A stretch of 64,000 bases of DNA, taken from Escherichia coli. Lineage in GTDB: Bacteria; Pseudomonadota; Gammaproteobacteria; Enterobacterales; Enterobacteriaceae. The stretch lies in assembly GCF_044324875.1 (NCBI RefSeq), contig NZ_CP172185.1. One strand, written 5' to 3'. The notes under the pieces were generated by a model. The model did no database searches, had not been told where the DNA came from, and worked only from the letters and a program-made list of their open reading frames with translations. This document shows, one piece after another, positions 1 through 64,000 of the stretch (positions are counted from its first letter, which is position 1; every line of letters starts with the position of its first letter). The translations under genes and the position numbers were made by a program.

Positions 1-13749: not shown

Positions 13750-14709
13750 TTAGCGCGCGTTACGCAGTTTTTGCAAACAACGCTTCAAACCATCATCCAT
13801 CGGCGCTTCGATACGCATCACCTCACCGGTCCCCGGATGGGTAAACTTCAACGCTGCGGCGTGCAGGAACAGACGATTTAATCCCGTGCCGGCTTCAGTG
13901 AGTTGTCTGTCAAATTCACGGTCACCGTAGCGATCGTCAAAGGCAATCGGATGACCCGCATACTGTGTATGCACACGGATCTGATGAGTACGCCCTGTTA
14001 CCGGGCTACAACGCACCAGGGTGGCAAATGCATAGCGTTCTTCCACTTTAAAGCGTGTTTCCGACGGTTTGCCTTCCTGACTGACACGCACGATACGTTC
14101 GCCGCTTTGCAGAATATTTTTCAATAACGGCGCTTGAACGCTCTTCACATGCGACTGCCACTGACCGCGCACCAGCGCCAGGTAATCTTTTTGCATCCCT
14201 TTTTCACGTAATTGCTCATGCAGAGAACGCAACGCCGAGCGTTTTTTCGCTACCAGCAACACACCTGAAGTGTCCCGGTCGAGACGATGAACCAGTTCAA
14301 GGAACCGCGCTTCCGGGCGCAACGCCCGCAAACCTTCGATAACGCCGAAGCTTAAACCACTACCGCCATGTACCGCCGTACCGGAAGGTTTATTCAGCAC
14401 CAGGATATGGTCATCTTCATATAAGATGACGTCCGCCAGCGCCGCCACCTTTTGCAGATGTGGCGAAACCGCCTCTTCTTCCCGTTCAGCAACGCGAACC
14501 GGTGGGATACGCACCTCATCACCCGCTTCGAGTTTATATTCAGGCTTAATACGTTTTTTGTTCACCCGCACTTCGCCTTTACGCAAAATACGGTAAATCA
14601 TACTTTTTGGTACACCTTTCAATTGGGTACGCAAAAAGTTATCGATACGTTGCCCCGCTTCGTCAGCGGTGATAGCAACAATTTTTACGGATGGAGTCTC
14701 TGTTTTCAT
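13750..14709 (-). CDS. rluC: 23S rRNA pseudouridine synthase C
   Basis: 319-aa ORF with S4 domain and RluA-family catalytic motif (HRLDRDTSGVLLVAK). Confidence 0.95.
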   Translation of the reverse strand: MKTETPSVKIVAITADEAGQRIDNFLRTQLKGVPKSMIYRILRKGEVRVNKKRIKPEYKLEAGDEVRIPPVRVAEREEEAVSPHLQKVAALADVILYEDDHILVLNKPSGTAVHGGSGLSFGVIEGLRALRPEARFLELVHRLDRDTSGVLLVAKKRSALRSLHEQLREKGMQKDYLALVRGQWQSHVKSVQAPLLKNILQSGERIVRVSQEGKPSETRFKVEERYAFATLVRCSPVTGRTHQIRVHTQYAGHPIAFDDRYGDREFDRQLTEAGTGLNRLFLHAAALKFTHPGTGEVMRIEAPMDDGLKRCLQKLRNAR

Positions 14710-15281
14710 GGTGGGCGATTCTAATTAGCCAACAGGATTCGCGCCACTCATTTTTCTATGCTTATATTTAGTTTTGCACCTTATTACTTCACTAGGTGAT
14801 CACTTTATTGATGGTTATTAAACCAATCACCAGCAAGAAGTGAAAAAACTGTGAGTAAGCGGGTGATAAATGGTAAAAGTCATCTTGCTATAACAAGGCT
14901 TGCAGTGGAATAATGAGGCCGTTTCCGTGTCCATCCTTGTTAAAACAAGAAATTTTACGGAATAACCCATTTTGCCCGACCGATCATCCACGCAGCAATG
15001 GCGTAAGACGTATTGATCTTTCAGGCAGTTAGCGGGCTGCGGGTTGCAGTCCTTACCGGTAGATGGAAATATTTCTGGAGAGTAATACCCAGTCTGTTTC
15101 TTTGATAATTGCGCTGTTTTTCCGCATGAAAAACGGGCAACCGACACTCTGCGCCTCTTTGAGCTGACGATAACCGTGAGGTTGGCGACGCGACTAGACA
15201 CGAGGCCATCGGTTCACACCCGGAAAGGCGTTACTTTGCCCGCAGCTTAGTCGTCAATGTAAGAATAATGAGTAAGTTACG
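14710..15281 (+). promoter_or_regulatory. rne promoter region and long autoregulated 5' UTR
   Basis: 572-nt non-coding leader upstream of rne; established knowledge that rne has a ~360-nt structured 5' UTR cleaved by RNase E; individual hairpins not mapped. Confidence 0.55.
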
Positions 15282-18200
15282 ATGAAAAGAATGTTAATCA
15301 ACGCAACTCAGCAGGAAGAGTTGCGCGTTGCCCTTGTAGATGGGCAGCGTCTGTATGACCTGGATATCGAAAGTCCAGGGCACGAGCAGAAAAAGGCAAA
15401 CATCTACAAAGGTAAAATCACCCGCATTGAACCGAGTCTGGAAGCTGCTTTTGTTGATTACGGCGCTGAACGTCACGGTTTCCTCCCACTAAAAGAAATT
15501 GCCCGCGAATATTTCCCTGCTAACTACAGTGCACATGGTCGTCCCAACATTAAAGATGTGTTGCGTGAAGGTCAGGAAGTCATTGTTCAGATCGATAAAG
15601 AAGAGCGCGGCAACAAAGGCGCGGCATTAACCACCTTTATCAGTCTGGCGGGTAGCTATCTGGTTCTGATGCCGAACAACCCGCGCGCGGGTGGCATTTC
15701 TCGTCGTATCGAAGGCGACGACCGTACCGAATTAAAAGAAGCACTGGCAAGCCTTGAACTGCCGGAAGGCATGGGGCTTATCGTGCGCACCGCTGGCGTC
15801 GGCAAATCTGCTGAGGCGCTGCAATGGGATTTAAGCTTCCGTCTGAAACACTGGGAAGCCATCAAAAAAGCCGCTGAAAGCCGCCCGGCTCCGTTCCTGA
15901 TTCATCAGGAGAGCAACGTAATCGTTCGCGCATTCCGCGATTACTTACGTCAGGACATCGGCGAAATCCTTATCGATAACCCGAAAGTGCTCGAACTGGC
16001 ACGCCAGCATATCGCTGCATTAGGTCGCCCGGATTTCAGCAGCAAAATCAAACTGTACACCGGCGAGATCCCGCTGTTCAGCCACTACCAGATCGAGTCA
16101 CAGATTGAGTCCGCCTTCCAGCGTGAAGTTCGTCTGCCATCCGGTGGTTCCATTGTTATCGACAGCACCGAAGCGTTAACCGCCATCGACATCAACTCCG
16201 CACGCGCGACCCGCGGCGGCGATATCGAAGAAACCGCGTTTAACACCAACCTCGAAGCTGCCGATGAGATTGCTCGTCAGCTGCGCCTGCGTGACCTCGG
16301 CGGCCTGATTGTTATCGACTTCATCGATATGACGCCAGTACGCCACCAGCGTGCGGTAGAAAACCGTCTGCGTGAAGCGGTGCGTCAGGACCGTGCGCGT
16401 ATTCAAATCAGCCATATTTCTCGCTTTGGCCTGCTGGAAATGTCCCGTCAGCGCCTGAGCCCATCATTGGGTGAATCCAGCCATCACGTCTGCCCGCGCT
16501 GCTCCGGTACCGGTACCGTGCGTGACAACGAATCGTTGTCGCTCTCTATTCTGCGTCTGATCGAAGAAGAAGCGCTGAAAGAGAACACTCAGGAAGTTCA
16601 CGCCATTGTTCCTGTGCCAATCGCGTCTTACCTGCTGAATGAAAAACGTTCTGCAGTGAATGCGATTGAAACTCGTCAGGACGGCGTGCGCTGTGTGATT
16701 GTGCCAAACGATCAGATGGAAACCCCGCACTACCATGTGCTGCGCGTGCGTAAAGGGGAAGAAACCCCAACCTTAAGCTACATGCTGCCGAAGCTGCATG
16801 AAGAAGCGATGGCGCTGCCGTCTGAAGAAGAGTTCGCTGAACGTAAGCGTCCTGAACAACCTGCGCTGGCAACCTTTGCCATGCCGGATGTGCCGCCAGC
16901 TCCAACGCCAGCTGAACCTGCCGCGCCTGTTGTAGCCCCAGCACCTAAAGCTGCAACGGCAACACCAGCATCTCCTGCACAACCAGGGTTGTTGAGCCGC
17001 TTCTTCGGCGCACTGAAAGCGCTGTTCAGCGGTGGTGAAGAAACCAAACCGGCCGAGCAACCAGCACCGAAAGCAGAAGCGAAACCGGAACGTCAACAGG
17101 ATCGTCGCAAGCCTCGTCAGAACAACCGCCGTGACCGTAATGAGCGCCGCGACACCCGTAGTGAACGTACTGAAGGCAGCGATAATCGCGAAGAAAACCG
17201 TCGTAATCGTCGCCAGGCACAGCAGCAGACTGCCGAGACGCGTGAGAGCCGTCAGCAGGCTGAGGTAACGGAAAAAGCACGTACCACCGACGAGCAGCAA
17301 GCGCCGCGTCGTGAACGTAGCCGCCGCCGTAACGATGATAAACGTCAGGCGCAACAAGAAGCGAAGGCGCTGAATGTTGAAGAGCAATCTGTTCAGGAAA
17401 CCGAACAGGAAGAACGTGTACGTCCAGTTCAGCCGCGTCGTAAACAGCGTCAGCTCAATCAGAAAGTGCGTTACGAGCAAAGCGTAGCCGAAGAAGCGGT
17501 AGTCGCACCGGTGGTTGAAGAAACTGTCGCTGCCGAACCAATTGTTCAGGAAGCGCCAGCTCCACGCACAGAACTGGTGAAAGTCCCGCTGCCAGTCGTA
17601 GCGCAAGCTGCACCAGAACAGCAAGAAGAGAACAATGCCGATAACCGTGACAACGGTGGCATGCCGCGTCGTTCTCGCCGCTCGCCTCGTCACCTGCGCG
17701 TGAGTGGTCAGCGTCGTCGTCGCTATCGTGACGAGCGTTATCCAACCCAATCGCCAATGCCGTTGACCGTAGCGTGCGCATCTCCGGAACTGGCCTCTGG
17801 CAAAGTCTGGATCCGCTATCCAATTGTACGTCCGCAAGATGTACAGGTCGAAGAGCAGCGCGAACAGGAAGAAGTACAAGTGCAGCCGATGGTGACTGAG
17901 GTCCCTGTCGCCGCCGCTGTCGAACCTGTTGTTAGCGCACCGGTTGTTGAAGAAGTGGCTGAAGTTGTAGAAGCCCCCGTTCAAGTTGCCGAACCGCAAC
18001 CAGAAGTGGCTGAATCGACGCATCCTGAAGTAATTGCCGCCGCGGTAACTGAACAGCCGCAGGTGATTACCGAGTCTGATGTTGCCGTAGCCCAGGAAGT
18101 TGCAGAACACGCAGAACCGGTGGTTAAACCGCAGGAAGAGACGGCTGATATTGAAGAAGTTGCCGAAACTGCTGAGGTTGTGGTTGCTGAACCTGAAGTT

Positions 18201-18467
18201 GTTGCTCAACCTGCCGCGCCAGTCGTCGCTGAAGTCGCAGCAGAAGTTGAAACGGTAGCCGCGGTTAAACCTGAGGCCACCGTTGAGCATAACCACGCTA
18301 CCGCGCCAATGACGCGCGCTCCGGCACCGGAATATGTTCCGGAGGCACCGCGTCACAGTGACTGGCAGCGCCCTACTTTTGCCTTCGAAGGTAAAGGTGC
18401 TGCAGGTGGTCATACGGCAACACATCATGCCTCTGCAGCTCCTGCGCGTCCGCAACCTGTTGAGTAA
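15282..18467 (+). CDS. rne: Ribonuclease E
   Basis: 1061-aa ORF; N-terminal catalytic domain (S1, DNase I-like, Zn-link CPRCSGTG) and Arg/Pro/Glu-rich low-complexity C-terminal scaffold. Confidence 0.98.
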
Positions 18468-18487
18468 AAATTAGCTCAAGCAATCAA

Positions 18488-18516
18488 GCCCTGGTAACTG
18501 CCAGGGCTTTTTTATT
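18488..18516 (+). terminator. Rho-independent terminator of rne
   Basis: Hairpin agccctgg-taac-ccagggct followed by TTTTTT. Confidence 0.7.
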
Positions 18517-18661
18517 TCATCTTTAAATCAACATATTAAAATTCATCGAATGGCATCCTTGCTAACCAACAATACAAAATAGGCAAAAAAATGCCCGCCC
18601 CGGCGATCCCAGAGCAGGCAGACAAAACATACCCAGTTTCATGATATGTTTTAAAGCGAGC

Positions 18662-19615
18662 TTATTTGTTGAGCTGGAACAGCGACAATCCCTGCATATC
18701 GGTAAATGCTTTATACGATGCCTGCAATGCCGTTTGCTGCATGATGTAAGATGAAATAGTTGCATTCCAGTCCACATCAACCAGATCGCTCATCTGCTGC
18801 GTTTGCCCTAAAGCGCGATCGCTACCTAATGAATCCAGCGACTCCAGTTCGTTCAGCTGCGTGCCTAATTCCGCGCGAACAGTCAGCACATTGTTCAGCG
18901 AGTTTTTCAGTCCGCGGTTGGTTTTATCCAGTGCCGCAGCGGCGGTTTCTTTATCCGCTTCGCTATCCGCGACCGGCGTTTTCAGGGCTGCGATGGCGCT
19001 ATCCAGCATGGCAAAAAGATTTGTTTCAGAAGCGCTACCGTCTGGTTCCGCTACCGCGTTGCTGGTAATACTGTCGAAAATTTTGTCACCCGTGTGCCCT
19101 ATCACCATCGAACGCGAAGCATCGACCTGTTGTTTAATACTTTCTGCTCCACCGACGTATTTCCCTTTCTCTTCGCTAAACGGCGCAGTCTCTGTTTTAT
19201 AACCGGCAAAAATGTAGCGCCCGTTACCGTCAGTGGTGTTCGCCAGATTCAGCAACTGGTCACGAAGCCCCTGAATATCCGTAGCCAGCGAGGCCCGGTC
19301 ATCGTCACTCAAGGTGCCATTGCTGGCGTAGACAATTTTTTCCTGAGCATTCTGGATAGCAGTGGTGACCTGGCTAAGTACACTCTCTTCCAGTGACACT
19401 TTTTGAGTGGCGAAAGTACGCGCCAGCGTGTACTGGCTGTTTTGCGCCTGTGCCTGGGAGAGAACAACAGCTTGTGATGCAGCAATGGGATCATCTGAAG
19501 GGTTAACGACTCGCTTACCCGTCGACATCTGTTCGCCGTACTTCATCCATTCTGCCTGAGAGTTGGTGATGCCGCGCATGTTTTGCTGGTACATCATCTG
19601 GGTACTGAAACGCAT
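18662..19615 (-). CDS. flgL: Flagellar hook-filament junction protein 2 (HAP3)
   Basis: 317-aa ORF with flagellin-like N/C heptad regions; last gene of the flg cluster. Confidence 0.95.
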   Translation of the reverse strand: MRFSTQMMYQQNMRGITNSQAEWMKYGEQMSTGKRVVNPSDDPIAASQAVVLSQAQAQNSQYTLARTFATQKVSLEESVLSQVTTAIQNAQEKIVYASNGTLSDDDRASLATDIQGLRDQLLNLANTTDGNGRYIFAGYKTETAPFSEEKGKYVGGAESIKQQVDASRSMVIGHTGDKIFDSITSNAVAEPDGSASETNLFAMLDSAIAALKTPVADSEADKETAAAALDKTNRGLKNSLNNVLTVRAELGTQLNELESLDSLGSDRALGQTQQMSDLVDVDWNATISSYIMQQTALQASYKAFTDMQGLSLFQLNK

Positions 19616-19626
19616 TTTATCTCCCC

Positions 19627-21270
19627 TTAGCGAATGTTAATCAGCGCATCAAAAATCGCGTTTGCCGTCTGCAGAACCTGCGCATTCGCGAGGTAATACT
19701 GCTGAAAACGTTGCAGATTTCCGTACTCCTCATCGAGATTGACACCGGAAATCGACTGCTGCTGATTGGAAAGCTGCGTCACCACATTACCTTGCGTGGT
19801 GCTACTGGTTTTCAACGTCGCGGTTTTATTACCGATATCACTCACTAACGAGGCATAAGCGTCGTTAAAGGATTTCGCACCGCCCACCGTTTTACTGTTG
19901 CTTTGCAGATCGAGCAGGGCCTGACCGTTGCGGTTGTCGCTATCACCCGCATCTTCTGCGCTCGCCATGGCGATTTTCGCTTCGTCGGTGATTAATACAT
20001 CCATGTTGACGATGGCGTCACTTACCGGTTTCAGTGTGAAGCTGTCGTTAACGGCAGGCGTTCCTGTTAACGTCAACTCCAGACCATCAAATGCCACTTT
20101 ACCGTTGGCATCCGGCGTCACCGTAAAAGTGGTATTACTGGCAAGGCGGGTGACCTGCCACTGATTATTATCGAACGAGATTTTGTAATCTGTCGCCAGT
20201 ACCGCGGAGGCATCAGTTACCGTTGCACCGATCGCAACGTCACCTTTGTTTTTCGTGTTTTGCAGAACCGCGGGCTTACCGATAGCAAAGAAATCTTCAC
20301 CAGCATCGCCGTTAGCATCAAATCCGGCTTTGTGTTGGGTGTTGAAAGCCTCGGCAAATGCCAGCGCCAGTTGTCCAAGCGTATTACGCGTCTGGTCAAG
20401 ATCCTGAGAACGGAATGTCAGAATGCCGCCCAGTGACCCGGAATTCAGTAATTTCTCCGGGATCTCAATATTGCCTGCCGTCCCATCAACATAAGCGACA
20501 GTCGTACGAGAAGGGTCGGCGCTGGAAGGAACTGCCGCAAGTTGCCGCGCCGTACTTCCCTGAACCAGTGAGTAGCCATTGGCCATCGTGATATTATAAG
20601 TGCCACCATCCTGAACGCTGACTTCTACGCCAACAATCTGGTTTAATTCGCTCACCAGTTGATCGCGTTGATCCAGCAGATTGTTAGGTGACGCCCCTGC
20701 CCCCACGCCTGTCAGGCGGGAGATTTGATCGTTCAGGCTGGCGATTTGTTTAGCGTAATTGTTGATCTGATCAACGCTGGCACCTATCGCGATATTGACC
20801 TGTTTGTCCTGGTCGCGCAGATATTGATCGGTGGTTTTAAACTGATTCACCAACCCTTCTGATTTCCCAATCAGCGCCTGGCGCGCTGCCGGGTCTTCCG
20901 CGTTACTCACCAGCGTTTGCAGGCTGGTGAAGAAATCCTGCATCTGTATTGCCAGCGAAGAGGTACTGGTGGAGAGCATATTGTCGATTTTCGACATCTG
21001 CTCATAGCGGGCAGTCAGGCCGCTACTTTGCGTCTGCGCCGCACGTAACTGGTTGGTAATAAACGCATCATACTCACGCTGCACACCAGAAACGTAGACG
21101 CCATTGCCAACCCAGCCGCCAGCGCCCAACGTGCTATTGGCCTGCGTCATAATAGTGGTTTGGCGGGTATATCCGGCAACGTTATAGCTGGAGATATTAT
21201 TACTTGCCGTATTTAACGCCGCCTGGGCCGCGTTCAGTCCGCTCATGGCGTTATTGATCAAGCTGGACAT
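19627..21270 (-). CDS. flgK: Flagellar hook-associated protein 1 (HAP1)
   Basis: 547-aa ORF; conserved N-terminal SLINNAMSGLNAAQ.. and C-terminal rod/hook family motif. Confidence 0.95.
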   Translation of the reverse strand: MSSLINNAMSGLNAAQAALNTASNNISSYNVAGYTRQTTIMTQANSTLGAGGWVGNGVYVSGVQREYDAFITNQLRAAQTQSSGLTARYEQMSKIDNMLSTSTSSLAIQMQDFFTSLQTLVSNAEDPAARQALIGKSEGLVNQFKTTDQYLRDQDKQVNIAIGASVDQINNYAKQIASLNDQISRLTGVGAGASPNNLLDQRDQLVSELNQIVGVEVSVQDGGTYNITMANGYSLVQGSTARQLAAVPSSADPSRTTVAYVDGTAGNIEIPEKLLNSGSLGGILTFRSQDLDQTRNTLGQLALAFAEAFNTQHKAGFDANGDAGEDFFAIGKPAVLQNTKNKGDVAIGATVTDASAVLATDYKISFDNNQWQVTRLASNTTFTVTPDANGKVAFDGLELTLTGTPAVNDSFTLKPVSDAIVNMDVLITDEAKIAMASAEDAGDSDNRNGQALLDLQSNSKTVGGAKSFNDAYASLVSDIGNKTATLKTSSTTQGNVVTQLSNQQQSISGVNLDEEYGNLQRFQQYYLANAQVLQTANAIFDALINIR

Positions 21271-21303
21271 GGAGGTTCCTTATAAGCCTTCAATTACAGA
21301 GTA

Positions 21304-21330
21304 TTATCGGCAGCGACCCGCCGGACTTGA
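21304..21330 (-). promoter_or_regulatory. Sigma-28 (FliA) class 3 promoter for flgKL
   Basis: Minus-strand TCAAGTCC-N11-GCCGATAA, perfect -10 for sigma-28, about 35 nt upstream of the flgK start. Confidence 0.6.
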
Positions 21331-21335
21331 GTTAT

Positions 21336-22277
21336 TCAGAACAGATTATCAATGTTCATGCTGTAGGTTTTGCTCACCTTGTCGCTTATCGATTTCATCT
21401 GCTGAATCATGTTGGTGAGTTTGCGGGCATAGTGAGGATCGGTGGCATAGCCCGCGTCCTGTAGGGCCTGCGCCCCCTGCTCCGCACTCGCGGCGGTCGT
21501 CACGGCGGCGTAGCGCGGGTTACGCGTTAACAGCCCAACGTAATCCGACAATGCTTCCAGATACGAGCTGTAGACCCGAAACTTCGCTTTTACTTTCTTC
21601 GCTTCGCCATTTTCATATTCAGTCGTGGTGATTTCAGTGACTGGCCCTTTCCAGTTGCCAGAGGCTTTGACGCCAAACAGGTTATAGCTCGGCTCGCCGT
21701 TTTCACGGCGGATTTGCCGTTGTCCCCAGCCAGATTCCAGCGCCGCCTGAGCGAGGATCAAATGATGTGGCACACCACTTTGCTGGCTTGCCAGTTGGGC
21801 TGGCAGCGAGAGTTGCGCGAGGAATGCTTTACTGTCACCCGGCAGCGAATCATCGTAGTTACGTGGTACGGCCTTTTGCACCAGCTGCGAAAGCGTCTGA
21901 TTTTGATAACGCACCACGGTTTCGAGCGGGAATTTCATCGGTGCTGCTGGCGTGGACTCCTCTGGCAATGGTTGTTCTGGCGTCATCTGTTTAACCATCA
22001 TCTCTGCCAGCCCCAGACCTTTGCCCGCCGTCATCTGTTGAGCAATCTGCTGGTCATACATACTGGTATACAGGCGAGTGTGCTCGCTGCTGAACAGGCC
22101 ATCTTTTGGTAAAGCGTCGCGCATGCTTTTCAACATCATCTGCACGAACATCCCTTCCACCTGGCGGGCCACCGGACGGATATTTGCCGCCGGATCTTCG
22201 CCCGCTTTCGCCTTAAGTTCGTTGAGCGATTGTGCATCCCAGGCCGCACTTGCCAGTAGTTTGCTGTCGCTGATCAT
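21336..22277 (-). CDS. flgJ: Flagellar rod-assembly protein / peptidoglycan hydrolase
   Basis: ORF 21336..22307 trimmed to MISDSKLL.. (313 aa); C-terminal glucosaminidase domain; start overlaps flgI stop (ATGA). Confidence 0.92.
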   Translation of the reverse strand: MISDSKLLASAAWDAQSLNELKAKAGEDPAANIRPVARQVEGMFVQMMLKSMRDALPKDGLFSSEHTRLYTSMYDQQIAQQMTAGKGLGLAEMMVKQMTPEQPLPEESTPAAPMKFPLETVVRYQNQTLSQLVQKAVPRNYDDSLPGDSKAFLAQLSLPAQLASQQSGVPHHLILAQAALESGWGQRQIRRENGEPSYNLFGVKASGNWKGPVTEITTTEYENGEAKKVKAKFRVYSSYLEALSDYVGLLTRNPRYAAVTTAASAEQGAQALQDAGYATDPHYARKLTNMIQQMKSISDKVSKTYSMNIDNLF

Positions 22278-23377
22278 CAGATGATTTCCAGTTTTGCCCG
22301 CAGACATCCCGCACTTTGCATTGATTGCAGTATGGACATCAGATCCATCGGCGTAGCGCCCAGCGCATTGAGCGCACGCACCACGTTATTGAGGCTGGCG
22401 CTGGAACGTACGCTTTGCAGCGAACCGCCGCTCTGGCGTAAATCGATCTGCGTTTGTGGAGTAACCACAGTCTGCCCACCACCAAACGGTGTATCTGGCT
22501 GGCTGACATTGGCCTGGCGATTAACTGTTACTGAAAGATTTCCCTGCGCTACCGCGCAGCTGTCGAGGGTCACTTCGCGATTCATCACCACCGAACCGGT
22601 GCGCGAGTTAATCACTACTTTAGCGTCCTGCGGGGTAACATTAACCTGCATATTCTGGATATCGGCAAGGAAACGGACCTGGGAACTGTTGCCACTTGGT
22701 ACGCGCACCTGAATAGTCCGCGCATCTAACGCGGTGGCGCTGCCATATCCACGCACGCGGTTGATGGTGTCAGCGATTTGCTGCGCCATGCTGAAATCTT
22801 CGTCGTTAAGTTGCAAATTAAGGGTATTCCCGACGCCAAACTGGCTGGGCAATTCACGTTCAATAACCGCACCATTGGTGATCCGTCCACCGTTCAGTTG
22901 GTTCACCTGAACACTGCTACCGCCAGCGGAGGCTCCTGCGCCGCCAACCAGAATATTGCCCTGCGCCAGCGCATACACCTGACTGTCAACGCCCTTAAGC
23001 GGTGTCATCAACAACGTACCGCCACGCAAGCTTTTGGCATTACCCATGGAAGATACCACCACATCGATGGTTTGCCCCTGGCGTCCAAACGGCGGAAGTG
23101 ACGCCGTCACCATTACCGCAGCGACGTTTTTTAGCTGCATATTGGTGCCCGTCGGAACGGTAATTCCCAGCTGTGAGAGCATGTTATTAAGCGTTTGTGT
23201 GGTAAACGGCGTCTGGGTTGTCTGGTCACCAGTTCCATCCAGCCCCACCACCAGGCCATAGCCAATCAGTGAGTTTTGCCTTACCCCCTGAACACTGGTG
23301 AGATCGCGAATACGCTCAGCCTGAGCCGCCGTGGTAACCAGTAAAAGAATTAATGCAGAGAGAAATTTAATCACCAC
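22277..23377 (-). CDS. flgI: Flagellar P-ring protein
   Basis: 366-aa ORF with signal peptide; start codon choice within first 2 codons uncertain. Confidence 0.95.
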
Positions 23378-23385
23378 AGCCTCAC

Positions 23386-24084
23386 TTACATTGGTGACAG
23401 GTTGAGGAAGAAACGCTGCAACCAGCCCATATTTTGCGCTTCGTTAATGTAGCCATTGCCTACGTATTCAATGCGCGCATCCGCCACCTGAGTAGACGGT
23501 ACGGTATTGCTGCCGCTGATAGTGCGTGGATTAACTACACCAGAGAAGCGAATAAATTCGGTACCCTGATTAATGGCAATCTGTTTTTCACCCACCACAT
23601 GCAGGTTGCCGTTAACCAGTACCTGGTCAACCGTCACCGTCAACGTGCCGCTAAAGGTATTGCTGGCATTGGCCCCGCCTTTTCCGTTGAACGTGTTACC
23701 ACCGGAGGCTTCGACATCGGCACGAGCGTTACCAAACAGCCCCTGCAAATAGCGCGGCACAGTATCAAAGCCAAAATTAGATTTACCGTCACGGCTGGCA
23801 TTCGCAGAGGAGCTTTTGCTGGCGCTGACGTTCTCCTGCAACACGATGGTCAGCGTATCGCCAATATTGCGTGGTCGACGATCTTCAAACAGCGGTTGAT
23901 AGCCATAGTTAATCGGCTGAGCAGACTGGAAAATAGAACCGTTGGCGACGGGCGTCGGACCGGGAACCGGTTGTGCACTGGTCGCCCCCTGTACCAGCGG
24001 CGTGGAGGGTATCCAGGCGCAGCCGGTTAGTGAAAGCACCAACAAGCTGGAAATGGCATAAGTATGCGCAGAGTTTTTTTGCAT
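23386..24084 (-). CDS. flgH: Flagellar L-ring lipoprotein
   Basis: ORF 23386..24099 trimmed to MQKN..; lipobox LTGC. Confidence 0.92.
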
Positions 24085-24136
24085 GGCTATCATCTTCAAA
24101 AATCAGTAAACCGGTGAATCTGCCACCGGTTATGCC

Positions 24137-24937
<801 letters not shown>

Positions 24938-25055
24938 TTAGTGACAAGCAGAGCAGAAGCACGCGACGGTGCGCATTTCCCCTCACCCTAACCTCTCCCA
25001 AAATGGGCGAGAGAATAGTCCGCGCGCTTTTATTGCAATGTCATCAATCGTTTAA

Positions 25056-25811
25056 TTAACTCATCGACAGCAGTTGGTTGGCACGGCCTGCGTTATCATC
25101 GACGCTGCTGATCACCTTCATCTGCATTTCAAAACGCCGCGCGCTGGCAATCATGTCGCTCATTGCCGCAACGGCATTGACGTTACTGCCTTCCAGAACT
25201 CCAGACATCACACGCAAGGTTGGATCTGCCTGCAGTACCGGCCCACGCGTGGCCTGGCTTTCCGCGCTTAAACGAAAAATGCCGTCGTCACCGCGCTGCA
25301 CTTCGCTGCCCGTGGCTTTCACCAGCTTCAGACGCCCCACTGGCGCAACCGTATTTGCCGGATCGCCCGGATTGAGCACCGAGATTGTGCCATCGGCAGC
25401 AATAGTGATTTCCGCCCCTTCCGGCACAGCAATTGGCCCAGCCTCGCCTATCACCGGATGTCCCTGAATTGTCAGTTGCCCGGTGGGATCAACCTGAATG
25501 CTGCCATTACGCGTATACCCTTCGCTGCCGTCAGCGGTCTGCACGGCCAGCCAGCCATCCTGCTGCAACGCAACGTCCAGCGGGCGCGAGGTGTAATCCA
25601 TCTTGCCGGGCGTCATGTCTGCACCCGGCGTTGACGCCGTTACCAGCGTGCGCGTGGGCAGTGAAAGCCCTTCCACCGGCACTGCGCGCAAGGCGTTTAA
25701 CTGCGCGCGAAAACCGGGCGTAGAGGCATTGGCCAGATTACTGGCGGTTACCGCCTGTTGATTCAACGTCTGGCTGGCTGCTCCCATCGCGGTATAAATT
25801 GCGTGATCCAT
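25056..25811 (-). CDS. flgF: Flagellar proximal rod protein
   Basis: 251-aa ORF, rod family. Confidence 0.95.
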   Translation of the reverse strand: MDHAIYTAMGAASQTLNQQAVTASNLANASTPGFRAQLNALRAVPVEGLSLPTRTLVTASTPGADMTPGKMDYTSRPLDVALQQDGWLAVQTADGSEGYTRNGSIQVDPTGQLTIQGHPVIGEAGPIAVPEGAEITIAADGTISVLNPGDPANTVAPVGRLKLVKATGSEVQRGDDGIFRLSAESQATRGPVLQADPTLRVMSGVLEGSNVNAVAAMSDMIASARRFEMQMKVISSVDDNAGRANQLLSMS

Positions 25812-25830
25812 TGAGCTATCCCGTCAGCGA

Positions 25831-27036
25831 TTAGCGTAAGTTAACCAGCGTGTTGAGGATCTGGTCCTGGGTTTTGATGGTCTGGGCGTTAGACTGATAG
25901 TTACGCTGAGCAACGATCATATTGACCAGTTCTTTACTGAGATCGACGTTGGACGCTTCCAGCGCACCGTTGGTCAGGGTGCCAAAGTTGCCCGTCCCGG
26001 CTGTCCCTAACAGCGCCACGCCAGAAGATTGCGTAGCGGACCAGACGTTGTCGCCTTCGGATGCCAGACCTTCGTTGTTGGCAAAGTTCGCCAGTACAAT
26101 CTGCCCCAGCAGTTGGGTTTGTTCGTTGGAATAGTTGCCGACAACCGTACCGTCATCATTGATTTGATAACTCACCAGATCGCCCGGTTTGTAGCCGTTC
26201 TGGGTGGTTGCCACAATGTTGTTAGCACCGGTATTTTGCTGCATGGAGTTGAGGAAACTCAGGCTAAACGTGGCGGGATCTGCGCCGTTAATTGCGCCAG
26301 TGGAAATATTCGCTGTTGGATCTGAGGTCAGAACGCCATTGGCATTAAACACCAGTGTTGTCGCTGTCTTCGCAATGCTGTTTGGATCACTACTATCCTG
26401 GGTGTAGACCTGCCAGTTATTATCCCCGGTCTTCACAAAGTAGACGCTCATGTCATGAGCATTACCCTGACTATCGAAAACAGTCACCGAACCTTTTTTG
26501 TTATAGCTATCCGCATTGCTGGCATCAAATGCGTTAACAGAGGGAAGCGGATCACTGGAATTCAGGTTGATCTGCATCGACGCCGTGGTGGTAGTTTTCG
26601 CTGCCATCAGGGTATTCGGAATCGAAATATTGGTCGGATTCGCCCCTTGCTGAATAGTCGGCGGCGTACCGGTTGCCGGGTAACCCGTCAGCTGTAAACC
26701 TTGCATATTCACCAGGTTACGGTTTTCATCCAGCTTAAATTGTCCGTTACGGCTGTAGAACACCGAACCGTTGCTGTCTACCAGACGGAAAAAACCGTTC
26801 TGGCTGATAGCAACGTCCAGACCTCGCCCGGTGTTGGTAGTCGTGCCATCGGTAAAGTCCTGGGTGATACCGGCAACTTTTACCCCCAGTCCCACTTTCG
26901 AACCGGCAAACATATCGGCAAAAGAGGCCGTGCCTGATTTAAAGCCGTAGGTGGCGGAGTTGGCGATATTGTTGCCAATAACATCGAGGTTGGTGGCGGC
27001 AGCGTTTAATCCGCTAACCGCTTGAGAAAAGGCCAT
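25831..27036 (-). CDS. flgE: Flagellar hook protein
   Basis: 401-aa ORF, hook family termini. Confidence 0.96.
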   Translation of the reverse strand: MAFSQAVSGLNAAATNLDVIGNNIANSATYGFKSGTASFADMFAGSKVGLGVKVAGITQDFTDGTTTNTGRGLDVAISQNGFFRLVDSNGSVFYSRNGQFKLDENRNLVNMQGLQLTGYPATGTPPTIQQGANPTNISIPNTLMAAKTTTTASMQINLNSSDPLPSVNAFDASNADSYNKKGSVTVFDSQGNAHDMSVYFVKTGDNNWQVYTQDSSDPNSIAKTATTLVFNANGVLTSDPTANISTGAINGADPATFSLSFLNSMQQNTGANNIVATTQNGYKPGDLVSYQINDDGTVVGNYSNEQTQLLGQIVLANFANNEGLASEGDNVWSATQSSGVALLGTAGTGNFGTLTNGALEASNVDLSKELVNMIVAQRNYQSNAQTIKTQDQILNTLVNLR

Positions 27037-27060
27037 GACTGACTCCTGAAATGTGAAGGC

Positions 27061-27756
27061 TTAAATTATCTGCCGTACTTCGTCGAGGGTGGTGGTGCCG
27101 TAAGTGCCGAGATCCAGCGTATTACCGTTGTTGCCGCGGATCACACCCTGCACCAGAGCAAACTGCAGCGGCTGGGCAACCAGTTGTGTACCACCGTTAC
27201 TGGCGCTAATCGCTACGTTGTAAGAACCGTTCGGCGCAGTGGTGCCGTCAGTCAACGTACCGTCCCAGGTGAAACTGTGGACTCCGGCGGTCAGTTCACC
27301 AATATCAATGGTACGGACAACCGCGCCATTTTTATCGGTGATGGTGGCCGTAACTTTGTCTGCCGCCTGTTGCAGCTCAACACCAAACGGCGTGGTCGTG
27401 GTCACAGCCCCTTCTTCACTGCCGGTTCCCGCAAGAACAGTGGTGCCGGGGATCATCACGCCGTGACCGATCAGGTTACTGGCCTGTAACGACTGGCTGT
27501 TATCAATCTGTCCGGAAATAGATCCGAGCGTGGTATTGAGTTTTTCAATCCCGCTGACCGTGCTGATTTGAGCCAATTGCGACGTCAGCTCGTTGTTTTC
27601 CATTGGATTGGTCGGGTCCTGGTTTTTCAGCTGCGCCACCAACAAAGTCAGAAAACTGCTTTGTAAATCTGCGGCGTTGCTGCCCGTGAGCGAACTACTA
27701 CTGGTGGTGCTGACGCCGGTATTTGTCGGATCGGTGGTGGTTACCGCAATGGACAT
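27061..27756 (-). CDS. flgD: Flagellar hook capping/assembly protein
   Basis: 231-aa ORF, Thr/Ser-rich N-terminus; position between flgC and flgE. Confidence 0.95.
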   Translation of the reverse strand: MSIAVTTTDPTNTGVSTTSSSSLTGSNAADLQSSFLTLLVAQLKNQDPTNPMENNELTSQLAQISTVSGIEKLNTTLGSISGQIDNSQSLQASNLIGHGVMIPGTTVLAGTGSEEGAVTTTTPFGVELQQAADKVTATITDKNGAVVRTIDIGELTAGVHSFTWDGTLTDGTTAPNGSYNVAISASNGGTQLVAQPLQFALVQGVIRGNNGNTLDLGTYGTTTLDEVRQII

Positions 27757-27767
27757 AGTTTTCTCCT

Positions 27768-28172
27768 TTATTGACCGAGCGTAAGGGTTTTCAGCATCAT
27801 GCTTTTCACCGTGTTGAGCACTTCAACATTGGCCTGATAGCTGCGTGACGCCGACATGGTGTTAACCATCTCTCCGACGACATCAACGTTTGGCATTTTC
27901 ACGTAGCCCTTTGCATCCGCCAGCGGATTACCCGGTTCATAAACCAGTTTGTCCGGGGCCTGACTTTCTATAACATCGGCAACCTTTACGCCGCCTGTCG
28001 CAGCACCTGGTGCAGCGTTAACCTGGAATACCACCTGTTTTGCCCGATATGGCTGTCCATCGGGACCGGTCACGCTATCAGCATTCGCCAGATTACTGGC
28101 CGCCACGTTCAGGCGCTGGGACTGGGCAGTTAACGCCGACCCGGCGATATCAAAAATATTCAGCAGTGCCAT
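27768..28172 (-). CDS. flgC: Flagellar proximal rod protein
   Basis: 134-aa ORF. Confidence 0.96.
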
Positions 28173-28175
28173 CCG

Positions 28176-28592
28176 TTAATTTCCGCTCTGTAAAACGTTC
28201 ATCATGCCTTTGATTTGCCCGCTCAACGCGCTAAGGCTCATCTGGTATTGCAGGCTGTTATCGGCAAACTGGGTACGTTCGCGATCCATATCGACGGTAT
28301 TACCGTCAAGCGAAGGCTGGTCCGGAATACGGTATTGCAGTTCTGCGGTAGGAGGCGTCAGCGCCTGCGCCGGAATGTGTTGCGTTGAGGTCATCGTCAG
28401 TGCAACCACGCTTGTTGCATCCCGTCCACGTTGCATGACTTTTTTAAGTTCACTGGCAAAATCGATATCGCGCGCCTGATAACCAGGGGTATCGGCATTG
28501 GCGATGTTTGCTGCCAGCACTTCCTGACGCTGGGCGCGCAGATTGAGCGCCTCTTGTTGAAAACGTAAGGCGGCGTCGAGCTTATCGAGCAT
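28176..28592 (-). CDS. flgB: Flagellar proximal rod protein
   Basis: 138-aa ORF; first gene of flgBCDEFGHIJ operon. Confidence 0.96.
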
Positions 28593-28746
28593 ATCTCCTC
28601 CGCAGGTATCAAAATTCTGCCATCAGCTTAAATGCCTTTACGCGCGCGTTATCGGCGGAATAAACGCAAAATGGGTCGCTATTTATGCCGTTGATGGTCA
28701 TTGCGGACAGGTACAATTCACGTTGTAGAAATGGCAGGGGGCGAAA
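28593..28746. promoter_or_regulatory. Divergent flgB / flgAMN class 2 promoter region (FlhD4C2-dependent)
   Basis: 154-bp divergent intergenic region between flgB and flgA; assignment from established flagellar regulon architecture. Confidence 0.55.
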
Positions 28747-29406
28747 ATGCTGGCAATAAAACGTAGCGTGGCGATCATCGCGATACTGTTCAGTCCGTTA
28801 AGTGCGGCGAGCAATCTCACATCGCAATTGCACACCTTTTTTAGCGCCCAGCTCGCGGGGGTAAGTGATGAGGTTCGTGTTTCTATTCGTACAGCGCCCA
28901 ATCTACTACCGCCGTGCGAGCAGCCATTGCTTTCGATGAGCAATAATTCCCGCCTGTGGGGCAATGTGAATGTGTTGGCACGCTGCGGTAACGACAAACG
29001 ATATTTACAGGTTAATGTGCAGGCCACAGGAAATTATGTGGTTGCCGCAATGCCCATTGTGCGGGGAGGAAAGCTGGAAGCTGGCAATGTCAAACTGAAA
29101 CGCGGACGGCTGGACACCTTGCCACCGCGTACGGTGCTGGATATCAATCAACTTGTTGATGCCGTTAGCCTGCGCGATCTATCACCCGATCAACCTATCC
29201 AGTTAACCCAGTTTCGCCAGGCATGGCGGGTAAAAGCGGGACAACGCGTCAACGTGATCGCCAGCGGTGATGGGTTTAGCGCCAACGCAGAAGGTCAGGC
29301 GCTGAACAATGCTGCCGTCGCACAGAATGCGCGGGTGCGCATGGTATCGGGACAGGTGGTCAGCGGCGTTGTTGATGCAGATGGGAATATTCTTATAAAC
29401 CTGTAA
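28747..29406 (+). CDS. flgA: Flagellar P-ring assembly chaperone
   Basis: 219-aa ORF with signal peptide. Confidence 0.95.
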   Translation: MLAIKRSVAIIAILFSPLSAASNLTSQLHTFFSAQLAGVSDEVRVSIRTAPNLLPPCEQPLLSMSNNSRLWGNVNVLARCGNDKRYLQVNVQATGNYVVAAMPIVRGGKLEAGNVKLKRGRLDTLPPRTVLDINQLVDAVSLRDLSPDQPIQLTQFRQAWRVKAGQRVNVIASGDGFSANAEGQALNNAAVAQNARVRMVSGQVVSGVVDADGNILINL

Positions 29407-29411
29407 GCTGT

Positions 29412-29438
29412 TAAAGATTACCCGTCCCTTGCCGATAA
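29412..29438 (+). promoter_or_regulatory. Sigma-28 (FliA) class 3 promoter for flgMN
   Basis: TAAAGATT-N11-GCCGATAA, near-consensus sigma-28 promoter 44 nt upstream of flgM ATG. Confidence 0.75.
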
Positions 29439-29481
29439 ATAAGCAACACATGATAAAAGCGCCCTCAATGAGGAATAAACC

Positions 29482-29775
29482 ATGAGTATTGATCGCACTT
29501 CGCCTCTGAAGCCCGTAAGCACCGTTCAACCGCGCGAAACCATTGACGCGGCGGTAACGAACACCCGGGCGGCAAAAACAACCGCCTCCACCAGCACCAG
29601 TGTGACGTTAAGCGACGCGCAAGCAAAACTGATGCAACCCGGCAGCAGTGATATCAATCTTGAACGTGTCGAAGCGTTAAAACTGGCGATTCGTAACGGT
29701 GAACTAAAAATGGACACCGGCAAAATTGCCGATGCGCTGATCAACGAAGCGCAGCAAGACTTGCAGAGTAACTGA
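29482..29775 (+). CDS. flgM: Anti-sigma-28 factor
   Basis: 97-aa ORF; position and size match FlgM. Confidence 0.96.
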
Positions 29776-29779
29776 TCGT

Positions 29780-30196
29780 ATGACGCGTCTTGCAGAGATC
29801 CTCGACCAGATGTCCGCTGTGCTTAACGATCTCAAAACGGTAATGGATCAAGAGCAGCAACATCTCTCTATGGGGCAGATCAACGGCAGTCAGTTGCAAT
29901 GGATTACAGAACAAAAAAGCTCTCTGCTGGCGACGCTGGATTACCTCGAACAGTTACGCAGGAAAGAACCCAATTCAGCAAATAGCGTTGATATTAGTCA
30001 ACGCTGGCAGGAAATTACTGTGAAAACGCAGCAACTACGCCAAATGAATCAACATAACGGCTGGTTACTGGAAGGACAGATTGAGCGCAACCAACAAGCA
30101 CTGGAAATGTTGAAACCGCATCAGGAACCGACGCTATATGGAGCGAACGGTCAGACCTCAACAACCCATCGCGGCGGTAAAAAGATTTCGATCTGA
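29780..30196 (+). CDS. flgN: Flagellar export chaperone for FlgK/FlgL
   Basis: 138-aa ORF directly after flgM. Confidence 0.95.
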   Translation: MTRLAEILDQMSAVLNDLKTVMDQEQQHLSMGQINGSQLQWITEQKSSLLATLDYLEQLRRKEPNSANSVDISQRWQEITVKTQQLRQMNQHNGWLLEGQIERNQQALEMLKPHQEPTLYGANGQTSTTHRGGKKISI

Positions 30197-30235
30197 AGAT
30201 TATCTCCGGCCTGCACTGCAGGCCGGAATGCATTG

Positions 30236-31858
<1,623 letters not shown>

Positions 31859-31880
31859 CTACCGCCAGATGTTACAGGGT

Positions 31881-32804
31881 TTATTCACTCATCGCATCGC
31901 GCCAGATCTTGTCAATGATACGTTGCGCCAGCACGGCCTGTTCGCCGGCGGTTTGCGGAACTGTCTGATTTTGCACGCATTCAATGAAGTGCCGCGCACA
32001 GCCGACAAATCCACGTTGCTCAAGAGTGCTCTGCCAACCAGGAATCGGTTTATTCACTACACCCTGCCCACGCTCCTCACGCCATTCGCGCATATCCGTA
32101 ATGTCGATGAGCGCACCGTCAGTCACGGCCTGCACGGTTTCACGCTGGCTTCCGGCACGGCGATGCATACAGGTGGTGATCTGCAAAGGACCGGCCGAAA
32201 AATGGTGCTCGGCAAACAGCATTTCGCCAGCGTCATTAGTCAGTAGCGTACCGCCATCCAGAGAGGCTTTGCCGCCCGACAACCACAGCGCGGTATCCAC
32301 CACATGCAGATAATCATCCAGCAACGTGAAATAAAGATCGTGTGGCCCGACGCTATTGCTACGATGTTTATCCATTCTTAGCGAGGCTGCGGTGGCGAGT
32401 TGCGTTTTTAACTCACCGTAGAGTGGTGCGAAACGACGGTTAAAACCGACCATCAACGTCAGTTTTTTCCGCGCCGCAAGTTCCACCAGCCGTTCAGCAT
32501 CGCGCAGATTTTCTGCCAGCGGTTTATCGACACAGACATGTACCCCCGCATTGAGTAACGTACTGACCACGTCAAAGTGGCTGGCGGTGCTGGAATGCAC
32601 AAAAACCGCATCGCAACTGGCGGCAAGGCTGGATAACGAATCGGCATAAGGAATGCGCCAGCTTTCACAAATTGGCAGGGCTTTCGCGCGCGTAGGCGAC
32701 CAGGCTCCTTGTAACATCCAGTCAGACGCTGCCGCCAGCACCGGTAACCACGCTTTTTGCGCAATGCCGCCTAATCCCACTACGCCGATACGTAATTTTT
32801 TCAC
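31881..32804 (-). CDS. yceM: Gfo/Idh/MocA-family oxidoreductase
   Basis: ORF 31881..32837; Rossmann motif GVVGLGGIAQKA; start probably GTG giving 307 aa. Confidence 0.88.
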   Translation of the reverse strand: MKKLRIGVVGLGGIAQKAWLPVLAAASDWMLQGAWSPTRAKALPICESWRIPYADSLSSLAASCDAVFVHSSTASHFDVVSTLLNAGVHVCVDKPLAENLRDAERLVELAARKKLTLMVGFNRRFAPLYGELKTQLATAASLRMDKHRSNSVGPHDLYFTLLDDYLHVVDTALWLSGGKASLDGGTLLTNDAGEMLFAEHHFSAGPLQITTCMHRRAGSQRETVQAVTDGALIDITDMREWREERGQGVVNKPIPGWQSTLEQRGFVGCARHFIECVQNQTVPQTAGEQAVLAQRIIDKIWRDAMSE

Positions 32805-32805
32805 T

Positions 32806-34048
<1,243 letters not shown>

Positions 34049-34283
34049 TCTATACCTACTCCTTCCCGTAACGTCTTTAATACGCTGTAAGTATTACTAT
34101 ACCTGCGCAACCAGACCCTGTGAAAAGTCCAGAATGCCATTTTCTGCATTATTCACATATTTGATAAAAACTCTCTATCAAAGCGACGTTTTGATAAAAA
34201 AATATTGTCCCCGAAGTGATGGGAAAAGTCTTAGCGGCAATGCAGAATAGAAAGTGCTCATCTTTTATTTCCCGGGAGGGGAA

Positions 34284-35492
34284 ATGTCCCGCGTGTCGCA
34301 GGCGAGGAACCTGGGTAAATATTTCCTGCTCATCGATAATATGCTGGTCGTGCTGGGGTTCTTTGTTGTCTTCCCGCTGATCTCTATCCGCTTCGTTGAT
34401 CAAATGGGCTGGGCCGCCGTCATGGTCGGTATTGCCCTCGGCCTACGCCAGTTTATTCAGCAAGGTCTGGGTATTTTCGGCGGAGCAATTGCCGACCGCT
34501 TTGGTGCCAAACCGATGATTGTTACCGGTATGCTGATGCGTGCCGCCGGATTCGCCACAATGGGTATCGCCCACGAACCGTGGCTACTGTGGTTTTCATG
34601 CCTGCTTTCGGGACTCGGCGGCACGTTGTTTGATCCGCCGCGTTCGGCGCTGGTGGTGAAATTAATCCGTCCACAGCAGCGTGGTCGTTTTTTCTCGCTG
34701 TTGATGATGCAGGACAGTGCCGGTGCGGTCATTGGCGCATTGTTGGGGAGCTGGCTGTTGCAATACGACTTTCGCCTGGTCTGCGCCACAGGGGCAGTTT
34801 TGTTTGTGCTGTGTGCAGCGTTCAATGCGTGGTTGTTACCGGCATGGAAACTCTCCACCGTACGCACGCCCGTTCGCGAAGGCATGACCCGCGTGATGCG
34901 CGACAAGCGTTTTGTCACCTATGTCCTGACGCTGGCGGGTTACTACATGCTGGCTGTACAAGTGATGCTGATGCTGCCAATTATGGTCAACGACGTGGCG
35001 GGCGCGCCCTCTGCCGTTAAATGGATGTATGCCATTGAAGCGTGTCTGTCGTTAACGTTGCTCTATCCTATCGCCCGCTGGAGTGAAAAGCATTTTCGTC
35101 TGGAACATCGGTTGATGGCTGGGCTGTTGATAATGTCATTAAGCATGATGCCAGTGGGCATGGTCAGCGGCCTGCAACAACTTTTCACCCTGATTTGTCT
35201 GTTTTATATCGGGTCGATCATTGCCGAGCCTGCGCGTGAAACCTTAAGTGCTTCGCTGGCAGACGCAAGAGCTCGCGGCAGCTATATGGGGTTTAGCCGT
35301 CTGGGTCTGGCGATTGGCGGCGCTATTGGTTATATCGGTGGCGGCTGGCTGTTTGACCTGGGCAAATCGGCGCACCAGCCAGAGCTTCCGTGGATGATGC
35401 TGGGCATTATTGGCATCTTCACTTTCCTTGCGCTGGGTTGGCAGTTTAGCCAGAAACGCGCCGCGCGTCGTTTGCTTGAACGCGACGCCTGA
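34284..35492 (+). CDS. mdtH: MFS multidrug efflux transporter
   Basis: ORF 34254..35492 trimmed to [13 protein letters not shown].. (402 aa) with RBS gggagggg upstream; 12-TM MFS profile. Confidence 0.93.
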
Positions 35493-35555
35493 TTTGATAC
35501 TCCCCCCTGACTCCTCCATACTGAAAGTGAACTGACAGCCAAATGGAGGAGTCAC

Positions 35556-36203
35556 GTGAAGCTATACATTTACGATCACTGCCCTTACTGCCTCAAAGCC
35601 CGCATGATTTTCGGCCTGAAAAATATCCCCGTCGAATTACATGTTCTGCTCAACGACGACGCAGAAACACCCACCCGGATGGTCGGTCAAAAACAGGTTC
35701 CCATTCTGCAAAAAGATGACAGCCGCTATATGCCAGAAAGCATGGACATCGTTCACTATGTCGATAAACTCGACGGCAAACCGTTACTGACCGGCAAACG
35801 TTCCCCTGCCATTGAAGAGTGGCTGCGCAAGGTCAATGGCTACGCCAACAAACTGCTGTTGCCGCGTTTTGCCAAATCGGCATTTGATGAGTTTTCTACT
35901 CCCGCCGCGCGCAAATATTTCGTCGACAAGAAAGAGGCCAGCGCGGGTAATTTTGCCGACCTGCTGGCCCACTCTGACGGTCTGATTAAGAATATCAGCG
36001 ATGATTTACGTGCGCTGGACAAACTGATCGTCAAACCGAACGCCGTGAATGGCGAACTTTCGGAAGATGATATTCAGCTATTTCCGCTCCTGCGTAATCT
36101 GACGCTGGTAGCCGGAATCAACTGGCCAAGCCGCGTTGCTGATTACCGCGATAATATGGCGAAACAGACACAAATCAATTTGTTATCATCAATGGCGATT
36201 TAA
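35556..36203 (+). CDS. grxB: Glutaredoxin 2
   Basis: 215-aa ORF with CPYC active site. Confidence 0.96.
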   Translation: MKLYIYDHCPYCLKARMIFGLKNIPVELHVLLNDDAETPTRMVGQKQVPILQKDDSRYMPESMDIVHYVDKLDGKPLLTGKRSPAIEEWLRKVNGYANKLLLPRFAKSAFDEFSTPAARKYFVDKKEASAGNFADLLAHSDGLIKNISDDLRALDKLIVKPNAVNGELSEDDIQLFPLLRNLTLVAGINWPSRVADYRDNMAKQTQINLLSSMAI

Positions 36204-36336
36204 TCCTGACCCGCCGCGGCAGCCTGTATTCGCGGGTTGCCGCCGTTTTCAGTTTTTTCTGCTGGCGCGTTTATCGCTGGTGACACATGCTGCGTTGTGT
36301 CAGGATATTGACGCAGATTTCATGTCGAGGACTACC

Positions 36337-36897
36337 ATGAACAAGTTTTTATTTGCCGCTGCATTGATCGTCAGTGGCCTGCTCGTTGGCTGTAATCAAC
36401 TCACCCAATACACCATCACCGAACAAGAAATTAACCAGTCGCTTGCGAAACATAATAATTTCTCAAAAGATATCGGTTTACCCGGCGTGGCTGACGCCCA
36501 TATTGTTCTGACAAACCTGACCAGCCAAATTGGTCGCGAAGAGCCGAATAAGGTTACCCTAACCGGAGACGCCAATCTGGACATGAACTCCCTGTTCGGT
36601 AGCCAGAAAGCGACCATGAAACTGAAGCTGAAAGCGCTGCCCGTGTTTGATAAAGAAAAAGGTGCGATCTTCCTGAAAGAGATGGAAGTGGTCGATGCGA
36701 CGGTACAACCGGAAAAAATGCAAACGGTGATGCAAACGTTGCTCCCCTATTTGAACCAGGCATTACGCAATTACTTTAACCAGCAACCAGCTTACGTCCT
36801 GCGCGAAGATGGCAGCCAGGGCGAAGCAATGGCGAAGAAACTGGCGAAAGGCATTGAAGTGAAGCCAGGCGAAATTGTCATTCCGTTTACTGATTAA
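36337..36897 (+). CDS. yceB: DUF1439 lipoprotein YceB
   Basis: ORF 36136..36897 trimmed to MNKFLFAAALIVSGLLVGC.. (186 aa); lipobox LVGC. Confidence 0.9.
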   Translation: MNKFLFAAALIVSGLLVGCNQLTQYTITEQEINQSLAKHNNFSKDIGLPGVADAHIVLTNLTSQIGREEPNKVTLTGDANLDMNSLFGSQKATMKLKLKALPVFDKEKGAIFLKEMEVVDATVQPEKMQTVMQTLLPYLNQALRNYFNQQPAYVLREDGSQGEAMAKKLAKGIEVKPGEIVIPFTD

Positions 36898-36901
36898 TCA
36901 C

Positions 36902-36928
36902 GAGGGCGCATTCGCGCCCTTTATTTTT
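36902..36928 (+). terminator. Rho-independent terminator of yceB
   Basis: Hairpin gagggcgc-attc-gcgccct followed by TTTATTTTT. Confidence 0.6.
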
Positions 36929-36935
36929 CGTGCAA

Positions 36936-36951
36936 AGGAAAACGTTTCCGC
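36936..36951 (+). promoter_or_regulatory. PurR operator in pyrC promoter
   Basis: aggaaaacgtttccgc, palindromic around AAACGTTT, matching the PurR box consensus, about 55 nt upstream of pyrC. Confidence 0.6.
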
Positions 36952-37002
36952 TTATCCTTTGTGTCCGGCAAAAACATCCCTTCAGCCGGAGCATAGAGAT
37001 TA

Positions 37003-38049
37003 ATGACTGCACCATCCCAGGTATTAAAGATCCGCCGCCCAGACGACTGGCACCTTCACCTCCGCGATGGCGACATGTTAAAAACTGTCGTGCCGTATAC
37101 CAGCGAAATTTATGGACGGGCTATCGTAATGCCCAATCTGGCTCCGCCCGTGACCACCGTTGAGGCTGCCGTGGCTTATCGCCAGCGTATTCTTGACGCC
37201 GTACCTGCCGGGCACGATTTCAGCCCGCTGATGACCTGTTATTTGACAGATTCACTAGACCCTAATGAGCTTGAGCGTGGATTTAACGAAGGCGTGTTCA
37301 CCGCTGCCAAACTTTACCCGGCAAACGCAACCACTAACTCCAGTCACGGCGTGACGTCAGTTGACGCAATCATGCCGGTACTTGAGCGCATGGAAAAAAT
37401 CGGTATGCCGTTACTGGTGCATGGTGAAGTGACACATGCAGATATCGACATTTTTGATCGTGAAGCGCGCTTTATTGAAAGCGTGATGGAACCGCTGCGC
37501 CAGCGCCTGACTGCGCTGAAAGTCGTTTTTGAGCACATCACCACCAAAGATGCTGCCGACTATGTCCGTAACGGAAATGAACGGCTGGCTGCCACCATCA
37601 CTCCGCAGCATCTGATGTTTAACCGCAACCATATGCTGGTTGGTGGCGTGCGTCCACACCTGTATTGTCTACCCATCCTCAAACGCAATATTCACCAACA
37701 GGCACTGCGTGAACTGGTCGCCAGCGGTTTTAATCGCGTATTCCTCGGTACGGATTCTGCGCCGCATGCACGTCATCGCAAAGAGAGCAGCTGCGGCTGC
37801 GCGGGCTGCTTCAACGCCCCCACCGCGCTGGGCAGTTACGCTACCGTCTTTGAAGAGATGAATGCTCTGCAGCACTTTGAAGCATTCTGTTCTGTAAACG
37901 GCCCGCAGTTCTATGGCTTGCCGGTCAACGACACATTCATCGAACTGGTCCGCGAAGAGCAACAGGTTGCTGAAAGCATCGCATTGACTGATGACACACT
38001 GGTGCCATTCCTCGCCGGGGAAACGGTACGCTGGTCCGTTAAACAATAA
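37003..38049 (+). CDS. pyrC: Dihydroorotase
   Basis: 348-aa ORF with DxHLHLRD metal-binding N-terminus. Confidence 0.97.
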
Positions 38050-38085
38050 AAATCCTAGCTTCCTGTTGTCATTAGGTTATTTTAC

Positions 38086-38101
38086 CTGTATAAATAACCA
38101 G
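38086..38101 (+). promoter_or_regulatory. LexA (SOS) box of dinI promoter
   Basis: CTGTATAAATAACCAG matches CTGT-N8-ACAG-type SOS box, 22 nt upstream of dinI ATG. Confidence 0.75.
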
Positions 38102-38122
38102 TATATTCAACAGGGGGCTATT

Positions 38123-38368
38123 ATGCGAATTGAAGTCACCATAGCGAAAACTTCTCCATTGCCAGCTGGGGCTATTGACGCCCTGGCTGGCGAACTTTCC
38201 CGCCGTATTCAGTATGCGTTTCCTGATAATGAAGGCCACGTATCGGTACGTTATGCCGCAGCGAATAATTTATCGGTTATTGGCGCAACAAAAGAAGATA
38301 AACAGCGCATTAGCGAAATTCTCCAGGAAACGTGGGAAAGCGCCGATGACTGGTTTGTCAGCGAATAA
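38123..38368 (+). CDS. dinI: DNA damage-inducible protein I
   Basis: 81-aa ORF (MRIEVTIAKT..DDWFVSE) inside ORF-track entry 37991..38368; preceded by LexA box. Confidence 0.93.
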   Translation: MRIEVTIAKTSPLPAGAIDALAGELSRRIQYAFPDNEGHVSVRYAAANNLSVIGATKEDKQRISEILQETWESADDWFVSE

Positions 38369-38657
38369 TATGCAGTGATTTTTGTTTTTGCCGGGTCGCC
38401 CCGGCTTTTTTATTTTACTTACAAATTTTGAGTACAAAATTTCTACACTTCCTCAAAATAATTGCACAATATGCTAAAAAAATATGAATGACATGCTGTT
38501 TTATTGTTCATATAAATCTTAAAAGCAGAAATTTATCTGTTCCCCCCTTTAAAAATTCGGTGAATACCCTTACTTATTGGTATACTGAAGTTGCTTCAGA
38601 TAAAAACGCATTGAACCTCGAATAACGTTGTCTAGTAACACGAATTAGGGGGCCATG

Positions 38658-38912
38658 ATGGAAAAAAATAATGAAGTCATTCAGACTCATCCGCTCGTAG
38701 GGTGGGACATCAGCACCGTTGATAGCTATGATGCGCTGATGTTGCGTTTGCACTACCAGACCCCAAATAAGTCCGAGCAGGAAGGGACTGAAGTTGGTCA
38801 GACGCTCTGGTTAACCACTGATGTTGCCAGACAATTTATTTCGATATTAGAAGCAGGAATCGCCAAAATTGAATCCGGTGATTTCCCGGTAAACGAGTAT
38901 CGGCGTCATTAA
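38658..38912 (+). CDS. bssS: Biofilm regulator BssS
   Basis: 84-aa ORF (MEKNNEVIQTHPLVGWD..). Confidence 0.9.
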   Translation: MEKNNEVIQTHPLVGWDISTVDSYDALMLRLHYQTPNKSEQEGTEVGQTLWLTTDVARQFISILEAGIAKIESGDFPVNEYRRH

Positions 38913-39026
38913 CATGACATGACCATCCACCCAAAAGGCACCTCACCGGTGCCTTTACCATTTCTGGGTTGTATATCTGCATTCAGTTAATTACTCTGCT
39001 TAAACCATGAGAGCAGAGAGAAAAAA

Positions 39027-40145
39027 ATGAAATACGATCTCATCATTATTGGCAGCGGTTCCGTAGGCGCTGCCGCCGGGTATTATGCAACCCGTGCCGG
39101 TTTAAACGTGCTAATGACCGACGCCCATATGCCACCACATCAACACGGCAGCCACCACGGCGATACGCGATTAATTCGCCATGCTTATGGTGAAGGCGAA
39201 AAGTATGTCCCGCTGGTTCTCCGCGCGCAAACGCTGTGGGATGAACTCTCCCGCCACAACGAAGAAGATCCCATTTTTGTACGCTCTGGCGTCATTAACC
39301 TTGGCCCGGCTGATTCCACATTTCTCGCCAACGTCGCCCACAGCGCCGAACAATGGCAACTCAACGTTGAAAAGCTCGATGCGCAAGGGATTATGGCCCG
39401 CTGGCCGGAAATACGCGTCCCGGACAACTACATCGGCTTATTTGAGACTGATTCCGGTTTTTTGCGCAGCGAACTGGCGATTAAAACCTGGATCCAACTG
39501 GCGAAGGAAGCGGGCTGTGCGCAGCTGTTCAACTGCCCGGTCACCGCAATTCGTCATGACGATGATGGCGTAACTATTGAAACGGCTGACGGTGATTATC
39601 AGGCGAAAAAAGCGATTGTCTGCGCGGGAACATGGGTAAAAGACCTGCTCCCGGAGCTGCCTGTCCAGCCCGTACGCAAAGTATTTGCCTGGTATCAGGC
39701 CGATGGTCGCTATAGCGTGAAGAATAAATTCCCGGCGTTTACCGGTGAACTGCCCAATGGCGATCAATATTATGGTTTTCCGGCAGAAAACGACGCGTTG
39801 AAGATTGGCAAACATAACGGAGGCCAGGTTATCCATTCAGCGGATGAACGTGTTCCGTTTGCGGAAGTGGTCAGCGATGGTTCGGAAGCCTTCCCGTTCT
39901 TGCGCAATGTATTGCCGGGTATCGGTTGCTGCCTGTACGGCGCTGCCTGCACCTATGATAATTCGCCTGACGAAGATTTTATTATCGATACCCTACCCGA
40001 CCACGATAATACACTGCTCATTACCGGCCTGAGTGGGCACGGTTTTAAATTTGCGTCAGTTTTAGGGGAAATAGCTGCCGATTTTGCGCAAGACAAAAAA
40101 AGCGATTTTGATTTGACGCCATTCAGGCTTTCCCGCTTCCAATAA
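39027..40145 (+). CDS. solA: N-methyl-L-tryptophan oxidase
   Basis: 372-aa ORF with FAD dinucleotide-binding motif [12 protein letters not shown]. Confidence 0.96.
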
Positions 40146-40192
40146 TCATCATTACGGCCTCCAGAATGAGGCCGTTTTTACAGGAGTATTTA

Positions 40193-40306
40193 ATGCGTCG
40201 GCTGTTGCACTATCTCATCAATAATATTCGCGAGCATCTGATGCTTTATCTTTTTCTCTGGGGATTGTTGGCAATTATGGATCTGATCTATGTGTTTTAT
40301 TTTTAG
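40193..40306 (+). CDS. yceO: Small hydrophobic protein YceO
   Basis: 37-codon ORF read by hand ([37 protein letters not shown]), below ORF-track cutoff; position solA-yceJ matches K-12 yceO. Confidence 0.5.
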
Positions 40307-40566
40307 TTTTCCGCACTGACATAAACTGACAAATATTTAATCTCCCTTTCATTTAGCGTGAAAAATTGAATGAGATTATTCCTGCTTCTACAGCACTCAC
40401 CAGACATCTCTGATGCTGAACCCACTAAACTTATGAAGATTCTTTCATTATTAATTCAAAATTATTGAAATAAAAATAAATATCATTCAATTTGTTATTT
40501 TTGTGTTGCAATTCATTCTCCGACACGCCATTTTCTTTCTCTCGCAAATTCGTTTTGGATGCACTT

Positions 40567-41133
40567 ATGTCATTCACAAATACCCCTGAACGCTATGGTG
40601 TTATATCTGCGGCCTTCCATTGGCTAAGCGCAATTATTGTCTACGGCATGTTTGCTTTAGGTCTGTGGATGGTCACGCTCAGTTATTACGATGGCTGGTA
40701 TCACAAAGCACCCGAACTGCATAAAAGCATCGGTATTTTGTTAATGATGGGGCTGGTTATTCGCGTTCTGTGGCGCGTCATATCTCCACCGCCGGGTCCG
40801 CTGCAGAGTTATTCGCCCATGACTCGTCTTGGCGCAAAGGCTGGACATCTCGCATTGTACTTATTGCTGTTCGCCATCGGCATCAGCGGCTATCTGATCT
40901 CAACTGCCGATGGTAAACCGATCAGCGTTTTTGGCTGGTTTGACGTCCCCGCGACCCTCGCCGACGCTGGCGCACAGGCTGACTTCGCCGGTGCCCTGCA
41001 TTTTTGGCTCGCGTGGAACGTCGTAGTACTGTCCGTTATGCATGGATTTATGGCCCTGAAGCATCATTTCATCGATAAAGACGACACTCTGAAGCGCATG
41101 CTGGGAAAGTCGTCATCTGACTATGGAGTATAA
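40567..41133 (+). CDS. yceJ: Cytochrome b561 family protein
   Basis: ORF 40492..41133 trimmed to MSFTNTPERYGVISAAFHWL.. (188 aa); 4-TM di-heme His pattern. Confidence 0.92.
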   Translation: MSFTNTPERYGVISAAFHWLSAIIVYGMFALGLWMVTLSYYDGWYHKAPELHKSIGILLMMGLVIRVLWRVISPPPGPLQSYSPMTRLGAKAGHLALYLLLFAIGISGYLISTADGKPISVFGWFDVPATLADAGAQADFAGALHFWLAWNVVVLSVMHGFMALKHHFIDKDDTLKRMLGKSSSDYGV

Positions 41134-41136
41134 AAA

Positions 41137-41712
41137 ATGAAAAAAAGCCTGCTTGGTTTAACCTTCGCTTCCCTGATGTTCTCTGCCGGTTCAGCGGTTG
41201 CCGCCGATTACAAAATTGACAAAGAAGGTCAGCACGCCTTTGTTAACTTTCGCATCCAGCATCTTGGCTATAGCTGGTTATATGGCACCTTTAAAGATTT
41301 CGACGGTACTTTTACCTTTGATGAAAAAAATCCGGCTGCCGATAAAGTGAATGTGACAATTAACACCACCAGCGTCGATACTAATCACGCCGAACGCGAT
41401 AAACATCTTCGCAGTGCAGATTTCCTCAATACTGCAAAATATCCACTGGCAACATTCACCTCCACCAGCGTGAAGAAAGACGGTGACGACCTGGATATTA
41501 CCGGCGATCTGACGCTGAATGGCGTAACCAAACCCGTCACGCTGGAAGCGAAATTAATTGGTCAAGGCGACGACCCGTGGGGTGGTAAACGTGCAGGCTT
41601 CGAGGCCGAAGGCAAAATTAAGCTCAAGGACTTCAATATCAAAACAGATTTAGGTCCAGCTTCTCAGGAAGTGGATCTGATTATTTCAGTGGAAGGCGTA
41701 CAGCAGAAGTAA
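41137..41712 (+). CDS. yceI: Periplasmic YceI-family polyisoprenoid-binding protein
   Basis: 191-aa ORF with signal peptide. Confidence 0.94.
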
Positions 41713-41753
41713 GCGTGAAATGTTGCCGGATGGCACGCATCCGGCAATGATAT

Positions 41754-42806
41754 TTATTCTGTTGGATCAGGAATGCCCAGTGTTGTATTCAGACGTCCAC
41801 GAGACTTATTAAAGATCTTATTGCCATTTTCACGTCCTGCCCGACGGCGTCGCTGTTCTTCAGGCGGTAACGCGCTTTCTTCGCAGCAAATCTCACTACA
41901 ACAACCTTTGTATTTTTCCGCACATACTGGACACTGAATAAAAAGCAGGTGGCAGCCATCATTTTTACAGTTGGTATGGCTGTCGCACGGCGCACCGCAC
42001 TGGTGGCAATGCGCGATAATCTCATCAGATATACGTTCGCCCATCCGCTCGTCAAAAACAAAATTTTTGCCAATAAAACGTACCGGTAAACCCTGCTCGC
42101 GCGCCTTGCGGGCGTATTCAATAATTCCGCCCTCGATATGCCAGACTTTATTGAATCCGTTATGTTTCATCCAGGCACTGGCTTTTTCACAACGAATGCC
42201 GCCGGTGCAGTACATGACGATTTTTTTATCTTTATGTGCCTGCATCATCTCGACTGCTTTTGGCAACTGCTCACGGAAGGTATCTGCCGGAATTTCCAGC
42301 GCGTTTTCAAAGTGCCCCACTTCATACTCATAGTGGTTACGCATGTCGATAAACAATGCATCGGGATCGTCAAGCATGGCGTTCACTTCCGCCGCTTGCA
42401 GATACTCACCCACATTGCTGGCATCGAAGTGAGGATCGTCAATACCGTCGGCAACGATACGATCACGGACCTTCATGCGCAGTACCCAGAAGGATTTCCC
42501 GTCATCATCCAACGCGATATTCAGGCGTAAGCCCTCTAAAGCCGGGTCGAAGGCATAAAGCTGCGCGCGAAATGTTTCAACATTGCTCGCAGGTACGCTG
42601 ATTTGCGCGTTAATGCCCTCATGCGCCAGATACACTCGCCCAAAAACATCCAGCGCGGTAAACAGCTGATATAAAGCGTCACGGGTCGCCTTAGGATCGG
42701 CGATGTGGAAATACTTGTAAAACGAAATGGTGGTTCGCGGTTCGCTCTCAGCCAACATTTTGGCTTTTAACGCGTCGTTGGAAATGCGGTTGTGTAACAC
42801 TGGCAT
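41754..42806 (-). CDS. trhO: tRNA uridine(34) hydroxylase (rhodanese-domain protein YceA)
   Basis: ORF 41754..42860 trimmed to [10 protein letters not shown].. (350 aa); rhodanese active-site Cys (CTGGIRCEK) and C-terminal Cys-rich tail. Confidence 0.92.
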
Positions 42807-43030
42807 GGTGTACGGTTCCTGCGAGATGGGAAAGTAAAAATCCGCGGCATGATATAGCAATTATCGATAATTAACATCCACACATTTTACGCTACATTTG
42901 CGCATTAAAAATTATTTGTTATTTACAAGCGCGGCAATTTCGCCCAGTCTTCAGCCACAAATTTTGGTTGCGGGCGAAAAAATGCGACAATACATACAAT
43001 TGCCCGTATAGGTTGAAAAACAGGATTGAT

Positions 43031-43951
43031 ATGACGAATCTACCCAAGTTCTCCACCGCACTGCTTCATCCGCGTTATTGGTTAACCTGGTTGGGTATTG
43101 GCGTACTTTGGTTAGTCGTGCAATTGCCCTACCCGGTTATCTACCGCCTCGGTTGTGGATTAGGAAAACTGGCGTTACGTTTTATGAAACGACGCGCAAA
43201 AATTGTGCATCGCAACCTGGAACTGTGCTTCCCGGAAATGAGCGAACAAGAACGCCGTAAAATGGTGGTGAAGAATTTCGAATCCGTTGGCATGGGACTG
43301 ATGGAAACTGGCATGGCGTGGTTCTGGCCGGACCGCAGAATAGCCCGCTGGACGGAAGTGATCGGCATGGAACACATTCGTGACGTGCAGGCGCAAAAAC
43401 GCGGCATCCTGTTAGTTGGCATCCATTTTCTGACACTGGAGCTGGGTGCGCGGCAGTTTGGTATGCAGGAACCGGGGATTGGCGTTTACCGCCCGAACGA
43501 TAATCCACTGATTGACTGGCTACAAACCTGGGGCCGTTTGCGCTCAAATAAATCGATGCTCGACCGCAAAGATTTAAAAGGCATGATTAAAGCCCTGAAA
43601 AAAGGCGAAGTGGTCTGGTACGCACCGGATCATGATTACGGCCCGCGCTCAAGCGTTTTCGTCCCGTTGTTTGCCGTTGAGCAGGCTGCGACCACGACCG
43701 GAACCTGGATGCTGGCACGGATGTCCGGCGCATGTCTGGTGCCCTTCGTTCCACGCCGTAAGCCAGATGGCAAAGGGTATCAGTTGATTATGCTGCCGCC
43801 AGAGTGTTCTCCGCCGCTGGATGATGCCGAAACCACCGCCGCGTGGATGAACAAAGTGGTCGAAAAATGCATCATGATGGCACCAGAGCAGTATATGTGG
43901 TTACACCGTCGCTTTAAAACACGCCCGGAAGGCGTTCCTTCACGCTATTAA
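43031..43951 (+). CDS. lpxL: Lipid A lauroyl acyltransferase
   Basis: ORF 42968..43951 trimmed to [17 protein letters not shown].. (306 aa); LpxL/HtrB family. Confidence 0.95.
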
Positions 43952-44122
43952 ATCTCCCATGCCGGATGCTTCAGAAGGGTATCCGGCATTACCACAGCAA
44001 ATCCCCCTGATTTAGCGATAAAAGCTCTCTGGATTGCGCCCCCTGGAAGTCGGGCGCATAATTAGTGTGCTTATCTTTTCTTCTTATGTTCACCGCGCCT
44101 GGCGCACCAACAGCGGATTGCT

Positions 44123-45326
44123 ATGTCACCCTGTGAAAATGACACCCCTATAAACTGGAAACGAAACCTGATCGTCGCCTGGCTAGGCTGTTTTCTTACG
44201 GGTGCCGCCTTCAGCCTGGTAATGCCCTTCTTACCCCTCTACGTTGAGCAGCTTGGCGTTACGGGCCACTCCGCCTTGAATATGTGGTCCGGTATTGTCT
44301 TCAGCATTACATTTTTATTTTCGGCCATCGCCTCACCGTTTTGGGGTGGACTCGCCGACCGTAAAGGCCGAAAACTCATGCTATTACGCTCTGCCCTCGG
44401 CATGGGCATCGTGATGGTGTTGGCAGTTTTTGATCCTACGGGCGCTTCTTGGGTTACTTGGCGGATTTGTCCCCAACGCTAATGCTCTTATCGCCACACA
44501 AGTACCACGTAATAAAAGCGGCTGGGCGCTGGGGACGCTTTCCACAGGCGGCGTTAGCGGTGCGTTGCTCGGCCCAATGGCTGGCGGTTTGCTTGCCGAT
44601 AGCTACGGCTTACGTCCGGTATTCTTTATTACCGCCAGTGTGCTCATACTCTGCTTTTTCGTCACCCTGTTTTGCATCAGAGAAAAATTCCAGCCGGTCA
44701 GCAAAAAAGAGATGCTGCACATGCGGGAAGTGGTGACATCACTTAAAAAACCGAAACTGGTACTCAGCCTGTTTGTCACTACGTTAATCATCCAGGTGGC
44801 GACGGGCTCAATTGCCCCCATTCTGACGCTGTATGTCCGCGAACTGGCGGGTAACGTCAGTAACGTCGCCTTTATCAGTGGCATGATCGCCTCGGTGCCA
44901 GGCGTGGCGGCTCTGCTGAGTGCACCACGACTCGGCAAACTTGGCGATCGAATCGGACCCGAAAAGATCCTGATTACGGCGCTGATCTTTTCTGTACTGC
45001 TATTGATCCCAATGTCTTACGTTCAGACGCCATTACAACTTGGGATTTTACGTTTTTTGCTCGGTGCCGCCGATGGTGCACTACTCCCCGCCGTACAGAC
45101 ACTGTTGGTTTACAACTCGAGCAACCAAATCGCCGGGCGTATCTTCAGCTATAACCAGTCGTTTCGTGATATTGGAAACGTTACCGGACCATTGATGGGA
45201 GCCGCGATTTCAGCGAACTACGGTTTCAGAGCGGTATTTCTCGTCACCGCTGGCGTAGTGTTATTCAACGCAGTCTATTCATGGAACAGTCTACGTCGTC
45301 GTCGAATACCCCAGGTATCGAACTGA
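44123..45326 (+). pseudogene. mdtG: MFS efflux transporter MdtG, disrupted by a frameshift (apparent ~23-nt deletion near 44422/44423)
   Basis: Two ORF-track entries in different frames (44123..44482 and 44430..45326) together match one MFS transporter; first frame ends at TAA 44480..44482 after 19 out-of-frame codons; span of 1204 nt is not a multiple of 3. Confidence 0.85.
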
Positions 45327-45408
45327 TTTTTCGCCTTTCATACTTGCAAAAGCGGAGAATCAGCTATCCTTTTCCCTGAAACCTCATCAACTCAAAGGGA
45401 GAATCGTG

Positions 45409-45783
45409 ATGACCATGTACGCAACGCTTGAAGAAGCCATTGACGCTGCACGCGAAGAATTTCTTGCAGACAACCCCGGCATCGACGCCGAAGATGCGAA
45501 TGTGCAACAGTTCAATGCCCAAAAATACGTTTTGCAGGACGGCGACATCATGTGGCAAGTTGAGTTTTTTGCCGACGAAGGGGAAGAAGGTGAATGTTTA
45601 CCTATGCTTAGCGGTGAAGCCGCGCAAAGTGTCTTTGATGGCGACTATGATGAGATAGAGATCCGCCAGGAGTGGCAGGAAGAGAATACATTACATGAAT
45701 GGGACGAGGGGGAATTTCAGCTTGAGCCACCGCTGGATACCGAGGAAGGACGCGCAGCAGCTGATGAGTGGGATGAACGTTAA
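45409..45783 (+). CDS. msyB: Acidic protein MsyB
   Basis: 124-aa highly acidic ORF (MTMYATLEEAIDAAREEF..). Confidence 0.93.
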   Translation: MTMYATLEEAIDAAREEFLADNPGIDAEDANVQQFNAQKYVLQDGDIMWQVEFFADEGEEGECLPMLSGEAAQSVFDGDYDEIEIRQEWQEENTLHEWDEGEFQLEPPLDTEEGRAAADEWDER

Positions 45784-46011
45784 TTACTCATACGGGCCAT
45801 GATGGATGTCGATCGGCAGCAGTAAAGTATCAAAAACCAGGGAGAATGGCAGATCAAGGATTGTGACATAACGCCAGGCGGAGTCACGCACATCCCATTG
45901 CACACCGGGATAATATTGGTTGCCATGCCCCTGCCCCGGTATAGTGCGACTAATAATGCTGCCACAGCCACTCAGCAAGGTCACCATGATGCTCACCACA
46001 ATTAAACGCAT
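45784..46011 (-). CDS. yceK: Lipoprotein YceK
   Basis: 75-aa ORF with lipobox LSGC. Confidence 0.9.
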   Translation of the reverse strand: MRLIVVSIMVTLLSGCGSIISRTIPGQGHGNQYYPGVQWDVRDSAWRYVTILDLPFSLVFDTLLLPIDIHHGPYE

Positions 46012-46075
46012 TTGATACCTCTTCCGTAAAAAAATACCGGCATAACGCCGGTATTTTTATTGGCTCGTTGTTTTT

Positions 46076-46172
46076 GCCGAATGCGGCGTGAACGCCGTAT
46101 CCGACCTACAAAATCTTGCAAAATCAACACATTGCAGGAGCGATGTAGGCCTGATAAGCGTAGCGCATCAGG
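46076..46172. repeat. REP/BIME-type extragenic palindromes
   Basis: gccgaatgcggcgtgaacgccgtatccgacctac and gtaggcctgataagcgtagcgcatcaggc, inverted REP copies between yceK and opgH. Confidence 0.65.
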
Positions 46173-46183
46173 CAACTACGTTT

Positions 46184-50366
<4,183 letters not shown>

Positions 50367-50648
50367 TCAGCACGCTGGCTCATGGATTAAGCACCTGATT
50401 GCAACCGTTTTCACTTTCCGTGCTTCTCCTAAAGACAGAAGCATCGACTTCGTGTAGGGTTTGCCAGCAAATTTATTTATCAACCGTCTTACAGACGCTT
50501 CCATTCTGGTTAGTGGTAGCGATGATGCTATGCATAAAAACCTTGAAGCCTGCGCCTGGCGCGGTCAGGTCGGTGTCGCTATGGCAACAAGCCTAAAGGC
50601 ATAACCCGACAGGGATAAGACGAAAAATCCGAGATTAGTTAACCATAT

Positions 50649-51806
50649 ATGAACCCAGTACCCGCGCAACGTGAATATTTCCTCGACTCCATCCGCGCCT
50701 GGCTGATGTTGTTAGGGATCCCTTTTCATATTTCTTTAATCTATTCGAGCCATACATGGCATGTGAATAGCGCCGAACCGTCATTGTGGCTGACCCTTTT
50801 TAATGACTTCATCCACTCGTTCCGCATGCAGGTATTTTTCGTTATATCCGGGTACTTTTCCTACATGCTTTTTTTACGCTATCCCTTGAAAAAATGGTGG
50901 AAAGTACGTGTCGAACGTGTAGGTATCCCGATGTTAACAGCCATCCCCCTACTGACATTACCGCAATTTATTATGCTGCAATACGTCAAAGGGAAAGCGG
51001 AAAGTTGGCCTGGCCTGTCATTGTATGACAAATATAATACGTTGGCCTGGGAATTAATATCACACCTGTGGTTTTTACTGGTGTTAGTAGTCATGACGAC
51101 GCTGTGCGTATGGATATTTAAACGCATCAGAAATAATTTAGAAAATTCTGATAAAACGAATAAAAAATTCTCGATGGTAAAACTATCGGTGATTTTTTTG
51201 TGCCTCGGCATCGGCTATGCGGTAATAAGAAGAACGATTTTTATTGTGTATCCGCCCATTCTGAGTAACGGCATGTTCAATTTTATTGTCATGCAAACGC
51301 TATTTTATTTGCCGTTCTTTATCCTCGGCGCACTGGCTTTCATTTTCCCTCATCTTAAAACCTTGTTTACCACGCCGTCTCGTGGCTGTACCCTTGCAGC
51401 AGCATTGGCATTTGTCGCTTACTTACTCAACCAGCGCTATGGCAGTGGCGATGCCTGGATGTACGAAACCGAGTCGGTGATCACCATGGTCCTCGGTCTG
51501 TGGATGGTGAATGTGGTCTTCTCCTTCGGCCACCGTTTGCTTAACTTCCAGTCAGCGCGGGTGACTTACTTTGTTAATGCATCGCTGTTTATCTATCTGG
51601 TTCACCACCCGTTAACGCTGTTTTTCGGCGCGTACATTACACCGCACATCACATCCAACTGGCTTGGTTTTCTCTGTGGCCTGATATTCGTAGTAGGGAT
51701 TGCGATAATTCTGTATGAAATTCATTTACGCATCCCGTTACTGAAGTTTTTGTTCTCTGGTAAACCGGTTGTTAAGCGTGAGAACGATAAAGCACCAGCC
51801 CGTTAA
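50649..51806 (+). CDS. opgC: Glucan succinyltransferase, membrane acyltransferase family
   Basis: 385-aa polytopic ORF divergent from opgGH. Confidence 0.92.
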
Positions 51807-51813
51807 GCCGCGT

Positions 51814-53244
51814 TTATAATAACCATTCCATGGGCAATATCGATGCCAGTCTGACCATAACCCGCTTCCAGAAACTGGTGGCGGGTTCTTTTTTGAGAAC
51901 AATTTCTTTCTTTGCATGACGATCAACCCAGTTGATCCGTCCCCACCTGTCCAGACGGAGCTGCCAGGCCGCATCATACTGGCTCTGAATAAAGCGTTTA
52001 TCAATTAACTGTGCCAGCGTTTCGCTCTCTATCACGAACCCCATTTCAGTATTGAGCAATGTCGAACGCGGATCGAAATTGAAAGAGCCGATAAACACCG
52101 TTTTACCATCGATGCTAAAGGTTTTAGCATGCAGGCTGGCACCGGAATTACCGGTTATGCCGCGATCGTGTAACGTACTACTTTGTTCACGCGTCGGCTT
52201 GAGTTCATATAATTCCACGCCGTAGCGGAGCAATTTTTTGCGCCAGCGCGCGTATCCGGCATGGACGACAGCAACATCGTTAGCGGCAAGAGAATTGGTT
52301 AGGATCGCAATCTTTACCCCTTTTCTCACCATCCGTAAGAGTTGCGCCACACCTGCGCGTGTCGGTACAAAATAGGAAGAGATAATATCGATGCGTTCAC
52401 TGGGTGAGCCCATGATATCGAACAGGCGCTGCGGTAACAGTGAATGCCGTTTTGCCTTGCCCTCCCCTTTCGCCGGATCATCACTTAATAAACGTGTTTT
52501 CGCCCAGATAAGCGGCAACGTTCCATCAACCAGATGATTTATAAACGGGCTGGATTCCATTTTGCGTAAATAACGATGCGTCATGGCATCGTTGTGCCAG
52601 GATGCTGGTAACTCGATGCGATCCGCCATTTCACCTTCCGGGACATCCAGCACCTGCTGTAGGGGTGAAACCGATTTGCAATACCAGTAGCGGGCGAAAT
52701 CATCGGCAACGTCCTCTACAACTGGTCCTATTGCCATGACATCTAAATCCGAAAAAAGTGGCTCTTCCCCTGCCCCAAAATAGGCATCACCAATATTTCG
52801 TCCTCCCACCAGGGTAACCACGCCATCAACAGTGAAACTTTTATTGTGCATACGGCGATTGAGACGGGAAAAGTCGGTGATATAACCAAGCGGACGTAGC
52901 AAGCGAAACGAGAAAGGATTAAAAAGCCGGACTTCAATGCGGGGATGACTGTCAAGCAAGCGTAAAATGTCGTCAAGTCCGGGTGTATTGTTGTCGTCCA
53001 GCAACAAACGGACGCGAACGCCACGCTTTGCTGCGGCTAACAGGGCGGAAAACAGTAACCGACCCGACATATCGTCCTGCCAGATGTAATACTGAACATC
53101 CAGCGTATGCTCTGCCATTTCGGCCAGACGATACCGGGCGGCAAACGCATCCAGACTTTTCTCCAGAGGAAAAAGGCCACACTGACCGGGATGTTGCGAA
53201 CACAGTGGCAGCACCGCGCTCGCCAGCCGGGGCAAATCATTCAT
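51814..53244 (-). CDS. clsC: Cardiolipin synthase C (PLD superfamily)
   Basis: ORF 51814..53304 with two HxK(x4)D PLD motifs (HNKSFTVDG and HAKTFSIDG); start chosen at internal Met (MNDLPRL) and is uncertain. Confidence 0.88.
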
Positions 53245-53770
53245 CTCCTTGTTGAGTAAGGAGTCTTTCGTAGAGGTGGGCGTTTTCTTCATCATAACAG
53301 ACAAAGTATACCTGTTCGGGTAAAGCGTGACGGGTAATAAATTCTGAAACGGTTTTTACTGCGATTTCAGCCGCTGCCGCACGAGGGTAACCATAAACTC
53401 CAGTACTGATTGCAGGAAAAGCCACTGACGTATAGCTGTTTGCTGCCACCAGTCGCAGGCTATTGAGATAGGCATCCTGCAAAAGCTGGTCTTCGTTTTG
53501 TTCACCACCACGCCAGACTGGCCCGACGGTGTGCACTACGGCTTTCGCAGGAAGATCGCCTGCAAGCGTAATAACGGCATGCCCCGTAGGGCAATCGCCC
53601 TGCTGCTGCCTGACTTTTAAACAGGCATCCAGCAGGGCCGGACCCGCTGCGCGATGAATGGCCCCATCGACGCCGCCGCCTCCCATTAATGACGGATTAG
53701 CCGCATTCACAATCACATCAACGGCCAGTTTGGTAATATCACCCTGCACAACATGAATACGCGTTTTCAT
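53237..53770 (-). CDS. ymdB: Macro-domain O-acetyl-ADP-ribose deacetylase
   Basis: 177-aa ORF with macro-domain fold motifs ([15 protein letters not shown]). Confidence 0.94.
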
Positions 53771-53864
53771 AACGCCTCCTTACACCTTCTTGTTTCTTAA
53801 GTGTACAGCAGGCTTTTTGGTTAAATCGCATTTTTCTGCTCAGCAACGTGAGTTGTTCAGAAAC

Positions 53865-54199
<335 letters not shown>

Positions 54200-54205
54200 A
54201 TCATC

Positions 54206-54629
<424 letters not shown>

Positions 54630-54687
54630 ATTCTTCTCCCGAAAAAAAACAGGGCTTGCGCCCTGTTTCTTTAATACAGAGGATGTA

Positions 54688-55146
54688 TTAGTACTGATGA
54701 GCGGTCGCGTTGTTACCAAAGCCAACCTGAGTGACGTTAACGCTGGAGTTAGATGCAGTCTGGTCAACAGCAGCACCGTTACCGCCACCGAACTGTTTAA
54801 CTGTCATATGAGAGTCTTTACCGTTCCACTGATCAAGAGTGGCGCTGTTACCAAAGCCACGTTGGGTCAGATCGATTGAGCTGTCATCTGAGCCCTGACC
54901 AACATCTGCACCGTTACCACCACCATGCTGGGTAATAGTAAGATCAGAGTTACGAGCATCAGCTTGCAGAGCAAGTGCAGAGTTACCACCACCGTACTGA
55001 TAAATATTCAGCTCTGAATTCGGGCCGCTGTTATTACCGCCACCACCGTGGTTACCGCCACCGCCGCCGTACTGAGGAACAACACCTGCCAGAGCGCTAC
55101 CGGAGAATACGATTGCTGCAATTGCTGCTACTTTTAAAAGTTTCAT
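54688..55146 (-). CDS. csgA: Major curlin subunit
   Basis: 152-aa ORF with signal peptide and five imperfect S-x5-Q-x-G-x-G-N-x-A-x3-Q repeats. Confidence 0.96.
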   Translation of the reverse strand: MKLLKVAAIAAIVFSGSALAGVVPQYGGGGGNHGGGGNNSGPNSELNIYQYGGGNSALALQADARNSDLTITQHGGGNGADVGQGSDDSSIDLTQRGFGNSATLDQWNGKDSHMTVKQFGGGNGAAVDQTASNSSVNVTQVGFGNNATAHQY

Positions 55147-55186
55147 GTAAAACCCCCATCGGATTGATTTAAAAGTCGAATGGAAA

Positions 55187-55642
55187 TTAACGTTGTGTCA
55201 CGCGAATAGCCATTTGCGACTGTCTCTGCACTACAATTGCCGTTTTTTGAGTACCATACTGTGTAATATTTGCTTTATTACCAGAACCTTTCTGGATAAT
55301 CATCGCAGTATTACCATAAGCACCTTGCGAAATACTGGCATCGTTGGCATTGCCCGCCTGATCAATATATGCAAGGTTATAATCTCCTGTCTGGTCAATC
55401 TTTGCCCGGTTGCTACTACCTTCTTGCGCAACAACCGCCAAAAGTTTTGAGCCTCCCTGCCGTAACTGAGCACTATTATTAGTCCCAGCTTGACCAATTA
55501 TGGCTGCCTGATTAAATGAAGACTTACTCAATTCATTTACCGCGAAGTTATATTCTGAATTAGCTAAATCATAACCTGCTGCGGCTGCAATCCCAGGCGC
55601 ACCCAGTATTGTTAACATCATAAATAACAATTTGTTTTTCAT
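55187..55642 (-). CDS. csgB: Minor curlin / nucleator
   Basis: ORF 55187..55669 trimmed to MKNKLLFMMLTILG.. (151 aa); curlin repeats. Confidence 0.95.
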   Translation of the reverse strand: MKNKLLFMMLTILGAPGIAAAAGYDLANSEYNFAVNELSKSSFNQAAIIGQAGTNNSAQLRQGGSKLLAVVAQEGSSNRAKIDQTGDYNLAYIDQAGNANDASISQGAYGNTAMIIQKGSGNKANITQYGTQKTAIVVQRQSQMAIRVTQR

Positions 55643-56396
55643 GTTGTCACCCTGGACCTGGTCGTACATTTAAGAAATTAAATCATTTCAACTTGGTTGT
55701 TAACGCAACCTGTATTTTGTTAACGCTGCGTTACGATGGAAAGTATGTCTGCGGAAATATTTTTAATAACTCACCCGCGCGTTGTATTTTTCTTTTTTTG
55801 TTCATACCAAAGTATTAAAACCCACGTAAATACGCTGTTATCTACGCAAAAAAATATTTTGTTTTCTTTTAAATCTCCGTTTTCCGCAATCAAAAATCAC
55901 CATACAGCCATTCTTCTTGCCCGTCGCTGATTGCTGCGATATGTCTTGCGCACAAGCCGTGACAAACCTCGTCTTTTTGCAGTAAAAAATTGTCCACGGT
56001 GGTGTAGAGAAAAAACAAGAACGTTTTACATGACGAAAGGACTACACCGAAATATTTTTTATATGCATTATTAGCAAGTTAGCACCATTTGTATGATTTT
56101 TTAAAATTGTGCAATAAAAACCAAATGTACAACTTTTCTATCATTTCTAAACTTAATAAAACCTTAAGATTAACATTTTAATATAACGAGTTACATTTAG
56201 TTACATGTTTAACACTTGATTTAAGATTTGTAATGGCTAGATTGAAATCAGATGTAATCCATTAGTTTTATATTTTACCCATTTAGGGCTGATTTATTAC
56301 TACACACAGCAGTGCAACATCTGTCAGTACTTCTGGTGCTTCTATTTTAGAGGCAGCTGTCAGGTGTGCGATCAATAAAAAAAGCGGGGTTTCATC
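55643..56396. promoter_or_regulatory. csgBAC / csgDEFG divergent regulatory region (csgD promoter, OmpR site, csgD 5' UTR, csgB promoter)
   Basis: 754-bp AT-rich intergenic region; OmpR-type direct repeat gttacatttagttacatgtttaac near 56189..56213; candidate csgD -10 TAGATT at 56238..56243, about 150 nt upstream of csgD ATG. Confidence 0.6.
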
Positions 56397-57047
<651 letters not shown>

Positions 57048-57051
57048 AGCC

Positions 57052-57441
57052 ATGAAACGTTATTTACGCTGGATTGTGGCGGCAGAATTTCTGTTCGCCG
57101 CAGGGAATCTTCACGCCGTTGAGGTAGAAGTCCCGGGATTGTTAACTGACCATACTGTTTCATCTATTGGCCATGATTTTTACCGAGCCTTTAGTGATAA
57201 ATGGGAAAGTGACTATACGGGTAACTTAACGATTAATGAAAGGCCCAGTGCACGATGGGGAAGTTGGATCACAATAACGGTCAATCAGGACGTTATTTTC
57301 CAGACTTTTTTATTCCCGTTGAAAAGAGACTTCGAGAAAACTGTCGTCTTTGCACTGATTCAAACTGAAGAAGCACTAAATCGTCGCCAGATAAATCAGG
57401 CGTTATTAAGTACGGGCGATTTGGCGCATGATGAATTCTAA
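57052..57441 (+). CDS. csgE: Curli secretion specificity factor
   Basis: 129-aa ORF with signal peptide. Confidence 0.94.
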
Positions 57442-57465
57442 ATAAAAAATTGTTCGGAGGCTGCA

Positions 57466-57882
57466 ATGCGTGTCAAACATGCAGTAGTTCTACTCATGCT
57501 TATTTCGCCATTAAGTTGGGCTGGAACCATGACTTTCCAGTTCCGTAATCCAAACTTTGGTGGTAACCCAAATAATGGCGCTTTTTTATTAAATAGCGCT
57601 CAGGCCCAAAACTCTTATAAAGATCCGAGCTATAACGATGACTTTGGTATTGAAACACCCTCAGCGTTAGATAACTTTACTCAGGCCATCCAGTCACAAA
57701 TTTTAGGTGGGCTACTGTCGAATATTAATACCGGTAAACCGGGCCGCATGGTGACCAACGATTATATTGTTGATATTGCTAACCGCGATGGTCAATTGCA
57801 GTTGAACGTGACAGATCGTAAAACCGGACAAACCTCGACCATCCAGGTTTCGGGTTTACAAAATAACTCAACCGATTTTTAA
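57466..57882 (+). CDS. csgF: Curli nucleation/assembly factor
   Basis: 138-aa ORF with signal peptide. Confidence 0.94.
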
Positions 57883-57908
57883 GCCCCAGCTTCATAAGGA
57901 AAATAATC

Positions 57909-58742
57909 ATGCAGCGCTTATTTCTTTTGGTTGCCGTCATGTTACTGAGCGGATGCTTAACCGCCCCGCCTAAAGAAGCCGCCAGACCGACATTAATGCC
58001 TCGTGCTCAGAGCTACAAAGATTTGACCCATCTGCCTGCGCCGACGGGTAAGATCTTTGTTTCGGTATACAACATTCAGGACGAAACCGGGCAATTTAAA
58101 CCCTACCCGGCAAGTAACTTCTCCACTGCTGTTCCGCAAAGCGCCACGGCAATGCTGGTCACGGCATTGAAAGATTCTCGCTGGTTTATACCGCTGGAGC
58201 GTCAGGGCTTACAAAACCTTCTTAACGAGCGCAAGATTATTCGGGCGGCACAAGAAAACGGCACAGTTGCCATTAATAACCGAATCCCGCTGCAATCTTT
58301 AACGGCGGCAAATATCATGGTTGAAGGTTCGATTATCGGTTATGAAAGCAACGTTAAATCGGGCGGTGTTGGGGCAAGATATTTTGGGATCGGTGCCGAC
58401 ACGCAATACCAGCTCGATCAGATTGCCGTGAACCTGCGTGTCGTCAATGTGAGTACCGGTGAGATCCTCTCCTCGGTGAACACCAGTAAGACGATACTTT
58501 CCTATGAAGTTCAGGCCGGGGTTTTCCGCTTTATTGACTACCAGCGCTTGCTGGAAGGGGAAGTGGGTTACACCTCGAACGAACCCGTTATGCTGTGCCT
58601 GATGTCGGCTATCGAAACAGGCGTCATTTTCCTGATTAATGATGGTATCGACCGCGGTCTTTGGGATTTGCAGAACAAAGCAGAACGGCAGAATGACATT
58701 CTGGTGAAATACCGCCATATGTCGGTTCCACCGGAATCCTGA
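57909..58742 (+). CDS. csgG: Curli secretion channel lipoprotein
   Basis: 277-aa ORF with lipobox LSGC. Confidence 0.96.
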   Translation: MQRLFLLVAVMLLSGCLTAPPKEAARPTLMPRAQSYKDLTHLPAPTGKIFVSVYNIQDETGQFKPYPASNFSTAVPQSATAMLVTALKDSRWFIPLERQGLQNLLNERKIIRAAQENGTVAINNRIPLQSLTAANIMVEGSIIGYESNVKSGGVGARYFGIGADTQYQLDQIAVNLRVVNVSTGEILSSVNTSKTILSYEVQAGVFRFIDYQRLLEGEVGYTSNEPVMLCLMSAIETGVIFLINDGIDRGLWDLQNKAERQNDILVKYRHMSVPPES

Positions 58743-58747
58743 TAGAT

Positions 58748-58776
58748 AAAAATGCCGGAATTATCATCCGGCATTT
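58748..58776. terminator. Bidirectional hairpin terminator between csgG and ycdZ
   Basis: aaaatgccgga-attatca-tccggcatttt, symmetric hairpin with A/T runs on both sides. Confidence 0.65.
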
Positions 58777-58805
58777 TACTGTTTAAGCGAAAGCGTGAGT
58801 GCCCC

Positions 58806-59297
58806 TCACGCTTTATTTTTGATTTGCTGCTCACGGTGAGCGGTCTTCGTACTACGCGCCGCCAGCCACAGGCCGCTGTTTTTCATTGCGTAACCAAATA
58901 CCAGTCCAAGCGCCAGCGAAGGTAACACCAGTTTCCAGTCACCCTGCCCGGCAAACGTCGCGCATGCGCCTATAAACGTCCCCGGAACAAATGAAAGCAA
59001 CAGCTGTTTCGCCTGAATACACATCAGAAACGCGACAATACCGGTTATGACATAACCGAGAATTTCCAGATGTGGTGCCAGTGCACTACCGTAAATAATG
59101 ACCATCGCCCACACCACGCCACTAAGCAGGGTTGCAGCGGAGATCGCCAGCCCTTTCAGCCCACCTTGCGGGCAGGCAAAGTAGGCCGTACAGCCCAGGA
59201 AGCCCGCCCAGCTTAGTAAGCCCAGGGAAACAGCCACCCATCCCCAGATACCGGAGAGAATGCCTGTTGTGATTGCAATAGAGAGAAGTATGTTCAT
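58806..59297 (-). CDS. ycdZ: DUF1097 inner membrane protein YcdZ
   Basis: ORF 58806..59345 trimmed to MNILLSIAITTG.. (163 aa); polytopic membrane protein. Confidence 0.88.
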   Translation of the reverse strand: MNILLSIAITTGILSGIWGWVAVSLGLLSWAGFLGCTAYFACPQGGLKGLAISAATLLSGVVWAMVIIYGSALAPHLEILGYVITGIVAFLMCIQAKQLLLSFVPGTFIGACATFAGQGDWKLVLPSLALGLVFGYAMKNSGLWLAARSTKTAHREQQIKNKA

Positions 59298-59398
59298 GCC
59301 GCGCATGATAGCAGAAAACGCGGCCATGAATGAGATCGAGCACACATTTTATGCAACAACAAATTATCTGTTGCAGTTATGAGTGATGCAGATCACAT

Positions 59399-59953
59399 TT
59401 ACTCTTCAGAATCTTCTTCCAGCTCGTCCCACATTGCACTAATAGCATCGCGGGTTAGCGGTGCCATGGTGCGCCAGAAAGGCGTAGTTGCATGGGCCTC
59501 CACTTTGCCAAGGAACGCACCACACCAGGGTAACAGATACTCACTGAACAGTGTTTCCAGTGCTTCGCTCTCATCTTCCGTTGACTGATCTTCCAGCCAG
59601 GAAGCCGCGAGCAGCAATGTGCCGATGTGATCGGCTGGCGTATCCGCTAATGGCATCCCCCGTTCGGAAAGAAAAGCGCGCACTTCCGCTTCCGTCGCGC
59701 CCTCAACCCATGCGCTACGATATGGCGGCACAGCACATTCATCGCCGATAAACAACGCATTGTAATCGGCAGAGACTTGCGCCATATCACAGCTTTTCTG
59801 TAAACGCGTCAGTAACTCATCCTGCTCCAGTGGCCAGTTCGCAGCCAGTTTCCCCTCACGAATCAGGGTAAACAGCGGCACCAGTAAAGGATCTTGCGGT
59901 TGGCGGTAATAGAGCGAACCCAGCACACGACAGAGGATAGAAAACTCGTTCAT
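59399..59953 (-). CDS. ycdY: TorD-family redox enzyme maturation chaperone YcdY
   Basis: 184-aa ORF; paired with ycdX as in E. coli. Confidence 0.9.
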   Translation of the reverse strand: MNEFSILCRVLGSLYYRQPQDPLLVPLFTLIREGKLAANWPLEQDELLTRLQKSCDMAQVSADYNALFIGDECAVPPYRSAWVEGATEAEVRAFLSERGMPLADTPADHIGTLLLAASWLEDQSTEDESEALETLFSEYLLPWCGAFLGKVEAHATTPFWRTMAPLTRDAISAMWDELEEDSEE

Positions 59954-59976
59954 TAATATATTTCCATTACTAGTAA

Positions 59977-60714
59977 TTAAAGGTCTGCAAATTCCGCAAT
60001 CGGTGCCATACCGCGAGATTCAAGGAAGTTCAGTAAGCGGCGCGGAGAAACATTCAAAATGCGCTCTGGCGGAAAATCTACCGCGTCGAGGATTTTAAGA
60101 CACTCTTCAAATTCACCCATGGTAAACGCGGTGTGAGAATCCGAACCTAATGCCACCCAACCTCCAGCGTCACGTACCGCTGCGGCTACCGCACGACAGT
60201 TGTCTTCACTGCCCTTACGTGAGTGTAAAAATGAGGAATTATTGATTTCCAGCGCCACCTGATGTTTCGCAGCTGCTTCAGCAACGGCTTTAACATCTAT
60301 TTCATATTTCGGATTTCCGGGATGGCTTATTATATGCACATTGCCGCTGGCGATAGTGGCGATCATCGCTTGCGTATTAGTCGCTTTGTCATGCGGCGCA
60401 AACACCGGCTCATGAAAACCGGCAATAATCAGATCCAGCGAATCAAACATTTTGCCACTGCAGTCAATTTCACCGTCAACATTTTTAATGTTAGCTTCGA
60501 TGCCGCGCAGGATCCCAACCCCATCAACCACTCGCGGCCAGATACGCATGTTAATGAAGTGCCAGTGATGCGGCGCATCTTCCATATCCGGGCCATGATC
60601 GGTGATCGCAAAAAGTTTAATGCCCTTTTGTTTGGCCTGGGCAATGTAATCACTCAATGTGCTATATGCATGCGTGCTGGCAACGGTATGCATATGAAGG
60701 TCGACGGGATACAT
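59977..60714 (-). CDS. ycdX: PHP-family zinc phosphatase YcdX
   Basis: 245-aa ORF with PHP His motifs ([10 protein letters not shown].. HPGNP..). Confidence 0.93.
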
Positions 60715-60768
60715 AACTCTCTCCTGTATTCAATTCCCGCCAAGGATAGCAGGAAACCTGATGCTTTA

Positions 60769-61746
<978 letters not shown>

Positions 61747-61940
61747 TTATCGTTATGATCTACAAAGACCACCAGCATAACAAATCCGTGGTCGGTGGCA
61801 AAAAAAGCAGATTTCGCTTATTAAAACTGCATATTGATTGAAGTTTGAATAAACGCGCGATTTTTTAAAAAAGTTTGTTGACCTCAGGTCATGATTTCCC
61901 TAAATTAGCGCCCGTTCCAGCAAGACAGGAACGACAATTT

Positions 61941-62028
61941 GGTGAGGTGTCCGAGTGGCTGAAGGAGCACGCCTGGAAAGTGTGTATACGGCAACGTATC
62001 GGGGGTTCGAATCCCCCCCTCACCGCCA
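61941..62028 (+). tRNA. serX: tRNA-Ser (anticodon GGA)
   Basis: 88-nt sequence GGTGAGGTGTCCGAGTGGCTGAAGGAGCACGCCTGGAAAGTGTGTATACGGCAACGTATCGGGGGTTCGAATCCCCCCCTCACCGCCA with long variable arm and encoded CCA. Confidence 0.97.
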
Positions 62029-62036
62029 GATATTGA

Positions 62037-62069
62037 GCGCATGTTATTGTTTAACATGCGCTTTTTTTT
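62037..62069 (+). terminator. Rho-independent terminator of serX
   Basis: Hairpin gcgcatgtta-ttgtt-taacatgcgc followed by T8. Confidence 0.8.
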
Positions 62070-62180
62070 ATTTTTCCTTCCAGGCAGTATGCCACAGGGT
62101 ATGCCATCTGAAACCGGTTTGTATGAGCCTCGATCACATCTTATCAGACAATTTCCGATCTTTGAGCATACAGGGCAAAG

Positions 62181-63023
62181 CTATACTGCCAGCATGTCAG
62201 GATAGTGTCTGACGATAATATCATTCAGTCTGTCAACCAGTTCCGGTTTCCTGAACGTGATATGCGCGGAGCCTTTCCTGAAGTATCTGATGCTGAACAT
62301 CTCATCCTCATAGCATGCTTCACCCTGAACGGACCGGATGTGCTCATCCAGACGAATGAGGATATTGTCCCGGTCAGTGGGTATGGGTTTACCGCTGAAC
62401 AGATACAGTATCCTTTCCAGGTCGGCAAGCCGCCCGGCCTGCGGACCATGGTTCAGACCAAATCCCCACCAGTCCCATTTCACCAGGTTGTTGAGGATAA
62501 TCTTACTGCCGAATTTACAGGGTGACCCGCTGTTGTGCGTCCGGCTCAGTCCTCTGAAGAGGTTGATGACGCCCCGTTCAGCCATTTCATCCCTGTTACG
62601 GTGCAGTTGTTCAGACGTACTCAGGATATTCGCTTCGCTGATTTCCGGAAAATTATCCTCCTCCAGTGAACGGTACCATTCATCACGCGCCTGTGCATCC
62701 ATCAGACTCAGCATCCCGGAGCGTTGCATCAGGTCACGCCAGATTTCACGGTCAAGGTTCCGGGTGATGGCTTTCATTGCGGTTTCCGGTTTTTCCATCA
62801 GCCAGCAGCCACAGCGAAAATCCTGTTTCACGGCCCAGTCCCGGGCCGTTTTACCTCCGATGCTTTCTGTCATTACTGAGATTTCTGCCAGTTGCCGGAT
62901 AAGCCTTTCGGTTTGTTGCAGTGCTTCATTCCGTACCGTCACAACGTGCCGGATACTGGTTGAGCAGATAACGTCCGTATGTCCGTTAAGCGTTTCCGGA
63001 CGGGAGACTGTGATATCAGACAT
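62181..63023 (-). CDS. Uncharacterised island protein, DUF4942-like
   Basis: 280-aa ORF; family assignment from memory of proteins found downstream of cbtA in CP4-type islands, not from a search. Confidence 0.7.
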   Translation of the reverse strand: MSDITVSRPETLNGHTDVICSTSIRHVVTVRNEALQQTERLIRQLAEISVMTESIGGKTARDWAVKQDFRCGCWLMEKPETAMKAITRNLDREIWRDLMQRSGMLSLMDAQARDEWYRSLEEDNFPEISEANILSTSEQLHRNRDEMAERGVINLFRGLSRTHNSGSPCKFGSKIILNNLVKWDWWGFGLNHGPQAGRLADLERILYLFSGKPIPTDRDNILIRLDEHIRSVQGEACYEDEMFSIRYFRKGSAHITFRKPELVDRLNDIIVRHYPDMLAV

Positions 63024-63119
63024 AACCGATATTCCTTTTTGCAGATAAATGAAAACGCCAGCCGTATTCGGACTGGCGTCAGTGGAATGAATCGTGGTGA
63101 GTGAGATGATGAGTGAGAC

Positions 63120-63317
63120 TCACAGGTTCTGGTGCTGAAGCTGCAGCTGGCGCAGGGTGCGGATATCCTCCCTGGCCTGTTCGATACAGGGCAACAGTGC
63201 TGCCGAATCCGTTTTATCCTCATCGTTGTCGAAGATAATGCAGGAGCCGCAGTCGATATTGTCCTGCAGCCACGCAATCAGAATATCCGGTGCTGTTTCT
63301 GTGGTTAATGATTTCAT
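63120..63317 (-). CDS. Small uncharacterised island protein (65 aa) with CxxC motif
   Basis: 3' portion of ORF-track entry 63120..63704, starting at internal Met (MKSLTTETAPDILIAWLQDNIDCGSC..), 20 nt downstream of the preceding gene stop; upstream part of that ORF overlaps the better-supported gene in another frame. Confidence 0.5.
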   Translation of the reverse strand: MKSLTTETAPDILIAWLQDNIDCGSCIIFDNDEDKTDSAALLPCIEQAREDIRTLRQLQLQHQNL

Positions 63318-63336
63318 ACGGTGTCTTTTGTCCCGG

Positions 63337-63825
63337 TTACCAGTCGAAAGTGGGAAAACCCGGCAGACATTCAGCGCCGGCATCCAGATGAATGAGACTG
63401 ACGCCATAACGCCGGATGAGAGTGACAACCAGACGACGAAACGTTTTTGACAGACCCAGGCGTTTAAGCCGCAGAGCCGGGTACGACCACGCATCAGTAC
63501 GTAACAGATATCCGCTGCCTGTAAAATGAATCCATTCTGATTCGCCGTTGTCATTCGTCTGATGCGACAGCGAGTACAGCCAGGCATTGTCCTGCTCCGT
63601 GATATGTGCGGTACTGCAGCGTATGCCGGTAAGGGCCGCAAATGGTGGCATGCAGTCTGCTGAGGTCCGGTCAGATTCATCAGCAACACGAAGGGAACAG
63701 CCATTATCGCAGACCACGTTAATCAGTTCAGCGAGATTAACACCATCGACGTCAGCGACAATGCGCCCCATGTTCAGTGCCTGTACGTTAACGCTGTCGG
63801 CTTCCAGTGTCAGGGACAGTTTCAT
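63337..63825 (-). CDS. Uncharacterised protein downstream of cbtA (YeeW-like position)
   Basis: 162-aa ORF whose ATG overlaps the cbtA stop in an ATGA junction, implying translational coupling with the toxin gene. Confidence 0.75.
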   Translation of the reverse strand: MKLSLTLEADSVNVQALNMGRIVADVDGVNLAELINVVCDNGCSLRVADESDRTSADCMPPFAALTGIRCSTAHITEQDNAWLYSLSHQTNDNGESEWIHFTGSGYLLRTDAWSYPALRLKRLGLSKTFRRLVVTLIRRYGVSLIHLDAGAECLPGFPTFDW

Positions 63826-64000
63826 GGTTTCACCTCACAGTGTTTACCCAGGGTGATGTTGTTCACCATTCTGTAGTGGCTGCGGGTCATCAGGCCGGTC
63901 GCCCGGCGGGCCCGGAGAATATCAATGCTGCTGATTAACTGCGATGAAGCTCCTGCGCTGAATCCCGGCTGGTCGGTACGCACCAGCGCGTATTTTTCCA
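63822..64000 (-). CDS. cbtA: Type IV toxin-antitoxin system toxin, CbtA/YeeV family, 3' end only (gene starts beyond window)
   Basis: Hand translation of reverse strand gives ..EKYALVRTDQPGFSAGASSQLISSIDILRARRATGLMTRSHYRMVNNITLGKHCEVKP-stop, closely matching the C-terminus of YeeV/CbtA-family toxins. Confidence 0.85.
   Translation of the reverse strand, partial: EKYALVRTDQPGFSAGASSQLISSIDILRARRATGLMTRSHYRMVNNITLGKHCEVKP

Follow-up and report, generated by a model that had tools for sequence, protein, structure and literature searches.

Several annotated 'genes' are known to coincide with the regulatory DNA of a neighboring gene. These include ypaB (nrdA promoter), sroG (ribB riboswitch), psrO (pnp promoter) and yaaY (5' UTR of an essential gene); the apparent essentiality or the intolerance to recoding of such 'genes' comes from the neighbor, and the effects of CRISPRi and of transposon insertion are specific to one strand or orientation (PMC6242692; bioRxiv 2025.03.09.641718). 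The yceQ gene of Escherichia coli K-12 (b1085) resembles these cases. The K-12 annotation ('DUF2655 domain-containing protein YceQ') claims a protein, whereas the evidence presented here, together with the literature, says that there is none; that yceQ is a spurious gene lying over the rne promoter and leader is already known, and several published studies conclude that it is not a gene. It is listed as essential in Keio and PEC (PMC5821084) and has been given 'synonymous' codon replacements in recoding projects, some of them non-viable (PMC7614783, PMC4652775, PMC11705086), the reason being that the RNase E leader was hit. Unlike ypaB, sroG, psrO and yaaY, yceQ overlies an unusually long, structured autoregulatory leader, and it is because of the length and structure of this leader that the chance ORF is itself unusually long and conserved.

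The other closely related system is the leader itself, which is represented in Rfam by the rne5 family (RF00040). The literature (Jain & Belasco 1995, Diwa 2000 and Schuck 2009, as cited in PMC10989929) identifies one of its stem-loops, hp2, as the RNase E-binding sensor for feedback. The locus analyzed here shows no substantive difference from RF00040: the match is full-length and lies in the same position upstream of rne and on the same strand, with the same hp1/hp2/hp3 layout, the invariant hp2 apex and a predicted length of 361 nt from P1. Indeed, the window, that is, the whole 64-kb stretch of E. coli DNA that was analyzed, contains the E. coli archetype itself.

In the window, rluC (13750..14709, minus strand), a 319-aa ORF with Pfam PseudoU_synth_2 and S4 matches, and rne (15282..18467, plus strand), encoding RNase E of 1061 aa with Pfam S1, RNase_E_G and RNase_E_G_Thio matches, are divergently oriented and, consistent with the RefSeq annotation of E. 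coli, form the left and right boundaries of a 572-nt spacer (14710..15281). The local neighbors are yceF/maf (13015..13638, plus strand) and flgL (18662..19615, minus strand). The 801 nt around the spacer ORFs match 5,425 of the 5,426 complete E. coli genomes (5,397 at 99% identity or more), and the segment 14797-15281 is base-for-base identical to K-12, the sole 4 differences being located at 14713-14795. The first-pass annotation had described the region upstream of rne as lacking plus-strand coding, in agreement with the ORF list, in which the longest plus-strand ORF within 14710..15281 is 39 aa. A sub-threshold match to the Rfam naRNA4 (REP-type) family, 55 bits against a gathering score of 59.5, is present on both strands at 13646-13718, in the convergent yceF/rluC gap.

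The divergent arrangement of rluC and rne with a long spacer (~260-1040 nt) recurs far outside Enterobacterales, in a set of ~70 gammaproteobacterial loci that extends to Pasteurellaceae, Vibrio, Shewanella, Pseudomonas, Legionella and many MAGs. At the loci of this set that belong outside Enterobacterales, neither rne5 nor the hp2 apex motif could be detected. One Enterobacterales MAG (L014) carries the hp2 motif and an 808-nt spacer but has no rne5 match at the gathering level.

The only strict sigma-70-like match in 14600..15400 is the rne P1 promoter (14885..14914, plus strand), with a -35 hexamer TTGCTA, an 18-nt spacer and an extended -10 element TGgAATAAT; both hexamers are invariant in the alignment of 12 Enterobacterales species. 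The transcription start predicted from P1, position 14921, coincides with the first base of the Rfam rne5 match. Its distance to the rne ATG is exactly 361 nt, which equals the length published for the 5' UTR of E. coli rne (PMC10989929). The rne 5' UTR predicted from P1 (14921..15281, plus strand) contains the rne5 element (14921..15257), which scores 260.1 bits against a gathering score of 180 (E 5.7e-82), covers model positions 1-333 of 333 without truncation, is on the same strand as rne and ends 24 nt before the ATG. The remaining 211 nt of the spacer (14710..14920) are promoter and regulatory DNA common to rluC. The entire spacer had initially been taken for the autoregulated rne leader; the leader is indeed present, as indicated by the rne5 match and by the covariation described below, but the 5' UTR predicted from P1 occupies only 14921..15281.

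The species compared across the spacer were E. albertii, Citrobacter werkmanii, two Enterobacter, Superficieibacter, a Klebsiella sp., two Yersinia, two Photorhabdus and Acerihabitans; this is a sparse sample of Enterobacteriaceae among the matches listed, to which Salmonella and K. pneumoniae were then added. All 11 Enterobacterales loci tested outside MAGs and symbionts carry an rne5 element that passes the gathering threshold; none of the Pasteurellaceae, Vibrionaceae, Idiomarinaceae, Shewanella and Pseudomonas loci scanned does. On the plus strand, the leader comprises the 5'-terminal hairpin hp1 (14923..14962), which appears both in the Rfam consensus structure and in the minimum-free-energy fold, the conserved stem-loop hp2 (14972..15028; helices 1-4) and the large branched domain hp3 (15034..15248), which is closed by a long-range stem between 15034-15044 and 15238-15248. 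The invariant apex of hp2, ACGCAGCAAUGGCGUAAGACGUA, is found exactly in all 14 Enterobacterales loci from other species and is absent outside the order; 6 pairs of this stem-loop show compensatory changes. Helices 5-11 of hp3 are 92-100% paired, include 8 compensatory pairs and agree with the Rfam consensus. Directly before the rne ATG, the ribosome-binding region consists of a block, AATAATGAGTAAGTTACG (15262..15281, plus strand), that is nearly invariant in 12 species.

Applied to 13 leaders, RNAalifold yields 61 pairs in 11 helices (hp2 and hp3). In these pairs, 97.2% of the alignment cells are paired, and 14 of the 61 (38 cells) show compensatory double changes, which is not matched by any of 500 shuffles; when the partners are slid by 1-3 columns, pairing falls to 29-40%, with 0-4 double-change pairs. 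The structure was scored on the alignment from which it was derived, so that this contrast is inflated, but it agrees with the independent Rfam model. The same pairs contain 71 G·U cells compared to 7 A·C cells. Because G·U becomes an A·C mismatch on the complement, this 71:7 bias places the conserved structure in the plus-strand (rne-sense) RNA. Thermodynamic fold z-scores were also considered as strand evidence and were dropped in favor of covariation and the G·U/A·C comparison because they do not discriminate between the strands (plus -0.66, minus -1.9). Some lineages carry additional sequence in the leader. In K. pneumoniae (L084), a 79-nt hairpin-forming insertion follows the equivalent of 15059, in a variable part of the leader, and the rne5 match still scores 217 bits; a protein call from a Citrobacter-like metagenome (P0010) has an insertion at the same place. 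This insertion may represent a small mobile repeat or an insertion hotspot.

Conservation across 14710..14920 is uneven in the alignment: the segments 14851-14920, with the DnaA boxes and P1, and 14710-14769 are conserved, whereas the intervening stretch 14770-14850, which takes in the last codons of the minus-strand 124-aa ORF discussed below, is variable. The double DnaA box (14849..14870; tTTATCACCCgcTTACTCACAg when read on the minus strand) lies 51-72 nt upstream of the P1 start, and its sequence has a single exact match in the window. A DnaA ChIP-seq peak with the double-box sequence lies at K-12 position 1,144,772; the 2024 study that reported it regarded this site, upstream of rne, as a novel one for DnaA (PMC11317965). 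Escherichia, Citrobacter, Enterobacter and Superficieibacter all retain the double box, which is not conserved in Klebsiella sp. BIGb0407 or Yersinia. In E. coli O121 (NZ_CP119441), a 1.4-kb ISEc11 element of the IS110 family is inserted at the position corresponding to 14844-14846, immediately upstream of the DnaA boxes. The insertion (1562-3000 of locus L002) truncates the yceQ ORF by its last 6 codons and splits the upstream spacer from rne, so the DNA upstream of approximately -75 relative to the P1 start is separable from rne in nature.

On the minus strand, the conserved segment 14710-14769 reads AGAAAAA-tGaGTGGCGC, a spacer, TAGAAT, 8 nt and the rluC ATG, with an A-tract preceding the blocks. 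A relaxed scan and an eleven-species alignment single out GTGGCGC (14741-14747) and TAGAAT (14718-14723), which are separated by a spacer that is constant in length and variable in sequence in the eleven species. This pattern looks like a rluC promoter (candidate, 14718..14747, minus strand). The block contains no Shine-Dalgarno sequence ahead of the rluC ATG, and RNAalifold finds no supported structure in it, which is the reason to prefer a promoter over an RNA element in this segment. If the TAGAAT site is indeed the rluC promoter, the rluC mRNA would be leaderless or nearly so, and no transcript through yceQ would be needed. On the opposite strand, the relaxed scan also detects a -10-like hexamer, TATATT (14763..14768), with a predicted start at ~14775; Escherichia, Citrobacter and Enterobacter share this hexamer, and Yersinia does not. 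Additional rne promoters were reportedly described by Ow et al. in 2002, and TATATT is an uncertain candidate for an upstream rne promoter, possibly one of these. A sigma-38 SELEX entry that names yceQ was set aside given that, in older coordinates, it is typed within rluC and so falls outside this spacer.

The ORF list contains two minus-strand ORFs in the spacer, a 124-aa ORF with a GTG start (14827..15201) and, in a different minus frame, a 62-aa ORF with an ATG start (15021..15209), precisely at the coordinates given in the first-pass annotation. The latter had also noted that an ORF is annotated at this position in K-12; b1085 (106 aa; NC_000913 1144502..1144822) maps to 14827..15147 of the window (minus strand), inside the 124-aa ORF and with 100% identity. 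The K-12 start is an internal GTG of the 124-aa ORF, which is the same frame extended by 18 upstream codons. Of 5000 dinucleotide-preserving shuffles of the 572-nt spacer, 0.6% contain an ORF of 124 aa or more on the minus strand, and 1.2% do when both strands are considered; the longest ORF averages 66 aa. The 124-aa ORF is longer than typical for one region, yet unremarkable genome-wide, because the 64-kb window alone contains 52 wrong-frame 'shadow' ORFs of real genes with at least 100 aa, 29 of these with at least 120 aa. An ORF of 560 aa that runs opposite the C-terminal half of rne (16773-18455, minus strand) gives a further yardstick for the length of chance ORFs in this region; it presumably reflects the biased composition of the low-complexity, Arg/Glu/Pro-rich scaffold region.

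Coding potential was assessed from the distribution of variable sites over codon positions in 8 Enterobacteriaceae and from codon usage. The three-base periodicity of substitutions is strong in rluC (71/34/285 variable sites at codon positions 1/2/3, p=5e-62) and in rne (37/6/327, p=4e-111) and absent, in the same 8 Enterobacteriaceae, from both minus-strand ORFs (52/39/47, p=0.40, for the yceQ frame; 20/18/23, p=0.74, for the 62-aa frame). The codon-usage score is -0.15 per codon for the 124-aa ORF and -0.24 for the 62-aa ORF, compared to +0.31±0.09 (minimum +0.11) for the real genes in the window and -0.16±0.14 for their wrong frames. Each of the flanking genes, rluC and rne, shows 94 synonymous codon changes between E. 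coli and E. albertii, whereas the 375-nt span of the ORF differs by only 4 nucleotide changes, 3 of which are non-synonymous. So few changes, most of them non-synonymous, imply selection on the nucleotides, not on a protein. Nearly all of the ~5,400 E. coli genomes, and E. albertii as well, appear to keep the ORF intact, with at least 99% identity; this intactness is uninformative because the two species differ by only the 4 substitutions in this span.

Among the species compared, only E. coli and E. albertii keep the yceQ frame intact; in Enterobacter sp. Bisph1 it is also open, via compensating 1-nt indels. Citrobacter has two 1-nt insertions in this frame, Salmonella has one 1-nt insertion plus stops, and two Klebsiella, Enterobacter BIGb0383 and Superficieibacter each carry several 1-nt indels. 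After the peptide '...SLFHC', most genera have TAA where Escherichia has AAG, so the last 27 codons of the ORF are Escherichia-specific. Frameshift variants of yceQ were observed in E. coli as well (P0001 and P0007), the latter resulting from a 1-nt change in a T-run in the hp2 flank.

The 124-, 106- and 62-aa products have no match in Pfam-A (E<=0.1) or in NCBIfam (E<=1), and the DUF2655 name of YceQ persists only in source annotations, with no current Pfam or NCBIfam model matching. Among 5.8 billion protein clusters, there are only 32 relatives, all from Enterobacteriaceae, 68-156 aa in length and covering 28-98% of the query. These clusters switch frame relative to one another, which is the pattern that sporadic gene calls over conserved non-coding DNA would produce. 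In the 20 RefSeq genomes listed of the 5,425 that match, PGAP annotates rne and rluC at this locus and does not annotate yceQ. An AGAGG Shine-Dalgarno-like motif is located 6 nt upstream of the K-12 GTG start; its presence can be explained without translation because it is part of the conserved GCGCCUC stem of the leader. Judged by their sequences, the minus-strand ORFs fail every coding test and are best classified as non-coding. The suggestion of the first-pass annotation that these are chance ORFs over regulatory DNA is therefore supported by the lack of periodicity, the broken frames, the non-coding codon usage and the lack of a protein family; in particular, conservation of the frame across Enterobacteriaceae, which it had named as a check, breaks down in the sister genera.

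Published experiments on yceQ bear on the same question. Ribosome profiling, also named as a check in the first-pass annotation, is covered by the work of Price et al., who found no YceQ reads in three conditions, reported disruption of the ORF in some strains and viable transposon insertions in yceQ, and concluded that no protein is encoded (PMC5053530). TraDIS insertions in yceQ are tolerated in one orientation only (PMC5821084), and in CRISPRi experiments harm is confined to guides on the strand that blocks rne (PMC6242692). An evolved strain acquired, and tolerated, a nonsense mutation at codon 8 of yceQ (PMC10249474); this stop maps to 15124, where the leader forms a hairpin loop of 5 nt. 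By contrast, three serine codons of yceQ could not be exchanged for 'synonymous' ones in genome synthesis work without loss of viability (PMC7614783); a later preprint ascribes this to a disturbance in how the essential gene next to yceQ is regulated (bioRxiv 2025.03.09.641718). From the spacing of the changes (offsets of 14 and 24 nt as reported, 15 and 24 nt in the window), we infer that the recoded serines are codons 2, 7 and 15, at 15142-15144, 15127-15129 and 15103-15105, respectively. Codon 2 lies within an invariant stem, where its partner is 15209-15211, and codon 7 has two paired bases. For a protein-coding gene, one would expect the opposite of a tolerated stop combined with lethal synonymous changes.

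Two alternatives to a purely regulatory role of the spacer have to be considered. It could be argued that yceQ is a real but young gene, an Escherichia-restricted orphan or proto-gene over the rne leader that arose when the TAA stop of the sister genera became AAG and is translated weakly or only under certain conditions. Such an origin would be compatible with the nominally unusual length of the ORF for this region (p about 0.006-0.012), the AGAGG motif ahead of the GTG at 15147, the open frame shared by E. coli and E. albertii when most other genera have TAA in place of the Escherichia AAG, and the gene entry that the K-12 annotation still carries. However, a translated gene is difficult to reconcile with zero ribosome-profiling reads in three conditions (PMC5053530), with the tolerance of the codon-8 stop (PMC10249474) and of transposon insertions (PMC5821084), and with the lack of a defect caused by guides on the yceQ coding strand (PMC6242692). 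The lethality of synonymous changes is the opposite of what selection at the protein level predicts, 3 of the 4 differences between E. coli and E. albertii are non-synonymous, periodicity is absent, codon usage is of the non-coding type, and frameshifted E. coli variants (P0001, P0007) exist. We consider the existence of such a gene extremely improbable.

A different possibility is that a minus-strand transcript running through the leader, either a long 5' UTR of rluC or an antisense RNA, modulates rne, through transcriptional interference or by base-pairing with the leader, in which case the locus would be a true divergent excludon. The rne-yceQ pair is in fact listed as a divergent excludon by ExcludonFinder, a method that extends the coverage of each gene until it drops and then tests for overlap (PMC12288877). 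We rejected this listing as evidence of minus-strand transcription because it is a trivial consequence of a CDS being annotated inside the rne UTR. The minus-strand fold z-score (-1.9) and weak promoter-like sites found on this strand by the relaxed scan are compatible with an antisense transcript, but the strict promoter scan of 14600..15400 finds nothing on the minus strand, and the best candidate for the rluC promoter abuts the rluC ATG, so that transcription through yceQ is not needed. Furthermore, the 71:7 excess of G·U over A·C places the conserved structure on the plus strand, and fitness is unaffected by guides on the other strand (PMC6242692). A regulatory transcript of this kind therefore appears very unlikely. 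Similarly, there is only a slight chance that the minus strand is not silent in one way or another, with yceQ acting as a proto-gene in conditions that have not been profiled or an antisense transcript adding a layer to RNase E homeostasis.

Thus, we hold with high confidence that the spacer consists of the rne promoter and the self-regulating rne leader, and that yceQ and the 62-aa ORF are non-coding by-products, not genes. The anatomy of the locus, the covariation of the RNA, the strand bias and the absence of a coding signal come from the present analysis, and autoregulation, the genetic tests and the lack of ribosome footprints are taken from the literature. In the scheme that we favor, the sigma-70 promoter P1 (14885-14914), with the DnaA double box just upstream, would start rne transcription at ~14921, and the resulting 361-nt leader would fold into hp1, hp2 and the branched hp3 (the rne5 element). 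According to the literature, RNase E would bind hp2 and speed the decay of its own mRNA, so that the RNase E level is set by feedback. The leader is almost constant at every nucleotide, and its reverse complement happens to be stop-free in one frame in the Escherichia lineage, giving rise to the 124-aa ORF (yceQ in K-12) and the 62-aa ORF. The former 'essentiality' of yceQ is that of the underlying rne promoter and leader.

The scientific gain from this assignment is small, the rne leader being a textbook autoregulatory element, and its practical value is that of an annotation warning: a spurious CDS has misled essentiality lists, recoding projects and excludon counts. The locus is also a teaching case of a long ORF with extreme sequence conservation that is nevertheless non-coding, and codon periodicity, indel lengths and the strand test based on G·U versus A·C are quick discriminators for ORFs of this type.

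Follow-up and report, generated by a model that had tools for sequence, protein, structure and literature searches.

A sigma-28 motif in the flgJ-flgK gap of Escherichia coli matches the known class 3 promoter of flgKL

The flagellar genes flgK and flgL follow flgJ, the last gene of the class 2 flgB operon, and this arrangement raises the question of whether the pair is read from a sigma-28 promoter of its own, by transcription that arrives from upstream, or by both routes. The stretch of DNA analysed here (hereafter the window) comprises 64,000 nucleotides of an E. coli chromosome and carries the gene order murJ, flgN, flgM, flgA / flgBCDEFGHIJ, flgK, flgL / rne, rluC, as annotated by RefSeq in an E. 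coli record of 100% identity. The genes that border the gap of interest are identified as flgJ and flgK on the basis of the same annotation. Our best explanation, to which we assign a probability of about 0.96, is that the motif in this gap is the class 3 (FliA/sigma-28) promoter of the E. coli flgKL operon. The sequence elements, the identity with K-12 and the conservation are results of the present analysis, and FliA binding and FliA-dependent expression are taken from the literature.

Layout of the motif and its neighbouring genes

An earlier note on this DNA had described a minus-strand sigma-28 motif at positions 21304-21330, in which TCAAGTCC and GCCGATAA are separated by an 11-nt spacer, and a reading of the sequence confirms these coordinates. 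The note's descriptions of the -10 element as perfect, of the -35 element as partial and of the flgJ-flgK gap as 65 nt long (21271..21335) are likewise borne out by the features of the region, which are given below.

22277..21336, minus strand: flgJ, last gene of the class 2 flgB operon (ORF and RefSeq annotation)
21338..21336, minus strand: flgJ stop codon TGA, 5 nt upstream of the -35 element
21323..21330, minus strand: -35 element TCAAGTCC, 5/8 matches to TAAAGTTT, within the published FliA ChIP-seq motif
21312..21322, minus strand: 11-nt spacer GGCGGGTCGCT, invariant in length and free in sequence among species
21304..21311, minus strand: -10 element GCCGATAA, 8/8 matches to the sigma-28 consensus
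21294..21299, minus strand: predicted transcription start zone, from the motif-centre rule
21276..21281, minus strand: AAGGAA, the flgK Shine-Dalgarno sequence, 5 nt before the ATG
21270..21268, minus strand: flgK start codon ATG
19627..21270, minus strand: flgK, hook-associated protein 1, first gene of the flgKL unit (547-aa ORF; RefSeq annotation of the identical record)
18662..19615, minus strand: flgL, hook-associated protein 3, second gene of the flgKL unit (ORF and RefSeq annotation)
18582..18620, minus strand: terminator-like hairpin and T-run after flgL (12-bp stem with 8 G-C pairs, then TTTTTTT)

Read along the minus strand, the order of these elements is TTCTGA-ATAAC-TCAAGTCC-GGCGGGTCGCT-GCCGATAA-TACTCTGTAATTGAAGGCTTATAAGGAACCTCC-ATG. 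The -35 and -10 elements are separated by exactly 11 nt, as in the consensus TAAAGTTT-N11-GCCGATAA, and the flgK start codon on the same strand begins 33 nt past the end of the -10 element.

At well-characterised flagellar FliA promoters, the distance from the centre of the 28-nt motif downstream to the start site is 18-22 bp (bioRxiv 10.1101/188474). The centre of the flgK motif falls at approximately 21316/21317, and we predict that the flgKL sigma-28 transcription start site lies at approximately 21294-21299, which would give a leader of 25-28 nt that carries the AAGGAA ribosome-binding site. An A at position 21295, 9 nt after the -10 octamer, is conserved in an ungapped anchored comparison. 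The supplements of Cho 2014, Cappable-seq 2016 and SMRT-Cappable-seq 2018, to the extent that their tables were covered, yielded no flgK-specific mapped start site. We infer both the exact start site and the share of flgKL transcription that the promoter contributes in the strain studied.

A scan of positions 20900..21700 revealed no terminator-like site, and hence none between flgJ and flgK, and also no sigma-70-like promoter; both a terminator and a sigma-70 promoter were consequently rejected as candidates for the gap. The flgKL transcript likely ends at the hairpin and T-run at 18620..18582. Elsewhere in the window, matches above the Rfam gathering score correspond to the rne 5′ UTR element, the SraB sRNA, the PyrC leader, the ES056 and ES036 sRNAs and one tRNA, and such elements are expected in this region of the E. 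coli chromosome. These matches lie at 14921..15257 (plus strand), 12892..13060 (minus), 36953..37002 (plus), 56250..56341 (plus), 46110..46152 (plus) and 61941..62025 (plus).

Motif score, position and other sigma-28-like sequences

When as many as 3 mismatches to TAAAGTTT-N11-GCCGATAA are permitted, the window yields 3 matches against 0.62 expected, and these are the flgK site, the flgM site at 29412..29438 and one site within flgD. Scoring was also carried out with a weight matrix derived from 52 published FliA sites, from which flgK and flgM were omitted. The flgK site ranks second in the window (18.3 bits) with the matrix of all sites and fourth (16.3 bits) with the matrix of strongly bound sites only, and an equal or better score is found somewhere in 3.5% (all sites) or 20% (strong sites) of random 64-kb windows. 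By its sequence score, the motif is suggestive and not decisive. Extrapolation from the random-window scores gives a chance of ~1e-5 to 1e-4 for the 38 correctly oriented start positions in the 65-nt gap. The bare score is just moderately unusual, and the identity of the promoter is settled by its position and by its conservation.

Two further sigma-28-like matches in the window reach scores about equal to that of the flgK site. One of these, CAAAGTTA-N11-ACCGATAA at 27331..27358 on the minus strand, is located inside flgD and is the same in K-12, and the other, TACAGAAT-N11-GCCGTTAA at 5734..5761 on the plus strand, lies antisense within the ORF at 5540..6349. The 52 K-12 FliA ChIP-seq sites include neither of them. 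Because these similarly scoring matches have no FliA ChIP-seq peak, the bare motif score is weak evidence. TCAA-type -35 elements like that of flgK are known at further FliA-bound sites, namely modA, fliL and ybhK (PMC4183435).

The -10 octamer GCCGATAA is itself over-represented, with 11 copies in the window against 2.2 expected from dinucleotide shuffles. Five or 6 of the copies are in-frame GCC-GAT-AAx codons (Ala-Asp-Asn/Lys) read in the sense direction within long ORFs, rne and flgB among them, and three fall in flagellar control regions. The notion that the excess represents additional FliA sites was rejected in light of these codons and of the K-12 ChIP-seq sites, which in this region are just flgK and flgM. 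The excess thus looks like codon usage plus regulation and not hidden promoters.

The third perfect GCCGATAA in a control region (28649..28656, minus strand) is in the flgA-flgB gap, 57 nt before the flgB ATG. At the -35 position it matches just 4/8, and it sits in a FlhDC-box-like inverted repeat, AACGGCATAAATAGCG ... CGTTTATTCCGCCGATAACG. The K-12 FliA ChIP-seq data contain no peak at this copy (PMC4183435), and flgB is not rescued by FliA (PMC4183435, Figure S6). This copy is most likely part of the class 2 control region rather than a promoter for sigma-28.

Identity with K-12 and conservation in the Enterobacteriaceae

The reading of the motif as the known sigma-28 promoter of flgKL finds support in a direct comparison with E. 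coli K-12. The 28-mer TCAAGTCCGGCGGGTCGCTGCCGATAAT is the motif under the strong flgKL FliA ChIP-seq peak of K-12, with a fold-above-threshold (FAT) value of 47 (Fitzgerald et al. 2014, PMC4183435, Table 2), and the window 28-mers at both flgK and flgM match the published motifs exactly. All 65 of the 65 nucleotides of the flgJ-flgK gap are identical to those of K-12 MG1655, and the same is true for S88 and O157:H7. The K-12 flgKL class 3 promoter (motif centre 1137556, NC_000913.2) has the same 28-mer, the same 65-nt gap and the same flanking genes, and the element itself carries no differences, whereas the flanking coding sequence is ~1.6% different. As judged by this identity, the window site is the K-12 flgKL class 3 promoter in another E. 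coli strain.

The arrangement is widespread within the species. Of 5424 complete E. coli genomes, 4931 have a 71-nt stretch, flgJ stop to flgK ATG, identical to that of the window. A longer segment of 701 nt around the site occurs in 5425 of 5426 E. coli genomes, and many complete chromosomes carry it with 100% identity. In the clinical isolate E. coli NIPH17_0020 (NZ_AP024560.1, locus 1904..1907), a deletion that takes out the whole promoter gap fuses flgJ to a 5′-truncated flgK, which is annotated as a pseudogene. This strain is a natural flgK-null and presumably lacks a filament.

Published experiments provide several measures of FliA action at flgK. In genomic SELEX, the RpoF holoenzyme produced a peak of 27.2 at the flgJ>flgK spacer, which was called high-level, and the top peak in that study was 46-fold at rpoF itself (PMC5493296). 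Array data revealed flgK expression that was 5.5-fold lower on deletion of fliA and 2.2-fold higher on its overexpression (PMC1935009). In an flhD deletion strain with overexpressed FliA, flgK returned to the wild-type level or higher (PMC4183435). A reconstituted expression system yielded sigma-28-dependent expression of flgK that agrees with the binding data (bioRxiv 024604). In the same fully reconstituted system, FlhDC by itself gave weak but significant activation of the flgK promoter fragment (bioRxiv 024604); this is a small discrepancy with the ChIP-seq data, in which no FlhDC peak is present at flgK (PMC4183435).

Conservation was evaluated with species-representative genomes that carry FlgK, of which the closest 80 of 169 were used. 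The genera sampled, all of the Enterobacteriaceae, include Escherichia, Citrobacter, Salmonella, Enterobacter, Kosakonia, Kluyvera, Buttiauxella, Cedecea and others. In all 80 of these closest species (80/80), the best weight-matrix match in the 150 nt upstream of flgK has the form TCAAGTnn-N11-nnCGATAn, and the conserved site ends 30-43 nt before the flgK ATG. The closest 80 relatives contribute 76 distinct sequences, for which the information content per column is 1.71 bits in the -35 octamer, 1.82 bits in the -10 octamer, 0.44 bits in the spacer and 0.6-0.8 bits in the flanks. Of these 76 distinct orthologous sequences, 54 have the GCCGATAA octamer in full. In a motif-independent MAFFT alignment of 23 genera, no intergenic block is invariant apart from TCAAGT, CGATA and the ribosome-binding AGGA. 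Two invariant blocks at a fixed distance, with free sequence between them, form the pattern expected of a two-part sigma-factor recognition site, and conservation this strict across 80 species speaks for a function under selection. The locus illustrates cleanly how a sigma-28 promoter of just moderately unusual motif score can be recognised from its position together with a phylogenetic footprint.

The flgKL class 3 promoter of Salmonella occurs at the same spot after the flgJ stop and has the same TCAAGTCC-N11-GCCGATAA architecture, as in S. enterica subsp. arizonae, where TCAAGTCCACGTCGTAGCTGCCGATAAC is found in a 64-nt gap. Its spacer sequence is wholly different from that of E. coli, and its gap is shorter by 1 nt. 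Salmonella flgKL has likewise been described as under both class 2 and class 3 control (Kutsukake and Ide 1995; Wozniak et al. 2010, as cited in PMC4183435).

One feature of the footprint departs from the consensus. The -35 block TCAAGT has C where the consensus has A, and this C is invariant in 80/80 of the closest species (80 of 169), even though TAAAGT would match sigma-28 better. A frozen sub-consensus -35 element could mean that the promoter is held weak or late-firing by selection, or that the hexamer is also read by a second protein or serves as a signal in the read-through mRNA. We regard this idea as unlikely; if true, it would add an undescribed layer of flgKL control.

Dual control and alternative readings of the site

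The earlier note had also pointed to a companion sigma-28 promoter before flgM and had concluded that class 2 / class 3 dual control of the locus is intact. The features that bear on these statements are as follows.

29412..29438, plus strand: class 3 promoter of flgMN, TAAAGATT-N11-GCCGATAA, in the 75-nt flgA-flgM gap
29482..29775: flgM (ORF and RefSeq annotation)
28593..28746, no strand assigned: flgA-flgB divergent class 2 (FlhDC-dependent) control region, 153/154 identical to K-12

The flgM promoter is indeed present, with 1 mismatch, and equals the K-12 FliA ChIP-seq site, for which the motif TAAAGATTACCCGTCCCTTGCCGATAAA with FAT 48 has been reported (PMC4183435, Table 2). It resembles the flgKL promoter in its sigma factor, in its perfect -10 element GCCGATAA and in its 11-nt spacing, and its layout is also similar because it directly follows the stop codon of a class 2 gene (flgA). 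A promoter placed just after the stop of a class 2 gene, as at flgMN and flgKL, implies overlapping class 2 and class 3 transcripts. The two sites differ in the -35 element, which is better for flgMN (TAAAGATT, 7/8), and in weight-matrix score, which is 24.3 for flgMN versus 18.3 for flgKL.

The upstream half of the arrangement is represented by the flgA-flgB region, in which the FlhDC-box-like sequence AACGGCATAAATAGCG is visible. K-12 has FlhD and FlhC ChIP-seq peaks in this region, with FAT 13 and 16 (PMC4183435), and coordinate conversion places the centre of the K-12 FlhDC peak (1130152) at approximately 28720 in the window. In K-12, RT-PCR detected read-through over the flgJ-flgK boundary, and flgKL is also part of the FlhDC-dependent flgB transcript (PMC4183435). 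Given that the flgA-flgB region is identical to K-12 at 153/154 positions and the flgA-flgM gap at 75/75, the cis wiring for dual control is present. The statement that dual control is intact therefore stands for the cis elements, to which it has to be confined because flhDC and fliA are outside the 64-kb window.

The established scheme of the flagellar cascade in enterobacteria is as follows. FlhDC drives the class 2 operons, including flgB-J, fliA and flgM, and FlgM keeps FliA inactive until it is exported by the hook-basal body (PMC4183435, introduction). Freed FliA then brings RNA polymerase to class 3 promoters such as that of flgKL, where the FliA-bearing polymerase would recognise the -10 element GCCGATAA and the -35 element TCAAGTCC, 11 nt apart. 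Transcription would begin ~25-28 nt upstream of the flgK ATG, and the genes for the hook-filament junction proteins FlgK and FlgL would be transcribed from this sigma-28 promoter to the hairpin at 18620..18582. The lack of a terminator after flgJ implies that flgKL should also be transcribed earlier, by read-through from the FlhDC-dependent flgB promoter. The strain carries the standard cis-wiring that couples the synthesis of hook-filament junction proteins to completion of the hook-basal body. This flgKL promoter is real and already known, and its presence here has little importance beyond correct annotation.

How much the promoter contributes is a matter on which published data diverge. The promoter might be real but minor or conditional, such that most flgKL mRNA arises via class 2 read-through from flgB and the sigma-28 route matters for filament repair or swarming. 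In K-12 RNA-seq data, flgK falls from 318 to 138 on deletion of fliA, a change that is not significant, and is >100-fold lower in flhD and flhC deletions; the authors considered the contribution of FliA to dual-regulated transcripts to be small under their conditions (PMC4183435), in which the class 2 route was dominant. A sub-consensus -35 element (5/8) fits such a role, as does work on Salmonella in which swarming and rapid repair required the class 3 promoters of flgKL and fliDST (cited in PMC4183435). However, the 5.5-fold decrease of flgK in the array data (PMC1935009), the high ChIP-seq occupancy (FAT 47) and the restoration of flgK by overexpressed FliA alone (PMC4183435) all speak against a minor role, as does the strict conservation in 80 species (the closest 80 of 169). 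On balance we consider a mainly read-through supply possible, though it is the less probable reading, and it is a refinement about magnitude and not a different identity for the site. The contribution of the promoter may be small under standard growth.

Two other readings would deny the site its role as a promoter. The conserved blocks could act in the flgB-L polycistronic RNA, either as a processing site or as a structure affecting flgK translation, given that the site lies in the transcribed spacer of the read-through mRNA (PMC4183435) and that a small GC hairpin (CCGGCGG/CUGCCG) is possible in the E. coli spacer. The predicted fold of -17 kcal/mol, however, is not better than that of shuffled sequences (z = +0.71; 148 of 200 shuffles fold at least as well), and the hairpin-forming spacer is unconserved whereas the flanking blocks are invariant at fixed spacing, which is a protein-recognition pattern. 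Furthermore, FliA binds the site directly in vivo and in vitro (PMC4183435, PMC5493296). This proposal, which we consider highly improbable, was rejected on the basis of the z score and the lack of any Rfam family match at the site. A functionless chance match to the sigma-28 consensus might be entertained because an equal weight-matrix score arises in 3.5-20% of random 64-kb sequences and because other GCCGATAA copies in the window are merely Ala-Asp-Asn/Lys codons. Against this stand the exact position and orientation before a late flagellar gene, the invariance in 80 species (the closest 80 of 169) beside a freely varying spacer, and the identity to a site for which both FliA occupancy and sigma-28-dependent expression have been published. 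The conservation and the published binding data refute a chance origin, to which we give even less credence than to an RNA element. With no rival site, no stable fold and no Rfam match, both of these readings are unlikely, and the class 3 promoter of flgKL is the identity that we retain.

Within the flgB operon upstream of this promoter, the flgF-flgG spacer (24920..25055) is 136 nt in the window versus 171 nt in K-12. The K-12 form has a REP-like palindrome, and that of the window has a different repeat-like segment, CTCTCGCCCATTTTGGGAGAGGTTAGGGTGAGGGG. The K-12 spacer exhibits a weak RpoF SELEX peak of 6.7 (PMC5493296), and the form carried by the window is matched full-length in only 1943 of 5426 E. 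coli genomes.

Follow-up and report, generated by a model that had tools for sequence, protein, structure and literature searches.

A 23-nt deletion splits mdtG in one Escherichia coli clone: a probable recent null allele of an accessory efflux pump

Overexpression of mdtG (yceE) reportedly raises fosfomycin and deoxycholate tolerance, a finding ascribed to Nishino and Yamaguchi in 2001. The closest described counterpart of the locus considered here is the intact mdtG gene of E. coli 042 (EC042_RS05900 / WP_000074163.1), which is 1227 nt long (408 aa plus stop) and whose product scores 899.4 bits over positions 1–408 of NF007372, the NCBIfam equivalog model for MdtG (a 408-position profile with a cutoff of 571 bits). 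The closest relative with a solved structure is NorA of S. aureus (PDB 7LO7), a 12-TM DHA1-type MFS drug/H+ antiporter; it is a distant relative that aligns over MdtG residues 14–389 (E 9e-18), and we used this alignment solely to place the deletion described below at the TM3/TM4 boundary, not to claim membership.

Several natural losses of the gene are on record. S. flexneri M90T has no yceE at all (PMC6393483). S. sonnei (e.g. 53G, HE616528.1) retains a copy that is homologous to mdtG only from nt 181 onward and is preceded by resolvase, IS110 and IS21 genes; its 323-aa remnant appears in 2,230 blocks of the collection. In the S. sonnei loci that we compared (L007–L009), mdtG is disrupted at approximately codon 60 and an IS4 transposase lies between yceK and mdoH; IS4 is also annotated within the matches of two complete E. 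coli genomes, CH4796 and PCP06238, to the same 24-kb region. Furthermore, the presence of mdtG in clinical isolates is unlinked to the fosfomycin MIC (PMC11019110). Given the loss in S. flexneri M90T, the disruption in S. sonnei and the lack of a link to the fosfomycin MIC, mdtG appears to be dispensable in nature. Another natural truncation of E. coli mdtG is the allele P0008 (WP_257896640.1, 125 aa), with a left breakpoint at mdtG nt 316/317.

The window analyzed here, a 64,000-nt stretch of E. coli contig NZ_CP172185.1 (assembly GCF_044324875.1), is like E. coli 042 in its mdtG locus, in the region upstream of the gene and in the sequence of the gene outside a single gap. The order lpxL-mdtG-msyB-yceK-mdoH is conserved around the split gene, and the lpxL-mdtG intergenic region (43952..44122, plus strand), which holds the native mdtG upstream and putative promoter sequence, is the same as in 042. 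Situated between lpxL and msyB and, apart from the gap, 100% identical to the 042 allele, the locus is orthologous to mdtG. The window copy differs in lacking 23 nt and hence in having no single 408-aa product: it is an mdtG pseudogene of 1204 nt (44123..45326, plus strand) that reads as two ORFs, which overlap at 44430–44482 in two different frames. ORF1 (44123..44482, plus strand; 119 aa) consists of MdtG residues 1–100 (TM1–TM3), ending in GMGIVMVL, followed by a tail of 19 out-of-frame residues and a TAA at 44480–44482; a motif-A-like stretch can be read directly from its sequence. ORF2 (44430..45326, plus strand; 298 aa) consists of MdtG residues 111–408 (TM4–TM12), and the TTG that would serve as its start is the native Leu111 codon.

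On the NF007372 model, ORF1 reaches 221.9 bits over positions 1–101, which is below the 571-bit cutoff, and ORF2 reaches 635.7 bits, which is above the cutoff but covers positions 111–408 only. Because they match positions 1–101 and 111–408 of one model, the two ORFs can be recognized as the two halves of one MdtG; no single product of the window spans the 408 positions of the full profile. The DHA1 12-TM fold of the MFS is likewise incomplete, as residues 101–108 are missing and TM4–TM12 are out of frame with the start. What the locus does show is an indel of 23 nt, a length not divisible by 3, that is reproduced on ~55 independent contigs, as is expected of a frameshifted pseudogene.

Aligned with mdtG of E. 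coli 042, the window copy has an identical 300-nt prefix and an identical 906-nt suffix, the 23-nt gap being the sole difference. Owing to a 2-nt microhomology (TG), this gap has three equivalent placements (reference nt 299–321, 300–322 or 301–323), and the junction (44420..44423, plus strand) falls between window 44420/21 and 44422/23. The letters that are found in intact alleles and are absent from the window are TGATGGGGCTGGCACAAAATATC or its two equivalent registers. Their absence removes codons 101–108 (MGLAQNIW) and shifts the frame; judged by hydropathy, MGLAQNIW is the end of the third hydrophobic segment plus the short loop before the fourth, that is, the TM3/TM4 boundary. The deletion is an exact alignment result and not a statistical signal, and chance is not at issue. 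When window 44050–45400 was compared by megablast with 5,426 complete RefSeq E. coli genomes, the best matches to this 1351-nt query extended over 1374 nt with 98.3% identity, which amounts to one 23-nt gap and nothing else, and in 5,415 of the 5,426 genomes the match was to annotated mdtG and covered at least 80% of the 1.35-kb query. A first-pass annotation, made from the letters and a list of ORFs, had already described the two overlapping ORFs in different frames, with residues that the ORF list bears out, and had assigned both to one MFS efflux transporter, in agreement with the two NF007372 matches. The length that it gave for the intact gene (408 codons, 1227 nt) and the 23-nt loss that it derived from it agree with E. 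coli 042 mdtG; its estimate of the junction, 44422/44423, is the rightmost of the three equivalent placements; the short hydrophobic segment that it thought missing is MGLAQNIW, residues 101–108; and the alignment to a reference mdtG that it proposed has located the indel exactly.

An exact-sequence look-up (NCBI, ENA, Logan) returned the exact 119-aa product on 56 contigs and the exact 298-aa product on 55, and the two halves are deposited in GenBank as SRB23337.1 and SRB23339.1, each labeled E. coli MdtG. Three carrier loci were compared with the window, two from NCBI assemblies (GCA_958308375.1 and GCA_900482385.1) and one SRA-derived (SRR21141407). In all three the two ORFs are adjacent, and identity to the window is 99.985%, 99.995% and 100% over 20.4, 18.3 and 12.0 kb, respectively, figures that cover these three loci and leave out 21 further similar places. 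As only 0–3 positions per 12–20 kb differ from the window, the carriers appear to form one tight clone. Among the 5,426 complete E. coli genomes, a 44-nt junction-only query, each half of which falls short of the 28 nt that megablast needs as a seed, had no match (an 80-nt query was uninformative, because each of its 40-nt halves matches intact genomes separately), and the exact junction had no match in the GTDB species-representative genomes either. The best complete E. coli genome is 99.3% identical over window 32–56 kb and 99.6% identical over 56–64 kb, which indicates that the lineage has no closed RefSeq representative. On the near-identity of its carriers and its absence elsewhere, rather than on an ST or phylogroup marker (the window holds none), we consider the deletion to be clone-specific.

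Several observations bear on the age of the deletion. One SNP (at 43342) and the deletion are all that separates the window from E. coli 042 over 33575–45492, against ~1% difference in the flanks, and between 43342 and 45493 the deletion is the sole difference. Since ~12 kb thus differs from 042 by a single SNP, the deletion appears to have arisen on a common, otherwise unmutated mdtG allele; relative to 042, neither half of the gene has acquired additional mutations. A pseudogene so free of further decay points to a recent event. The ~12-kb near-identical tract itself (33575–45492, rimJ/mdtH through mdtG) is bordered by flanks with 10–56 differences per 2 kb, a mosaic pattern that suggests a recombination tract in common with the 042 lineage.

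The MdoH allele was tried as a lineage marker for finding relatives with intact mdtG. The sole long contig obtained in this way had the split gene, and most short-read MdoH contigs end in a REP element just after mdoH, so that the status of mdtG is unreadable there. These contig ends beside mdoH were also considered as possible IS insertions, a candidate that was ruled out, as they consist of REP sequence and Nextera adapter. One data set, SRR11658302, has exactly the MdoH protein allele of the window, yet differs at ~50 positions across mdoG-mdoC-clsC (window 49746–53636). Because of this difference, recombination has probably made the MdoH allele common to several lineages, and it does not mark the clone cleanly.

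The mdtG deletion is the only frame-breaking CDS indel in the ~62 kb of the window that are collinear with E. coli 042. The other coding-sequence indels in these ~62 kb are a short, highly divergent patch in flgE (26302–26534), where several compensating 1–2-nt indels give a net change of -3 nt and the gene stays open, and an in-frame +3-nt (CCA) insertion in csgA (55058), which likewise stays open; two intergenic 1-nt differences occur as well. Two larger segments of 042 have no counterpart in the window: the IS1397 copy that 042 has between rluC and yceF (window 13702–13705), and the GNAT/DUF1778 toxin-antitoxin-like gene pair that it has between flgL and rne (window 18519–18586). In one carrier, GCA_900482385.1, a contig (L003:1-126) joins the window at position 36158, abutting the 3' end of grxB (35556..36203). 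The joined 126 nt resemble IS1 terminal sequence, which would mark an isolate-specific IS1 insertion that is missing from the window. At the right end of the window (62028–64000), collinearity with 042 stops just past ghrA and the position of tRNA-Ser in 042; the counterpart of this segment in other E. coli is annotated with a DUF4942-domain protein, and the segment probably marks the border of a tRNA-associated island.

Either replication slippage or illegitimate recombination could account for a 23-nt microdeletion with 2 nt of microhomology, and we propose that a recent illegitimate or slippage-type event, involving only these 2 nt, gave rise to the allele. A nearby direct repeat, CTGGCA, was not used; it would have produced a 14-nt loss. 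The event removed codons 101–108 (the periplasmic end of TM3 and the TM3–TM4 loop) and shifted the frame. Translation from the native start would yield 119 aa, in which three transmembrane segments are followed by a nonsense tail of 19 residues, and the nine remaining segments (residues 111–408) would have neither a ribosome-binding site nor a proper start codon. From 44415 onward the native frame is open, and its first possible start is the TTG at 44430; no ATG or GTG occurs in the ORF2 frame before 44577, and upstream of the 44430 TTG there is a weak complementarity to the anti-SD sequence that does not exceed what internal codons show. A restored frame would still leave MdtG without the end of TM3. 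Judging from this topology and from the missing ORF2 start codon and ribosome-binding site, the allele is most likely an mdtG null allele, and the predicted outcome is an ordinary pseudogene. Programmed frameshifting or recoding was considered as a source of the overlap and rejected, as the overlap at 44430–44482 is a mere product of the deletion and other E. coli have a single frame; no RNA element was detected by Rfam on either strand at the site, and the sequence there shows neither a long homopolymer nor a known slippery heptamer.

The first-pass annotation had left a choice between genuine loss and assembly error, and the latter, with an intact mdtG in the true genome behind an assembly or sequencing artefact, deserves to be weighed first. 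Separate NCBI- and SRA-derived assemblies carry both ORFs, so that the junction is reproduced by independent read sets: the identical junction, and hence the identical frameshifted proteins, occur on ~55 contigs from independent projects. The window assembly is also not noisy, having no other frame-breaking CDS indel in ~62 kb. The site is unique rather than repeated sequence, and a loss of 23 nt is atypical of homopolymer-type sequencing error. With sister assemblies carrying the junction and the window otherwise clean, an assembly error is very unlikely, and we give scarcely any credence to an intact gene in the source genome; it is these ~55 contigs in independent assemblies, rather than a read pileup of the source genome, that favor a genuine allele. 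The comparison with relatives that the first-pass annotation had proposed likewise indicates a lineage-specific allele, its junction being found in 0 of the 5,426 complete E. coli genomes. If the deletion is real, the split gene could still encode a working pump. MFS permeases cut in loops, such as LacY, can complement as two fragments, and by analogy the 119-aa N-terminal fragment and a separately initiated 298-aa C-terminal fragment might reassemble. ORF2 offers an uninterrupted 298-aa frame covering TM4–TM12 with a possible TTG start at 44430, it alone reaches 635.7 bits on the MdtG model, and neither half is further mutated, although the recency of the deletion accounts for that equally well. 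However, the end of TM3 has lost eight native residues, residues 109–110 are missing from both products, and ORF1 carries the 19-aa nonsense tail; the start of ORF2 would have to be the native Leu111 TTG, with a weak anti-SD match and no ATG or GTG before 44577, and ORF2 would start 50 nt before ORF1 stops, a poor geometry for translational coupling. A functional two-fragment transporter is for these reasons highly improbable.

It may also be asked whether inactivation of mdtG was selected in the window clone, in parallel with Shigella lineages. The same accessory pump gene has been inactivated independently in S. flexneri (PMC6393483) and S. sonnei, as in the window clone, and the deletion is common to all sampled members of that clone. 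The P0008 allele, moreover, carries another deletion, the left breakpoint of which falls within the 23 nt missing from the window. Unlike the window deletion, that of P0008 can be reconstructed as a loss of 954 nt (L001:3390-4343) that begins at mdtG nt 317 and extends 43 nt beyond the stop; the two deletions are independent, and the occurrence of their endpoints in the same 23 nt could be either coincidence or a local breakpoint hotspot. The Shigella events, in contrast, are a whole-gene loss and a mobile-element-linked disruption, whereas the window has a clean 23-nt microdeletion in a region without an IS element. Drift and IS expansion strip many genes from Shigella, so parallel loss is expected for dispensable genes; in 5,415 of 5,426 complete E. 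coli genomes a match extends over at least 80% of the 1.35-kb query that contains mdtG; and the full-length flagellar and curli ORFs nearby indicate that the genome of the window is not generally decaying. We therefore regard it as very improbable that inactivation was positively selected in certain host-associated E. coli and Shigella lineages (the window clone, S. flexneri and S. sonnei) or, in a weaker variant, that codons 100–108 are a deletion hotspot. The reading that we hold with high confidence is that of a genuine, recent, one-clone 23-nt deletion that has probably made mdtG a null allele and an ordinary pseudogene, with a presumed loss of function that would be neutral.

Two practical points follow from the allele. 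As ORF2 passes the NCBIfam cutoff and both halves have been deposited as MdtG, ORF-based AMR or resistome callers may report mdtG as present, or even as two copies, where the pump is probably not made. A CARD-RGI-based survey lists 'mdtG x2' in 2 of 46 E. coli isolates (PMC11019110, Table 2); it is speculative, but these calls could stem from a split mdtG read as two ORFs. The 44-nt junction, which occurs in 0 of 5,426 complete E. coli genomes, provides a clean clone-specific marker. As to its biology, the split has turned the gene of a well-known accessory pump into an ordinary, recent frameshift pseudogene. Its consequence for E. coli is likely to be small, MdtG being one of ~20 drug pumps of this organism, non-essential and overshadowed by AcrAB-TolC.

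Follow-up and report, generated by a model that had tools for sequence, protein, structure and literature searches.

A catalogued CsgA variant of Escherichia coli encoded by a divergent, mosaic csgA allele

Introduction

Most structural and kinetic work on curli rests on the CsgA protein of Escherichia coli K-12 (UniProt P28307, as cited in PMC10192328). Sleutel et al. (2023) divided each repeat of this protein into motif a (S-$-Psi-$-Psi-$-Q), arc 1, motif b and arc 2. In their N/S-$-Psi-$-Psi-$-Q scheme the $ positions point outward, arc 2 is 4 to 5 amino acids wide and poorly conserved, and the N22 segment, a secretion signal, is disordered and lies outside the fibre core (PMC10192328). The fibril structures 8ENQ and 8ENR are of a Cys-substituted K-12 CsgA variant, A63C/V140C according to our alignment. 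Gatekeeper residues were listed by Szulc et al. (2021) in R3 (Asp4 and Asp17) and R4 (Gly13 and Asp17), in a paper that compares E. coli with Salmonella only (PMC8151669).

Natural variation in CsgA has been described by Chen et al. (2013), who found that a 3-bp insertion gives the protein of O157:H7 strain 43895 one additional glycine and that it also carries several amino-acid substitutions, which are not itemised. The same authors found residue 134 to be polymorphic (Ser/Thr) in non-O157 strains, considered variation in glycine number to be not rare and noted a difference in pI (PMC3874044). Published work on curli-producing O157:H7 concerns a CsgA that differs by S135T from the one analysed here. 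No relevant CsgA variation was found in Somorin et al. (2018), and a preprint on STEC counted only the presence of csgA. We located no publication dealing specifically with allele classes of csgA, or with balancing selection on the gene or its recombination, which is weak evidence of novelty.

Here we describe csgA in a stretch of 64,000 nucleotides of E. coli DNA (contig NZ_CP172185.1), referred to below as the window, and compare it with K-12, with its closest relatives in O157:H7 and B2 strains and with other Escherichia.

Results and discussion

The csgA of the window is intact and its curli locus complete

The gene for the major curli subunit is the only open reading frame at its position (Table 1). 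It is an intact csgA within a complete csgBAC/csgDEFG locus, in which csgBAC and csgDEFG diverge, the order is collinear with K-12 and every gene is of full length. Its product matched the NCBIfam equivalog NF007470 over residues 1 to 152 with 238.3 bits (cut-off, 160), whereas the CsgB model gave only 34.1 bits. Five stretches were matched by Pfam PF07012 (Curlin_rpt), and a regular expression for S-X5-Q-X-G-X-G-N-X-A-X3-Q located the motif at residues 44, 67, 89, 112 and 134, the same five motifs being found in K-12. Codons 1 to 20 (MKLLKVAAIAAIVFSGSALA), which we take from established knowledge of CsgA to be the Sec signal peptide, are the same as in K-12 in both protein and DNA. Identity of the two proteins extends over residues 1 to 28 by BLASTP, and the N22 segment of the window aligns with chain S of PDB entry 6l7c, which is the N22 peptide.

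The spacer between csgA and csgC contains a hairpin followed by a run of uridines (Table 1). Folding gave a centroid energy of -18.6 kcal/mol and a z score of -4.9, and on this model the hairpin looks like an intrinsic terminator; our scan for consensus terminators did not report it in the csgA-csgC spacer.

Table 1. Coordinates of the curli locus, of the parts of csgA and of other features in the window
Feature	Position	Strand	Description
csgA CDS	54688..55146	-	Curli major subunit; ATG, 152 codons, TAA
Signal peptide	55087..55146	-	Codons 1-20
N22 segment	55018..55086	-	Codons 21-43 (23 aa here), Gly-rich; K-12 sequence plus one Gly
Five-Gly run	55054..55068	-	GGC GGC GGT GGC GGT; (GGY)n tract altered in length by 3 nt, four Gly codons in K-12
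Repeat R1	54949..55017	-	Codons 44-66; motif at residues 44-61
Repeat R2	54883..54948	-	Codons 67-88; protein identical to K-12
Repeat R3	54814..54882	-	Codons 89-111; gatekeeper Asp at repeat positions 4 and 17 kept
Repeat R4	54748..54813	-	Codons 112-133; gatekeepers Gly13 and Asp17 kept
Repeat R5	54691..54747	-	Codons 134-152; Ser135 here, Thr in the usual O157:H7 protein
Codon 62	54961..54963	-	GCT Ala (K-12 ACT Thr61); first arc 2 residue after R1
Codon 111	54814..54816	-	GAC Asp (K-12 AAT Asn110); final arc 2 residue of R3
Codon 113	54808..54810	-	CAT His (K-12 GAA Glu112); position 2 of R4 motif a, read as outward-facing
Raised-divergence block	54630..55062	-	Versus K-12: 29 substitutions between csgA nt 85 and its stop codon, 3 further ones in the spacer
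Terminator-like hairpin	54643..54672	-	Hairpin then U8, in the 58-nt csgA-csgC spacer, just 5' of the csgC ribosome-binding site
csgC	54297..54629	-	Curli chaperone, 110 aa; above equivalog cut-off
csgB	55187..55642	-	Curli nucleator, 151 aa; above equivalog cut-off
csgD/csgE/csgF/csgG	56397..58742	+	216/129/138/277 aa, all of K-12 length
csgDEF	56397..57882	+	Part of the preceding feature
ymdA	53865..54176	-	
flgF-flgG spacer	24948..25038		Differs from K-12
flgE	25831..27036		
mdtG	44123..45326	+	Junction near 44421
serX	61941..62028		tRNA-Ser(GGA)
End of integrated island	61941..64000		Begins after serX
DUF4942 gene	62181..63023	-	Island gene
DUF5983 gene	63337..63825	-	Island gene

Four differences from K-12 CsgA are placed outside the amyloid core

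A sequence-only reading of the window had described a CsgA of 152 amino acids with a five-glycine run (PQYGGGGGNHGGGG) and the segments QADARNSDL and KDSHMTV, all of which are present in the translated reading frame. The K-12 protein that it had given for comparison (151 aa, GGGG, QTDARNSDL, KNSEMTV) proved exact when set against our K-12 reference, MG1655 (NC_000913.3, csgA at 1104447-1104902, NP_415560.1, 151 aa). Pairwise alignment showed that the window protein is not identical to NP_415560.1, as had been suggested, with 148 of 152 positions identical and one gap (BLASTP). The differences are four in number, namely, an extra glycine in the N-terminal glycine run and, in K-12 numbering, T61A, N110D and E112H. 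K-12 CsgA, with its four glycines in the N22 run and with Thr61, Asn110 and Glu112, otherwise has in common with the window protein the signal peptide, the five-repeat layout, all motif residues and the R3 and R4 gatekeepers listed in PMC8151669, every one of which is unchanged in the window.

The same reading had placed the changes in the amyloid repeats. This applies to three of the four, which are found on the margins of repeats, in arc 2 or at an outward position, but not to the extra glycine, which falls in N22. Mapped onto the published structural scheme, all four would lie outside the amyloid core: one in N22, two in arc 2 and one at a strand position, residue 112 in K-12 numbering, which the motif scheme predicts to face outward. 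The changed sites fall where the structural model is tolerant. At pH 7 the mature protein has a computed net charge of -5.9, versus -6.0 for K-12, and its computed pI is 4.67 versus 4.51. Most likely, the four differences change the surface chemistry slightly and leave the fold unaffected, and the variant is, judging from its sequence, most likely functionally equivalent to K-12 CsgA. By analogy with the K-12 protein, it would leave the cell via Sec and the CsgG channel and, with CsgB as nucleator, stack as a beta-solenoid into amyloid fibres.

The protein is already catalogued in O157:H7 and other strains

Both the allele and the protein are already known. The window protein is identical to RefSeq WP_000771427.1, the translated CDS annotated in strain Rb-50, and to the CsgA of O157:H7 strain TR01. 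The exact protein occurs in 911 blocks of an assembly index; ten of these loci, TR01 included, were read back, and all translate identically. The suggestion that these are strain-level substitutions is therefore right in so far as they are natural differences between strains, but they are not private to one strain. Rb-50 has the same 152-amino-acid CsgA in the same locus organisation, its csgA DNA differing from the window at 2 synonymous sites. TR01 csgA differs at 7 synonymous sites, 7 of 7 lying within nt 366-414 (p = 1.5e-5 under uniformity). Among the complete genomes of our 5,426-genome collection, none has csgA DNA identical to that of the window.

The usual O157:H7 CsgA (WP_000771428.1, strain 86-24) also has 152 amino acids, the five-glycine run, Ala62, Asp111 and His113, but it carries Thr135 where the window has Ser135, so that 151 of 152 residues are identical. 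At the DNA level, the core of O157 csgA (nt 85-345) is 100% identical to the window, whereas its 3' end is K-12-like and that of the window B2-like. The B2-type protein (WP_000771435.1; NU14 and strain 7/2) shares Ala61 and Asp110 (K-12 numbering) with the window, and from nt 346 onwards the DNA of its gene equals that of the window. In contrast, it has 151 amino acids, a four-glycine run and Thr (ACT) instead of His at position 112, and 29 of 258 core sites differ. Site 112 occurs in E. coli in three states, Glu, Thr and His, encoded by codons that are two or three nucleotide changes apart.

The same 152-amino-acid CsgA is encoded in AP027775.1, a 4.48-Mb chromosome, where the curli locus is disrupted by IS-type genes: csgD is truncated, and transposase fragments separate it from csgB and likewise separate csgA from csgC.

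The DNA of csgA is more unusual than its protein

The csgA genes of the window and K-12 are 93.0% identical, the 29 substitutions and single indel of 3 nt corresponding to 22 synonymously changed codons, 3 replacements and 1 inserted glycine codon. About 6.4% of its nucleotide sites differ, almost all of them synonymously. It is the most divergent of the 68 genes that the window shares with K-12, with a dS of 0.234 (median, 0.047; next highest, 0.133), and its overall dN/dS is about 0.09. Identity to K-12 in the neighbouring genes is 99.8% for csgB, 99.0 to 99.5% for csgD, csgE and csgF and 98.2% for csgC. The divergence begins abruptly at its 5' boundary: the stretch between the start of csgB and csgA nt 84 (580 nt) has 1 difference, and the remaining 372 nt of csgA have 29 (Fisher p = 1.4e-11). 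Read together, these figures indicate that the csgA DNA is more unusual than its protein and that the four protein changes would be the visible part of a much older allele.

Two observations concern the neighbours themselves. First, csgB and csgDEF, which adjoin the hypervariable csgA, are unusually uniform across E. coli backgrounds: csgB shows 99.8% identity to each of K-12, O157 and NU14, and csgDEF shows 99.0 to 100% to K-12 and O157. Second, ymdA is 95.8% identical to K-12 and O157, 99.0% to NU14 and 72 to 83% to other Escherichia species, and its changes, 7 replacement versus 6 silent, mark it as fast-evolving.

csgA falls into discrete, mosaic classes

The window csgA was compared by megablast with the 5,426 complete E. 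coli genomes, which were binned by identity band. Over the whole gene, 2 genomes matched at 99% or more, 385 at 95 to 99% and 4,995 at 90 to 95%. The core (nt 85-345), which contains all four protein differences, separated 5,379 genomes into 356 at 99% or more, only 20 at 95 to 99%, 3,488 at 90 to 95% and 1,515 at 80 to 90%. Among the matches listed, the genomes of the highest of these bands are O157-type; the 90 to 95% band includes K-12, with 22 differences at the 258 core sites, and strain W, and the lowest band includes ST131 and NU14. These core bands are discrete classes and form no continuum. For the 3' end of the gene together with the spacer, the counts were 640, 1,149, 3,575 and 2 genomes in the same four bands, with K-12 and O157 both between 90 and 95%. 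Five csgA matches were on records labelled as plasmids, and 44 of the 5,426 genomes gave no csgA match.

A table of variable sites showed the window gene to be a mosaic, of the O157-type class from nt 85 to 345 and of the B2-type class from nt 346 into the spacer. Divergence in csgA is 0 to 0.65% within a class and 5.5 to 6.8% between classes, and the same csgA allele is found on 8-kb flanks that differ by 0.4 to 1.7%.

For comparison beyond E. coli, a degenerate signal-peptide pattern was used to retrieve csgA from six genomes, each representing a species. They are MOD1-EC7003, which is close to E. coli proper, and five that fall outside it, namely, E. albertii, E. whittamii, Escherichia sp. 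E1V33 and two that carry the label E. coli but whose flanks are only 73 to 97% identical to the window. The pattern found these six Escherichia loci and no locus of E. fergusonii, E. marmotae or Salmonella, so the outgroup is thin. Identity of the window csgA to the six ranges from 88.7 to 92.8%, next to 93.0% for K-12 and 92.8% for NU14. The flanking genes, in comparison, are 97 to 100% identical within E. coli and 86 to 97% identical to clearly distinct species, ymdA excepted.

Neighbour-joining trees of the core pointed in the same direction as the identities, the three E. coli classes being monophyletic in 0 of 500 bootstraps. The pairings obtained had modest support: the B2 class joined E. 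albertii (78%), K-12 joined MOD1-EC7003 (76%) and the window class weakly joined SCPM-O-B-8794 (54%). Most of the distinguishing residues recur elsewhere: the five-glycine run in E. whittamii, strain E69 and E1V33; Ala at codon 62 in these three, in the B2 allele and in E. albertii; and Asp at codon 111 in the B2 allele, E. albertii and MOD1-EC7003. Among the sequences compared, His112 (K-12 numbering) was found only in the E. coli class, E. albertii having Thr (ACT). No donor lineage with a near-identical csgA was found among the genomes compared, which include six non-coli Escherichia. Taken together, these alignments indicate that E. coli has at least three deep, mosaic csgA classes that are as far apart as the csgA genes of different Escherichia species.

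Origin of the allele

Genes for surface structures are commonly mosaic in E. coli. We consider the window gene to be an intact and probably functional csgA, a natural, catalogued allele of an old, recombining class whose protein is under strong purifying selection, and we give this reading a probability of about 0.92. The allele would have arisen by homologous recombination of old or introgressed Escherichia csgA alleles, with purifying selection holding the protein nearly constant.

An alternative is that the differences are adaptive, altering the surface of curli or their assembly kinetics, and that the classes are kept by balancing or frequency-dependent selection; a titratable histidine where R3 meets R4, or a change in host, phage or antibody recognition, would be examples. 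Several features speak for this. Three of the four protein differences are replacements, two of them within three residues (110 to 112), and the three states of site 112 lie two or three codon positions apart. Divergence of csgA within a class is below that of the flanks and between classes 3 to 5 times higher, alleles of other species fall among those of E. coli, and the rise in mature pI from 4.51 in K-12 to 4.67 recalls the pI difference noted by Chen et al. (PMC3874044). However, the overall dN/dS is low, the changed positions are those where variation is expected to be tolerated, the net charge at pH 7 hardly changes, and the literature located links no phenotype to csgA alleles. Neutral introgression followed by recombination, moreover, gives the same pattern. 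We therefore regard adaptation as unlikely, although it fares best among the rivals of an old, recombining allele under purifying selection.

A local mutation hotspot, or conversion between the internal repeats of csgA, could in principle have produced the divergence from K-12 with no imported or ancient allele involved. The gene is internally repetitive with GGY-rich tracts, 7 of the 22 synonymously changed codons are glycine GGT/GGC flips, and the indel in the (GGY)n run is of the slippage type. Against this, the window differs from E. albertii no more in csgA (90.6% identity) than in neighbouring genes (csgC 88.6%, csgF 89.9%, csgG 90.6%, csgD 91.6%), the classes are discrete with almost nothing at 95 to 99% in the core, the gene shows sharp breakpoints and mosaic combinations, and most changes are outside glycine codons. 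We rejected this explanation, to which we assign very little probability, because the divergence of csgA between species is ordinary. Sequencing or assembly error, or a decaying pseudogene, has only the proneness of glycine-codon repeats to indel errors in its favour and is refuted, with next to no probability left to it, by the intact frame with its full-length equivalog match, by the exact protein in 911 blocks of an independent index with ten loci confirmed and by the 356 complete genomes that have the same core at 99% or more.

If the old, recombining allele class is accepted, the coexistence of such alleles may be due either to neutral introgression with recombination or to selection on the patch at residues 110 to 112. 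A bolder proposal, which we put forward as conjecture and think improbable, is that csgA is a small island of trans-species polymorphism, in which at least three classes, dating back as far as the separation of the Escherichia species, have been shuffled by intragenic recombination and are possibly kept by balancing or frequency-dependent selection on an exposed patch (residues 110 to 112, perhaps also the N22 glycine run), the rest of the protein being frozen.

The allele call itself carries little weight: it identifies the source of the window as an E. coli other than K-12 with a catalogued CsgA variant. The deep classes are a modest side observation, and the unusually old DNA lineage is mildly interesting. 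Approximately one third of complete E. coli genomes carry csgA classes other than that of K-12, including O157:H7 and B2 lineages (ST131), and the classes in the strains translated here differ at the same few surface positions. Were the classes indeed kept by selection, csgA would be a small experiment of nature, from which one could learn which surface positions are important to a functional amyloid in the host or the environment.

Wider context of the window

The window is collinear with K-12 positions 1,159,649-1,097,562 (62 kb) at only 98.2 to 98.6% identity, up to the tRNA gene serX, beyond which synteny is lost, in agreement with the earlier statement that the source is not K-12. Its best matches among complete genomes are 99.1 to 99.4% identical over 20 to 22 kb. 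Past serX, the end of an integrated island begins (Table 1), with genes for DUF4942 and DUF5983 proteins and, according to the annotation of matching genomes, DUF957 and CbtA-toxin genes. This 2.1-kb stretch is present in 8 complete genomes at 99.0% identity or more, four of them (135, MS 119-7, LR-31 and TUM9803) at 100%.

Elsewhere in the window, mdtG has a 23-bp deletion relative to K-12, where the gene is 1,227 nt long, and is divided into reading frames of 119 and 298 amino acids; it is probably a pseudogene in the source strain. The second most divergent gene relative to K-12 is flgE, with 95.7% identity and about 18 replacement differences, and the adjacent flgF-flgG spacer is replaced by unrelated sequence of another length.

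Follow-up and report, generated by a model that had tools for sequence, protein, structure and literature searches.

An intact csgB-csgD control region of the K-12 type between the curli operons of an Escherichia coli strain

In Escherichia coli K-12 MG1655, the curli operons csgBAC and csgDEFG diverge from an intergenic control region at NC_000913.3 1103197..1103950, between b1040 and b1041, and the length of this spacer in E. coli is given as 754 bp (PMC12713406). A 2025 footprinting paper used two primers to define a csgD promoter fragment from -335 to +67, which holds all mapped csgD sites (PMC12388358). More than 10 factors bind this fragment, including H-NS at -201..+28 and RcsB at -31..+54 (PMC12388358, PMC3535384, PMC4152358), and the initial binding zone of RcdA extends over -308..-192 (PMC3535384). 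The corresponding locus of Salmonella enterica (csgD-csgB, or agfD-agfB) also has a 754-bp spacer and the same divergent architecture. Variants of the system have been described in pathogens: in O157:H7 43895/FB38, an A>T transversion (AATCT>ATTCT) turns sigma-S-dependent curli expression constitutive (PMC7232329), and in Shigella flexneri 2457T, csgA and csgG are annotated as pseudogenes (PMC6854044).

The window analyzed here, by which we mean the whole stretch of 64,000 nucleotides, carries the same control region between minus-strand csgB, whose ATG is at 55642, and plus-strand csgD, whose ATG is at 56397. As bounded by these start codons, the spacer occupies 55643..56396 and is again 754 bp long, with csgDEFG running rightward and csgBAC running leftward from it; csgA and csgC as well as csgE, csgF and csgG flank the region as open reading frames orthologous to the K-12 genes. 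In a gapless alignment with K-12 over 55643..56396, 744 of the 754 bases are identical (98.7%), with 10 substitutions and neither an indel nor an IS element. Identity is complete from 56170 to the csgD ATG (-79..+148) and over 55643..55798, the 156 bp beside csgB, while the csgB-proximal 158 bp as a whole are 99.4% identical. The window is colinear with K-12 MG1655 1,159,649..1,097,562 in reverse orientation, forming a 62-kb block with 98.2-98.6% identity. Because the spacer shares 744/754 bases with K-12 and has orthologous flanks within this colinear block, its match reflects homology rather than chance.

These comparisons bear out the preliminary description, which had called the 754-bp spacer intact: the coordinates are exact, the length is that of K-12, and the promoter core, the 5' UTR and the csgB-proximal region are unchanged. 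The base-by-base comparison with K-12 that it had proposed places none of the ten substitutions in the csgD promoter core. Among complete E. coli genomes, 5329 of 5426 (98.2%) contain the spacer at 80% coverage or more, and 536 records are at least 99% identical to that of the window. The closest matches in this set, strain C4 and strain 19KM1831, are 99.9% identical, with a sole mismatch at 55903. As every experimentally anchored element that could be placed is present base for base as in K-12, we consider it very probable that this is a standard, already known E. coli curli control region that is intact in cis and K-12-like. Small mechanically called open reading frames within the spacer (41-64 aa) were rejected as genes, as they fall in an AT-rich central part that is unconserved even within Escherichia.

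The csgD P1 transcription start is placed at 56249 (+/-1 base) on the plus strand and is anchored in three independent ways. First, the primers that delimit -335 and +67 match the window at 55914 and 56315, which sets +1 at 56249. Second, the csgD 5' UTR is reported as 148 nt (PMC4152358). Third, the ES056 RNA-seq transcript has a 5' end at most 1 nt from a mapped TSS (PMC4676190), and its Rfam family (RF02752) matches 56250..56341 with 119.7 bits against a gathering score of 43. Initiation at 56249 in the window strain is thus the expected, predicted position. Upstream of it, the preliminary description had proposed TAGATT as a candidate -10 element, and this hexamer is indeed present at 56238..56243 on the plus strand, 6-11 bases upstream of the P1 start (-11..-6), in the K-12-identical, wild-type form that is tightly regulated. 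Over the stretch from the -35 to the -10 element, including the bases between them (56207..56248), the window matches both K-12 and other Escherichia species at every position (100%). A scan of 55600..56450 for generic sigma-70 promoters and terminators returned two promoter-like matches against 3.5 expected, neither of which is P1. This is the expected outcome for a sigma-S-type promoter, for which the scan is uninformative, and because the scan misses P1, the -10 call depends on identity with the promoter that was mapped by experiment in K-12, and not on consensus strength.

The hexamer also bears on whether the locus could be a promoter-up variant of the O157:H7 ATCC 43895 or Salmonella PcsgD type, which would make curli at 37 C independently of sigma-S. 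The transversion in O157:H7 ATCC 43895/FB38 affects the same locus and the same hexamer position, and we infer that AATCT>ATTCT (PMC7232329) reads on the csgD strand as TAGATT>TAGAAT. That variant gives curli at 37 C, whereas the window is wild-type: TAGAAT of the O157 43895 type is absent, and TAGATT is kept. Changes of the Salmonella PcsgD type are likewise missing from the window, where 56207..56248 and the OmpR repeat equal those of K-12 and the promoter spacer has no insertion. With the -10 element, the -35 to -10 stretch, its spacing and the OmpR site all as in K-12, the known mutations are refuted at the sequence level; we found no point in support of a constitutive variant, and the chance that the region is one is vanishingly small. 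The known constitutive promoter mutation is thereby ruled out for the window strain. Because the -10 element is the wild-type TAGATT rather than the promoter-up TAGAAT, conditional regulation of the K-12 kind would be expected instead.

Upstream of the -35 element, the direct repeat GTTACATTTA GTTACATGTT at 56190..56209 on the plus strand is of the D1 type and is centered at -49.5 from P1. We take this repeat, with its exact center, to be the activating OmpR site of E. coli, and it stands here as a predicted site. The preliminary description had noted an OmpR-type repeat at about 56189..56213; it is present, and its limits can be refined to 56190..56209, where GTTACATTTAGTTACATGTT is the only sequence in the 64 kb to fit the OmpR pattern (0 chance matches expected). 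K-12 has the repeat unchanged (100% identity), and Salmonella, in which the D1 OmpR site is placed at about -51 (PMC13304067), has it at 80% identity. Farther upstream, at 56103..56135 (-146..-114) on the plus strand, the palindrome AAAATTGTGCA-N12-TGTACAACTT is identical to K-12 and well conserved in Salmonella. This palindrome is presumably the binding site of MlrA, a putative assignment that follows Ogasawara et al. 2010 (FEMS Microbiol Lett 312:160).

Downstream of P1, the csgD 5' UTR (56249..56396, plus strand) comprises 148 nt and is 100% identical to K-12, in which it serves as a docking platform for the sRNAs OmrA/B, McaS, RprA, GcvB and RydC. Its minimum free energy fold contains a first hairpin at 56313..56370 and a second at 56387..56412, and this predicted fold reproduces the published hairpins SL1 (-83..-28) and SL2 (-10..+16) (PMC4152358). 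Six or seven Hfq-dependent sRNAs are described to pair around SL1 and the SD sequence (PMC4152358). On the csgB side, a candidate CsgD box, CGGGTGAGTTA, lies upstream of csgB at 55767..55777 on the minus strand, within the K-12-identical 55643..55798. The pattern CGGGKGAGNKA has a single match in 64 kb, which is statistically weak, as 0.24 matches are expected and 22 of 100 shuffles contain at least one. The consensus is that of Brombacher et al. 2003, and the box is putative.

By analogy with the K-12 and Salmonella literature, we infer a regulatory scheme in which sigma-S RNA polymerase, together with MlrA, OmpR-P and IHF, would start csgD transcription at P1 in stationary-phase cells when temperature and osmolarity are low. 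MlrA would be freed for this by the DgcE/PdeR/DgcM c-di-GMP switch. H-NS, CpxR, RcsB and high OmpR-P would oppose csgD transcription, and RcdA may modulate P1 as well. Hfq-dependent sRNAs would pair with the 5' UTR, leading to a translation block or to decay of the message. CsgD, once made, would then switch on the csgBAC promoter across the spacer (PMC12713406).

To place the ten substitutions, we built an alignment of the spacer, three other Escherichia loci (86% identity overall) and two Salmonella loci (64% overall, also 754 bp). The differences from K-12 lie at 55799, 55888, 55897, 55903, 55908, 56000, 56006, 56075, 56082 and 56169, which correspond to -450, -361, -352, -346, -341, -249, -243, -174, -167 and -80 relative to P1. 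Eight of them fall in the central 300 bp of the spacer, one at the edge of this segment and one at -80. Despite the shared length and architecture, the Salmonella spacer is only 64% identical to that of the window, and this identity is unevenly distributed: it is 75% in the csgB-proximal 158 bp, 45% in the central 300 bp, 82% in csgD -146..-1, 95% in the -35 to -10 stretch (56207..56248), 58% in the first 62 nt of the UTR and 86% in the part of the UTR from SL1 to the SD sequence. The low values in the central 300 bp and in the first 62 nt of the UTR are consistent with reported differences in RcsB and sRNA control (PMC12388358). The conserved blocks, namely the csgB-proximal segment, -146..+1 and the 3' part of the UTR, contain no K-12 differences save that at -80. 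As judged from this alignment, all ten differences are lineage polymorphisms of an ordinary kind, in parts of the spacer under little constraint.

The substitution nearest the csgD promoter, A at 56169 (-80) where K-12 has G, is found as an exact 41-mer in 2050 of 5322 genomes (~39%) and sits within a locally variable patch that is scrambled in the other Escherichia loci too. Five substitutions (-249, -243, -174, -167 and -80) are located within -335..+67, and of these, -249 and -243 are inside the initial RcdA binding zone and are common to the whole haplotype. The one change that distinguishes the window from C4 and 19KM1831, a G>T at 55903, lies at -346 relative to P1 and 261 bp upstream of the csgB ATG. 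It is private: we find no exact 41-mer match for it on either the window's or the K-12 haplotype in the 5426 complete E. coli genomes. This base belongs to the weakly conserved central part of the spacer and misses the -335..+67 fragment by 11 bp. Across 40000..62000, the nearest complete genomes among the 5426 (E. coli 042 and a few others) are 99.2% identical over 22 kb, and complete RefSeq assemblies therefore sample the lineage of this strain poorly, at least over this interval. We considered 55903T as something special and rejected it, because a private base change is expected at no more than 99.2% identity to the nearest genome over 22 kb. One private change in 754 bp is below the background divergence, and the spacer is, if anything, more conserved than its surroundings.

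The distribution of these substitutions is also the evidence by which to judge whether the haplotype is a quantitative regulatory variant, in which at least one of the ten shifts the csgD level, the temperature range or bistability relative to K-12. The candidates would be -80, between the MlrA and OmpR sites, -249 and -243 in the RcdA zone, and the private -346. Five substitutions do fall in the densely bound -335..+67 fragment, and single-base changes in the spacer can matter for curli expression, both in O157:H7 (PMC7232329) and according to reviews (PMC13304067). Serogroup-specific csgD promoter types also differ measurably in activity (PMC3874044), but the change among natural variants in non-O157 STEC was ~30% at most and was judged to play a small role (PMC3874044). 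Moreover, the substitutions keep clear of the conserved blocks, ~39% of genomes have the -80 allele, and 55903 lies beyond the mapped fragment, where identity to Salmonella is just 45%. On balance, a quantitative variant of this kind is improbable. Still less likely is a measurable retuning of curli regulation that could be assigned to 55903T or to the five substitutions in -335..+67, for which the route might be changed occupancy by RcdA, H-NS or IHF, or changed curvature of the spacer DNA. Were such retuning real, the strain would represent a poorly sampled lineage with an atypical curli response to temperature or osmolarity.

Beyond the ordinary, K-12-like spacer, all seven csg genes have a start and a stop codon and no internal stop, and all have the K-12 length except csgA, which carries one additional in-frame Gly codon. 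The genes are thus full length and, as the preliminary description had stated, intact. On the plus strand, csgD (56397..57047) encodes 216 aa with S19P and S110A relative to K-12, and csgE (57052..57441), csgF (57466..57882) and csgG (57909..58742) encode proteins identical to those of K-12. On the minus strand, csgB (55187..55642) and csgA (54688..55146; 152 aa) encode proteins identical to those of strain 19KM1831, and csgC (54297..54629) encodes a protein whose exact sequence occurs on at least 1000 contigs. The exact sequences of CsgE, CsgF and CsgG are each found on at least 1000 contigs as well, and so is that of CsgD, which equals WP_000481500.1 of three other strains and is a common non-K-12 allele. 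Relative to K-12 MG1655, with which the window shares the spacer length, the flanking genes and their orientation, the differences at this locus thus include P19 and A110 in CsgD and the extra Gly in CsgA alongside the ten spacer substitutions. CsgA further differs from K-12 by T61A, N110D and E112H, and no other gene of the locus approaches the divergence of csgA, which has 93.3% nucleotide identity to K-12 versus 97-99.8% for its neighbors; this suggests a distinct allele class or a recombination patch. For five of the seven Csg proteins, the exact allele is very common. CsgA and CsgB have no exact entry in a collection of 15 billion proteins, though their translations are correct and RefSeq strain 19KM1831 encodes identical proteins; this is probably the result of a gap in the look-up, and we do not take it as novelty.

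Hallmarks of a disrupted csg locus, whether of the Shigella/EIEC type or with an IS-interrupted spacer (an IS element, a deletion, a frameshift or a stop), are absent from the spacer and from the seven csg genes. The contrast with Shigella drawn in the preliminary description accordingly holds: S. flexneri 2457T shares the csg gene order and the homologous locus, but its csgA and csgG are pseudogenes (PMC6854044), whereas both are intact in the window along with the other five. A disrupted spacer does occur naturally in E. coli strain 74-2 from a broiler chicken (NZ_CP050044.1, 2873982..2875511), in which an IS1A lies inside the csgB-csgD spacer and splits the match into two pieces. Strain 74-2 is a natural example of the kind of disruption that the window is without.

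From the intact locus, the preliminary description had gone on to call the strain curli-competent. The part of this claim that concerns the cis region and the seven genes stands, but the phenotype does not follow, as trans-acting regulators are required and intactness is near-universal; because 5329 of the 5426 genomes carry the region, its presence discriminates little. Curli require an intact cis region, but such a region does not suffice. Deletion of rpoS, mlrA, ompR, ihfA, hfq or csgD abolishes csgBA expression (PMC12713406), and none of the required trans-acting regulator genes rpoS, mlrA, ompR, ihfA and hfq is located in the window (K-12 1,097,562..1,159,649). Actual curli production therefore depends on trans-acting genes outside the window, and the intact spacer by itself makes no prediction of phenotype.

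It is accordingly possible, if unlikely, that the strain is intact in cis yet curli-negative under standard conditions owing to a lesion elsewhere, such as in rpoS, ompR, ihf, hfq, dgcE, dgcM or motility genes, or a prophage in mlrA. Precedents exist: ~95% of O157:H7 strains carry both operons and yet are curli-negative (PMC7232329), and among 19 non-O157 STEC, a prophage in mlrA, a mutated rpoS or lost motility, and not the promoter, accounted for all 14 weak biofilm formers (PMC3874044). Where curli are lost in nature, the cause usually maps to rpoS, mlrA or motility genes. The dependence of csgBA expression on regulators encoded outside the window points in the same direction, and with a lesion elsewhere, the intact spacer would say nothing about phenotype. 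Set against this, there is no positive evidence of any such lesion, and the flg cluster, which comprises the only motility genes in the window, is intact, such that this part of motility is not visibly broken. The seven intact csg genes are, arguably, also consistent with selection to keep the system.

Several features elsewhere in the window depart from K-12. Within the flg cluster, flgE has an in-frame 3-bp length difference and 96% identity to K-12, with the other flg genes intact, and the flgF-flgG spacer (24948..25038) fails to align with its K-12 counterpart, being ~91 bp here versus ~125 bp. In the MFS efflux pump gene mdtG (44123..45326), 23 bp of the K-12 sequence (gene positions 299..321) are deleted at the junction 44420/44421, and the resulting frameshift leads to a stop at codon 120 of 408. 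No contiguous match to an 80-bp probe spanning this junction exists in the 5426 complete E. coli genomes, and the 23 bp are kept in every genome among the best matches listed; either mdtG is a pseudogene private to this strain or the assembly is in error here. At the far end, colinearity with K-12 stops directly 3' of the tRNA-Ser gene serX (61941..62025), where a genomic island with a CP4-like conserved end module begins at 62026 and runs off the end of the window (64000). The end module encodes DUF4942 (62181..63023) and DUF5983 (63337..63825) proteins, both on the minus strand, and relatives of the island have DUF957 and the CbtA toxin annotated. Only seven records match this island end at 99% or more, and paralogous copies with 80-90% identity occur about three times per genome.

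The curli control region is among the most studied promoters of E. coli, and as it is found here in its usual state, the result in itself matters little. In practice, the K-12 annotation can be transferred to the region. If the strain proves to be curli-negative, a cis-acting or structural-gene cause is ruled out.

Follow-up and report, generated by a model that had tools for sequence, protein, structure and literature searches.

At the end of the window, a stretch of 64,000 nucleotides of Escherichia coli chromosome, the question arises where the core chromosome stops behind the tRNA gene serX, and how the accessory genes that follow came to lie there with their toxin end towards the tRNA. 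The genes upstream of serX (ptsG, fab, rne, flg, mdo, csg, ycdXYZ and ghrA) are in accordance with the initial annotation, which had called everything up to serX core chromosome. It had further placed the start of the island about 40 nt after the serX terminator, and the attachment boundary beyond the window unless the element had entered by another route. The analysis assigned 62029-64000, with a probability of about 0.9, to the integrase-distal end of the serX/serW-integrating island family, which includes SRL PAI, OI-43/OI-48/SpLE1 and the ExPEC PAI-serX. This family is already known and the insertion is real but ordinary. The importance of the result beyond correct annotation is slight.

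The attachment site at serX

The following two features mark the junction.

62015..62028, + strand: attL core CCCCCTCACCGCCA, formed by the final 14 nt of serX; one of the flanking direct repeats of the island
61941..62028, + strand: serX, tRNA-Ser(GGA) (ARAGORN; Rfam tRNA, 53.8 bits), left intact by the insertion

Sequence comparison indicated that the serX tRNA is the same in K-12 and in the island-free strain ECA64. The homology of K-12 and of the island-free relative to the window ends exactly at the serX CCA, which, as judged from these alignments, puts the start of island DNA at 62029 at the latest, some 40-80 nt to the left of where it had been drawn. The 14-nt repeat emerged from BLAST against K-12, and the crossover was mapped to the last 14 nt of serX by a three-way comparison of the empty site (attB), the window (attL) and the far junction (attR). 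In this alignment, agreement with the empty site runs through the left flank as far as the 14-mer and resumes with the 14-mer in the right flank. The position of attL at 62015-62028 is directly established and fixes the island boundary to the base; the near attachment boundary lies inside the window, not beyond it. Read on the opposite strand, the 14-mer is the 14-bp repeat TGGCGGTGAGGGGG that has been published for OI-43/48 and SRL PAI (PMC3064760).

The DNA past 64000 was followed in strain 135, the closest complete genome, which was used as proxy (best match 99.1% over 20 kb). CCCCCTCACCGCCA occurs once in the whole 64-kb window and twice in 91.6 kb of strain 135, one copy at each island end. 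Neither an integrase gene nor a further copy of the serX 3' end was found within the 64-kb window; initially, their absence had been noted for the 150 nt between serX and the first island gene. This spacer holds no repeat because the second copy belongs at the far end beside int. A search of the compared loci for a longer copy, 26 nt of the serX 3' end, gave nothing at the far end, the actual repeat being just 14 nt.

In K-12, serX is followed by three RtT-type repeats and then by ycdU. The initial statement that K-12 has ycdU here instead is right as to the presence of this gene after serX, behind the repeats, but not as to its being the alternative to the island. A strain regarded as O157-type retains ycdU beyond the island integrase; therefore, ycdU is not the allelic alternative.

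The island arm behind serX

The non-coding DNA between serX and the first island gene contains the following features.

62029..62180, + strand: island attL arm, non-coding, 152 nt, 92-100% conserved across island variants
62035..62071, + strand: island-borne serX terminator with a 12-bp stem, 5-nt loop and T8 run (hairpin 62035-62063; terminator scan)
62086..62107, + strand: pair of direct RGTATGCCAY repeats at 12-nt spacing (8-mer cores 62087-62094 and 62099-62106)

The arm is without homology to K-12 or the empty site, and it is 92-100% identical in the O157, O111 and ExPEC island carriers, with a mean column identity of 95% among strain 135, ATCC 25922 and O157. The tRNA together with the arm was found in 1355 of 5426 complete E. 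coli genomes. Rfam at gathering threshold gave no match in 62029-64000.

The terminator at 62035-62071 has a minimum free energy of -17.8 kcal/mol (z = -7.1) and its stem is invariant in three island variants. The hairpin had been taken for the native serX terminator, with island DNA starting about 40 nt later, and it is indeed placed exactly where a tRNA terminator is expected. However, the native terminator of K-12 and the island-free relative, GAGCTCGTACGAAGGTACGGGC followed by a T-run (-20.5 kcal/mol), differs from the first base after CCA; it stands directly after serX in the empty site and at attR, the far junction, in strain 135. The hairpin also travels with the island arm in other carriers, e.g. 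O157 and ATCC 25922, and the three-way comparison refutes its being native. The terminator DNA behind serX is directly seen to be supplied by the island, and on the sequence comparison the hairpin is judged to belong to the island and to replace the native terminator.

The 8-mer core of the RGTATGCCAY repeats has three copies in the window, two of them at 62086-62107. The int-proximal arm of strain 135 revealed another pair, alike in spacing and orientation, and all four repeats are invariant in three island variants. The GTATGCCA repeats conserved on both arms are candidate arm-type integrase binding sites, for which the Arm-DNA-bind_3 domain of the strain 135 integrase is cited in support; the pairs offer concrete positions at which this integrase may bind its arms.

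Genes at the island end

Beyond the arm, the island end carries the following features, all on the minus strand.

62181..63023, - strand: DUF4942 gene, 280 aa, the last island gene (Pfam DUF4942, E 2.3e-60; RefSeq WP_029490447.1)
63054..63080, - strand: terminator-like hairpin separating the 65-aa ORF from the DUF4942 gene (scan: 10 pairs, 6 G-C)
63120..63317, - strand: 65-aa ORF, RefSeq 'DUF957' domain protein (WP_001349630.1)
63337..63825, - strand: DUF5983 gene, 162 aa (Pfam DUF5983_N, E 1.5e-29; DUF5983, E 5.5e-22)
63822..64000 (full to about 64199), - strand: 3' part of a cbtA-family toxin gene, whose ORF runs off the window end

The identities of these genes were obtained directly, by Pfam, for the 65-aa ORF from RefSeq, and for cbtA through the proxy genome. 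They confirm the minus-strand cargo of the initial annotation (DUF4942, two small ORFs and a CbtA toxin) in all but its starting point, and the CbtA end does face serX. Comparison with PHROGs related the DUF4942 protein weakly to a DNA methyltransferase family. The 65-aa 'DUF957' ORF had no match in current Pfam-A, NCBIfam, PHROGs or PADLOC, and NCBIfam gave no match for any of the four ORFs. PADLOC had no match among six island-end proteins, which thus show no connection to any catalogued defence system.

As read from the sequence, the DUF5983 start and the cbtA stop share 4 nt (ATGA). The part of cbtA in the window comprises the last 58 codons, i.e. the C-terminal 58 aa. The full-length gene in strain 135, which is 100% identical there, matches CbtA_toxin (PF06755, E 1.9e-59). 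The antitoxin gene expected just upstream of cbtA is present in strain 135, where CbeA/YeeU (CbeA_antitoxin PF06154, E 1.3e-54) lies directly upstream, outside the window. The YeeV toxin inhibits FtsZ/MreB, and the YeeU antitoxin counteracts it without binding the toxin. The domains of this type IV toxin-antitoxin system, CbtA/CbeA (YeeV/YeeU) of CP4-44, match over nearly the full model length in strain 135 and the genes are adjacent. The proxy genome and the literature together suggest a cytoskeleton-targeting toxin-antitoxin function for the pair.

Far junction and integrase in the closest genome

Strain 135 is identical to the window over 59330-64000 apart from one T-run indel and about 1% different elsewhere; where strain 135 has a TacA/GNAT pair, between flgL and rne, the window has none. 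At its far junction, 64.8 kb (64,852 bp) away, the 14-mer recurs together with the native terminator and an intact tyrosine integrase gene, and the flanking repeats are perfect (14/14). The proposed search for a repeat of the serX 3' end at the far boundary has thus been answered in this genome. The native terminator at the far junction is also written TCTTTAAAGAAGAGCTCGTACGAAGGTACGGGC followed by a T-run.

The integrase has 402 aa with the domains Arm-DNA-bind_3, Phage_int_M and Phage_integrase, and the R-H-R-H-Y residues were seen in the alignment. It shares 97% identity with the integrase of ATCC 25922 and likewise with that of NZRM3614, which lies at the serX/ycdU junction; NZRM3614 was taken as O157-type, its record giving no serotype. 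In ATCC 25922 and NZRM3614 int lies at the far side, adjoining dgcT or ycdU. Past the window end, strain 135 carries RadC, antirestriction, DUF932, Ag43 and YeeP-like GTPase genes and finally the integrase, with an AlpA/excisionase-like HTH gene close to int. The RadC, antirestriction, Ag43 and integrase genes had all been predicted there. The cargo includes sugar-utilisation and transporter genes, lactate genes and a 5-oxoprolinase cluster.

A 14-bp repeat and measured site-specific excision, which is precise, depends on Int and is accompanied by circularisation, are on record for OI-43/OI-48 and the Shigella SRL island (PMC3064760; review PMC7545054). By analogy with these and with the proxy genome, the island of the window would have a far junction and an integrase of the same kind and may be competent for excision.

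In the proposed mechanism, a P4-type tyrosine integrase would carry out recombination between the island attP and attB, which is formed by the final 14 bp of tRNA-Ser(GGA). The serX gene would remain intact at attL because the island brings its own copy of the 14 bp. The island would set its own hairpin terminator directly behind serX, and the native terminator with the 14-bp remnant (ser'X) would be displaced to the far junction beside int. With int on one side of attP and the block of GTPase, Ag43, antirestriction, RadC, CbeA, CbtA, DUF5983, DUF957 and DUF4942 on the other, the polarity of the attP core would place the intact tRNA beside the toxin end instead of int. An entry by another route, as considered initially, is not needed, since the toxin-first order is the published layout of OI-48, with intact serX at the last gene and a cryptic ser'X adjoining int (PMC3064760), and is also that of CP4-6 in K-12. 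An inversion or a non-tRNA entry site behind this polarity was likewise ruled out: the gene order next to serX is toxin-first in both O157 and ATCC 25922, that of O157 has been published, and CP4-6 agrees in polarity.

It was also considered that the source genome holds a decayed, immobile remnant, in which the toxin-side end alone survives and the integrase or the far repeat is deleted. The far end is beyond the window, internal IS-mediated deletions and junction loss are on record for OI-43/48, O157 strain 95S has lost the integrase or the far junction (PMC3064760), and the proxy island is itself rich in IS fragments and pseudogenes. Yet the proxy, identical over the last 4.7 kb, has the intact integrase and perfect repeats, and the int-attR junction was counted in 1262 of the 5426 complete genomes, which is near the attL count of 1355. 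Such decay is improbable.

Occupancy across E. coli genomes

The ghrA-serX-island junction was directly counted in 1176 of 5426 complete E. coli genomes (~22%), and island-free serX sites with identical flanks exist. The same gene module is present at several other loci per genome (median 4 places). This comparison of serX flanks supports serX as a strain-variable locus holding accessory island DNA, as the initial annotation had proposed. The idea that the four ORFs belong to the conserved core at this locus is hardly credible and has been refuted: they occur in many genomes, and nothing more speaks for it, whereas the limited share of occupied sites, the empty sites with identical flanks and the multiple places of the module all argue against it. 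The window is hereby linked to a published, experimentally studied family with virulence, resistance or metabolic cargo that roughly one in five E. coli genomes carries.

The identity tract across the junction

The alignment of the window with strain 135 showed about 10 differences per kb across 18-59 kb, against zero substitutions in 59330-64000. This tract spans 2.7 kb of core flank (ycdX, ghrA, serX) in addition to the island end. K-12 and O157 differ at 55-61 sites in that flank, which therefore is not intrinsically invariant. It may accordingly be that this lineage received the island and the adjoining chromosomal DNA in one piece, not through the integrase but when a larger donor segment, delivered by conjugation or transduction, was exchanged by homologous recombination; the att sites would then go back to an older integration in another strain. 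However, the island-free ECA64 shares the flank haplotype (1 mismatch in 59330-62028), so that the tract may exist independently of the island, and only one end of the identity tract is visible. We consider this route somewhat less probable than not. It is compatible with an original insertion by the integrase and does not exclude it. If true, the tract reaching into the core flank would illustrate, on a small scale, how homologous recombination spreads an island.

A joint reading, tentative at just under even odds, brings both strands of evidence together. The conserved 152-nt spacer would be no junk but a working attP half with two of four RGTATGCCAY putative arm sites for the SRL/OI-48-type integrase (the other pair beside int, with 12-nt spacing) and a dedicated island terminator keeping serX terminated. 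In this lineage, moreover, homologous recombination and not the integrase may have spread the island, and at least 2.7 kb of core flank with it.

Comparison with known islands

The islands OI-48/OI-43 (EDL933), SpLE1 (Sakai) and SRL PAI (Shigella flexneri 2a) use the same target, tRNA-Ser(GGA) of serX or serW, and the 14-bp direct repeat of OI-43/48 and SRL PAI is identical to that of the window. The likeness to the OI-48/SpLE1 type extends, in strain 135, to the integrase, through the 97% identity to that of the strain taken to be O157-type, and to the polarity of OI-48, with intact serX beside the last island gene and cryptic ser'X beside int. The terminal block of O157 (DUF4942, DUF957, DUF5983, CbtA, YeeU) is the same as in the window and proxy, and its att arms are 92-97% identical to those here. 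The O157 island end as a whole is about 86% identical to the window, with 279 mismatches in 1972 nt. The cargo of strain 135 is unlike the ter/ure/iha of the OI-48 type or the SRL resistance locus with fec.

The PAI-serX of ExPEC (CFT073, UTI89, RS218; examined in ATCC 25922) has the same insertion site, arms and terminal module but differs in its cargo of S pilus, salmochelin and Ag43 (PMC7545054). By junction coordinates the ATCC 25922 island is about 109 kb, compared to 64.8 kb in strain 135, and its DUF4942 gene is frameshifted.

Among the K-12 elements, CP4-6 at thrW shows the same polarity, from thrW to the toxin ykfI, the antitoxin yafW, DUF987 and RadC, with intF at the far end. Its genes from ykfI to intF all lie on the strand opposite to the tRNA, as in the island of the window. 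Its tRNA target differs, and it is without DUF5983, DUF957 and DUF4942 genes save a pseudogene remnant. Kinship with the IntF type, suggested by the common polarity, was ruled out, since the integrase is in practice unrelated (about 21% identity, in the catalytic domain only). The classical P4-like CP4-57 at ssrA shares the module at the end opposite int (GTPase, DUF932, antirestriction, RadC-like, DUF987, antitoxin and CbtA-family toxin), but its polarity is reversed, with intA directly adjoining ssrA and the toxin end distal.

Island boundary at serX

The boundary between the core chromosome and the island was set by a three-way comparison of the empty site (attB), the window and the far junction (attR) of E. 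coli strain 135 (NZ_CP080260.1), the closest complete genome. The final 2.3 kb of the window is the same as strain 135 but for one T-run indel. The attB was taken from ECA64, an island-free relative with the order ghrA-serX-DUF2726-phoH. It matched the window through CCCCCTCACCGCCA (62015-62028) and was unrelated beyond, and the far junction of strain 135 matched attB from this 14-mer onwards. The attB match ending at 62028, island DNA therefore starts at 62029 at the latest. The features concerned are listed below.

Features at the window end and in the loci of strain 135 (L002) and ECA64 (L004)
61941-62028, plus strand: tRNA-Ser(GGA), serX (ARAGORN, sole tRNA near the window end; Rfam concurs)
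62035-62071, directly 3' of serX: 12-bp hairpin with T8 run (MFE -17.8 kcal/mol, z = -7.1)
62086-62107: RGTATGCCAY direct-repeat pair on the attL (serX-side) arm, 12-nt spacing
62181-63023, minus strand: DUF4942 gene, 280 aa (Pfam DUF4942, E 2.3e-60)
63120-63317, minus strand: 65-aa ORF, named DUF957 protein in RefSeq
63337-63825, minus strand: DUF5983 gene, 162 aa, N- and C-terminal DUF5983 domains
63822 to window end, minus strand: cbtA-family toxin gene, 3' part
L002 6589-6610, minus strand: RGTATGCCAY direct-repeat pair on the int-proximal arm of strain 135, same spacing and orientation
L002 5677-6363 and L004 4108-4794, between serX/attR and phoH: DUF2726 gene variant, in a ~1.2-kb segment

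BLAST of the K-12 serX region against strain 135 showed that homology stops exactly at the CCA of serX; the K-12-type downstream sequence recurs ~65 kb away in strain 135, behind the last 14 nt of serX. The 64-kb window has a single copy of the 14-mer, and the 91.6 kb of strain 135 examined have two, one per island end, 64,852 bp apart. On sequence comparison, the hairpin 3' of serX is supplied by the island, and the native serX terminator (-20.5 kcal/mol) is displaced to the far junction of strain 135. The initial annotation had given the serX terminator wrongly to the chromosome and begun the island ~40 nt past it, a boundary misplaced by about 40-80 nt, as homology to K-12 and the empty site already ends at the CCA.

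Counts were taken over 5426 complete E. coli genomes. The contiguous ghrA-serX-island-arm junction was present in 1176/5426, tRNA-Ser(GGA) with the arm, at serX or serW, in 1355/5426, and the int-attR junction in 1262/5426. In the other complete genomes the match ended at the tRNA end; the four ORFs are not core genes of the locus. The earlier description of the locus as strain-variable is borne out by the restriction of the ghrA-serX-island junction to just 1176 genomes.

Gene content of the island

The part of the window upstream of serX is core chromosome (ptsG, fab, rne, flg, mdo, csg, ycdXYZ, ghrA). A 152-nt non-coding stretch separates serX from the four minus-strand ORFs, whose content and strand agree with the initial annotation, as does the lack of an integrase in the window. 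The 65-aa ORF had no match in current Pfam, NCBIfam, PHROGs or PADLOC. The ATGA at 63822-63825, read from the sequence, is a 4-nt overlap between the stop of cbtA and the start of the DUF5983 gene downstream, which suggests that the two genes are translationally coupled. On the minus strand, the gap from the 65-aa ORF to the DUF4942 gene contains a terminator-like hairpin (63054-63080; 6 G-C among its 10 pairs), suggesting that DUF4942 may be separately transcribed or attenuated.

The continuation was examined in strain 135. The gene order there runs on with CbtA (full CbtA_toxin domain) and the CbeA/YeeU antitoxin, then DUF987, RadC, antirestriction, DUF932 and DUF905 proteins, an Ag43 pseudogene, IS66 copies and a YeeP-like GTPase. 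The cargo of ~35 kb holds transporters, a 5-oxoprolinase cluster, lactate genes and a raffinose/sucrose-type sugar cluster; the island also has numerous IS fragments and one group II intron. Toward the far end were found inovirus Gp2-like genes, DUF3987 and an AlpA/excisionase-like HTH protein, and the island ends with a 402-aa tyrosine integrase, its gene read from the far junction into the island; the protein has the domains Arm-DNA-bind_3, Phage_int_M and Phage_integrase. The antitoxin, RadC, antirestriction, Ag43 and integrase genes predicted earlier were thus all found in this proxy.

We infer the far end of the window's own island via strain 135, because the strain of the window differs from 135 and no closer complete genome was in the collection. 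About 1% of sites differ over 18-59 kb. A TacA antitoxin/GNAT toxin pair lies between flgL and rne in strain 135 (its locus L006, 23792-24576); in the window rne is directly followed by flgL (intergenic 18468-18661) without this pair, and its source strain is therefore a different one.

Proposed mechanism and polarity

The junction anatomy was observed in this analysis. The integrase-dependent steps are carried over by analogy from published work on this island family: recombination by Int would join attP to the 14-bp attB at the 3' end of serX, the tRNA would be regenerated by the island's own 14-bp copy, serX would be terminated by the island hairpin, and a ser'X remnant with the old terminator would be left beside int. 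Reversal may be possible through Int and an AlpA/Rox-type factor. CbtA and CbeA are, for the family, a cytoskeleton-directed toxin and its antagonist, assigned here by homology.

In the serX island family the standard arrangement puts the toxin end by the tRNA and the integrase at the far end. CP4-6 of K-12 is also toxin-first, running from thrW, ykfI (toxin) and yafW to intF, its IntF being just ~21% identical to the strain 135 integrase, whereas CP4-57 of K-12 has the opposite, more familiar layout, from ssrA and intA to yfjZ and ypjF. In the circular form of both, attP is flanked by int and the toxin block, and the core orientation alone differs. Neither an inversion nor the entry by another route considered earlier is needed to explain a polarity that is standard in the family and occurs also in CP4-6.

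Candidate arm sites of the integrase

On the attL arm, GTATGCCA occurs twice in direct orientation at a spacing of 12 nt, at 62087-62094 and at 62099-62106. Elsewhere this 8-mer occurs once in the 64-kb window and twice in 50 kb of the proxy locus. All four RGTATGCCAY copies of the two arms were invariant among three diverged island variants. We regard them as good candidate arm-type sites for the integrase, which carries an arm-binding domain.

Relation to published islands

In O157:H7 EDL933, a perfect 14-bp repeat, TGGCGGTGAGGGGG, lies at either end of OI-43 and of OI-48; it corresponds to the final 14 bp of serW/serX and is identical in the Shigella SRL PAI (Bielaszewska et al., PMC3064760). 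In these islands a P4-family integrase adjoins a cryptic ser'X, intact serX adjoins the last island gene, and complete excision occurs at about 2e-4 to 2e-3 per cell (PMC3064760). The published repeat is the reverse complement of the 14-mer of the window. The strain 135 integrase is 97% identical to that of NZRM3614 at the serX/ycdU junction, a strain taken by us as O157-type, its record leaving the serotype unstated, and likewise 97% identical to that of ATCC 25922, a PAI-serX-type carrier. The order ghrA, serX, DUF4942, DUF957, DUF5983, CbtA, YeeU is common to O157:H7 strain Z1825 and ATCC 25922. Islands at serX are listed for CFT073, UTI89, RS218, IHE3034 and UM146, and the SRL PAI at serX/serW (PMC7545054). 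The window element belongs to a published, common island family; the feature is real and its earlier interpretation was largely right.

Flanking sequence variation

The window from 59330 to 64000, taking in ycdX, ghrA, serX and the island end, showed zero substitutions against strain 135 and one T-run indel at 62069, compared with about 10 differing sites per kb in the 40 kb before 59330. The same flank has 55-61 differing sites in K-12 and O157. One identity tract over flank and island end suggests import by homologous recombination. The link between tract and island is not proven, because the flank haplotype is common to the window and island-free ECA64.

In K-12 (NC_000913.3; locus L003, 14020-14653), three further tandem copies of the serX 3' end and terminator lie 3' of serX with a 181-bp period, each comprising the last ~18 nt of serX plus the terminator, and K-12 therefore has four 14-bp attB cores in a row. 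Two of these units reach the Rfam gathering score for RtT RNA, and many genomes in RefSeq have them annotated as RtT sRNA. The genes pgaABCD, dgcT and ycdU are absent from strain 135 and ECA64, which have the DUF2726 gene instead, a variant present in 1043/5426 complete genomes.

Follow-up and report, generated by a model that had tools for sequence, protein, structure and literature searches.

Does the short open reading frame (ORF) near the end of this window (the whole stretch of 64,000 nucleotides of Escherichia coli DNA that we analyzed) encode a real protein, and, if so, in what company might that protein work? The ORF lies on the minus strand, with its ATG at 63317-63315 and its TGA at 63122-63120 as read from the sequence and the ORF list. 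Its translation, MKSLTTETAPDILIAWLQDNIDCGSCIIFDNDEDKTDSAALLPCIEQAREDIRTLRQLQLQHQNL (65 aa), is an acidic product with a computed net charge of about -7.4, a pI of 4.2, and three cysteines (Cys23, Cys26, and Cys44). Our overall reading, to which we assign a probability of roughly 0.6, is that this ORF is the genuine last cistron of a cbeA-cbtA-yeeW gene string and that its product acts as a protein-binding partner of YeeW in an establishment/toxin-antitoxin setting. The features on which the argument draws are as follows, each with its source:

63120..63317, minus strand: DUF957 coding sequence, 65 aa (ORF and translation; identity to WP_001349630.1)
63318..63336, minus strand: spacer of 19 nt between the DUF5983 stop and the DUF957 ATG (sequence)
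63318..63704, minus strand: shadow-frame extension over DUF5983, not a gene (its open length varies between lineages)
63337..63825, minus strand: DUF5983 (YeeW-like) gene, 162 aa, with N and C domains (Pfam PF25638 and PF19419)
63822..64000, minus strand: 3' part of the cbtA toxin gene, which continues past the window end (strain 135 annotation)
63044..63080, minus strand: terminator-like hairpin and T-rich tail (terminator scan)
62181..63023, minus strand: DUF4942 gene, 280 aa, methyltransferase-like (Pfam PF13708, E 1.5e-60)
61941..62028, plus strand: tRNA-Ser(GGA) (ARAGORN; Rfam tRNA)

The neighbors named in the original prediction, which had been made from the sequence alone, were borne out by Pfam. 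Upstream, after cbtA, is the DUF5983 gene (DUF5983_N E 1.5e-29, DUF5983 E 2.1e-22), whose start overlaps the cbtA stop and whose TAA falls at 63339-63337; downstream is the DUF4942 gene, whose product also matches the PHROGs family phrog_6263 "DNA methyltransferase" (E 1.9e-16). Over the final 2 kb of the window, several E. coli chromosomes, strain 135 among them, match it at 99.9% identity, and the extent of cbtA was mapped through this 99.9% identical strain 135 locus (L001, where 13792-14169 corresponds to 63822-64199 in window numbering). In strain 135, the gene string reads antirestriction, RadC, DUF987, hypothetical protein, YeeU antitoxin, CbtA toxin, DUF5983, DUF957, and DUF4942. The island carrying this module ends at the tRNA-Ser, and the flanking genes in strain 135 are ghrA-ycdX-ycdY-ycdZ-csg; judged from this neighborhood, the tRNA-Ser(GGA) is probably serX. 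An RNA element was also considered as an explanation of the region and was rejected, as an Rfam scan of 61800-64000 returned nothing above threshold except the tRNA. The peptide SLTTETALDILIAWLQDNIDCESGIIFDNDEDK is one example whose detection would support the DUF957 gene.

To which family does the 65-aa protein belong? It is 100% identical to WP_001349630.1, annotated by PGAP as "DUF957 domain-containing protein" in E. coli strain 135, and to UniRef A0A0D8WHA1; the exact sequence is recorded, under the name DUF957, on 997 contigs (NCBI, UniRef). We found 332 homologs at E <= 1e-3, many of them bearing the DUF957 name, and hundreds of proteins so named are 78-94% identical to the window's protein, have the same 65-aa length, and are encoded in the same place, with DUF5983 before and DUF4942 after. 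Three substitutions set the window allele apart from this family (L10P, G26C, and R65L), all rare or absent among homologs. The gene is thus already known: it belongs to a named, uncharacterized family, DUF957, that standard pipelines annotate. Nevertheless, the 65-aa protein matched no family in Pfam-A (also at E <= 10), NCBIfam, PHROGs, or PADLOC, and precomputed Pfam annotation was empty for all of its relatives. DUF957 was, we presume, formerly Pfam PF06117, a model that appears to be absent from current Pfam-A. Aec78 is an older database name for a DUF957 protein, and the gene in the same position has also been called L0009 (933L/LEE) and orf55 of the SRL PAI (PMC6980539).

How widespread is the family? 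Of 5426 complete E. coli genomes, 4958 contain DUF957-homologous DNA, which is found at 13088 places (median 3 per genome); the gene itself is ordinary, and most E. coli carry the family in several copies. K-12 retains only a remnant: yeeW and the fragment after it are a decayed short-form gene, whose DUF957 domain has a nonsense codon and has lost ~30 codons to a deletion. As a K-12 ortholog of DUF957, ypjJ was considered and rejected: it is listed between yfjY and yfjZ, in another position. Elsewhere, a profile search run exhaustively over 1.84 billion representative proteins returned 142 matches, a scan of species-representative genomes found only 7 loci (mostly contaminated MAGs plus E. 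albertii), and the IMG/VR viral collection yielded 5 loci. Only one phage record matched DUF957.

Is the 65-codon ORF maintained by selection? We compared 26 DNA copies, taken from E. coli genomes and E. albertii, from contigs of viral collections and contaminated MAGs, and from a single distant metagenome contig. The frame is intact in all of the copies (26/26), at 58-67 codons each, and an ATG starts every separate copy. BL21(DE3) has an intact copy (L030), at 3724701-3724898 of NZ_CP053602.1. The Nei-Gojobori dN/dS of DUF957 is 0.16-0.19, and its variable sites fall at third codon positions (58) more often than at first (32) or second (27) positions; in the same loci, dN/dS is 0.18 for DUF5983, read in its own frame, and 0.17 for DUF4942. 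When the DUF957 region was read in its five alternative frames, four had pseudo-dN/dS values of 0.93-1.45 with 33-77 stops; the remaining one, antisense frame 1, had 0.30 with 4 stops, a low ratio that we attribute to the third-codon positions it shares with the real frame. Because the frames are intact and evolve like the neighboring genes, while most other readings of the same DNA have ratios near 1 and many stops, we regard the 65-codon ORF, on comparative grounds, as established to be a real, selection-maintained protein-coding gene. This comparison of frame conservation and of synonymous with nonsynonymous change was the check that the original prediction had proposed, and its outcome makes the other possibility raised there, that the ORF is not expressed at all, look very unlikely given the apparent purifying selection.

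The same copies bear on where the gene begins. A mechanical ORF call at 63120..63704 gives a product of 194 aa that overlaps the DUF5983 gene in a different frame, and the original prediction had accepted only its 3' part, from an internal Met after the upstream stop. That judgment holds. In the DUF957 frame, the stretch that is open 5' of the ATG can be as short as 5 or as long as 155 codons, depending on lineage, and an upstream length this variable marks the 194-aa ORF as accidental. The internal Met is where it was said to be, although the distance from the upstream stop measures 19 nt instead of the 20 nt first given.

Could the ORF nonetheless be spurious, a shadow or frameshift product of its neighbor that is never translated? 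Such an AntiFam-type view would fit with the missing matches in our current copy of Pfam-A and in NCBIfam, with the weak Shine-Dalgarno sequence of the window allele, and with AntiFam's reported listing of a family in the same position as "frameshifted phage proteins" (PMC13294457). We nevertheless hold it to be extremely improbable: not only does DUF957 match its neighbors in dN/dS, with most other frames near 1 and every one of the 26 copies intact, but the domain is also kept down to ~40% identity across unrelated genomic contexts and architectures, and AlphaFold2 models it with confidence. Databases seem to disagree on whether DUF957 is real, and the comparative evidence here favors a real family.

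How might translation of DUF957 start? We compared spacer and frame across 25 loci. The tail of DUF5983 is conserved, most often reading ...PTF(D/N)W followed by TAA (few copies differ), and the spacer between DUF5983 and DUF957 is 5, 11, 16, 19, or 31 nt long, by lineage. The common 11-nt spacer carries AGGA at -10; the 19-nt spacer of the window offers no more than a weak and distant Shine-Dalgarno-like sequence, GGGA at -17..-14 (63334-63331). DUF957 translation is probably coupled to DUF5983 termination or reinitiates after it, which we consider the most likely arrangement.

A different mechanism has been raised for a family in the same position. AntiFam ANF00264, labeled "frameshifted phage proteins", lies downstream of DUF5983 and next to cbtA/cbeA; its annotation takes three forms (a fusion, a separate ORF behind an "incomplete" DUF5983, or separate ORFs with a spacer between them), and it is predicted to have a small, confident, non-single-helix fold, with an AlphaFold2 homodimer ipTM of 0.87 (PMC13294457). 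The authors of that 2026 paper argued that ANF00264 is real, its listing as a "spurious" family being a probable false positive, and they suggested a programmed frameshift (PMC13294457). We infer that ANF00264 corresponds to DUF957 because the genomic position and all three annotation patterns match (e.g., at L032, described below); like ANF00264, DUF957 also has a small, confidently predicted fold.

Carried over to DUF957, the proposal would make it the C-terminal domain of a DUF5983-DUF957 fusion produced by programmed ribosomal frameshifting (PMC13294457), which we consider very unlikely. There is indeed an in-phase slippery heptamer, G_GGT_TTA/T, located 6 codons before the DUF5983 stop in many copies, where it encodes Pro-Gly-Leu/Phe; in the 11-nt-spacer lineage, whose DUF957 is in the -1 frame, ribosomes that slip by -1 at the heptamer would read straight on into it; and databases hold many fused predictions. 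However, the frame of DUF957 relative to DUF5983 is -1 in 14 loci but +1 in 11, the window being one of the latter, and this variability argues against a conserved programmed frameshift. Nor does the heptamer track the frame, as it is present in phase in 9/14 of the -1 loci and 5/11 of the +1 loci, and L006, L014, L031, L028, and L024 have the -1 relation without it. At L015, the DUF957 frame is open for just 5 codons before the ATG, within a 31-nt spacer, and in the window a -1 slip would stop at a TGA overlapping the ATG. We thus found neither a conserved heptamer nor a consistent -1 frame, but a variable frame and an independent, conserved ATG. Independent ATG initiation accounts for all lineages, and a conserved programmed frameshift does not, although low-level slippage in the 11-nt-spacer lineage is possible. 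The evidence from DUF957 therefore argues against the recently proposed frameshift explanation.

With which genes does DUF957 belong? It comes directly after DUF5983 (YeeW) in every chromosomal locus examined, at the end of a co-directional, closely spaced string (cbeA, cbtA, yeeW [DUF5983], and DUF957) that is followed by the terminator-like hairpin. In the window, this hairpin (63080-63054, minus strand) has a 10-bp stem with 6 G-C pairs and is located 40 nt past the DUF957 stop, upstream of DUF4942. Where sequence is available at this position, nearly every locus is predicted to have the same stem (GCCAGC...GCTGGCG, followed by a T-rich stretch), the most divergent ones, L015 and L024, included; the hairpin probably marks the end of a cbeA-cbtA-yeeW-DUF957 transcription unit. 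DUF4942 is frameshifted, truncated, or missing in many loci in which DUF957 is intact. Because a predicted hairpin separates the two genes and DUF4942 is so often degraded, DUF957 appears to belong with the cbtA-yeeW unit and not with DUF4942. Among known systems, a close one is the CbtA/CbeA (YeeV/YeeU) type IV toxin-antitoxin operon of CP4-44-like islands, and DUF957 sits in the same predicted string; the linkage is one of gene order. That system was characterized in K-12, in which only the decayed remnant of DUF957 persists.

Do the cysteines point to a function? The original prediction had drawn attention to a CGSC motif, a third Cys, and an acidic composition, all of which are present in the window allele (C23, C26, and C44; pI 4.2), and it had suggested a small metal-binding or regulatory protein. 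The metal-binding half of that suggestion does not survive comparison with relatives. Across the 120 closest relatives and a 43-sequence alignment, position 26 is Gly, sometimes Glu, in the other homologs listed, and Cys26 is confined, among those listed, to the window allele and partial copies of it. Among E. coli-type copies, C23 and C44 reach at least 90% conservation, but in distant members position 23 is M/S/G/Q and position 44 is A/W/H/S/Y, with no covariation. Given that Cys26 is unique among the listed homologs and that C23 and C44 are replaced in distant members, the CGSC motif is best read as a single substitution at position 26, incidental rather than a feature of the DUF957 family; alignment leaves this in little doubt. 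A regulatory role for DUF957 is possible.

To a small Cys-based metal-binding or redox protein that uses CGSC together with Cys44 we give next to no credence, even though the window allele does have C23-x-x-C26 and C44 and two of these residues are well kept in E. coli-type copies. Beyond the variability just described, of 4967 matching complete-genome records only 10 have DNA at least 99% identical to the window's, three cysteines fall short of the standard four-ligand site, and no zinc-finger or redox family was matched even at E up to 10. Cysteine metal sites have conserved ligands, typically in two CxxC pairs; here there is a single CxxC, and its second Cys is not conserved. A genuine CxxC...CxxC module was found only as an extra C-terminal domain in two plasmid homologs, P0194 and P0201. 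The CxxC lead should be dropped. What is conserved lies elsewhere: N20 alone is invariant family-wide; L10, W16, L17, D19, F29, D30, and S38 are at least 90% conserved; and the core reads WL(Q/E)DN(I/V)D...(I/L)IFDNDEDxTDS..LLP.

AlphaFold2 predicts the 65-aa protein with confidence (pLDDT 92.5, pTM 0.75, from a 49-sequence alignment) as an acidic helical hairpin, with a helix at 9-22, an acidic loop containing a small beta-bridge, and a helix at 38-63. A search for structural neighbors of the model gave none that were informative, the resemblances to Tad1 and Tsi2 being nonsignificant (E > 3), and a profile search of PDB sequences with the 65-aa protein gave nothing below E = 1. The most conserved segment, D30-N-D-E-D34-x-T-x-S38, is the loop between the two predicted helices.

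Might this loop bind a cation, or might DUF957 serve the gene that follows it? We considered whether the protein is a partner or regulator of the methyltransferase-like DUF4942 protein (itself with no sequence relatives found in the PDB) or whether it binds Ca/Mg through the D-x-D-x-D loop. DUF4942 does come after DUF957 in many loci, the distant L022 and L024 among them, and the acidic loop, placed between two predicted helices, is the best-conserved part of the protein. The resemblance to a canonical EF-hand is incomplete, however: D30, D32, and D34 are in place, but Leu41 occupies position 12, predicted helix 1 ends 8 residues before D30, unlike EF-hand geometry, and no EF-hand family was matched in Pfam at E <= 10. 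As for DUF4942, it is degraded or absent in many loci that keep DUF957 intact, and the terminator-like hairpin lies between the two genes. Both versions of this idea strike us as very unlikely. DUF957 would instead have no catalytic or Cys-based metal site and would act by protein-protein contact.

Which protein might it contact? Recurrent fusion of two domains is a classical sign of a functional, and usually physical, link, and DUF957 is repeatedly fused to the N-terminal domain of DUF5983. Three distant homologs (P0151, P0161, and P0162) are single ORFs of 118-134 aa with a DUF5983_N-like N terminus and a DUF957 C terminus; PF25638 (DUF5983_N) is on record for P0151 and P0162, one of which is encoded directly after CbtA and the other before DUF4942. 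In E. coli, an in-frame fusion of 140 aa (L032) joins the N domain to DUF957 through a 26-aa linker, and its junction is present in 917 of 5426 genomes; PGAP annotates this short form as two genes, an "incomplete DUF5983" and a DUF957. Given that the two domains are fused in several lineages, the partner of DUF957 is most likely the DUF5983/YeeW N-terminal domain, and the recurrent fusion makes this a concrete, testable partner. DUF957 itself probably forms a dimer, as a four-helix bundle, with which both the homologs that carry the domain as a tandem repeat (P0198 and P0245) and the published dimer model of ANF00264 fit. More speculatively, the YeeW-DUF957 pair may be an accessory of the island's establishment/anti-restriction/toxin-antitoxin gene set.

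Several observations weigh against DUF957 as the last cistron of the string and partner of YeeW. An AlphaFold2 model of a natural DUF5983_N-DUF957 fusion, built from a paired alignment, is of low confidence (pLDDT 51.8, pTM 0.42) and thus predicts no definite packing of one domain against the other. At L018 and L033, DUF957 is intact despite a disrupted DUF5983. The Shine-Dalgarno sequence of the window allele is poor; Pfam, NCBIfam, PHROGs, and PADLOC offer no match; and the equation of ANF00264 with DUF957 is our own inference. Finally, homologs on plasmids occur without any DUF5983, which implies that the domain can act without it.

Where are these plasmid relatives found? By tblastn, 1336 plasmids carry the DUF957 domain, and 1223 of these are conjugative; their hosts are Escherichia, Salmonella, Enterobacter, Klebsiella, and Citrobacter. 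The IncHI2 form is 103 aa long; around it is a co-directional array of small unknown genes, after which comes DUF3085. The IncT form, at 172 aa, has an extra zinc-ribbon-like CxxC...CxxC C terminus, and its array ends with psiA; among the proteins encoded next to the IncT copy, Pfam gave one ParB-HTH match only. A further relative has gp32, 5'-3' exonuclease, RecA-like, and Rep3 genes nearby. Plasmid leading regions are enriched in anti-restriction, methyltransferase, toxin-antitoxin, and uncharacterized genes (PMC11541004). The plasmid homologs resemble such leading-region anti-defense islands (PMC11541004) in lying within co-directional arrays of small genes, one of which ends in psiA, and the chromosomal island module likewise mixes anti-restriction, toxin-antitoxin, and methyltransferase-like genes. 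The window copy differs in being chromosomal and in a degenerate island, and the likeness is one of gene content. By analogy, these parallels support an establishment or anti-defense setting for DUF957, as context.

Does DUF957 go further and act in that setting by itself? A stand-alone establishment or anti-defense effector, made early once the element has entered a new cell and independent of DUF5983, would be an acidic decoy, sponge, or inhibitor of a host defense or SOS component. Its net charge of -7 would suit such a role, as would the 1336 mostly conjugative plasmids that carry relatives without DUF5983, the IncT array ending in psiA, the small unknown genes around the IncHI2 copy, and the gp32, exonuclease, and RecA-like genes near another relative; so, too, would the antirestriction gene, RadC, and methyltransferase-like DUF4942 of the island module, a combination found in anti-defense islands (PMC11541004). 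Yet we found no similarity to known anti-restriction or anti-defense proteins (ArdA/Ocr, KlcA/ArdB, Tad1, and Acr), and PADLOC and PHROGs were empty; the Tad1 and Tsi2 resemblances, as noted, were nonsignificant; 65 aa is short for a DNA mimic; and the leading-region location of the IncHI2 copy is putative. On balance, we think it unlikely that DUF957 is a stand-alone effector.

Partnership with YeeW may extend beyond the chromosomal islands. Tentatively, and as a possibility in which we have rather low confidence, the DUF957 hairpin would be a dimerizing adaptor that forms, with the DUF5983 N domain, an unrecognized unit, split or fused, found in islands and on IncHI2/IncT plasmids; this unit would either control CbtA/CbeA or act as an early establishment/anti-defense factor. 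If this is true, the adaptor unit belongs to mobile elements that over 90% of E. coli genomes carry. The DUF957 domain is also carried by many IncHI2 resistance plasmids.

Not all copies of DUF957 are encoded as a separate protein. In one comparison locus (L032), a single in-frame ORF of 140 aa on the minus strand (L032:2015-2437) encodes the DUF5983 N domain joined to DUF957 by a 26-aa linker, and the junction of this type of fusion is present in 917 of 5,426 E. coli genomes. This widespread short form is probably mis-annotated, because PGAP splits the single in-frame ORF into an "incomplete DUF5983" pseudogene and a separate DUF957 gene with a GTG start. In the CP4-44 element of E. coli K-12 (L002:5011-5334), yeeW (64 aa) and the subsequent "DUF957 fragment" likewise share one frame and are a decayed short-form fusion gene. 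It carries a nonsense codon and has lost about 30 codons, the conserved DUF957 core among them, to a deletion; the K-12 copy is therefore uninformative for the DUF957 protein.

Do other frames over or beside DUF957 carry coding signals? Antisense frame 1 across window 63120-63290 has only four stops in 24 copies, and its pseudo dN/dS (the Nei-Gojobori ratio computed on alternative frames) is 0.30. This frame shares third-codon positions with the real DUF957 frame, and we read both the scarcity of stops and the ratio as side effects of the latter rather than as signs of a gene on the antisense strand, for which the 58-aa ORF at 63132-63308 would be a candidate. Ahead of the DUF957 start, an in-phase heptamer, G_GGT_TTT, lies six codons before the DUF5983 stop (window 63318-63362, minus strand). 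A -1 slip there would stop at a TGA overlapping the DUF957 ATG (ATGA). The overlap in the window allele is probably a coincidence; a slip ending at ATGA is possible as an extra route to reinitiation at DUF957.

Downstream, the following features bear on where the transcript ends and on the state of the next gene:

63044-63080, minus strand: predicted terminator-like hairpin between DUF957 and DUF4942
L015, L017, L018, L028, L029, and L033: comparison loci listed for DUF4942 state, beside window 62181-63023

Nearly all loci whose sequence covers this position, the two most divergent among them, have the predicted hairpin, which suggests that the cbtA-yeeW-DUF957 transcript ends at this point, with DUF4942 expressed separately or via read-through. 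DUF4942 (window 62181-63023), which matches a PHROG annotated "DNA methyltransferase" (E = 1.9e-16), is often frameshifted, internally deleted, or left with only the first 49-86 codons; the adjoining DUF957 stays intact.

E. coli-type cbtA-DUF5983-DUF957 modules (88-94% protein identity) also occur on contigs filed under Gram-positive genomes or MAGs, almost certainly reflecting assembly contamination or mis-binning:

L003: Arthrobacter sp. GMC3
L004-L006 and L008: Collinsella MAG
L009: Lachnospiraceae MAG

The DUF957 domain is found on a total of 1,336 plasmids. One form, a 103-aa DUF957-domain protein encoded at L034:8971-9282 on an IncHI2 plasmid and directly followed by a DUF3085 gene, is near-constant in the large conjugative plasmids of IncHI2 type found in Salmonella, Enterobacter, and E. 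coli. On the IncT plasmid pBML2531, a DUF957-domain ORF (L035:about 7000-7520) that is absent from the PLSDB gene table lies within a co-directional array, with psiA about 6 kb downstream. This homologue and two further plasmid homologues (P0194 and P0201) have an N-terminal DUF957 followed by a zinc-ribbon-like CxxC...CxxC segment and a coiled-coil-like tail.
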